Source: Chitinivibrionales bacterium (lineage in GTDB: Bacteria; Fibrobacterota; Chitinivibrionia; Chitinivibrionales; WJKA01). From it: a stretch of 25,369 bases of DNA. The stretch lies in contig JBBRUX010000052.1 in the NCBI GenBank assembly GCA_038247415.1, positions 1 through 25,369 on the forward strand, read 5' to 3'. Below are positions 1 through 25,369 of the stretch, piece by piece. A model generated the notes under the pieces. It worked only from the letters and a program-made list of their open reading frames with translations, had not been told where the DNA came from and searched no databases. The position numbers and the translations under genes are program-made. Position 1 is the stretch's first letter; the number at the start of each line of letters is the position of its first letter.

Positions 1-281
1 ACGGGATATTTTTGAAATATCTTTATGAAGTGCATCATAGCCGAATGACCTGTTTATACTATTTATTTCGTTTAATTATCAATTACGGTTTCGCAATTCA
101 CTAATTGCCGACGTATTGAAAATGACGCAACCATCCCCGTGCGGTGATCTAATTAATTCGACAGAAAAAAGCGATTTGTTAGTTGTATCCGGTATTGTTG
201 TATATCAAGCTCCTTTTTGTAAAATCACTTTCCCAAAATATATTTCTGACGGGTAGGTATACAAGAGTGCTGAGTGTTCAC

Positions 282-642
282 GCTTATTTGGATCTCATTT
301 TTTACCAGTACCGAAACGAAGGCCTCATAGGTAAACTGGCAACCCTGGTCCGTATTGAAGATTTCAGGTGTGCCATGCTTGGTAATGGCTTCCTCAACCG
401 CCTCCACGCAAAATGAACTATCTAATGTCATTGAAATTCGCCATGAAAGAACATATCGGCTGTACCAATCAATTACCGCACAGAGAAAAACAAAGCCTCC
501 TTTCAAGCGAATATAGGTAATATCGGGGCTCCAAACCTGATTTACTCGTTTGATTGTTATTCCCCGCAGAAGATATGGGTACTTCTTGTGAGCCTTGTTG
601 GGCTTAGAGGTATTTACTTTTCGGTAGATCGCATACAAAGCC
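282..642 (-). pseudogene. IS3-family transposase (OrfB, rve integrase core) fragment, truncated at both ends
   Basis: Part of ORF 225..764 reads LYAIYRKVNTSKP..HKKYPYLLRG..RVNQVWSPDITYI..GFVFLCAVIDWYSRYVLSW..EIFNTDQGCQFT..EIQIS, typical of IS3 OrfB. The first two Asp of the DDE triad are present, but homology stops before the MDGKG..DN..E segment. No OrfA or terminal IRs seen. Confidence 0.88.
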
Positions 643-881
643 TTGCTCTTTTGTGAAGTTGTCAGCGTTAGCCAGCGTGATGGAGGCTTTGCGACATGAC
701 ACGCTGGATTCAAACACAGGCAATTTGCCGAAGGCCAAGGGCGGTATTCCGGCCGCAGCATCAAAGGGGCTGTTGGTGGATGTAAACCGGGACGCTACCA
801 TAGTGTAATGTCTTTCTGAGGCGGCTCTTCTCTTCGTTTTGGCATTCCAGCCCGTTCTCTTACTTTTTCTGCGGCGCATTC

Positions 882-2204
882 TTATTGCTGTCCATTTTCC
901 GGGGTTGTGCCTCCATTCTGCATATTCTTGACTTCAATAATTGTCTCGTAAACATGAGACCTGCTTACCTTCCTAATTGTAAACAGGAGCGCATTGTATA
1001 TAACGAAAGATTCTACCTTAAGGTTATTACCTATGCGTTCACGAATCCATTGATCGAGCGTACGGTCATCATCAGGCAGGTTGTGTCTTAAAACTGAATT
1101 GAGCCTTCTTAATGTGATACCGCCTCCCGCTACGAAACGATGCGATGCAATTTCATATAAATGTTCTGGAAGAACATCGTATTCATCCTGAATGCTGCCA
1201 ACAATAGTCTCAAGAATATCTTCCATGGTTACCAGGCCAGAAACCTGATCTTCCTGATTGCGAACCAACGCAATATGCTGATGGGTTGTAATCAATTTCC
1301 GCAAGACCAAATTTACCGTATCAGTTTCCTTGAAAGATGGCAGTGGGCGACAAATGCCTATGAGCGAAGGATTGGACGGGTTGAGCCGCAAGGTATTGAC
1401 TATATCCTTGAAGTTGACATATCCGATTATTTTATTTATAGAGGATTCGATAAGGGGAAATCGTGTGTGGTGATGTGCATGTGATGCGATTAGCGCGTCC
1501 TGTAAAGACATAGCGGAGGTCAGACATTTCATCTCTGCACGCTTAACCATTATTTGATTGAGTGTTGTTAAGCGAAGGCGTGATGTGTTCGCGATTATGC
1601 CTTCCTGCTCCCTGCTAATCCTGTTTCTGACCGCCGCCGCCTTGGCAATACCAAGTATTTCGCGCAAGGGATCATCGGAGGAACCAATTCCTGTGCGATT
1701 AATACCGAAGATACGAAGGATTATCTTGGTAGACCAGCTTAAAAGGCTGACAACAGGATGTGCAATATTCGAAAAGGTATTGATAACAGGAATAACCCGA
1801 AGGATTACTTTCTCCGGCGATTTCAACCCGATTGCTTTGGGAACCAGTTCTCCAAGAACAATTGAGAGATAGGTTATTGCTCCAACGACGAGAACCAATG
1901 AAAAATCAGTCAAAATATTGTGCGAAAGCGGTAACCCGGTTCTGATAATCAATTGGGAAACATCATCTGCGATGGCGATACCACCTAAAGCACCAGAGAA
2001 TACACCTATTAGTGTTATGCCGACTTGTATTGATGAAAGAAACCTGTCCGGTTCATTCATCATCCGCAAAACGGTGTCGGCATTACGGGTCCCACGATCT
2101 CGTTCAGATTCGATTATTTCTCTTCTTGAAGAAACAAATGCAATTTCCGAAAGAGCGAAAAAACCGTTGATTGCAATGAGTGCTACTATTATCAGAAATT
2201 CCAT
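882..2204 (-). CDS. HlyC/CorC (CNNM/DUF21-CBS-CorC) family membrane protein, putative Mg2+/Co2+ transport
   Basis: N-terminal INGFFALSEIAFVSSRR, FLSSIQVGITLIG and IVLGELVPK motifs. CBS pair with HTRFPL and GLVTMEDILETIVGSIQDEYD. C-terminal CorC domain. Confidence 0.93.
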   Translation of the reverse strand: MEFLIIVALIAINGFFALSEIAFVSSRREIIESERDRGTRNADTVLRMMNEPDRFLSSIQVGITLIGVFSGALGGIAIADDVSQLIIRTGLPLSHNILTDFSLVLVVGAITYLSIVLGELVPKAIGLKSPEKVILRVIPVINTFSNIAHPVVSLLSWSTKIILRIFGINRTGIGSSDDPLREILGIAKAAAVRNRISREQEGIIANTSRLRLTTLNQIMVKRAEMKCLTSAMSLQDALIASHAHHHTRFPLIESSINKIIGYVNFKDIVNTLRLNPSNPSLIGICRPLPSFKETDTVNLVLRKLITTHQHIALVRNQEDQVSGLVTMEDILETIVGSIQDEYDVLPEHLYEIASHRFVAGGGITLRRLNSVLRHNLPDDDRTLDQWIRERIGNNLKVESFVIYNALLFTIRKVSRSHVYETIIEVKNMQNGGTTPENGQQ

Positions 2205-2322
2205 AAATACTCAGTTTCCGGGAATGGTTGATTCGCTTGCCTGGGAAGATGCAATCCGGTTGCCTGTGAACATTTCAACCAGTCGGCGGCGCAAGGCCGC
2301 CAGTTTGTTGCCCGGCCATTAC

Positions 2323-3420
2323 TTACTGTTGCGAACGCTCAACTGGCAGATTATCTCTCATCCATCCGCCGATGCCGTGTTGCATGTTGTAAACTTTTTT
2401 AAAACCATTACGCATGAGTATCTGGGATGCGGGGATGCTGCGATTACCCGATCGGCAATAAACAAGAACCGGTTTTTCTTTATAGGCGTCGAGTTCACCT
2501 ATTCGATCCGCAAGTTGCTGAACAGGAATGAGCTTAGCGCCGGAAATTCTCTCTGAGTAAAATTCAGAGGGTGTTCGCACATCAAGAATAAGAGGCTTGT
2601 CGGTTGCGATCATCTCGCTAGCTTTTTTAGGGTTGATGCTTTTGAAAATCGCTTTGGAGTTCTCGACTTCGTACTCAAGCACCACAATCTTTGCGAATTG
2701 CTGGCCATCACCGACAGGGCATTTACCGTTGCACATCATGGAATATACGCCAGTTTCCTTGGCTTTAAATTCAAGAGAAAGCTGCTGTCCTGCCACTGCG
2801 CTGCCGGTGGCTTTTAGGGCAGGGATGTGAACCGAATACGGGAATTCGACTTTCTCAAAAACAAGGCGCACCTCCTCTCCGCGATAGACATAGAGATTCC
2901 CGACGGTTGTTGAAGTAGTAAGCGTAATAACCCGTACGCCATTCACCAATTCTCCATCAGGCTGGTCTGCACGTTCCTGCAATGTATCAGATCTATGAGC
3001 CAAGATTGCGCGACGATACACTGCTTCTGGCTGAACTCCCATAAAAGATTGAACCGCTTTTTTGTCTTTTATAAGAACGACAAAGGGAATGCCGGATACT
3101 TGAAAGAGTGACGCTAAATCGGGATTCTTGTCTATATTAATTTTATAAACAGCCACGGACGATTTCATATTAGTGGATACTTTTTCTAGTATTGGCGACA
3201 GCACCCTGCACGGCATACACCAATCTGCATAGAGATCGAACATGAGCAGCTTGCCACCCGATCTGTCAAGTAACGCAGTGAATTGATCTGCGCTCTGGAT
3301 AACTGGAATAGTTACTTTTGAAACTTGTTTATCCGGTACCGCCTGCGCACAGAAAAAGAAGGTACCGACAAACGGGAAAAACAACAGTCTGATGATTTTT
3401 GAGCTTTTACGATTATGCAT
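2323..3420 (-). CDS. Exported thioredoxin / cupredoxin-like / rhodanese three-domain protein
   Basis: Signal-like N-terminus. Thioredoxin DLYADWCMPC..GIP. Middle beta domain VYRGEEVRLVF..SVHIP..LEFKAKETGVYSMMCNGKC. Rhodanese ILDVRTPSEF..ISGAKLIP..VYCRSGNRS..GFKKVYNMQHGIGGW. GGAG RBS upstream. Confidence 0.85.
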   Translation of the reverse strand: MHNRKSSKIIRLLFFPFVGTFFFCAQAVPDKQVSKVTIPVIQSADQFTALLDRSGGKLLMFDLYADWCMPCRVLSPILEKVSTNMKSSVAVYKINIDKNPDLASLFQVSGIPFVVLIKDKKAVQSFMGVQPEAVYRRAILAHRSDTLQERADQPDGELVNGVRVITLTTSTTVGNLYVYRGEEVRLVFEKVEFPYSVHIPALKATGSAVAGQQLSLEFKAKETGVYSMMCNGKCPVGDGQQFAKIVVLEYEVENSKAIFKSINPKKASEMIATDKPLILDVRTPSEFYSERISGAKLIPVQQLADRIGELDAYKEKPVLVYCRSGNRSIPASQILMRNGFKKVYNMQHGIGGWMRDNLPVERSQQ

Positions 3421-3644
3421 AGAGCTTTCTCCTTGTTTGATTTAACCTACGGTGAAGGGTTTTTTCTGGAACTGAACAGAAATCCAATATTCTTCTCGAT
3501 TTCAACAATAACTAAAATTGCCATTGAATGTGAAATGCACCCGTAAACGACAAGAATGATTCTTTACAATGCAATGAAAGCCGTCTGGTCGAATCCTTTT
3601 CACACTACATATAAACCGTATTGGAATGCGTTACTTATAATCAA

Positions 3645-4460
3645 TCACCCCAAAGCAACATCAAGAATCATCATCACCGCAAAACCGGCCATGGTTGCCA
3701 TAGTTACCAAATCGATATTTTCCTGTTTGCGTTGCGATTCCGGGATCAGTTCTTCTACGACAACAAAAATCATCGCGCCTGCGGCAAAGCAAAGTGCATA
3801 GGGGAGAACGTCCTGCATATGGAGAACAAATAGCGCGCCGAGCACCCCGGCAACCGGCTCGACCAAACCGGAGGCTTGACCCAAAAGGAAACTTTTCATA
3901 CGCCCCATTCCTTCTCTGCGAAGCGGCAACGCAACAGCAGCACCTTCGGGAAAATTCTGGAGCCCAATCCCAATTGCAAGTGCAATAGCCCCACCAATTG
4001 TGGCAGATGGAAGGTTGGCGGCTACCGCTCCAAATGCCACACCTACAGCAAGGCCTTCGGGAATGTTATGCAGGGTAATGGCAAGTACCAGAAGCGTACT
4101 TCGTTGCCATGAGGTCTTGATTCCTTCACTTTTATCCAATGCCAGGGTTGGGTGAAGGTGCGGTAGCAATCGGTCGGATAGTCGCATAAAAATACCACCA
4201 CCCATGAAACCTATTACCGCGGTTACCCAAGGAATGTGCCCCATGTGCTCAGCCATTGCTATGCCCGGAGCAAGCAAAGACCAGAAGCTTGCTGCAATCA
4301 TAACACCAGCGGCAAATCCAAGCATGGAATCCATGAGCTTTTGGTTAACTATTTTTGTAAAGAAAACAAGCCCGGCTCCTGCGGCAGTTACACCCCAGGT
4401 GAAACAGGTAGCTATGAGCGCCTGTATCACTGGATCGAATTGTTGAATGAAATCGTTCAT
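3645..4460 (-). CDS. zupT: ZIP family (ZupT/GufA-type) divalent metal transporter
   Basis: GFAAGVMIAASFWSLLAP, AITLHNIPEGLAVGVAFG, GIGLQNFPEGAAVALPL and VVEELIPE motifs. AGGAG RBS. Confidence 0.93.
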   Translation of the reverse strand: MNDFIQQFDPVIQALIATCFTWGVTAAGAGLVFFTKIVNQKLMDSMLGFAAGVMIAASFWSLLAPGIAMAEHMGHIPWVTAVIGFMGGGIFMRLSDRLLPHLHPTLALDKSEGIKTSWQRSTLLVLAITLHNIPEGLAVGVAFGAVAANLPSATIGGAIALAIGIGLQNFPEGAAVALPLRREGMGRMKSFLLGQASGLVEPVAGVLGALFVLHMQDVLPYALCFAAGAMIFVVVEELIPESQRKQENIDLVTMATMAGFAVMMILDVALG

Positions 4461-4759
4461 GGGTTACTCCTGAGTCTTGTTCGTATAAATTATTCTCAAA
4501 CCCTTGTGGCGTTTTGATTACGCGTTGCTCCGAAAGTTGAGTACGGGGCATCAACCCGGTTTGTTTTCCCTGCCAACTCTGCGTCCGCCGGAATAATGTC
4601 AGGCAATGGAATGCGGACAACCGGCCCGTTACAAAGTCCACAAACAAAATTACTATCAATAGGTTGATGCCGAATGTAACAGGATTTTTTTTTAATACGG
4701 GATATAGTACTGACTTGTAGCATAGTTAGTCTTTTGTTTTCACTTTTTTTTTGAATCAT

Positions 4760-4778
4760 TATGGCTAGGCTTAACCTT
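4760..4778. promoter_or_regulatory. Candidate DtxR/MntR-like metal-repressor operator upstream of the ZIP transporter
   Basis: TATGGCTAGGCTTAACCTT matches the DtxR consensus TWAGGTWAGSCTWACCTWA at 14/19 positions. It lies about 300 nt upstream of the zupT start. Confidence 0.3.
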
Positions 4779-5012
4779 AAAATAAACTAAGCGTTCAAAA
4801 ATATTCGATTAATGCAAATTACTTATTGATACCGTGTTAATTTGAACCACAGTACTGTTTTCTTTGACTTCTCTGAACACGCGACCATGAAGCTGATCCC
4901 TTCAATCCCTCAACGGGCAAGCACTCCTCTATACTATATTTAATGGATACTATTTAAAATTTGTTTTACATCTAAAGACTGTGGTATGTATTGACTTTGA
5001 CAGGAGCAAAAA

Positions 5013-5252
5013 ATGATACATGAAGGCTTGCTGATTCTGCTCATTGGCATTGGTGTTGTCTTTCTTTTTTTTACGATCCTGACTATTGCAATGAAAGCGA
5101 TAGCCCTGACTATTACTGCCTTTAACAAGGCATTTCCAGAGAAAATAGAACATGATACGTATCGTAAAACGTCGATGCATCATGGCGCCAATGAGACGGG
5201 TCTGGCAGAAATCGCATTGGCGATTGCAGTTGCTGCGCGCTATAAAAAATAA
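5013..5252 (+). CDS. oadG: Na+-translocating decarboxylase gamma subunit (OadG)
   Basis: 79 aa with one N-terminal TM helix (EGLLILLIGIGVVFLFFTIL) and a C-terminal EIALAIAVAA motif. AGGAG RBS. First gene before oadA/oadB. Confidence 0.85.
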   Translation: MIHEGLLILLIGIGVVFLFFTILTIAMKAIALTITAFNKAFPEKIEHDTYRKTSMHHGANETGLAEIALAIAVAARYKK

Positions 5253-5279
5253 ACCACATACTCTCAAGATGGAGCTCGT

Positions 5280-7082
5280 ATGGCAAAAAAACAAATCAAT
5301 GTCATGATTACAGCCTTCAGAGATGGATTCCAATCTGTCTATGGAGCACGAGTCTTTACTAGAGATTATATTCCAGCAATTGCAGCTGCACGTGATGCCG
5401 GAATTTCCTATTTCGAAGCGGGTGGAGGAGCGATGTTTCAATCCTCCTATTTTTACTGTAACGAAGATGCATTTGCGCACATGGATGAGTTCAGGAAAAT
5501 TGCAGGCCCGGACGCAAACCTGCAGACACTTGCACGTGGTGTTAATGTTGTATGCCTCGATTCACAACCGCGCGATATCATAAAGTTACACGCCGTACTT
5601 TTCAAAAAACATGGAATAACTACTATAAGGAACTTCGATGCGCTCAACGATGTTGACAATTTGATATACAGCGGACACTGTATCCATGATGCAGGGCTGA
5701 AACATCAGGTCGTAGTAACCATGATGGAATTGCCACCAGGATGCGAAGGTGCGCATACACCCGAGTTTTATTCCAAGACATTGCGTAGTATTCTCGATGC
5801 CGGAATTCCTTACGATTCAGTTTGTTTTAAAGACGCATCCGGGACATCGATCCCGTCAAAAGTGTACGAAACTATCAGTCAAGCACGTCGCATGGTTCCT
5901 CAAGGAACCAGTATCCATTTCCACACCCACGAGACAGCCGGAATTGGTGTGATCCAATACAAGGCCGCACTTGATGCTGGGGCAGATGCGATCGACTTGT
6001 CAATGGCGCCTGTTTCTGGCGGTACCTGCCAGACAGATGTAATGACAATGTGGCATGCTCTGCGGGGTACCGATTACGATCTCGGAATAAATGTGGAAAA
6101 GATGATGGAAGCCGAAGAAGTTTTTAAGGAATGCATGAAAAACTACCTTATTCCTCCTGAATCGCGCGCTGTTGAGCCTCTGATCCCGTTTTCTCCCATG
6201 CCCGGTGGGGCGTTGACTGCCAATACACAGATGCTTCGCGATAACGGAATAATGAATAAATATCCAGAAATTATAAAGGCAATGAGTGAGGTTGTCCGAC
6301 GTGGTGGCTTTGGGACATCGGTAACACCGGTTTCACAGTTTTACTTTCAGCAAGCTTACAACAATGTACTATTTGGTAACTGGAAAAAAATTGCAGAAGG
6401 ATATGGCAAGATGGTTCTGGGATATTTTGGGAAGACACCGGTCATGCCTGATCAGGAAATCAGATCGATAGCATCGCAGCAGCTCAATCTTCCGCCAACC
6501 TCCGAAAAAACAGTAGACATAGATGATCGGGATGCAAAAAAAGGCATTGGTTGGGCAAAGACAGCCCTCGCAAATGCTCACATAACCGACATTACAGACG
6601 AGAAAATATTTATTGTTGCAGCATGCAAAGAAAAGGGCATTACCTTTCTAAAAGGTGAAGCTAAGTCCGCAGTGCGTAAAGTTGAGACCAAGAATGATAC
6701 ACCGACCACACAATCATCACATAACAATCTTTCGGTAACCATTGACGGAAAACTGTTCACTGTGCAGATGCAGAATGATAGTGCCGTTGTCAACGGAGTC
6801 AAGCATTCGTACACAGTAACAGATGGAATTGTAAAGGCCGGAGAATCGTCAAATGCCGTAGCAGCCACAGAACGAATGATATCTTCACCCCTCCCGGGTA
6901 ATGTGGTACGGGTTCTTATTGCTGTTGAACAGCATGTACAAGAAGGTGATGTGTTATTTATTGTTGAAGCAATGAAAATGGAAACGGAAATTAAATCAAA
7001 ATATGCAGGTGTCCTCAAATCAATAGCTGTCAAGCAGGGCGATCAGGTGACAACAGGTCAAGAACTTGCAAAGATTATATAG
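5280..7082 (+). CDS. oadA: Oxaloacetate decarboxylase alpha subunit (carboxyltransferase + biotin carrier)
   Basis: FRDGFQS, CFKDASG, HTH, MPGG and VTPVSQ carboxyltransferase motifs. C-terminal biotinyl domain SPLPG..VEAMKMETEI. Flanked by oadG and oadB. Confidence 0.92.
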   Translation: MAKKQINVMITAFRDGFQSVYGARVFTRDYIPAIAAARDAGISYFEAGGGAMFQSSYFYCNEDAFAHMDEFRKIAGPDANLQTLARGVNVVCLDSQPRDIIKLHAVLFKKHGITTIRNFDALNDVDNLIYSGHCIHDAGLKHQVVVTMMELPPGCEGAHTPEFYSKTLRSILDAGIPYDSVCFKDASGTSIPSKVYETISQARRMVPQGTSIHFHTHETAGIGVIQYKAALDAGADAIDLSMAPVSGGTCQTDVMTMWHALRGTDYDLGINVEKMMEAEEVFKECMKNYLIPPESRAVEPLIPFSPMPGGALTANTQMLRDNGIMNKYPEIIKAMSEVVRRGGFGTSVTPVSQFYFQQAYNNVLFGNWKKIAEGYGKMVLGYFGKTPVMPDQEIRSIASQQLNLPPTSEKTVDIDDRDAKKGIGWAKTALANAHITDITDEKIFIVAACKEKGITFLKGEAKSAVRKVETKNDTPTTQSSHNNLSVTIDGKLFTVQMQNDSAVVNGVKHSYTVTDGIVKAGESSNAVAATERMISSPLPGNVVRVLIAVEQHVQEGDVLFIVEAMKMETEIKSKYAGVLKSIAVKQGDQVTTGQELAKII

Positions 7083-7094
7083 GAGAATCACATC

Positions 7095-8456
7095 ATGAGA
7101 TTGATAGCACTGTTTTTTATTATCTGCATTGGGGTAAGTGCGGTTGTGGCATCAGAGCATTCGTCCCCCATTGCGTCAACAGTTGCCATTGTTCCCGCAC
7201 TAGCTACTGGGGGCTCTGGGAATATCAATTCTCCACAACAGGAGAACGCGCGTGGTTTCTCTGATTCAATGCTTCAGCTTTGGAGGAGCACTGGTGTTGC
7301 AAATCTTGCATGGCAGAATGTTGTCATGATCATGGTAGGTCTGCTTTTAATTTTCCTCGCGATAGCAAAGGGTTTTGAGCCGCTTTTGCTTATCCCTATT
7401 GGCTTTGGAGGGATCTTGGCCAATATCCCTGTTGCAGAAATTGCGGCATTACCCATAACAACAGCAATTATGCAACAATCAGTGGGTCCAGCCTTGGTAA
7501 CCACAACGTTTGTTGGTGGCTTTCTGGGGCAAATTTATTCGTTTGGCATAGCATCCGGGCTTTTCCCGTTACTCATTTTTATTGGGGTTGGCGCCATGAT
7601 CGATTTTGGGCCACTCATTGCCAATCCGCGGACCGCGTTTCTTGGGGGTGCTGCACAGATCGGTATTTTTGGTACCGTTTTAGGGGCACTCGCATTATCC
7701 AAATATCTCCCGTTCATCAATTTTAGTCTTAAGGATGCTGCCTCAATTGGTATTATTGGCGGCGCCGATGGCCCAACCGCAATATTTCTTGCATCTCGTC
7801 TTTCTCCCGATTTACTCGGATCAATTGCTGTTGCTGCCTACTCCTATATGGCGCTGGTTCCTATCATTCAGCCTCCAATAATGCGAATGCTGACAACGCC
7901 CGCAGAACGGGGGATACAAATGAAACAGCTTCGCCATGTGTCAAAACGCGAAAAAATTGTTTTCCCGATCGCAGTTCTTCTGTTGGTTTCCTTGTTCATT
8001 CCCGATGCAGCACCCCTTATTGGCGCTTTGATGTTTGGAAATCTGGTAAGGGAATCGGGCGTTGTCGAAAGACTTTCAAAAACTGCTCAAAATGAGCTGA
8101 TAAACATTGTGACAATTCTTCTTGGGCTTGGAGTGGGCTCAAAATTAGCTGCCGACAAGTTTCTTCGCCCAGAAACACTCGGAATACTCCTGCTTGGCCT
8201 GATTGCATTTTCGATGGGGACTGCTTCTGGAGTTCTTCTGGCAAAACTCATGAACCTATTCTCTAAGGAAAAGATTAATCCGCTTATCGGAGCAGCTGGT
8301 GTTTCTGCTGTTCCAATGTCTGCGCGTGTGGTGAATAAGGTAGGACAAGAGACCAATCAGCATAATTTTCTGCTTATGCATGCGATGGGGCCTAATGTGG
8401 CAGGGGTTATTGGAAGTGCCGTTGCAGCTGGCGTACTATTAGCAATTTTAGGGTGA
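7095..8456 (+). CDS. oadB: Na+-translocating decarboxylase beta subunit (OadB)
   Basis: [49 protein letters not shown] and [13 protein letters not shown] hallmark motifs. Confidence 0.96.
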
Positions 8457-8500
8457 TTCTAAAAAACGCAGTTGATCGGATAGTAAACCAAAAATCTTTG

Positions 8501-10828
8501 CTATTTGCATTCAATGAACCGGTCAATTATCCGGGACACTTCATTTTGATTGGCTAAATTATACTTGGCAAGCGATGAAGTGATTCCGATCTTAATCGTA
8601 ATTGATTCCGGTGGAAGCGATCGGAATATATCCTCATCTGTTTTGTCATCCCCCATTGCCATAATAAAATCGCTCTTTACATTTGCAACGAATTTGCTGG
8701 CGGCCATGCCTTTATCAAATCCGCTTCGTTTAACTTCAAGCACCATAGAACCCTCTAAAACCTGCAACTTATTTTCGTGAGAAACCATCGCTCGCACCTC
8801 CTCTTTTAATTCCTTGGCTTTAATCTGGCCAATTTCCTGCGGGGCATTTCTATAATGCCACGCTAAAGAGGAGAATTTTTCTTCGATAAAGGAGCCGTTG
8901 CATCGGTCGGTGTATCGCTGCAAAACTGCCAAAAAAGCAACTTTCCAGGATTGGTCAGAATCAAGCGTACATTCCCAATCCATATGTGGTGATTTCAAGA
9001 ATGCGCCATGTTCAGCTATTAAATAAATGTTATTGTCCGCAAACCATTCATTCAGAAAATTTTTATCGCGCCCGCTTATGATGACTACAGTATTTTTGGG
9101 GTTTTCGCTGAGCATTTTCAATTGCGTGATTGTTTTGGCTCCAGGTACGGCAAGCTCCGGAACTTTGGAAAAAGGAACGAGCGTGCCGTCATAATCAAGG
9201 AAAATGACTCTGCGCAATGCGTTTTGATATAGGGCAATGATTTCCGATTCAATCAAAGGCGAAATAACATTTACCTTTCTTACTTCCTGCTCTTTTTTAA
9301 TTAACTCCATATTGTCAATAATATCTTTTGCCCACGTAAAAACAGTATACGTCTTAATCCGCTTTTGCATTCGCGCGATCAGGATCGTTCTGCTTCGCTC
9401 CGGCATTATCAGGGCTTTATTGATAGCATCGGCAACTTCGTGTTTATCTGCAGGATTGATAAGAATTGTTTCGCTGAGCTCTGCTGCAGCGCCAGCCATC
9501 TCACTGAGAATAAGTACGCCTTTCTGGGTAACTTGACAGGCAACATATTCCTTTGCCACCAGATTCATTCCATCACGAAGGGGAGTGATAAGACCCACCA
9601 GGCTCAGATCGTAGAGTGCAACGAGTTCTGCAAAGGGAATTGATTTGTATTGATAAATTATAGGTCGCCACGCCATGGTGCTGAATTTACCATTAATGCG
9701 ACCAACCGCAGATTCTATTTCGCGCTTCATGTTTTGATATTGAAGAATTGAGTCGCGTGAAGGAATAACGATCATGTTGAAAACGATTTTTCCAAGCCAT
9801 TCAGGGTAGGTTTCAAGAAAGCATTCAAAGGCTTCAAGACGATGAAGCAAACCCTTGGAATAATCAAGACGGTCTATTGAGAAAATCAATTTCAGGTTTT
9901 TGAGTGTTCCAAGGATTTTTTTTCGCTCAATATCAACAGGCTTTGAATTAATAGCCGCACCATTAAATTTTTCGTAATCAATCCCGATTGGATAGGCATC
10001 GACTTTAACAATTCGATCGCCAACAGAAACTGAGTTCATGGTGATTTCATGCCCGAGAAGTCGCGATACTGTGCGCAGAAAATATTGACTGTAGTCATAG
10101 GTATGAAATCCAATAAGGTCGGAACCAAGAACTCCTTGCAAGATTGAATTGCGCCAGTGCCTTGGCATTGTGCGAAAATCTTCGAATCCTGGGAATGGGA
10201 TATGCAGAAAAAAGCTGACATTAGCATTGGGGTATTTGTTGCGAATCAGCTCTGGTACTAAAAAAAGCTGATAATCATGTATCCAGATAAAATCATCCGG
10301 TTGCATAACACTCAGAATTTTATCTGCAAAAAGCTTGTTTGCTGTCACATAATTTTCGAAATAGCTCTCATTGTGTACAGCCATTGATGGAAAGTGATGA
10401 AACAACGGCCAAATAAGGTCATTACAAAACCCCCCATAATACTTATCGTTAATAGCAGCAGGGATTTCCACCGGCACAAGCTGATATTTACTACTGCCAT
10501 CCAAAAGCAGCTCACTTGAAGGCTTTGTATTGGGAGAAGACATTTTTCCCGAAAAAAACTTCTCAACCAGCCGCCAAACAGGTCTGCGCGAAGGTGGTAC
10601 TTCTTTTGGAGCAACAAGATCGTCACCCTTGCCAATCCATACGATCTTTTGGTAAATCTCGGCCGGGCCTTCACCCCCTTTTTTTTCCGAAAGGGCAGAA
10701 ATTGCAGAAACCAACCCTCCAGAGTTCTGGATAATGATCTCTTGGCCATTATCGATGACGGTTTTGAAGGGCAGTCTATATGAAACTACTATAAGTCGCT
10801 TAAATCGACTTTGTGCTTTTGTTGGCAA
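8501..10828 (-). CDS. otsAB: Bifunctional trehalose-6-phosphate synthase/phosphatase (OtsA-OtsB fusion)
   Basis: GT20 motifs GGLVSA, YYGGFCNDLIWPLFH, WIHDYQL, FFLHIPFP, DRLDYSKG and RDGMNLVAKEY. HAD domain FLDYDGTL..ISGR..MGDDKTDED. TTG start preceded by AGGAGG. Confidence 0.96.
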   Translation of the reverse strand: MPTKAQSRFKRLIVVSYRLPFKTVIDNGQEIIIQNSGGLVSAISALSEKKGGEGPAEIYQKIVWIGKGDDLVAPKEVPPSRRPVWRLVEKFFSGKMSSPNTKPSSELLLDGSSKYQLVPVEIPAAINDKYYGGFCNDLIWPLFHHFPSMAVHNESYFENYVTANKLFADKILSVMQPDDFIWIHDYQLFLVPELIRNKYPNANVSFFLHIPFPGFEDFRTMPRHWRNSILQGVLGSDLIGFHTYDYSQYFLRTVSRLLGHEITMNSVSVGDRIVKVDAYPIGIDYEKFNGAAINSKPVDIERKKILGTLKNLKLIFSIDRLDYSKGLLHRLEAFECFLETYPEWLGKIVFNMIVIPSRDSILQYQNMKREIESAVGRINGKFSTMAWRPIIYQYKSIPFAELVALYDLSLVGLITPLRDGMNLVAKEYVACQVTQKGVLILSEMAGAAAELSETILINPADKHEVADAINKALIMPERSRTILIARMQKRIKTYTVFTWAKDIIDNMELIKKEQEVRKVNVISPLIESEIIALYQNALRRVIFLDYDGTLVPFSKVPELAVPGAKTITQLKMLSENPKNTVVIISGRDKNFLNEWFADNNIYLIAEHGAFLKSPHMDWECTLDSDQSWKVAFLAVLQRYTDRCNGSFIEEKFSSLAWHYRNAPQEIGQIKAKELKEEVRAMVSHENKLQVLEGSMVLEVKRSGFDKGMAASKFVANVKSDFIMAMGDDKTDEDIFRSLPPESITIKIGITSSLAKYNLANQNEVSRIIDRFIECK

Positions 10829-10841
10829 CGAAAACCTCCTA

Positions 10842-12626
10842 TCAGTAAAAAATGGGCAAGTCGATTTTCGCGGCTATCCGGTAAACCGCATTCATAATCC
10901 CCACATGGCTATAGGTCTGAGGAAAATTACCCCATTGTCCAAACTCACTATCGGCGTCTTCGCTGAATAGCCCGCAATGATTGGCACACGATAAAACCCG
11001 ATCAAGCATTGCACGGGCACAATCAACTCTGCCGACATTTGCCAATGCTTCTATGTACCAGAAAGAACATACAAGAAAAGTTGATTTCGGTTTGCCGAAG
11101 TCATCGTGGTTGACGTATCGGTAAAAAAGACCTTCGGGGCTCAATAATTTGGCTTCGAGTGCTGCAAGGTGCAACTTCGCCCTATCAGATGATGGATCAA
11201 GATAATGCATGTTTATAAGTTGCAGCGTGCTTGCGTCTAACTCATCGACCCCAATGGCTTGAGTGTATGCCCTAAGCGAAGGATTATAACACTCCTCAAT
11301 GCGCTCTTCACAACGGTTAACAAGCAAGAGAGCTTTTTCTGAAAGACCCTGGTCGGATAAGGTAACCGCAATTTTTTGCGCTGCCTTGCAGCCTGCCCAG
11401 TGAAAAAGGTATGTATAGCAATGTCTCTGGAGACGATTGCGGAACTCCCAAACTCCCGCATCGGGAATGTCCATTGATTCATCTATGCGATTAAGTAACC
11501 ACATAACCAGGTTGCTATGTTGCTGCGTGAGATCGAGGTTTAGGCGCTTATCGGTATAAAGAGGCAAAAGCGACGTCAAAAGTTGACCATATACATCGTG
11601 TTGTTTTTGCAGATATGCGCTATTGCCAACTCGAACAGGACTATTTCCTCGATACCCGGAAAGTGGCAACATCCTTTCTGTCAATACTTTCTCTCCGCTT
11701 ATTCCGTAAACCGGCTGAATTGACCGCTCTTCATTTATAACGATGTTCTGGATAAACTGGAAGTATTTTTCCAGCTCCTTAAAGTGCCCTAAATTATTAA
11801 AAGCGTTAAGAGTATAGTAGGAATCTCTTATCCAGCAATAGCGGTAATCCCAATTGCGTCCGGAGCCATCGTGCTCGGAGAGACTGGTGCTGCCCGAAGC
11901 GATAATGCTCCCGGTGTCCTCGTATTGGTGCAGTTTTAAAACCAGCGCAGACCGAATGACCTCATCCTGATAGAGCGTCGGGATCGAGGCTGATTTGATC
12001 CACTGCCGCCAATACAATTTTGTTTCTCGAAGGAAATTTTCGGCAGTGGATTCCAGCGGAGCTTCCAATGGTTCACCATATGTCAAAACCAGATAAATAG
12101 CCTGATTGAGAACAAATGATTTTGATTGACAGATGTAGTTAAGGGGAGCGTTCGTTGTCAATCGAACCTGATTATCCAAATGCAAGTACCGTATATGATT
12201 GCTGCCGGTGACGATTTCGGGGACTACCGTACCCCACGCTCCCCTCGGCGAGCAAACAACTTTCACTGTTGGTTCACCTTCAAGCGGTTCAATCTTGCGT
12301 ACCAGCATGAGCGGTTTGAAATATCTTCCAAAATGATAAAATCGAGGTGCAAAATCAGTAACTTTAATCGACCCCGAACCAGTTTTAAATTCGGTAATTA
12401 AAATGTTTGTATTTTTTAGATAATATTGCTCGGAAGTAAATTCTGCTGACCCTGGAGTTATTGAGAATTCACCACCTTGCACCGAATCAAGCAGTGATCC
12501 AAAAAGAAAACTGCTGTCAAACCGTGGCATGCAAAGCCACTTTACATTTGCCACAGTATCAATGTAAGCCATATAGGAGCAGTTGCCAATGACGCCCATA
12601 TCATACGTATGTCGTTTTTGCATCAT
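10842..12626 (-). CDS. Glycoside hydrolase family 15 (trehalase-like)
   Basis: IGNC..WLCMPRFDS, RSALVLKL, RNWDYRYCWIRDS, PDAGVWEFR, FLVCSFW and GLFSED..QWGNFPQTYSHVG motifs. Start is probably the ATG at 12626 or 12623; the ORF track extends it to a TTG at 12644. Confidence 0.92.
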   Translation of the reverse strand: MMQKRHTYDMGVIGNCSYMAYIDTVANVKWLCMPRFDSSFLFGSLLDSVQGGEFSITPGSAEFTSEQYYLKNTNILITEFKTGSGSIKVTDFAPRFYHFGRYFKPLMLVRKIEPLEGEPTVKVVCSPRGAWGTVVPEIVTGSNHIRYLHLDNQVRLTTNAPLNYICQSKSFVLNQAIYLVLTYGEPLEAPLESTAENFLRETKLYWRQWIKSASIPTLYQDEVIRSALVLKLHQYEDTGSIIASGSTSLSEHDGSGRNWDYRYCWIRDSYYTLNAFNNLGHFKELEKYFQFIQNIVINEERSIQPVYGISGEKVLTERMLPLSGYRGNSPVRVGNSAYLQKQHDVYGQLLTSLLPLYTDKRLNLDLTQQHSNLVMWLLNRIDESMDIPDAGVWEFRNRLQRHCYTYLFHWAGCKAAQKIAVTLSDQGLSEKALLLVNRCEERIEECYNPSLRAYTQAIGVDELDASTLQLINMHYLDPSSDRAKLHLAALEAKLLSPEGLFYRYVNHDDFGKPKSTFLVCSFWYIEALANVGRVDCARAMLDRVLSCANHCGLFSEDADSEFGQWGNFPQTYSHVGIMNAVYRIAAKIDLPIFY

Positions 12627-12674
12627 GTTCGGATTCCAGTTCAATAAATGTGAAGTTGCCTTATATGAGGTAGC

Positions 12675-13955
12675 TTATTGAAACAGTCTGTTTTGCAATA
12701 GGTAAACACCTGCACCCGCAAGATAGCCCGCTAAGGCAAGCGGTGTAATCCTCCGCACATACCACATGAAATCTATCTTGGCTACGCCCATGGCGGCAAC
12801 ACCGGCTGCCGATCCGATAATGAGCGCACTTCCCCCGGTTCCCGCGCAGTAAGAGAGGAATGTCCAGAAGTGATGATCTACAGGGAACTGCTCTAGACTA
12901 TATATTCCCATGGCTCCAGCAACAAGCGGCACATTATCCACAATTGCCGAAAGGAGCCCAATTGACAAATCGATGATAGTCACATTGCCGATGGTTTTAT
13001 CCAGCCAAAACGAAAGCGCTCCGAGTATACCAGTAGCCTCGAGTGCAGAGATGCTGACAAGAATACCAAGAAAGAAAAGCACGCTCGCCATATCGATCCT
13101 GGAGAGGGCGTGAGCTGCAGAAAATGAGCGCTTTTCCAAATCGTTTTTTTTTGCGTGAAGAATTTCGGTGAGTAACCAAAGCGACCCAAGCGCCAGCAAC
13201 ATTCCCATGAATGGAGGCAGATGTGTAATTGTTTTGAATACCGGAACAAAAAGAAGGGCAGCAATTCCAAAAAACAGTACCAGGATTTTATCACGTTGAG
13301 CTTTAGGATCTGATTGAGGTCTGCTATTTTGAATCCTGTTACTCAGTTTGCCGCGTATCATGAAAGATGCAATTGTCAAAGGCACAGCCGCACACACCAG
13401 GCTAGGGACGATAAGGTTTGCCATGATGTTTGTCGCTGTTATCCTTCCGTCAATCCAGAGCATGGTGGTCGTCACATCGCCTATCGGAGACCAGGCCCCA
13501 CCTGCGTTTGCGACGATTACCACAATGCCAATGAAAATCAGTCGTTCCTCTTTGTCGAGAGCAAATTTCGACAGCAACGATATCATCACGATGGTTGTGG
13601 TTAAGTTGTCAAGCACGGCGGACAGAAAAAATGTCAAAAGTCCGACAATCCAGAGCAATTTTCGTTTACTAGTGACGTTGATTCTGCTTGTGATGACATC
13701 AAAGCCACTATGCATGTCGATGAGTTCAACAATGGTCATTGCACCCATCAGGAAAAACAGGATGCCCGAAAAGTCGCCGATATGCTCAATAAGCTGGGAT
13801 GTGACATGGTGGTGGTCTGATGCAGACAGGATATAGATCGTCCAGCAAAAAACGCCAGTCAATAAGGCTATTGCTGCCTTATTGACTTTAATGCCATGTT
13901 CGAATGCAATGGCCGTATACCCAGCGAGAAAAATAATGATAATGAGTGTGCTCAT
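12675..13955 (-). CDS. nhaD: NhaD-type Na+(Li+)/H+ antiporter
   Basis: ILFFLMGAMTIVELID, FFLSAVLDNLTTTI, ANAGGAWSPIGDVTTTMLW, SAIVDNVPLV and CAGTGGSALIIGSAAGV motifs. Confidence 0.93.
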   Translation of the reverse strand: MSTLIIIIFLAGYTAIAFEHGIKVNKAAIALLTGVFCWTIYILSASDHHHVTSQLIEHIGDFSGILFFLMGAMTIVELIDMHSGFDVITSRINVTSKRKLLWIVGLLTFFLSAVLDNLTTTIVMISLLSKFALDKEERLIFIGIVVIVANAGGAWSPIGDVTTTMLWIDGRITATNIMANLIVPSLVCAAVPLTIASFMIRGKLSNRIQNSRPQSDPKAQRDKILVLFFGIAALLFVPVFKTITHLPPFMGMLLALGSLWLLTEILHAKKNDLEKRSFSAAHALSRIDMASVLFFLGILVSISALEATGILGALSFWLDKTIGNVTIIDLSIGLLSAIVDNVPLVAGAMGIYSLEQFPVDHHFWTFLSYCAGTGGSALIIGSAAGVAAMGVAKIDFMWYVRRITPLALAGYLAGAGVYLLQNRLFQ

Positions 13956-13974
13956 AAACCTGAATCATCCTAGG

Positions 13975-14331
13975 CTAAATAAAATTGAATCGTGCAGCGA
14001 GCAGCGCTGCCGCCCATATGAGAATGCTATACGCAATGACAATTACCGAGAATCGACGCCAATGCGCCATTGTTGCGACAGTGCCTTCGCTGGTTTCACC
14101 ATGATATATTTTAATGTCAATAAATCGAACAAGTATCAAACAGGCAACAAGCAGGACATACAGCGTATGTGCAATACGTGGTGATTTGTTGGAGACAATA
14201 AAGAAAGCTGAAATTATAATTGCTGCATGGCCTAAAACCATCCAGTATACACGAGTAAGCAATGCTCCAAAAGGGGTATATTCCTGATTCGTGGGCTTAA
14301 CAGAATCGGCAGGAACCTTTTTATCGGGCAT
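13975..14331 (-). CDS. Hypothetical small integral membrane protein (118 aa, about 3 TM), first gene of the nhaD operon
   Basis: The ATG at 14331 (MPDKKV..) follows GGAGG at normal spacing and is a better start than 14406. Three hydrophobic segments. Ends 19 nt before the nhaD start. Confidence 0.75.
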   Translation of the reverse strand: MPDKKVPADSVKPTNQEYTPFGALLTRVYWMVLGHAAIIISAFFIVSNKSPRIAHTLYVLLVACLILVRFIDIKIYHGETSEGTVATMAHWRRFSVIVIAYSILIWAAALLAARFNFI

Positions 14332-14364
14332 ACAACACCTCCGGCTAAATACATTAACCGAAAA

Positions 14365-14408
14365 GGCGGCCCGACCTTTCCAAAACCTGTGGCTCTTACA
14401 CCACACCC
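14365..14408 (-). ncRNA. Candidate nhaA-I (Li+-I) riboswitch aptamer
   Basis: Minus strand reads GGGTG-TGGTGTAAGAGCCAC-AGGTTTTGGAAA-GGTCGGGCCGCC. The 5' GGGUG, hairpin TGTGG/CCACA, RGGY and 3' GGUCGGGCCGCC match my recollection of the nhaA-I consensus. It sits between a promoter and the RBS of an operon encoding NhaD. Confidence 0.68.
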
Positions 14409-14414
14409 ATAATT

Positions 14415-14444
14415 AATATAGGTAAAACGAGAGGTGCTTATCAA
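14415..14444 (-). promoter_or_regulatory. Sigma70-type promoter of the nhaD/trehalose operon
   Basis: Minus strand TTGATA (14444-14439), 18-nt spacer, TATATT (14420-14415). This puts the TSS at about the first G of the candidate aptamer. Confidence 0.6.
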
Positions 14445-14753
14445 ATGTTTTGGTGGGGGCTTGTACCGTAACCACTTGTTGAGATGTTTTAAATGTAAAC
14501 ATGATAAAGATTTGCTCGTGATTGAATACTCAACCCAAGCAACAGCTAGTGCTGGTTTTATAGAAGTATCACTCTGAGTTGTTTCACGCAGCTAGCTCCT
14601 TATACAGACGCTTGTTTTCTGTAACTTTCTTCCACGTCTTCCTGCGATGTTCCCCTGTGAATTAGATACACAGTTGCTTATTGCGCATCTTATTTTATAA
14701 AAGTTAATTCCTACATAGATTCTACGGGAAATAATTACCATAACTTTTCCATC

Positions 14754-14918
14754 CGGTCACACATTGTGACCTCAAGTTCTCACGGAGGTCGTCAATATCT
14801 CCCTTTTGTTTTTACAGAACATGGCGCACGTATGGCTGCCAATGTGCTCAATAGCTCCAAAGCAGTTGAGATGAGCGTCTACATGATACGCGCATTTGTG
14901 AAGATGCGTGAGACATTC
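14754..14918 (+). pseudogene. ORF6N-domain (phage antirepressor-like DNA-binding) gene fragment
   Basis: Reads RSHIVTSSSHGGRQYLPFVFTEHGARMAANVLNSSKAVEMSVYMIRAFVKMRE, the C-terminal half of ORF6N domains. The N-terminal half and the usual C-terminal coiled coil are missing. Confidence 0.8.
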
Positions 14919-14939
14919 AACATCGCTAAATTCACTGGG

Positions 14940-15179
14940 TTAAAAATGCCGATAGGCACAAGAATGTCCGGATCCGGATTTCAAATATTTCTCGAATTTG
15001 ATGGCTTTCTCTTCAATTAAAAAGGCAACATAAAGATCGAGTTTCCATGACATATACTTCGATGTGTGCTTGCTTTTGCCGGAAATATGGTCTTGGAGGC
15101 GGTTTTTTAGGTCGGTCGTATAGCCAATGTAGCGTTAACCCAGCGCAGACTCGCTTCTGATAATGTAAACATACTACAT
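14940..15179 (-). pseudogene. Small GIY-YIG nuclease (UPF0213/SLX1-like) pseudogene with two in-frame stops
   Basis: Hand translation from ATG 15179: M*YVYIIRSESALG*RYIGYTTDLKNRLQDHISGKSKHTSKYMSWKLDLYVAFLIEEKAIKFEKYLKSGSGHSCAYRHF*. The YVY..YIG, R, H and E..K motifs are intact. TAG at codon 2, TAA at codon 15. Absent from the ORF track. Confidence 0.88.
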
Positions 15180-15224
15180 GTGGTGGCCAGTCTTCCATCG
15201 TTGTCAGCTATAGACCACCAGCCA

Positions 15225-15323
15225 TCCGTAGCGCAAGCAATAGTCCTCCTTCGCGAAGCCTCTACGGAGGATCACCATCCTACGCCCAAAAACCAAAGGC
15301 TGGTTTTCGCGCGTAGGATGGTG
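15225..15323. repeat. REP-like palindrome cluster at the tmRNA 3' end
   Basis: TCCGTAG (15225)/CTACGGA (15262). TCCTCC (15244)/GGAGGA (15266) around CTTCGCGAAG. 13-bp perfect stem CACCATCCTACGC (15273)/GCGTAGGATGGTG (15311-15323) with inner AAAACCA/TGGTTTT. Confidence 0.7.
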
Positions 15324-15664
15324 GAGGTGAGGGGAGTTGAACCCCTGTCCGAGAAACATTCCACATAAGCTTCTCCATGCGCAGTCTGTTAATTAATCTC
15401 ATTACCGAATACGCCAGCAGACAGGCTTAAACGATAACCAGTGCCTAATCTCGTTTACGGGTCAGCACACCCCCATAAACCAGTACCCTAAGCTGCTCTT
15501 CTAGAAAAAGGTACCCTTTCCAGTCGAGTTGCCGCCTATTAGGCAGCCATTGCGTACGAAGGTTCGTTTGCAATTACATTGTATCGGATTTTTTACGAGG
15601 CCAACCGACGTCCTCGGCATGCTACCTATGATTCATCTTCCCCGTCGAAAACCAGTACACCCCC
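15319..15664 (-). ncRNA. ssrA: tmRNA (346 nt), tag peptide (A)ANEPSYAMAA
   Basis: 5' GGGGGTGTACTGGTTTTCGAC and 3' GGGGTTCAACTCCCCTCACCTCCACCA. Acceptor stem GGGGGTG/CACCTCC with G3-U. pk1 region GCATGCCGAGG..CCTCGTAAAA. Resume GCA at 15571 to TAA TAG at 15541-15536. Confidence 0.97.
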
Positions 15665-15911
15665 ATTATTAAAAAGAGCCATTGTATCGGGTTATGAGCG
15701 CCGATAGTGTTAAAATACTTAATGGCCTAGCTCGACATTCCTAAGTTACGGGGGTACTTCTTTTTTATTGTTGCAAGAGAAGTTGCGGGAACATCTGGAT
15801 TGATTAATTTTATACTATATATTAGTATTAGGTATGCACGATCAAGAAAGCTTGCGCGGACACTGCTTACATGCTTGGCTGATCTAAGATTGCAGTGTTT
15901 CGGAATACTTT

Positions 15912-17348
15912 ATGAAAAATATAAAACTATCTTTTATCTACTTAAGCGCTTTAATGCTTCCATTCGTAAGCAGCATGTTTTCTACAACACATATCTCGTG
16001 CGTCATGGCTGCTGTCGACAAGAAATATCTATCTCAGGGAACTATCGACTCAATGGTCCAACGCGGAGTCTTTGTGATGATGGCTTCCGAAGAAGTCGCT
16101 GGATTTGGAAATAGGCAACAGCAAGCGCTTGAGGGCGCAAAAACGATAGCGCGAAATTTACGGATTATTGCGCGGACCGATCCGAATAGTCGCTATATTT
16201 TATGGAGAGTTAGCGAGCTCGAAACCGAAATTTTGCTGCAAGAGCACGGCCTCAAGATGGAGAATCAGAATAAGAAGCAAAAGGAGGTTAATCAGCTTGT
16301 TGCATCGTTTAATGCAGAAACTGCTCGCAAACGGCCAGATTTACGCATACTCTTTGATATTTGTACAAAAACCGAAGCACTCGATCCTAATAAAAGTGAT
16401 GAACTTAAAGAATTGGCCACTAAACGAGGTGTCGATCTTACGCGTGAGATTGTTGGATTTCTTGAGGTTTACTTAAGAGATAGTAAACTTGATAAAGCTC
16501 AGGAAAATATCGATTATTGCGAAAAGTTTAAACCCTTTATGCCATTGTCACAAACAAAATATTCACAATATGTATCTCAGTTCAAATCGAATTTATCGGT
16601 GAAAGACGAACGGGCAATAGCAAGAACTTCGGTGCAACGTGCCGGGCAATTGCGCCTGGCGTTATCATTTGGCGAAGCAGAAGCAGCTCTTGAGAGTGCT
16701 TCCAAAATTCTTGCCCGACAAACTGCATCAGGTCAATCATCCAGTGAAGTTGCGAAAGTAAATTCTATGGTGAGCGCAGAACGTGTGCGTCTTACCGCAT
16801 CGGAAGATTCTATCGTGGGAGTCGCTCTGGGGTTACTTCACGATGCGGGTTTAATGGCTGGGTTCGAATACCTTGACAAAACATTGCGTCCTACTGGGTT
16901 ACCCAGAGAAAAAATTGCGCTCATCGATAATGCCTTGCTTCAAAAGGCACTTGAAATGAAGCGGGAAACCGAATCAAATATCGAAAATAAAGATGTGGTT
17001 GCGTTTATTCCGGTAGATGTTGATGGGTGGGCCTTTCTCAATGATCTTATGGGATCTGCTCGTGGTAGAGCACAACAGAAAACCGATAGTTTGAGAATTA
17101 TTACCCTTACCCAAGATTTAGCAACGCTTAAGAAAAGGCGTGGATCATATTCGCGTCAAGACTACGATGCTCGTGAAAAAGAATTATTTTCTGAATTGTC
17201 CACATTGAATGCTGCACGCATTTATGCCCTCGTAGAAAAAAAGAAACAAAAAGAAGCGGCAGATTTATTTGCCCGCAATAAAAAAGATTTTCAGAAATAT
17301 ATGTGTAAAGAAGCGTTTGAGTCGGTCGCTTCGGCTGTGGCAGACTAA
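15912..17348 (+). CDS. Hypothetical exported, largely alpha-helical protein (478 aa)
   Basis: Long ORF with a basic then hydrophobic N-terminal signal-like region and charged helical composition. No recognised family motif. Confidence 0.75.
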   Translation: MKNIKLSFIYLSALMLPFVSSMFSTTHISCVMAAVDKKYLSQGTIDSMVQRGVFVMMASEEVAGFGNRQQQALEGAKTIARNLRIIARTDPNSRYILWRVSELETEILLQEHGLKMENQNKKQKEVNQLVASFNAETARKRPDLRILFDICTKTEALDPNKSDELKELATKRGVDLTREIVGFLEVYLRDSKLDKAQENIDYCEKFKPFMPLSQTKYSQYVSQFKSNLSVKDERAIARTSVQRAGQLRLALSFGEAEAALESASKILARQTASGQSSSEVAKVNSMVSAERVRLTASEDSIVGVALGLLHDAGLMAGFEYLDKTLRPTGLPREKIALIDNALLQKALEMKRETESNIENKDVVAFIPVDVDGWAFLNDLMGSARGRAQQKTDSLRIITLTQDLATLKKRRGSYSRQDYDAREKELFSELSTLNAARIYALVEKKKQKEAADLFARNKKDFQKYMCKEAFESVASAVAD

Positions 17349-17371
17349 TATACTTAACAAAGGGGCAAATA

Positions 17372-17983
17372 ATGAGAAAGTCGTTTTTGGTGATGATGGT
17401 TATATTTTTGTCTGCTGGAGCTGCGTATTCTGCTGATTTATCTATGGTGTGTCTTAAAACTTCCATAGATAGCATCTTGGGTTCCTCTACTACCATAGAT
17501 ACTGCAGGATTGCCTAAATTGTCAGCAACTGGAACCTGTGATTCGGTGACGCTTTATTATGACACGATCAAGTTTACTCAAAAAATAGCTATTCCAATTT
17601 TAGTTGCCAAAAAGCTATCTCCCTGCAGCTTGAAAATTACGATTGTTCTTTCGTCAAAAGATTCTGTGTATGATGTATGTGGCATATCATCAATCCGTTC
17701 ATTCCAAAGCACTGCAAGGGCTACTCTTGGTCAAGCAGCATTTAGTGCAACGCAGCAGGGAAACAAAATTGTTGTTGTATGGAACTCTGCAAACATGGGT
17801 AGTGTCGCAGATGTAACTATATTGACAATGCGTGGAGAAGCTGTTGCTACTTCTTATGCTGTAAAGTCTGGATCCACACTTTCTCTCGATAAAACGACAG
17901 CATTTTTTCGCTCTGGCCAGTATCAGGTACTTTTGAAATGTGCTGGCAGTTTGTATAGTCAACCAATCATGGTAATTCGTTAA
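17372..17983 (+). CDS. Secreted protein with T9SS type-A-like C-terminal sorting domain
   Basis: Signal peptide MRKSFLVMMVIFLSAGAAYSA. C-terminal ..ADVTILTMRGEAV..SGQYQVLLK..SQPIMVIR pattern resembles Por/T9SS CTDs. GGGG RBS. Confidence 0.65.
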   Translation: MRKSFLVMMVIFLSAGAAYSADLSMVCLKTSIDSILGSSTTIDTAGLPKLSATGTCDSVTLYYDTIKFTQKIAIPILVAKKLSPCSLKITIVLSSKDSVYDVCGISSIRSFQSTARATLGQAAFSATQQGNKIVVVWNSANMGSVADVTILTMRGEAVATSYAVKSGSTLSLDKTTAFFRSGQYQVLLKCAGSLYSQPIMVIR

Positions 17984-18034
17984 GGTTCTAAGCTTCCTTA
18001 AAAGCGAAGAAAAATCAATGGCGTAGAATGACTT

Positions 18035-18670
18035 TTAAGCCTTGGATTGCATAAGCAGTTCAAGGCTTTGTTTTAGAATATCCCCGGGATTTTTAGCGCG
18101 GTTGATTTGCCGAACCATGCAAACATTAATTGCGCCTGCACTAAGAACATCCCTGATATTGATAAGATCGATTCCTCCAATTGCTACAGAGGGAACTGTT
18201 GACACTGCAAGTTGAGCCGCAAGCCCGGCAAGGCCAATCGCTGGATCTGCACATTTTTTTGTTGGGGTAGGGTATACCGGACCAATACCTATATAATCTG
18301 GTTTTAAGCTACATGCATCAATTGTTTGCTGCGGATTATGCGTAGAGATGCCAATAATCATATCCTTTCCCACAAGAGCTCGTGCTTCTGCATATCCCGT
18401 GTCATCTTGACCAATATGAATGCCATCGGCGTTGGCTGCAATAGCAAGCGTAGGGTCGTCATTGATAATAAAAAGGGTTTTTGATCCTTGGGTAATTGAT
18501 GTGATATTTTTTGCCGTCCTCAGTATTTGCTCGGAAGAAACATCTTTCATCCGCAATTGGAGAAATGGGATAGTGTGCTCAACAATACATTCTGCAAGTG
18601 TTTCGTAGCCAAGAATTGGGTCTGTTAAAATTGCATAGAGGCCAAAATGAAAAGGAATTAGCGGGCGCAT
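18035..18670 (-). CDS. thiE: Thiamine-phosphate synthase
   Basis: LYAILT, LQLRMK, FIINDD, ADGIHIGQDD, IIGISTHN, DYIGIGPVYPTPTK and VAIGGID motifs. Confidence 0.95.
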   Translation of the reverse strand: MRPLIPFHFGLYAILTDPILGYETLAECIVEHTIPFLQLRMKDVSSEQILRTAKNITSITQGSKTLFIINDDPTLAIAANADGIHIGQDDTGYAEARALVGKDMIIGISTHNPQQTIDACSLKPDYIGIGPVYPTPTKKCADPAIGLAGLAAQLAVSTVPSVAIGGIDLINIRDVLSAGAINVCMVRQINRAKNPGDILKQSLELLMQSKA

Positions 18671-18846
18671 TTTGAATCCTGATTTCTACAATTGAATGGA
18701 TGGTTTGTGGTCTTAGTGTTGTGTTTGTCTGTCTTTGTTGTGGTCGTTATATTTAAAAATAAGTTGGATGATGGGGTAAAGGTAGGTTTTTTAGGTGAGA
18801 TTTCTTTTTTAAGGGGAATACAATAAGGAAAGTAAGATAAGATTTT

Positions 18847-18978
18847 GGGCGTATCGGCTTCGCCGTCGGGCCTTCTCCATGCTCTCGCTTCGCGAGCCGG
18901 TACAAAAATCCTTGCAGCGCAAAGCGCCTGAGTCTTTTTGCACTGCCGTTTCCCCCAGCACATTCCTCCTAATGCCCG
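18847..18978. repeat. GC-rich nested-palindrome element (REP/MITE-like) in AT-rich intergenic DNA
   Basis: Hairpins CGGC-TTC-GCCG (18855-18865) and CTCGC-TTC-GCGAG (18884-18896). GTACAAAAA/TTTTTGCAC (18900-18943) encloses GCGC-AAA-GCGC. Outer CGGG (18867)/CCCG (18975). Confidence 0.6.
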
Positions 18979-19149
18979 TGTGTTTACAAAAGAGGGGCTA
19001 GCTCTTATACGAATCATTGTTTTTTAATCGTTTCGATTATGTATATTTAGAGAGCACTCATGTATATGTTGCTTGAAATACTGAATTTATGGTAAACTCT
19101 TGATATATTCTTTATTTCCAATTTTTAATGTCTTAAGAAAGGTTTAAGT

Positions 19150-19320
19150 ATGTGTCATTACTCTAAAAAACACTCCTGGTACTGGTTCGCGATTTGGGCA
19201 ATTGTTTTTGCTGGAGTCGTTTATACTGCAGCACGCCTCTTTTTGTACTTTGTAAACAAAGACCACAACCGGATCCATAAACGCAAAGTTGCCGAAAGTG
19301 GTGAAGAATTATTTATTTAA
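19150..19320 (+). CDS. Small single-pass membrane protein (56 aa), below the ORF-track cutoff
   Basis: MCHYSKKHSWYWFAIWAIVFAGVVYTAARLFLYFVNKDHNRIHKRKVAESGEELFI*. AGAAAGGT RBS 6 nt upstream. One TM helix followed by a charged tail. Confidence 0.65.
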   Translation: MCHYSKKHSWYWFAIWAIVFAGVVYTAARLFLYFVNKDHNRIHKRKVAESGEELFI

Positions 19321-19379
19321 TTGATGTGAGAATGGTGCGCATTACGATTGATACCGTATACGTGTGAGGTAGTTGTATC

Positions 19380-20246
19380 ATGCGGCAAAAACGTAAGATC
19401 CACGAGAGAATCAGCACACTTACGTCTTTGCCTTCGTTTCCTGTGGTAGCACATCGATTGCTTTCGCTGTGTTCCGATTTGTCTACCTGCGCAGCTTCCG
19501 ACGTAGCCCTATTGCTCAGTGGCGATCCTTCCCTTACGGTGCGTGTTTTGCGTTTGGCAAATAGCGCCTATTATGCTCCCGCATTTCCAATTACAACGCT
19601 TACGCAGGCTGTGGTGATAGTAGGCACACGTGTTATTAGCACTATGGTTCTTGCAATGTCGGTCTTTGATCTCTTCCCGAGCGCCAAGAATACTCAGGTT
19701 TTTGATCGAGATGCATTTTGGCGTCATTGTCTTGCATGTGGGGTTATTGGAAAATTATTGCTTTTAGAGAATTCAAAAAAACCTTCAATAGATCCCGAAA
19801 CAGCATTTTGCGCTGGGCTTTTGCACGATATCGGTACGATAGTGCTCGAACAGTATATGCATGAAGATTACATGCAAACGTGTACCTATGCGAAAGAGCA
19901 TGGGTACGCATTGTATGAAGCGGAACAAAAGGTTCTTGGGTTTACCCATTGCGATGTAGCCGCATGGCTCACTGAAACGTGGGATCTGCCTCAATCGCTC
20001 TGCGCGCCAGCCACATGGCATCACGATCCTTTACGTGATACGATATTTCCAGAAATTACGCGGATATGCCATTATGCCGATTGGGTGCATCGGGAGAGTA
20101 TCCATAAAATAAACCCAGATACCGTGTTGCCTCATGTAGATCCTACGTGTATATCAAGCCTTGGGGTATCAGAAGAGGCCCTTGAAAGAGTGCGCGCTGC
20201 ATGGCCTGGAATGGTGAATGAGCTTGCAAACGCCTACCTTACCTAA
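19380..20246 (+). CDS. HDOD domain signal-transduction protein
   Basis: LPSFPVVA, DPSLTVRVLRLANSAYY, FWRHCL, AFCAGLLHDIG and EQKVLGFTH..W.LP..WHHDP motifs. Confidence 0.93.
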   Translation: MRQKRKIHERISTLTSLPSFPVVAHRLLSLCSDLSTCAASDVALLLSGDPSLTVRVLRLANSAYYAPAFPITTLTQAVVIVGTRVISTMVLAMSVFDLFPSAKNTQVFDRDAFWRHCLACGVIGKLLLLENSKKPSIDPETAFCAGLLHDIGTIVLEQYMHEDYMQTCTYAKEHGYALYEAEQKVLGFTHCDVAAWLTETWDLPQSLCAPATWHHDPLRDTIFPEITRICHYADWVHRESIHKINPDTVLPHVDPTCISSLGVSEEALERVRAAWPGMVNELANAYLT

Positions 20247-20263
20247 GAGGATGCTTCATAAAT

Positions 20264-20292
20264 AAAAAAAGGCCGGAGACTAGTCTCCGGCC
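20264..20292 (-). terminator. Intrinsic terminator of the acc/carboxyltransferase operon, possibly bidirectional
   Basis: Perfect palindrome GGCCGGAGACTAGTCTCCGGCC (20271-20292) followed on the minus strand by T7. Lies between convergent genes. Confidence 0.85.
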
Positions 20293-20322
20293 CTCCTGTT
20301 ATTACTTCTAAAAGTAAATTAC

Positions 20323-22338
20323 CTATACTTCTTCGATTGCAACAAGCGGCTGACCTTTTGATAAGCTTTCGCCGTCTTTTGCCAGAAACTTGATAATTTT
20401 GCAGTTGCAGGGAGCTTCAATCTCGTTAAAGAGTTTCATAGCTTCTACAATGCAAACTTTATCTCCCTTTTTAACGATAGCACCTTCTTGCGTAAGCTTT
20501 GGTTTGCCAGGACCACCAGTAGTATAAAAAGTGCCAACGAGCGGAGCATCGATAGTTTTAGAATAGGTGGGTGCAACGGGTGCCGAAGGCGTCGCAACTG
20601 GTGCAACCGGCGCTACTGTTGCTACAACAGCAGCAGATTCAACGGGCGCTGCTACAGGTGGCAAAGGAGCCATGACGCTTGCCATGCTTGTCTGTGTGCT
20701 GCTTCCACTTGCGGAAAGAGCAATAACAAAATCTCCTTTGCGGATAGAGATCTCATTAATTGCAATTCCAGAAGCACTTGCGAGCATCTGGCTAATACCT
20801 CTATAATCTTCGGCAGAGAGCAAACGAGACGCTGCGTCGATAGTAGTTTGGACGGGTACTGGCGCAGATGCGGGAGCCACCGCAGGTGTAGGTGTTGCTG
20901 CAGATGCGGGCTGATTTTTCTTCTGCTCGAGATCTGCAGGAATAGGAGGCCTATCGGCCGGAGCAAGCACACGCCACTGAAAAAAATCTGTTGCCGGTTG
21001 AGGATACATGATGAAAGAAATGATATCTTCTTCATGATTGATAAGCTTTGGATCTAACCCATCTGTTGCATTGGGCAACATGGGTTTGAAATCGTCGGCT
21101 GGACGATGCGTAATAGGCGTTTCGTCTCCAAGAATTTTCTTGACGAATGCAGGATCGACCGGCGCAGGTGAACGACCATACAATCCGCGCAGATAATCTT
21201 TAACTTCGTTAGGAACCATTTTGTAACGCTCACCCGCCAAAACATTCATAACTGCCTGGGTACCAACAATTTGACTTGTAGGAGTAACAAGCGGAGGGTA
21301 TCCAAGGTCTTTACGAACTGCGCTTACTTCATCGAGAGCCAAGGGAAGCTTATCGAGCGCGTTCTGATTAGAAAGCTGCGATTTGAAGTTTGAAATCATT
21401 CCGCCAGGTATCTGGTGAATGAGAATACCAGGATCGATAACAGGCTGAATTGAATGATCCTGTCGGCGTTTTGGTGCCAGTTCGGTAAAATATTTATTGA
21501 CACGTGCAAGTGCTTCCATGTCGAGATTGGGATGGTACTCGGTATCGGCAAAAATTGCAGCTACTGTTTCGACGGGTGGCTGCGACGATGTACCTGCCAT
21601 CGAGGATACCGCGCAGTCGACTGCACCAGCACCAGCGCGAACACCATCAACATAGGTTGAGGTTCCCATGCCACTTGACGCATGGCAATGAAGCTGAATA
21701 GGCACGTTCACAGCCTTGATAAGTGCGGTAACAAGACGTTCCGACTCGATGGGCGAAAGAATTCCGGCCATATCTTTGACGCAAATTGAATCGATGCCTA
21801 AAGCTGCTTGTTCACGAGCATATTCGACAAATTTATCGATTGTATGAACAGGGCTTGTTGTGTAGCAGAGTGTACCTTGAGCGTGTCCGCCATACTTTTT
21901 AACGGCCTTAATGGCTGCTTCAAGATTGCGGGTATCGTTAAGTGCATCAAAGATACGGAAAATATCCATACCATTTTCACAGGCTAACGCAACAAATCGG
22001 TCGACAACATCATCTGCGTAATGACGATAGCCAACGAGGTTCTGGCCTCGTAGGAGCATTTGCAGGGGAGTGTTTTTTGCTTTGGATTTGATAAGCCGAA
22101 GCCGTTCCCATGGATTCTCTCTGAGAAATCTCAGACAGGTATCAAAGGTTGCGCCGCCCCAGCATTCGAGAGAATAGTATCCAACTTTGTCAACAACATC
22201 GATAATACCCATAATGTCTTCGGTACGCATACGGGTAGCCCACAGTGATTGATGTGCATCGCGCAGCGTAGTATCGGTGATGCGCAACGGTATGGTATGA
22301 AGGCTTTCTTCGTGCTTTTCCTTAGGAGATTTGGCCAT
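20323..22338 (-). CDS. Pyruvate/oxaloacetate carboxyltransferase (PycB/OadA/transcarboxylase-5S type) fused to a full AccB-type biotin carboxyl carrier (671 aa)
   Basis: Start ATG at 22338 (MAKSPK) after AAAGGA. DTTLRDAHQSL, ECWGGATFD, CVKDMAG, LHCH, IPGGMISN and GYPPLVTPTSQIVG motifs. The last ~166 aa have an AccB-like N-terminal segment (INEISIRKGDFVIALS), a Pro/Ala linker and APLVGTFY..GPGKP..VKKGDKVCIVEAMKLFNEIEA. Confidence 0.92.
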   Translation of the reverse strand: MAKSPKEKHEESLHTIPLRITDTTLRDAHQSLWATRMRTEDIMGIIDVVDKVGYYSLECWGGATFDTCLRFLRENPWERLRLIKSKAKNTPLQMLLRGQNLVGYRHYADDVVDRFVALACENGMDIFRIFDALNDTRNLEAAIKAVKKYGGHAQGTLCYTTSPVHTIDKFVEYAREQAALGIDSICVKDMAGILSPIESERLVTALIKAVNVPIQLHCHASSGMGTSTYVDGVRAGAGAVDCAVSSMAGTSSQPPVETVAAIFADTEYHPNLDMEALARVNKYFTELAPKRRQDHSIQPVIDPGILIHQIPGGMISNFKSQLSNQNALDKLPLALDEVSAVRKDLGYPPLVTPTSQIVGTQAVMNVLAGERYKMVPNEVKDYLRGLYGRSPAPVDPAFVKKILGDETPITHRPADDFKPMLPNATDGLDPKLINHEEDIISFIMYPQPATDFFQWRVLAPADRPPIPADLEQKKNQPASAATPTPAVAPASAPVPVQTTIDAASRLLSAEDYRGISQMLASASGIAINEISIRKGDFVIALSASGSSTQTSMASVMAPLPPVAAPVESAAVVATVAPVAPVATPSAPVAPTYSKTIDAPLVGTFYTTGGPGKPKLTQEGAIVKKGDKVCIVEAMKLFNEIEAPCNCKIIKFLAKDGESLSKGQPLVAIEEV

Positions 22339-22366
22339 TGTCGGTCCTTTCGTCACAATCGGTTTC

Positions 22367-23320
22367 TTATTGTGTAAAAACGCCCATTTTAGCAAATTTT
22401 TCAAAACGTTTATCGAGAAGCTTTGCAGTGTCCAGTACCGTTAACTTTTTAAGGTTGCGTAGAATCGATTCCTTGACATTTGCAATTGTTTCAGCGTAGT
22501 TTTTATGAGCTCCGCCAAGTGGTTCAGGAATGATTTCATCAATGATACCAAGTTCCAAAAGCTCTGGAGCGGTGATCTTGAGTGCTTGGGCAGCAATAGG
22601 AGCGTTTGCTCCATCACGCCATAAAATTGCCGCACAACCTTCTGGAGAAATAACAGAATATACAGAATAGCGAAGCATACAAATACTATCACCAACACCA
22701 ATCCCCAGTGCTCCACCACTGCCGCCTTCTCCTGCAACAATACAAATAATAGGAACGGTGAGTCGTGCCATTTCGGTAAGGTTACGGGCTATCGCCTCTG
22801 CCTGCCCGCGTTCTTCTGCGTCAAGGCCAGGATAGGCGCCTTGAGTATCGATAAGAGAAATAACTGGCAGATTATATTTTTCGGCAATTTTCATCAGGCG
22901 CAAAGCTTTGCGATATCCTTCGGGCTTGGCTTGGCCAAAATTTCTCTCGGCATTTTCTTTTATGTTTTTGCCCTTATTGTGACCAATAATCATAACTTTC
23001 TGGTCGCCAATAGTTGCAAATCCTCCAATAAGAGCTGCATCATCACCAAACCGTCGATCTCCGTGGAGTTCAAAAAAATCGGTGCACAAGAGCGAAATGT
23101 AATCTTGAAGAATTGGGCGCTTTGGGCTACGGGCGATTTGTACAGTTTGCCAAGGGGTAAGCGATGAGTAGATACGTTCTTTGTGTTCGTCGCATCGCGC
23201 TTGAAGCTCAATAATTTGACCGCTGAAATCCCCTTTGTTTTCGGCCGAAAGCTTGCGAAGCTTTTCGATCATTTCTTCTATTTCTACAACGGGTTTTTCG
23301 AAGTCCAATCCGATTTCCAT
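22367..23320 (-). CDS. accA: Acetyl-CoA carboxylase carboxyltransferase alpha subunit
   Basis: LDFEKP, LTPWQTVQIAR, FFELHGDRRFGDD, PEGYRKALRLM, AEERGQAEAIARNL, GEGGSGGALG and YSVISPEGCAAILW motifs. Confidence 0.97.
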   Translation of the reverse strand: MEIGLDFEKPVVEIEEMIEKLRKLSAENKGDFSGQIIELQARCDEHKERIYSSLTPWQTVQIARSPKRPILQDYISLLCTDFFELHGDRRFGDDAALIGGFATIGDQKVMIIGHNKGKNIKENAERNFGQAKPEGYRKALRLMKIAEKYNLPVISLIDTQGAYPGLDAEERGQAEAIARNLTEMARLTVPIICIVAGEGGSGGALGIGVGDSICMLRYSVYSVISPEGCAAILWRDGANAPIAAQALKITAPELLELGIIDEIIPEPLGGAHKNYAETIANVKESILRNLKKLTVLDTAKLLDKRFEKFAKMGVFTQ

Positions 23321-23344
23321 ATTAGTATTCCTTGTGAAGGAGGT

Positions 23345-24175
23345 TTATTTCCGAATGTAATAGGAAAGAATTAATGCCAATTTTTGGCGTAATTCAGATC
23401 TTGGAACAATTGCATCAACAAAACCGTGTTCCAGAAGATACTCTGATGTTTGAAAATTTTCGGGTAATTTTTGCTTGATTGTTGTTTCGATAACCCGACG
23501 TCCTGCAAAGCCGATAAGTGCTCCAGGTTCAGCAAGATTGATATCTCCTACAGTTGCAAAACTTGCAGAAACACCGCCGGTTGTTGGATCGGTGAGCACA
23601 GATATATAAGGAAGTTTTTTATCATCGAGTTTTGCAATTCCTGCGCATGTTTTTGCCATTTGCATGAGGGAAAGAATTCCTTCGTGCATGCGGGCGCCAC
23701 CAGAGGCAGAAAAAATGATGTAGGGAAGATTGTTTTTAAGGGCATACAATCCACCTTGTAAGATTTTTTCCCCGGTACCGCTTCCAAGGCTACCACCAAG
23801 AAATCTAAAATCCATTACAGAAAGCGAAACCGCAATGCCATTAATGGTACCGTAGCCTGTGACCACTGAATCGTTAAGTTTTGTCTTAATTTTTGTTTCG
23901 ACAATGCGGTCGGCATAGCTGCCTTTGCTATCTACAAAAGAGAGCGGATCGGCAGGGCTAATATTTCCAAAAAGTTCGTTAAATGATCCGCTGTCAAGAA
24001 TTTGGCCTATACGTTCGTAGGCGCCAAGACGGCTATGAAAATTGCATTTAGGACAAACTTTAAGATTGTGATTCCAGTCTTCTTTGAAAATGTGGGCTTT
24101 GCACTTATCGCAAACAGTCCAGATTTCATCACGGGCCGTCTGATTTTTATCGCTTTTTTTAGTAAACCATCCCAT
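23345..24175 (-). CDS. accD: Acetyl-CoA carboxylase carboxyltransferase beta subunit
   Basis: Zn finger CDKC..CPKC. MDFRFLGGSLG, SASGGARMHEG..SLMQMAK, DPTTGGVSASFA, IGFAGRRVI and FQTSEYLLEHG motifs. Confidence 0.97.
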   Translation of the reverse strand: MGWFTKKSDKNQTARDEIWTVCDKCKAHIFKEDWNHNLKVCPKCNFHSRLGAYERIGQILDSGSFNELFGNISPADPLSFVDSKGSYADRIVETKIKTKLNDSVVTGYGTINGIAVSLSVMDFRFLGGSLGSGTGEKILQGGLYALKNNLPYIIFSASGGARMHEGILSLMQMAKTCAGIAKLDDKKLPYISVLTDPTTGGVSASFATVGDINLAEPGALIGFAGRRVIETTIKQKLPENFQTSEYLLEHGFVDAIVPRSELRQKLALILSYYIRK

Positions 24176-24265
24176 GGATTATCCTTTGCTAAGTTTCATT
24201 GCGCAGGCGAGAAATTTTTAGACTTTTAGAATATCAAAATATCTAAAAATAGCTCGCATTCTCTT

Positions 24266-24300
24266 AAAGAAAACGCGAAGGAGAGCTCTTTCGCGTTTTT
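24266..24300 (-). terminator. Probable intrinsic terminator after pckG
   Basis: Minus strand AAAAACGCGAA-AGAGCTCTCC-TTCGCGTTTTCTTT, starting 11 nt after the pckG stop. Confidence 0.7.
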
Positions 24301-24311
24301 ATACCGAGGGT

Positions 24312-25369
24312 TTATCCCAAGCGTTTTTCGAGGATTGCCAATTCATCCCTCAATGCCTTGGGCATACGATCACCAAAATTTGCATAATGATCTTTAACTG
24401 AAGCTAATTCAGATTGCCATTCGGTCTTATTAATTTTGAGGAGTTCTGCCATATCTTCCTGCGATACTCCAGCAGGACGATCGATAGCATCGATGGTAGG
24501 CATGAAACCGATTTCGGTATCGACTGCTTTTCCTTTTCCATCGGTACGTTCGAAAATCCATTTGAGAACACGGCTGTTTTCGCCGTATCCAGGCCAGAGC
24601 CATTTGCCTTCGGGTGTTTTACGGAACCAGTTGACAAAAAACATTTTAGGCAGCTTGTCGGCTGTAGACTTTGTTCCCATGTTGATCCAATGTGCAAAAT
24701 AATCTCCCATATGGTAACCACAGAAGGGGAGCATTGCAAACGGGTCGCGACGAACAGTGCCTGCCTTAAGGTCAAGTGCAGCAGCGGTTACTTCAGATCC
24801 AACGATGGATCCCATGAAAACACCATGATTCCAGCTGCGTGCTTCGTGCACCAGAGGAATTGTGCTTGGACGACGACCACCAAAGAGAATTGCACTGATT
24901 GGAACGCCTTTAGGATCTTCCCATTCTGGAGCAACCGCAGGGCATTGATGTGCTGGTGCTGTAAAGCGAGCATTGGCGTGGGCTGCAATGTTTTCAGCTT
25001 TTTTCTCGGGGTTGCGATCCCATTCTTTGCCTTTCCAATCGATAATTTTACCCTTGGGAGCATCGTATCCGATACCTTCCCACCAGACATCTCCGTCTTC
25101 GGTGAGAGCCACATTGGTAAAAATAGTATTCTTTTCAATTGACTTCATGGCATTTGGATTAGATTCCATTGATGTTCCTGGTGCAACGCCAAAGAAACCG
25201 GCTTCTGGATTGATTGCATACAAACGACCATCTGCACCAAATTTCATCCATGCAATGTCGTCACCAACTGTTTCAACTTTCCAGCCAGGAATTGTTGGAA
25301 CAAGCATGGCTAGGTTTGTTTTTCCGCAAGCCGAGGGGAATGCAGCTGCTACATACTTTTTATCGCCAG
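24312..25369 (-). CDS. pckG: GTP-dependent phosphoenolpyruvate carboxykinase, 5'-truncated by the window edge
   Basis: Frame is open to the window end: [15 protein letters not shown] (P-loop), [48 protein letters not shown] and [17 protein letters not shown]. Confidence 0.97.

Follow-up and report, generated by a model that had tools for sequence, protein, structure and literature searches.

A candidate nhaA-I (Li+-I class) riboswitch preceding nhaD and trehalose genes in a putative operon of a Fibrobacterota-like bacterium

Is the leader of an nhaD and trehalose gene cluster in this 25,369-nucleotide stretch of DNA (the window) an alkali-cation riboswitch, and if so, how would it control these genes and to which ion would it respond? 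We consider it likely that an nhaA-I (Li+-I class) riboswitch stands at the extreme 5' end of a four-gene operon transcript, where it would act as an ON switch, freeing the Shine-Dalgarno (SD) sequence and AUG in response to an alkali cation. Coordinates of the leader and of the four genes refer to the minus strand throughout.

The aptamer and its promoter-like site

The Rfam covariance model for nhaA-I (RF03057) matched 14408..14361 over its full length (model positions 1-55 of 55), scoring 45.2 bits against a gathering score of 37 with an E-value of 3.9e-6 for the whole window, which bears out the nhaA-I (Li+-class) candidate proposed by a first-pass annotation. Our own nhaA-I model (R1) scored the same aptamer at 38.3 bits. 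In a 251-nt slice searched at E <= 10, nhaA-I was the sole RNA family reported, and the nhaA-II and DUF1646 models had no match. The annotation had also listed the elements of the motif correctly: GGGUG, P1, CAGGU, and GGUCGGGCCGCC together occupy 14408..14365, and the strongly conserved nucleotides of the Rfam alignment (GGGUG, CAGGU, and GGUCGGGCCGCC) are all present.

GGGUG (14408-14404) leads into P1 (14404-14389), a stem of 5 bp with a 6-nt loop that is shorter than the 8 bp of the consensus. The junction AGGUUUUG (14388-14381) follows, and then P2 (14380-14361), with GAAAGGU and GCCUUUU on either side of a CGGGCC loop. Folded alone, the aptamer forms P1 and P2 at -13.6 kcal/mol. The nucleotide 5' of the CGGGCC loop, the single specificity position published for the class, is U, as in the Li+ type, and not the C of Na+-II variants, and the aptamer leader has no terminator platform. 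Judged by its sequence, the RNA is a genuine member of the nhaA-I/Li+-I class and of canonical Li+-I type, and the locus is an ordinary further example of a known family.

Upstream, a motif scan placed a promoter-like site, TTGATA-18 nt-TATATT (14415..14444; 10/12 matches), exactly where a sigma70-type promoter had been annotated, with the -35 hexamer at 14444-14439 and the -10 hexamer at 14420-14415. Six nucleotides separate the end of the -10 box from the first G of the aptamer, and transcription is predicted to start at or beside 14408; if it began a few nucleotides 3' of this, the aptamer would lose its 5' end. While the promoter scan of the whole window was at chance level (13 promoter-like sites; shuffles gave 13.9 +/- 4.0), a spacing that recurs across the class supports this position. 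A -10-like hexamer ends 6-8 nt 5' of GGGUG in 30 of 49 nhaA-I aptamers (window included), compared with 9 occurrences at all other distances from 0 to 39 combined.

The downstream genes and the triggering ion

The four co-directional genes that follow have gaps of 19, 30, and 13 nt, and domain and family profiles uphold their earlier identification as genes for a membrane protein, NhaD, a GH15 enzyme, and TPS/TPP. The first (13975..14331; its ATG begins at 14331, one position from the annotated start at 14330) encodes a 118-aa protein with three transmembrane helices predicted from hydropathy. No Pfam or NCBIfam family matched it. It belongs to a family with 1027 cluster representatives at E <= 1e-3, whose alignments conserve the loop motif R-[FY]-x-D-I-x(4)-G-x-T-x(2)-G-x-P-A-T-M-x-H-W-R-R. 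An AF2 model (pLDDT 89.6) has helices at residues 21-47, 51-74, and 88-114 and found no fold match in the PDB at E <= 1e-3. Of 48 other loci, 3 have a member of this family directly 3' of nhaA-I.

The second gene, nhaD (12675..13955), encodes a 426-aa NhaD-family Na+(Li+)/H+ antiporter that matches NF038006 (162 bits, cut-off 80) and PF03600; TIGR00775 gives 393 bits, under its cut-off of 577, and homologues named NhaD reach 82% identity. It starts 19 nt after the first gene with a distant AGGA at -16 as its sole SD candidate, so translational coupling is possible. The third (10842..12644) encodes a GH15 glycoside hydrolase of up to 600 aa (PF00723, 129.6 bits) with a trehalase-like N-terminal domain (PF19291, 49.2 bits) and start candidates at TTG 12644, ATG 12626, or ATG 12623. 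Its score of 283.7 bits against the archaeal trehalase TreH1 model is far under the cut-off of 820, and no PDB sequence matched it. The last (8501..10828) encodes a bifunctional trehalose-6-phosphate synthase/phosphatase of 775 aa (NF011071, 904 bits, cut-off 634; PF00982, 463 bits; PF02358, 188 bits), starts with a TTG preceded 6 nt upstream by AGGAGG, and ends 44 nt from a convergent oadB. From the shared strand and short gaps, we infer that the four genes are co-transcribed as a putative operon. The extent of their co-regulation is uncertain, since nhaD and the GH15 gene have no good SD sites and no operon terminator was found 3' of the TPS/TPP gene.

These genes bring up the ion. It is quite possible, if somewhat short of probable, that the same architecture responds physiologically to Na+ (salt, osmotic, or alkaline stress) and not to Li+. 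To a similar degree, the operon might then be a salt-adaptation unit in which NhaD extrudes Na+ and trehalose is made and turned over as a compatible solute. The presence of NhaD, the trehalose-6-phosphate synthase/phosphatase, and the GH15 trehalase-like enzyme speaks for this, as do the adjoining oadA-like and oadB genes for a Na+-pumping decarboxylase. In one further locus (L070), a homologue of the 118-aa protein follows nhaA-I and precedes a Na+:solute symporter (PF00209), and in another (L014) nhaA-I lies upstream of an Rnf/Nqr subunit gene. The best named relatives of AccA and NhaD come from Chitinivibrionales, Chitinispirillales, and Fibrobacter, and cultured Chitinivibrionia are haloalkaliphiles, which counts toward Na+. 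NhaD-family antiporters, however, are generally described as carrying Li+ besides Na+, so the gene context does not exclude Li+.

Published work points both ways. According to White et al. (2022, Sci Rep, PMC9646797), Li+-I aptamers have weak Na+ affinity, a C-to-U change at the specificity position of a Na+-II RNA made it responsive to Li+, Na+, and NH4+, and otsA-linked nhaA-I RNAs were explicitly suggested to be possible Na+ sensors in the osmotic response. On the other hand, in E. coli 50 mM Na+ elicited no response from the validated Li+-I reporter, and Na+-II variants are reported there from Deltaproteobacteria as the sole group, to which our host does not belong (PMC9646797). The U 5' of the CGGGCC loop, the leader free of a terminator platform, and GGGUG with a G-C pair closing P1, as in validated Li+-selective RNAs, likewise argue against Na+. 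Na+ may be an additional trigger of this Li+-type aptamer in its host. The first-pass claim that the gene context bears on the natural ligand of the motif is not supported as stated; it infers a ligand from gene neighbors and is not new, the otsA/Na+ idea having preceded it (PMC9646797).

Folding of the leader and control of translation

How the proposed riboswitch would act was approached with minimum free energy (MFE) and constrained folding, which predicted an expression platform with an OFF-state helix at 14323..14375. In this helix, 14375-14363 (GUCGGGC and CGCCUU, drawn from both strands of P2 and the loop between them) has two partners: GCCCGAU at 14329-14323, which comprises the G of the start codon together with codons 2-3 and pairs with GGUCGGGC of P2 and its loop, and GAGGUG of the SD at 14341-14336. 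An inner hairpin (14360-14342) is enclosed. The annotation had described a hairpin burying the GGAGG ribosome-binding site (14342-14338; AUG at 14331-14329); the MFE fold contains this hairpin, which is longer than claimed, reaching the start codon and the next two codons.

The leader folds at an MFE of -34.2 kcal/mol (z = -3.6); none of 200 shuffles was equally stable. Enforcing the aptamer gives -26.6 kcal/mol, a cost of 7.6 kcal/mol for P1 and P2, and raises the unpaired probability of the SD from 0.00-0.08 in the free ensemble to 0.67-0.95. In silico, the aptamer fold and the SD-burying fold were thus shown to be mutually exclusive, supporting the annotated translational ON-switch architecture; the ON direction is taken by analogy from the published behavior of the class, which it fits. 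The change over the SD window (0.02 to 0.53) was the largest among 29 leaders folded alike. In that comparison many NhaA-linked leaders had little predicted SD change and the start codon was taken from the longest ORF, possibly wrongly, so the model is not demonstrated class-wide. SD-type motifs upstream of 11 of 18 window genes make SD-dependent initiation plausible in this host.

In the mechanism we propose, the nascent leader would, without ligand, refold into the long helix, in which the strands of P2 and the CGGGCC loop would sequester the SD, the G of the start codon, and the next two codons and block translation of the first gene. A bound alkali cation would hold P1 and P2, leaving the SD and AUG single-stranded so that translation begins. 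The nhaD and trehalose genes could then be expressed in turn through translational coupling and/or loss of polarity. As 7.6 kcal/mol is a large gap for a monovalent ion to bridge at equilibrium, control would need to be kinetic, during transcription.

Control might instead be mainly transcriptional, which we regard as unlikely: the post-aptamer hairpin would serve as an attenuator, or, with translation blocked, Rho sites or a terminator-like hairpin within nhaD would be exposed, and premature termination would shut off the whole operon. A terminator scan does list the hairpin at 14364..14338, and class variants with terminator-type platforms exist (PMC9646797). This hairpin, however, has just 3 G-C pairs; the start codon lies within its "tail", UGUUGUAUGC, and the SD itself makes up its 3' arm, a layout typical of RBS sequestration. 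The same scan lists a perfect 12-bp stem with a 7-nt loop and then a U run (GGCGUUUUUU) within nhaD (13887..13847, about codons 23-37), terminator-like in look at -21.2 kcal/mol (z = -3.45). The coding stretch that holds it is conserved (homologues share the peptide KVNKAAIALLTGVF), and the stem could have arisen as a side effect of codon choice; terminator-like sites are at chance level (8 against 6.5 +/- 2.5). That the aptamer is a fortuitous or decayed copy without a regulatory role is very improbable. In favor of this reading, P1 is short and chance alone can produce the conserved words: of 120 pattern matches in public genomes, 72 scored below 30 bits with our own model, and 9 of 9 of these that were re-tested fell below the Rfam gathering score. 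Against it, the Rfam match is full-length and above the gathering score, and chance would not be expected to supply GC-rich words in a window of 44% G+C. The element is also intergenic and on the correct strand, with a -10 box directly before it and an SD directly after it, and a cation/H+ antiporter operon follows. The alternative fold departs strongly from random (z -3.6), and in three other phyla Rfam-positive nhaA-I RNAs are likewise followed by members of the first-gene family.

Comparison with known riboswitches

The closest known system is the Li+-I riboswitch (RF03057; PMC9646797), whose members are Li+-triggered ON switches, RBS control being only "speculated" for most. The window RNA shares its conserved nucleotides, including the U 5' of CGGGCC, its two-hairpin fold, its place within the leader that heads a cation/H+ antiporter operon, and the -10 box 6-8 nt 5' of GGGUG found in most members, and its layout agrees with the ON switch by RBS control that is predicted for the class. 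It differs in the P1 of only 5 bp and in its downstream genes, which are not nhaA but those for the three-helix protein, NhaD, GH15, and TPS/TPP in a putative operon. The host also differs, being Fibrobacterota-like, whereas the paper names only Alpha-, Beta-, Gamma-, and Deltaproteobacteria.

Na+-II riboswitches, rare nhaA-I variants exemplified in Desulfobulbus propionicus, share the overall fold and CGGGCC loop with the window, as well as an associated gene of unknown function in a context hinting at sodium biology. These variants have AGC/GCU around the loop (C at "position 54"), a 5' GGGGUC, and an intrinsic terminator (PMC9646797), compared with GGU/GCC, GGGUG, and a predicted SD-sequestering platform in the window. 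The Na+-I riboswitch (DUF1646 motif; White et al., 2022, Nat Chem Biol, PMC9337991) has a similar two-hairpin consensus, is also an ON switch, and is occasionally associated with nhaD, oadG, and osmoprotectant genes. Its lower P1 and P2 loop are distinct from those of nhaA-I (PMC9337991), and its Rfam model had no match at E <= 10 in the 251-nt slice.

Both the gene links and the salt-sensing idea for nhaA-I are already published. Supplementary Table I of PMC9646797 gives one annotated associated gene per RNA, with otsA for 16 of 944, nhaD for 6, and hypothetical genes for 171; the window locus would probably fall under "hypothetical". What is new is the Fibrobacterota-like host, the recurrence directly after nhaA-I of a 118-aa protein from a large unnamed family, and the joining of this gene, nhaD, and trehalose genes in one putative operon after nhaA-I; a co-directional TPS/TPP gene lay downstream in 0 of 32 long-flank nhaA-I loci sampled. 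The window has in common with the otsA- and nhaD-associated RNAs of that table the RNA class and the link to trehalose-6-phosphate synthase/phosphatase or nhaD, whereas its adjacent gene encodes the 118-aa protein and the nhaD and trehalose genes stand further down the putative operon.

Aptamer, putative promoter and predicted leader fold

The first-pass annotation had placed a candidate nhaA-I riboswitch ahead of an nhaD and trehalose operon. Our search of the whole window with Rfam 15 bore this out: minus-strand nucleotides 14408..14361 match RF03057 (nhaA-I) over its entire model (positions 1-55 of 55), scoring 45.2 bits (gathering score 37; E 3.9e-6). Two families reached the gathering threshold in the window, nhaA-I and tmRNA (15664..15319). 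The comparison of nhaA-I, nhaA-II and DUF1646 models that had been suggested was also run. With the threshold relaxed to E<=10, the interval 14250..14500 gave nhaA-I as the sole family, with the same match as on the window, and neither the nhaA-II (Li+-II) nor the DUF1646 (Na+-I) model gave a match in that interval at E<=10 or in the window at gathering score. The conserved elements are all in place at 14408..14365: GGGUG at the 5' end, CAGGU after the first hairpin (P1), and GGUCGGGCCGCC as the top and loop of the second (P2). These nucleotides are invariant in our 27-sequence alignment, an invariance that the search pattern itself imposed. In isolation, the aptamer is predicted to fold into P1 and P2 with a short junction (-13.6 kcal/mol); P1 has 5 bp and a 6-nt loop in the window versus 8 bp in the consensus, and the base directly 5' of the CGGGCC loop is U (GGU-CGGGCC). 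The aptamer lies in the same-strand 5' leader, and nhaD is the second gene, 409 nt past the aptamer core. We conclude that the locus is a real, canonical nhaA-I/Li+-I-class riboswitch heading a putative cation-extrusion and trehalose operon.

The order of elements described in the annotation was likewise seen on the minus strand from 14700 to 14200: TTGATA, 18 nt, TATATT, 6 nt, GGGUG, a short hairpin, CAGGU and GGUCGGGCCGCC, then, downstream of the aptamer, UUUUCGGUUAA-UGUAU-UUAGCCGGAGG and, after seven nucleotides, the AUG at 14331. TTGATA-18-TATATT scored 10 of 12 matches in a promoter scan, in a region where promoter-like sites occur at chance (13 vs 13.9 +/- 4.0). We also searched the 60 nt upstream of GGGUG in 48 public loci and the window for TAnnnT hexamers with at least 4 of 6 matches. 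Among the matches listed, such a hexamer ended 6, 7 or 8 nt 5' of GGGUG in 30 of 49 aptamers, versus 9 for every other distance from 0 to 39 nt combined; the spacing in the window is 6. This placement of a -10-like hexamer suggests that transcription of class members typically begins with the first conserved G (+1) or a nucleotide adjacent to it.

When the leader was folded through the start codon, P1 was retained and P2 was displaced by a long helix. In this predicted OFF fold, GUCGGGC (the 5' strand and loop of P2) pairs with GCCCGAU (the G of the AUG with codons 2 and 3), CGCCUU pairs with GAGGUG of the Shine-Dalgarno (SD) sequence, and the inner hairpin is CGGUUAA/UUAGCCG. The proposal that a hairpin buries the GGAGG ribosome binding site thus held in silico, with both SD and AUG sequestered. 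The OFF fold has an energy of -34.2 kcal/mol (z = -3.6), equalled by 0 of 200 shuffles. With P1 and P2 enforced, the energy was -26.6 kcal/mol, and the probability that the SD is unpaired rose from 0.00-0.08 to 0.67-0.95. The hairpin that follows the aptamer carries the SD in its 3' arm, is followed by UGUUGUAUG with the start codon, and contains only three G-C pairs. The ON and OFF folds are predicted to be mutually exclusive, with OFF as the default, and this modelled default matches the ON-switch behaviour shown by experiment for other class members (White et al., 2022; PMC9646797). The 7.6 kcal/mol gap between the two folds would imply kinetic rather than equilibrium control.

GGAG, GAGG or AGGA occurs upstream of 11 of the 18 genes in the window, which makes SD-dependent initiation credible in the host. 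For most members of the class, the authors of PMC9646797 only "speculate" on action at the ribosome binding site. We compared predicted SD unmasking in 29 leaders, a noisy comparison that serves only to rank the window, as start codons were guessed from the longest ORF. Among the matches listed, the change in the window was the largest (0.02 to 0.53), and many NhaA leaders had little predicted change.

The putative operon and its genomic setting

Four co-directional ORFs with gaps of 19, 30, and 13 nt follow the aptamer on the minus strand, as first described, and their products were compared with Pfam and NCBIfam models. That of the first (14331..13975) is 118 aa long, has three hydrophobic helices and falls in no Pfam or NCBIfam family. 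The second (13955..12675) encodes an NhaD antiporter (NF038006, 162.3 bits, cut-off 80; PF03600), for which TIGR00775 scored 393 bits, under its cut-off of 577, and homologues bearing the NhaD name are 63-82% identical. The third (12644..10842) is a GH15 hydrolase with a trehalase-like N-domain (TREH_N), a family-level Pfam match. We rejected an equivalog-level trehalase assignment, with TreH1 (283.7 bits, cut-off 820) and TreH2 (236.6 bits, cut-off 1000) both far below threshold, so that trehalase activity is only putative; a sequence search of the PDB with the GH15 protein gave no match. The fourth (10828..8501) encodes a bifunctional trehalose-6-phosphate synthase/phosphatase (TPS/TPP; NF011071, 904 bits, cut-off 634; PF00982 and PF02358).

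Within nhaD, at about codons 23-37, there is a perfect 12-bp hairpin with a 7-nt loop (13847-13887, minus strand; -21.2 kcal/mol, z -3.45) followed by GGCGUUUUUU. The peptide encoded there is conserved in homologues, and the hairpin might be a translation-dependent terminator or a coincidence of codon choice.

The host is probably a member of the Fibrobacterota, as the named proteins closest to its AccA (65-69% identity) come without exception from Chitinivibrionales, Chitinispirillales or Fibrobacter, and the one closest to its NhaD comes from a Chitinivibrionales MAG (75%). Lineages related to it are known from saline alkaline habitats. Window G+C is 44%. An oadA-like gene and oadB, the latter encoding the beta subunit of a Na+-translocating decarboxylase, run convergent to the operon, and elsewhere the window is ordinary chromosome (CNNM/CorC, a thioredoxin-rhodanese protein, ZIP, ThiE, HDOD, AccA/AccD, and PEPCK). 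Two paralogous alpha subunits of the biotin-carboxylase type (oadA or pyruvate carboxylase subunit B-like; 5280-8456 on the plus strand and 20323-22404 on the minus strand) are encoded in the window alongside one beta subunit of a Na+ pump (oadB), AccA/AccD and a PEPCK fragment, a set that points to Na+-coupled decarboxylase energy metabolism in the host. The tmRNA gene (15319-15664, minus strand; Rfam 180.7 bits; ARAGORN tag peptide ANEPSYAMAA) is on the same strand as the riboswitch promoter and some 870 nt upstream of it. A perfect 11+11-nt palindrome, GGCCGGAGACT/AGTCTCCGGCC (20271-20292), sits between the convergent HDOD (ending at 20246) and carboxylase (ending at 20323) genes and is probably a bidirectional terminator.

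Public nhaA-I loci and the 118-aa protein family

An exact-pattern scan of GTDB species genomes for 21 conserved nhaA-I nucleotides gave at least 120 stretches, 80 of them with 7-kb flanks; neither the source of the window nor a close relative was among the 120 matches listed. We dropped a hand-written P1/P2 structural filter in favor of a covariance model, since the filter threw out most true aptamers, in which P2 is often bulged. The model (R1) was built from 26 of the listed loci and the window, and those 26 were later scored by it too; RNAalifold found only 8 pairs on the MAFFT alignment, and the 9-pair structure of R1 was set by hand. Among the 120 matches listed, R1 separated 48 loci at 30 bits or more from the rest at 27.6 bits or less. 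The low group (72/120) consists of chance matches in GC-rich, mostly actinobacterial DNA, so pattern searches for nhaA-I need a covariance-model filter. On re-testing loci from this list with Rfam, 16 of 18 high-scoring loci passed the gathering score (L094 and L116 failed), as did 0 of 9 low-scoring ones.

Among these listed matches, the first gene encodes NhaA of the PF06965 type at 21 of the 48 loci and of the PF07399 type at 12, Mrp at two (L021, L089), NhaD at one (L042, a Rhodoferax MAG) and a relative of the 118-aa protein at three; nine have no assignment, including a resolvase at L011 and an ORF at L014. Spurious long ORFs from naive calling at the GC-rich L033, L035, and L041 were replaced using Pfam, tblastn, and HMM searches. 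A co-directional TPS/TPP or GH15 gene lay downstream at 0 of the 32 nhaA-I loci with long flanks, which makes the gene combination of the window unique among the matches listed, a limited sample. The TPS/TPP gene at L035 was rejected as riboswitch-controlled because it is convergent to the nhaA under the riboswitch and not co-transcribed.

Several individual loci depart from the usual layout. A Kofleriaceae MAG carries a divergent pair of aptamers about 100 nt apart (L082:149-198, minus, and L082:301-351, plus), both above the Rfam gathering score, whereas PMC9646797 describes a tandem arrangement. In a Porticoccaceae MAG the aptamer (L014:7001-7055, plus) is followed by a short ORF and then a gene for an Rnf/Nqr membrane subunit (PF02508; L014:7422-8033, plus). 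In Phytopseudomonas argentinensis the aptamer (L011:7001-7059, plus) precedes the resolvase (L011:7176-7763, plus) and an autotransporter lipase, in what looks like a mobile-element insertion that parted the riboswitch from its transporter gene. At L070, the aptamer is closely preceded by a tRNA gene.

The most original finding of this analysis is that the 118-aa family recurs immediately after nhaA-I. Among the matches listed, a small sample, relatives directly follow the aptamer at 3 of the 48 other loci, all on the minus strand: L041:6440-6907 (an Acidobacteria MAG), L056:804-1169 (a Planctomycetaceae MAG) and L070:1527-1880 (an Aminicenantes MAG). With the window included, this family of three-helix membrane proteins of about 115 aa thus stands directly behind Rfam-positive nhaA-I RNAs in at least four phylum-level lineages. 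The next gene encodes a Na+:solute symporter (PF00209) at L070 and a Sel1-repeat protein at L041. The first ORFs of L012 and L014 were tried as further relatives and rejected, as they show no relationship.

A full-length alignment of the four riboswitch-linked copies with one Lentisphaerae protein shows R27, W30, R69, D72, I73, G78, T80, A86, T87, H90, and W91 to be invariant. A word-based homologue search gave a single relative and an exhaustive profile search was required; against 1.84 billion cluster representatives, the latter found 1027 at E<=1e-3 (635 at E<=1e-10), with lengths almost always in the range 105-150 aa. Pfam searches of 82 members found no family common to more than one of them, the sequence-profile search of the PDB gave no match, and the ESM Atlas search returned only "hypothetical protein" clusters. 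In the AlphaFold2 model, predicted with confidence (pLDDT 89.6), three helices (21-47, 51-74, and 88-114) form a membrane bundle and the conserved motif sits in the loop that joins the second helix to the third; Foldseek matched this model to 0 PDB structures at E<=1e-3. With 1027 representatives, no Pfam entry and a place behind nhaA-I, the family is a concrete candidate for a new alkali-cation stress protein.

Ligand class and relation to known systems

White et al. (2022; PMC9646797) report nhaA-I RNAs as validated Li+-selective ON switches and, in Supplementary Table I, list one annotated gene per RNA for 944 RNAs. These include nhaA (356), sodium/proton antiporter (130), otsA (16), nhaD (6), citrate transporter (5), DUF1646 (4), oadG (3) and 171 entries labeled hypothetical, part of which the 118-aa family probably accounts for. 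In the literature searched, reviews apart, we found no primary work on the class later than the two 2022 papers. Because published work already covers the class, its ON behavior, its occasional links to nhaD and otsA and the Na+/osmotic hypothesis, the locus mainly confirms known biology. The argument of the first-pass annotation for a salt or osmotic cue is a reasonable conjecture, and the same hypothesis was already published. What the locus offers is a compact test case, with a canonical Li+-type aptamer before an antiporter and a complete trehalose module outside the Proteobacteria.

By sequence the ligand would be Li+, and Na+ may be the trigger in vivo, at somewhat less than even odds. 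The operon joins NhaD to a complete module for trehalose synthesis and turnover, Na+-pump genes adjoin it, and the host is related to lineages of saline alkaline habitats. In the published account, Li+-I aptamers have a weak affinity for Na+, and Na+ sensing in the osmotic response is offered as an alternative for otsA-associated RNAs (PMC9646797). Against this stands the aptamer itself, which agrees with all the published sequence criteria for Li+-I. A bolder version, which we consider rather unlikely, is that this canonical "Li+-I" aptamer serves a Fibrobacterota-like host as a low-affinity sensor of intracellular Na+ under salt or alkaline stress, switching on, through one RNA, NhaD, trehalose synthesis and turnover, and the widespread three-helix family as a hitherto unrecognised component of alkali-cation stress responses. 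If this were true, the ligand of an nhaA-I RNA could not be assigned from the published U/C position alone. How the window aptamer responds to Li+ and Na+ would bear directly on whether "Li+-I" aptamers also act as sensors of salt.

The window aptamer was also compared with the rare nhaA-I variants that respond to Na+, named Na+-II. As described in PMC9646797, these have C where U is usual ("position 54", numbered on a construct from Desulfobulbus propionicus), have intrinsic terminators, are reported only from Deltaproteobacteria, and precede genes of unknown function; the C-to-U mutant of the construct responded to Li+, Na+, and NH4+. The supplement gives the construct as AGC-CGGGCC-GCU with GGGGUC at the 5' end, the consensus being GGU-CGGGCC-GCC with GGGUG, and we placed "position 54" by elimination as the sole conserved U that is C in the construct. 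The window differs from Na+-II in having U rather than C at the specificity position and a predicted SD-sequestering hairpin with three G-C pairs rather than an intrinsic terminator, and it shares GGU-CGGGCC-GCC and GGGUG with the Li+-I consensus. On lineage and gene context the picture is mixed: the named proteins closest to AccA and NhaD come from Fibrobacterota rather than Deltaproteobacteria, and the first gene encodes a protein outside the Pfam and NCBIfam families. The U before the loop, the GGGUG and the SD-sequestering platform therefore place it with the Li+-I type, not Na+-II, by every published sequence criterion.

Follow-up and report, generated by a model that had tools for sequence, protein, structure and literature searches.

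An accD-accA operon with a carboxyltransferase-AccB fusion gene: a candidate ATP-independent source of malonyl-CoA in Chitinivibrionales

The locus described here raises the question of how malonyl-CoA would be made by a cell in which the two carboxyltransferase subunits of acetyl-CoA carboxylase (ACC) are encoded next to a keto-acid carboxyltransferase that carries AccB, and in which a gene for biotin carboxylase (BC) is missing. The window, i.e., the whole stretch of DNA analysed, comprises 25,369 nt from an uncultured Chitinivibrionales bacterium of sediment (GCA_038247415.1, contig JBBRUX010000052.1, forward strand 1-25,369). The source genome is 96.2% complete and consists of 99 contigs at a depth of ca. 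10x, with a contig break inside the pck gene; the region itself is tiled by contigs from three runs of one study, with 0-1 differences and all gene junctions bridged. On the minus strand, just downstream of a gene for GTP-dependent PEP carboxykinase (PEPCK), accD, accA and the fusion gene follow one another in that order:

24312..25367, minus strand: pckG, GTP-dependent PEP carboxykinase, C-terminal 351 aa, truncated where the contig ends, next gene upstream of accD
24253..24296, minus strand: weak hairpins in the 136-nt pck-accD spacer
23345..24175, minus strand: accD, carboxyltransferase beta subunit, 276 aa
22367..23320, minus strand: accA, carboxyltransferase alpha subunit, 317 aa
20323..22338, minus strand: fusion gene, 671 aa, OadA/PycB/5S-type oxaloacetate-pyruvate carboxyltransferase, Ala/Pro linker and complete AccB
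20929..22287, minus strand: carboxyltransferase domain of the fusion, about residues 18-470
20326..20829, minus strand: AccB part of the fusion, about residues 504-671, with AccB N-terminal domain, second Ala/Pro linker and biotinyl domain
20266..20297, minus strand: intrinsic terminator after the fusion gene, 14-bp stem with 7 G-C pairs, followed by a T run

The tight, co-directional arrangement claimed in the original prediction holds, accD and accA being separated by exactly 24 nt and accA and the fusion gene by exactly 28 nt. The accA ATG, 24 nt past accD, has AAGGAA in front of it. The longest reading frame of the fusion gene spans 20323-22404. Translation most likely begins at the ATG at 22338, 28 nt past the accA stop and with AAAGGA in front of it, and residues are numbered here from this ATG. 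Hairpins had been claimed on both flanks. The downstream one (placed at 20264-20292, found at 20266-20297) is strong, at -24.6 kcal/mol with z = -5.4 and 0 of 200 shuffles folding as well, whereas the one in the pck-accD spacer (placed at 24266-24300) is weak and chance-like (z = -1.2; 28 of 200 shuffles fold as well). Possibly the spacer hairpins act as an attenuator or partial terminator, though they are indistinguishable from chance.

Profile searches and alignment to Escherichia coli AccB bear out the identities first given to the three genes (AccD, AccA and carboxyltransferase::AccB). AccD, present in single copy in the source genome, scores 364.2 bits against TIGR00515 (cut-off 317.45) and matches Pfam Carboxyl_trans; its Zn_ribbon_ACC score of 23.8 bits lies under the cut-off of 24.5, and the four cysteines of the N-terminal zinc ribbon (C22, C25, C41, C44) are invariant among 32 orthologues. 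AccA reaches 454.3 bits against TIGR00513 (cut-off 319.3), 484.9 bits against NF004344 (cut-off 357) and 478 bits against Pfam ACCA. A genome-wide profile search found AccD and AccA as the only PF01039 proteins. Mean column identity, each time across genomes with and without accC, is 76% for AccD (32 sequences), 72% for AccA (30 sequences) and 66% for the fusion (28 sequences).

The fusion protein contains the Pfam domains HMGL-like, PYC_OADA and Biotin_lipoyl. It scores 755.8 bits against NF006761, "pyruvate carboxylase subunit B" (cut-off 402), and falls under the equivalog cut-offs of both oadA (TIGR01108, 681 vs 756.5) and 5S (512 vs 827). The nearest solved structures of its carboxyltransferase domain are Vibrio cholerae OadA (2nx9, 4e-147), PycB (5ks8, 9e-142) and 5S (1rqb, 4.6e-129). 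The catalytic motifs noted at the outset (RD, KD, HxH and the Thr of VTPTSQ) are present and conserved among 28 orthologues, in which R26, D27, Q30, D189, H217, H219 and P353, candidate catalytic residues, are invariant and conservation is 90% or higher at K188, T352 and T354.

The carrier was likewise correctly described as AccB-type. It is colinear with full-length E. coli AccB (PDB 4hr7_B) through the N-terminal domain, Ala/Pro linker and biotinyl domain, the last aligning gap-free across the segment that immediately precedes the biotinyl core, and it covers positions 4-155 of the 156 of TIGR00531. The 1.3S and MmdC carriers align to it only past this pre-core stretch. The TIGR00531 score of the source AccB part (98.5 bits) is below the cut-off of 115.2, which is exceeded by the AccB part of the orthologous fusion in 16 of 41 genomes sampled from the order. 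The codon of the biotinyl lysine K635 lies at 20434-20436, and the surrounding E632-A633-M634-K635-L636 is invariant among the 28 orthologues.

No biotin carboxylase gene occurs in the 25,369 nt of the window, as originally stated, and the genome-wide search for accC and a stand-alone accB, which had been named both as a check and as a possible refutation, found neither in the 96%-complete source genome. TIGR00514 retrieved only CarB (twice) and PurD, the highest score being 54.6 bits (cut-off 626.5); PF02785 gave zero matches; tblastn with AccC of six relatives again returned only CarB and PurD at 21-32% identity; and a BC fragment was absent from the assembly even at E 0.01. Five biotin/lipoyl domains are found in the source genome: two in OadA-like proteins, both within the window, two E2 lipoyl domains and one in a FabH-like protein with a lipoyl-type motif. 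FabD and BirA are also encoded, scoring 344 bits (cut-off 261) and 130 bits (cut-off 83), respectively. The other OadA-like gene adjoins an OadB gene, and this pair, missing from the original prediction, is located as follows:

5280-7082: divergent second OadA-like protein, carrying its own biotin domain, next to OadB
7095-8456: OadB Na+-pump subunit

In possessing OadB and a second OadA-like protein the source genome differs from most relatives. Oxaloacetate decarboxylation could compete for substrate here, and a contact of OadB with the fusion arm is conceivable.

Because AccA and AccD are linked to a carboxyltransferase that carries the only AccB-type arm of the cell, oxaloacetate is probably the carboxyl donor for malonyl-CoA, with no ATP spent. 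Read from its parts, the operon would encode a biotin enzyme composed of AccD/AccA and the carboxyltransferase-AccB protein. The carboxyltransferase domain would take the carboxyl group from oxaloacetate, leaving pyruvate, and load it onto the biotin of the AccB to which it is fused; the arm would then swing to AccA2D2, where the carboxyl group would be passed to acetyl-CoA. The net reaction, oxaloacetate + acetyl-CoA -> pyruvate + malonyl-CoA, would need neither ATP nor bicarbonate, and its product would enter type II fatty-acid synthesis through FabD. Complex formation, flux direction and all catalytic steps are inferred. The original proposal of an ATP-independent oxaloacetate:acetyl-CoA transcarboxylase is thereby supported as the probable reading by comparative evidence, namely the parts themselves, the missing BC and free AccB, and the distribution across the order.

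Oxaloacetate for this enzyme is likely supplied by the product of pckG, which scores 541 bits against NF003253 (cut-off 504); a genome search found no PEP carboxylase. PEPCK would form oxaloacetate and GTP from PEP, CO2 and GDP, so that the energy of PEP would cover GTP plus the carboxylation. Eight of the 40 relatives, all of them lacking accC, likewise have pckG immediately upstream of accD; the original prediction made no use of this neighbor. Cellular oxaloacetate usually lies far below pyruvate. With oxaloacetate low and the reaction near equilibrium, flux to malonyl-CoA would need the pull of fatty-acid synthesis and a high PEPCK flux.

The order was sampled as 41 genomes (the source and 40 relatives); a wider sample of the phylum contained 71 relatives from the same order. 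The fusion occurs in all 41 genomes, in each of which it is the sole full-length AccB (TIGR00531), and in 70 of the 71 relatives of the wider sample. Of the 40 relatives, 37 have the three genes side by side, and in three genomes of one genus they are unlinked. FabD is found in 40 of the 41. A BC domain is present in 14 of 41 genomes (10 of 30 high-quality ones; 20 of 71 in the wider sample); in such genomes accC is an orphan, its surroundings vary, and it never adjoins an accB. OadB occurs in 10 of 41, each time adjoining another OadA-like or small biotin protein. Neither BC nor OadB is found in 19 genomes, 13 of which reach 90% completeness or more at no more than 5% contamination; since both are missing there, the conserved fusion is left with no other reaction, and the sole remaining biotin chemistry predicted from gene content is oxaloacetate + acetyl-CoA <-> pyruvate + malonyl-CoA.

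Profiling of the synteny against accC absence, proposed as a check, showed that 27 of 41 genomes lack BC and that the operon is equally conserved where accC exists. Mean pairwise identity with and without accC is 0.80 vs 0.77 for the carboxyltransferase core, 0.40 vs 0.39 for the AccB N-terminal domain and 0.64 vs 0.60 for the biotinyl domain. The architecture alone is consequently no proof of ATP independence. In relatives with an orphan accC the same arm could also be charged with ATP and bicarbonate, and the complex could then serve as acetyl-CoA carboxylase and pyruvate carboxylase (PC), a shared-carrier ACC/PC that is likely for these accC-bearing genomes. On the gene tree of the fusion, which is not a species tree, the accC state requires six changes, or 4-5 when only strongly supported branches are counted.

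For the source genome, the same arrangement would mean an ordinary ATP-dependent ACC whose accC was left unassembled, the fused AccB being charged by AccC alongside a PycB-like activity. An assembly gap may indeed explain the missing gene, as all six sampled genomes of the source genome's own family possess an orphan accC together with the same operon, and the assembly is 96% complete at ca. 10x in 99 contigs with a break inside pck. The fusion, moreover, scores above the cut-off of the NCBIfam domain model "pyruvate carboxylase subunit B" and keeps the N-terminal domain of AccB, the part that touches AccC in PDB 4hr7. That domain, however, is equally conserved with and without accC, the assembly lacks any BC fragment at the permissive threshold given above, and on the fusion tree the source genome falls outside the accC-bearing clade of its family, its nearest rows including accC-less genomes that share with it the upstream pckG. 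The 27 genomes without BC, among them the 13 high-quality ones also without OadB, imply that the system works without it, and the assembly-gap explanation is rather unlikely.

Much less probable is a role of the fusion as alpha subunit in a Na+-pumping oxaloacetate decarboxylase together with the OadB of the window, accD-accA being incidental or part of a Malonomonas-type decarboxylase in which AccAD would feed malonyl-CoA-derived carboxybiotin to the pump. Its best solved relative is V. cholerae OadA, the TIGR01108 score is little under the cut-off, and OadB is encoded 12 kb off. This OadB, nevertheless, adjoins a different OadA-like gene with its own biotin domain, and across the order it is confined to ten genomes, always next to a gene for that other type or for a small carrier, against 41 of 41 for the fusion. 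The carrier is of AccB rather than short OadA/MmdC type, and AccD and AccA exceed acetyl-CoA carboxylase equivalog cut-offs with no other malonyl-CoA source evident. The probability is smallest for an enzyme running mainly in reverse (malonyl-CoA + pyruvate -> acetyl-CoA + oxaloacetate) in an anaplerotic or catabolic role, or for a functionless relic in accC-less genomes. A reverse option was raised in the original prediction, and the reaction is described as near equilibrium in a passage of PMC8085960. Against it, FabD needs malonyl-CoA, for which neither a BC nor a further PF01039 protein offers another source, and oxaloacetate is already supplied by PEPCK; against a relic stands the strong purifying conservation of all three genes, with fusion domains equally conserved in accC-less genomes.

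The preferred reading, transfer from oxaloacetate to acetyl-CoA, combines features of several known systems. As in heteromeric E. coli ACC, AccA and AccD pass their equivalog cut-offs and the carrier matches full-length AccB including its N-terminal domain; unlike it, AccC is missing in 27 of the 41 genomes, the source genome among them, and AccB is never free, being fused behind an oxaloacetate carboxyltransferase and not placed beside accC where accC exists. The OadA/OadB/OadG pump of V. cholerae and Klebsiella offers the closest solved domain (2nx9) and the same order of carboxyltransferase then biotin carrier. The fusion nonetheless lies under the oadA cut-off and is about 70-80 residues longer than OadA because it contains a whole AccB, while OadB is missing in 31 of 41 genomes and that of the window is paired with another gene. 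PycA/PycB of Methylobacillus flagellatus (5ks8, chain C match 9e-142) is resembled in that the fusion passes the NCBIfam PycB model, and the orphan AccC of accC-bearing relatives could take the PycA role; it differs in that the source genome has no PycA/BC, the fusion gene shares an operon with accD-accA, and its carrier is AccB-type, with only a weak alignment (13.7 bits) to that of 5ks8.

The reaction itself is not categorically new, being a side activity of the Propionibacterium enzyme and reported for a fused enzyme of anaerobic protists such as Entamoeba and Giardia. The transcarboxylase of Propionibacterium freudenreichii (EC 2.1.3.1; 12S+5S+1.3S) is likewise an ATP-independent carboxyl shuttle between keto acid and acyl-CoA via biotin, and it also takes acetyl-CoA/malonyl-CoA according to a passage of PMC8085960 citing Swick and Wood 1960. 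Its 5S is a clear homologue of the fusion carboxyltransferase domain (1rqb, 4.6e-129) but has no attached carrier, and the fusion stays below the 5S equivalog cut-off (512 vs 827); its 12S is a single-chain hexameric carboxyltransferase in place of AccA/AccD, its 1.3S a small free carrier aligning with the biotinyl-domain core only, and its role is propionate fermentation. A literature search, outside which Jordan 2003 and Barbosa-Cabrera 2012 fell, found no published account of the bacterial operon. The idea is less new than the original prediction assumed, as excerpts of PMC8136499 and PMC7985675 report the same reaction for the protist ACCT/PycB. This "(methyl)malonyl-CoA:pyruvate transcarboxylase" of Entamoeba histolytica, Giardia, Mastigamoeba, retortamonads and Monocercomonoides is said to yield malonyl-CoA in organisms without conventional ACC (passages of PMC8136499 and PMC7985675; a figure legend of PMC12308965), the E. 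histolytica protein making it from acetyl-CoA and oxaloacetate (PMC8136499). It too is a biotin enzyme without BC that joins a PycB-type carboxyltransferase, a carrier and an acyl-CoA carboxyltransferase. Two long homologues, P0090 (1275 aa) and P0117 (1310 aa), have this kind of architecture, with a single-chain PF01039 after PycB-BCCP, and gave no BLAST match to the AccA or AccD of the operon. The protist enzyme is a single polypeptide of a eukaryote that only elongates fatty acids; the operon, by contrast, has the two-gene AccD/AccA known from bacterial ACC and a complete AccB, and its product would serve type II fatty-acid synthesis.

Four consecutive minus-strand genes, followed by a terminator, make up the region around the carboxyltransferase::AccB fusion:

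24312–25367, minus strand: pckG, GTP-dependent PEP carboxykinase (PEPCK), NF003253 541 bits (cut-off 504), truncated by the contig end
23345–24175, minus strand: accD, TIGR00515 364.2 bits (cut-off 317.45)
22367–23320, minus strand: accA, TIGR00513 454.3 bits (cut-off 319.3)
20323–22338, minus strand: fusion gene, with HMGL-like and PYC_OADA domains and a C-terminal biotinyl domain, from domain matches
20266–20297, minus strand: strong terminator 3' of the fusion gene (z = -5.4)

The longest open reading frame of the fusion gene begins at a TTG within accA, while translation from the ATG at 22338, with AAAGGA in front of it, yields a protein of 671 residues. With this start, both short gaps of the original prediction are recovered, 24 nt between accD and accA and 28 nt between accA and the fusion gene. 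Of the two hairpins proposed to bound the operon, the one downstream of the fusion stands, whereas the one between pckG and accD is weak, its folding being indistinguishable from chance in comparison with shuffles (z = -1.2). The region is tiled, with each gene junction bridged, by contigs of three runs from one study; the sequencing runs listed for it number five, all DNA, from three studies. Convergent with the fusion gene is an HDOD/HD-domain gene (19380–20246, plus strand), a homologue of which (35–45% identity) holds the equivalent position in 15 of 40 same-order relatives, and many HDOD paralogues occur in the genome. The window also contains an integrase (rve) core fragment close to the contig start (225–764, minus strand) and two adjacent plus-strand reading frames (15912–17348, 478 aa; 17372–17983, 203 aa), both without a Pfam match.

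AccA and AccD pass the tests for heteromeric acetyl-CoA carboxylase (ACC; EC 6.4.1.2), TIGR00513 and TIGR00515 respectively. The four Cys of the AccD zinc ribbon are invariant, with Pfam Zn_ribbon_ACC at 23.8 bits, slightly below its cut-off of 24.5. The N-terminal 470 residues of the fusion match Vibrio cholerae OadA (2nx9, 4e-147), PycB of a two-subunit pyruvate carboxylase (5ks8, 9e-142) and the 5S subunit of transcarboxylase (1rqb, 4.6e-129). The sole NCBIfam cut-off exceeded is that of a domain-type model, 'pyruvate carboxylase subunit B' (NF006761, 755.8 bits, cut-off 402); the protein falls under both PycB equivalog cut-offs (586.8 vs 734; 516.4 vs 1182), under those for oadA (TIGR01108, 681.4 vs 756.5; NF008985, 633.5 vs 718) and under that for 5S (NF008984, 512 bits vs 827). 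The carboxyltransferase motifs named in the original prediction are conserved across 28 fusion orthologues, with R26-D27, Q30, D189, H217/H219 and P353 invariant and K188 and both Thr flanking P353 present in at least 90%. These residues we take to be the catalytic positions of pyruvate carboxylase, 5S and OadA.

The C-terminal 170 residues are colinear with full-length Escherichia coli AccB (4hr7_B), from the N-terminal domain through an Ala/Pro linker to the biotinyl domain, and the alignment is ungapped through the AccB-specific stretch ahead of the biotinyl core. TIGR00531 covers positions 4–155 of 156 at 98.5 bits (cut-off 115.2). The 1.3S and MmdC carriers align with the biotinyl core alone, 1.3S (1dcz) covering residues 111–167 of the 170-residue query. 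The complete alignment with 4hr7_B bears out the predicted joining of an AccB-type carrier to a carboxyltransferase; judged by its sequence, the fusion is an entire AccB behind an oxaloacetate/pyruvate carboxyltransferase, not an enzyme with the usual short carrier of the OadA/PycB type.

The absence of a biotin carboxylase (BC; AccC or PycA), noted at first for the window, extends to the draft genome G000, of which the window is one whole contig, C52 (3.84 Mb, 99 contigs, 96.2% complete, 1.15% contaminated). TIGR00514 matches just CarB, in its two ATP-grasp halves, and PurD; the BC domain PF02785 has no match in this 96.2%-complete draft; and tblastn with the AccC of six relatives returned CarB and PurD alone, at 21–32% identity. 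A 436-residue ATP-grasp match on contig C4, considered as a hidden BC, is PurD (497 bits). AccD and AccA are the only PF01039 proteins in G000, and both FabD and BirA are found. PEP carboxylase was not found in G000 and, because a BC is lacking, so is pyruvate carboxylase, which leaves the adjoining PEPCK as the evident source of oxaloacetate.

Five biotin/lipoyl domains occur in G000: in the fusion, in a second OadA-like carboxyltransferase (5280–7082), in two E2 lipoyl acyltransferases and in a FabH-like protein with a lipoyl-type motif. The last three were rejected as carriers on these identities. The FabH/KAS III-like protein (442 aa; contig C2:40488–41816, minus strand, equal to 412–1740 of locus L008) is an unusual fusion bearing an N-terminal lipoyl-type domain and Ala/Pro linker, with a 492-aa reading frame directly upstream. 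The OadA-like protein, encoded on the plus strand, is divergent, sharing 26% identity with the fusion; it has a short biotin carrier and stays under every NCBIfam cut-off. Directly after it lies OadB (7095–8456, plus strand; TIGR01109, 560 bits), and only roughly one in four members of the order carries the pair. A single-chain homologue, P0001 (1272 aa, ENA), joins a carboxyltransferase to an OadB-like membrane subunit, with 46% identity to the fusion and 62% to the OadB of the window.

Comparison was made with 40 relatives from 9 families of the order. The fusion was found in all 40 at 55–66% identity over its full length, the exceptions being a divergent copy at 42% and a copy interrupted by a contig end, and in 70 of 71 order members in a wider phylum sample. 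A full-length TIGR00531 match is confined to the fusion tail in all 41 genomes, G000 included, and exceeds the curated cut-off in 16; no free AccB was found in any of the 41. The three genes are adjacent in 37 of the 40 relatives, though in two of them the adjacency is visible only in an additional copy or across a contig split, and accA is located elsewhere in one genus (3 genomes). In the window and in 8 of the 40 relatives accD is directly preceded by pckG; each of these genomes is without accC but, as they are close kin, the association is purely descriptive. Public-genome matches to the fusion, from a scan that says little on its spread outside the phylum, are mostly short-linker homologues of Kiritimatiellae/Lentisphaerae without adjoining accDA, and among 23 checked loci (L012–L034) the operon is shared by L012 and L034 alone. 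At L013–L023, from Kiritimatiellae/Lentisphaerae MAGs, the carboxyltransferase domain is 59–66% identical and an AccB-like biotinyl domain is retained; the AccB N-domain is absent or degenerate, and accD/accA were not seen within 6 kb upstream.

A BC domain is present in 14 of the 41 genomes (10 of the 30 of high quality) and in 20 of the 71 order members of the wider sample. Where accC occurs it is an orphan whose neighbours differ from genome to genome (glycosidase, HDOD, ABC transporter and HipA genes, among others), and it never lies beside accB or a carboxyltransferase at the loci L092–L101, which come from G001, G002, G004, G005, G007, G009, G017, G021, G023 and G035. OadB is encoded in 10 of the 41, each time beside another OadA-like type or a small carrier. 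A role for the fusion as Na+-pump alpha subunit was rejected, since OadB keeps to those 10 genomes, beside other genes, and the fusion is in all 41. Neither BC nor OadB occurs in 19 of the 41, 13 of these with completeness of 90% or more and contamination of 5% or less, and FabD is present in 40 of the 41. In these 19 genomes the sole AccB is borne by a strongly conserved oxaloacetate carboxyltransferase beside AccD/AccA, and biotin has no other means of being charged or discharged. What remains is a single reaction, oxaloacetate + acetyl-CoA <-> pyruvate + malonyl-CoA, to which FabD would give its direction.

For G000 itself, accC could be present in the population and have escaped assembly, in which case the complex would be able, but not obliged, to transcarboxylate. 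All 6 sampled members of its family carry accC, and the assembly is shallow, with a contig broken within pck. We nevertheless regard this as unlikely: relatives' AccC drew not one BC fragment from the assembly by tblastn, on the fusion tree the fusion of the window branches outside the clade formed by the accC-bearing members of its family, and the linkage of pckG to accD is the arrangement of accC-less genomes. The genes that flank accC in four members of the family (G001, G002, G004 and G005) are scattered or absent in G000.

The fusion tree, a quick maximum-likelihood tree of 46 rows with one partial and one truncated sequence omitted, places 6 changes in accC presence, or 4–5 when well-supported branches only are counted. 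AccC identity among the relatives (54–75%) indicates a divergence similar to that of the fusion (55–66%), which is consistent with old vertical descent and repeated losses. Whether accC is present or absent makes no difference to the conservation of the carboxyltransferase core, AccB N-domain or biotinyl domain. Together with the changes on the tree, this implies that the fusion would have arisen first, making AccC dispensable, and that the AccB N-domain would be retained for something besides AccC alone.

A different set is seen in family f10 of the same phylum, of which 55 genomes were sampled, many of them close to complete and assembled into few contigs; no fusion was found in them at E <= 1e-60. 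A BC domain is present in 18 of the 55, solely within a reading frame of some 1205 aa. In G041, G044, G056, G058 and G079 the sole carboxyltransferase found is a single 520-aa PF01039 protein, which in G079 and G041 lies on one contig with, and about 1 kb from, a small biotin protein (124–185 aa). The f10 genomes searched also have a separate carrier-less PYC_OADA protein (531–544 aa). This 12S/1.3S/5S-like set suggests that malonyl-CoA may arise without classical ACC there too.

The proposal that accD, accA and the fusion form an ATP-independent oxaloacetate:acetyl-CoA transcarboxylase is supported by the joint absence of BC and OadB in 19 of the genomes and the near-universal FabD, and on these comparative grounds the operon probably encodes such an enzyme. 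Oxaloacetate made by PEPCK would charge the biotin on the fused AccB, and acetyl-CoA would become malonyl-CoA free of ATP cost, PEP covering GTP and carboxylation together. For the order as a whole, we lean, with some reserve, towards a reading in which the ATP-dependent step of fatty-acid synthesis has become dispensable, BC has been lost repeatedly and is accessory where kept, and the AccB N-domain has been repurposed. The sole AccB is joined to an oxaloacetate carboxyltransferase, and its N-domain, where AccC is absent, would take another role, for example holding the arm on an AccAD-carboxyltransferase assembly.

In textbooks, BC-dependent ACC is how all bacteria enter fatty-acid synthesis, and inhibitors of it are sought as antibiotics. 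If the present reading is correct, a large group of anaerobes begins fatty-acid synthesis without ATP: many, including most of this order, would make malonyl-CoA via carboxyl transfer from oxaloacetate, sparing one ATP per C2 unit and linking lipid synthesis to the PEPCK/CO2 node. Metabolic reconstructions from MAGs would change for genes now labelled 'pyruvate carboxylase subunit B' and accA/accD, a prokaryotic counterpart of the protist ACCT/PycB enzyme would be at hand, and engineered strains could gain a three-gene module for ATP-saving malonyl-CoA supply, an application that the transcarboxylation principle has yet to find, according to a passage in a 2021 review (PMC8085960).

No description of a bacterial accD-accA-pycB::accB operon was found in the literature searched, nor any account of a bacterium that combines type II fatty-acid synthesis with the lack of a BC; in excerpts from Lombard and Moreira, 2011 (PMC3199775), Fibrobacter is unmentioned and transcarboxylase-like sequences are set aside. 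Compared with the heteromeric ACC of the E. coli type, AccA, AccD and an AccB-type carrier are all matched, but AccB is fused and never free, and AccC, which 14 of the 41 genomes encode, was not found in the G000 draft. Unlike in Na+-translocating oxaloacetate decarboxylase, the carboxyltransferase lies below the OadA equivalogs, and OadB is neither encoded nor co-distributed with it. With the PycA/PycB pyruvate carboxylase it shares the PycB domain model, whereas the PycA BC subunit is absent from G000. Transcarboxylase (EC 2.1.3.1) works close to equilibrium and can also turn acetyl-CoA + oxaloacetate into malonyl-CoA + pyruvate and back, as a section of the same review describes (PMC8085960). 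Its BC-free gene content is matched in the G000 draft, and the fusion is clearly homologous to 5S, sharing its superfamily without being a 5S equivalog; the single-chain 12S carboxyltransferase has no counterpart, G000 having split AccD and AccA, and the small free 1.3S carrier is replaced by a fused complete AccB. Protist ACCT/PycB likewise combines a PycB-type carboxyltransferase, a carrier and an acyl-CoA carboxyltransferase without BC; the Entamoeba histolytica protein is reported to form malonyl-CoA by this transfer (PMC8136499), and orthologues are described, in portions of the sources, from Mastigamoeba, Giardia, retortamonads and Monocercomonoides (PMC8136499, PMC7985675, PMC12308965). 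Two single-chain homologues of ACCT/PycB-type architecture, P0090 and P0117, differ in having a PF01039 single-chain carboxyltransferase with no BLAST match to AccA or AccD. The protist enzyme is one polypeptide, whereas the operon here comprises three genes; the kind of enzyme is already known, and the bacterial three-gene form is a variant of that kind.
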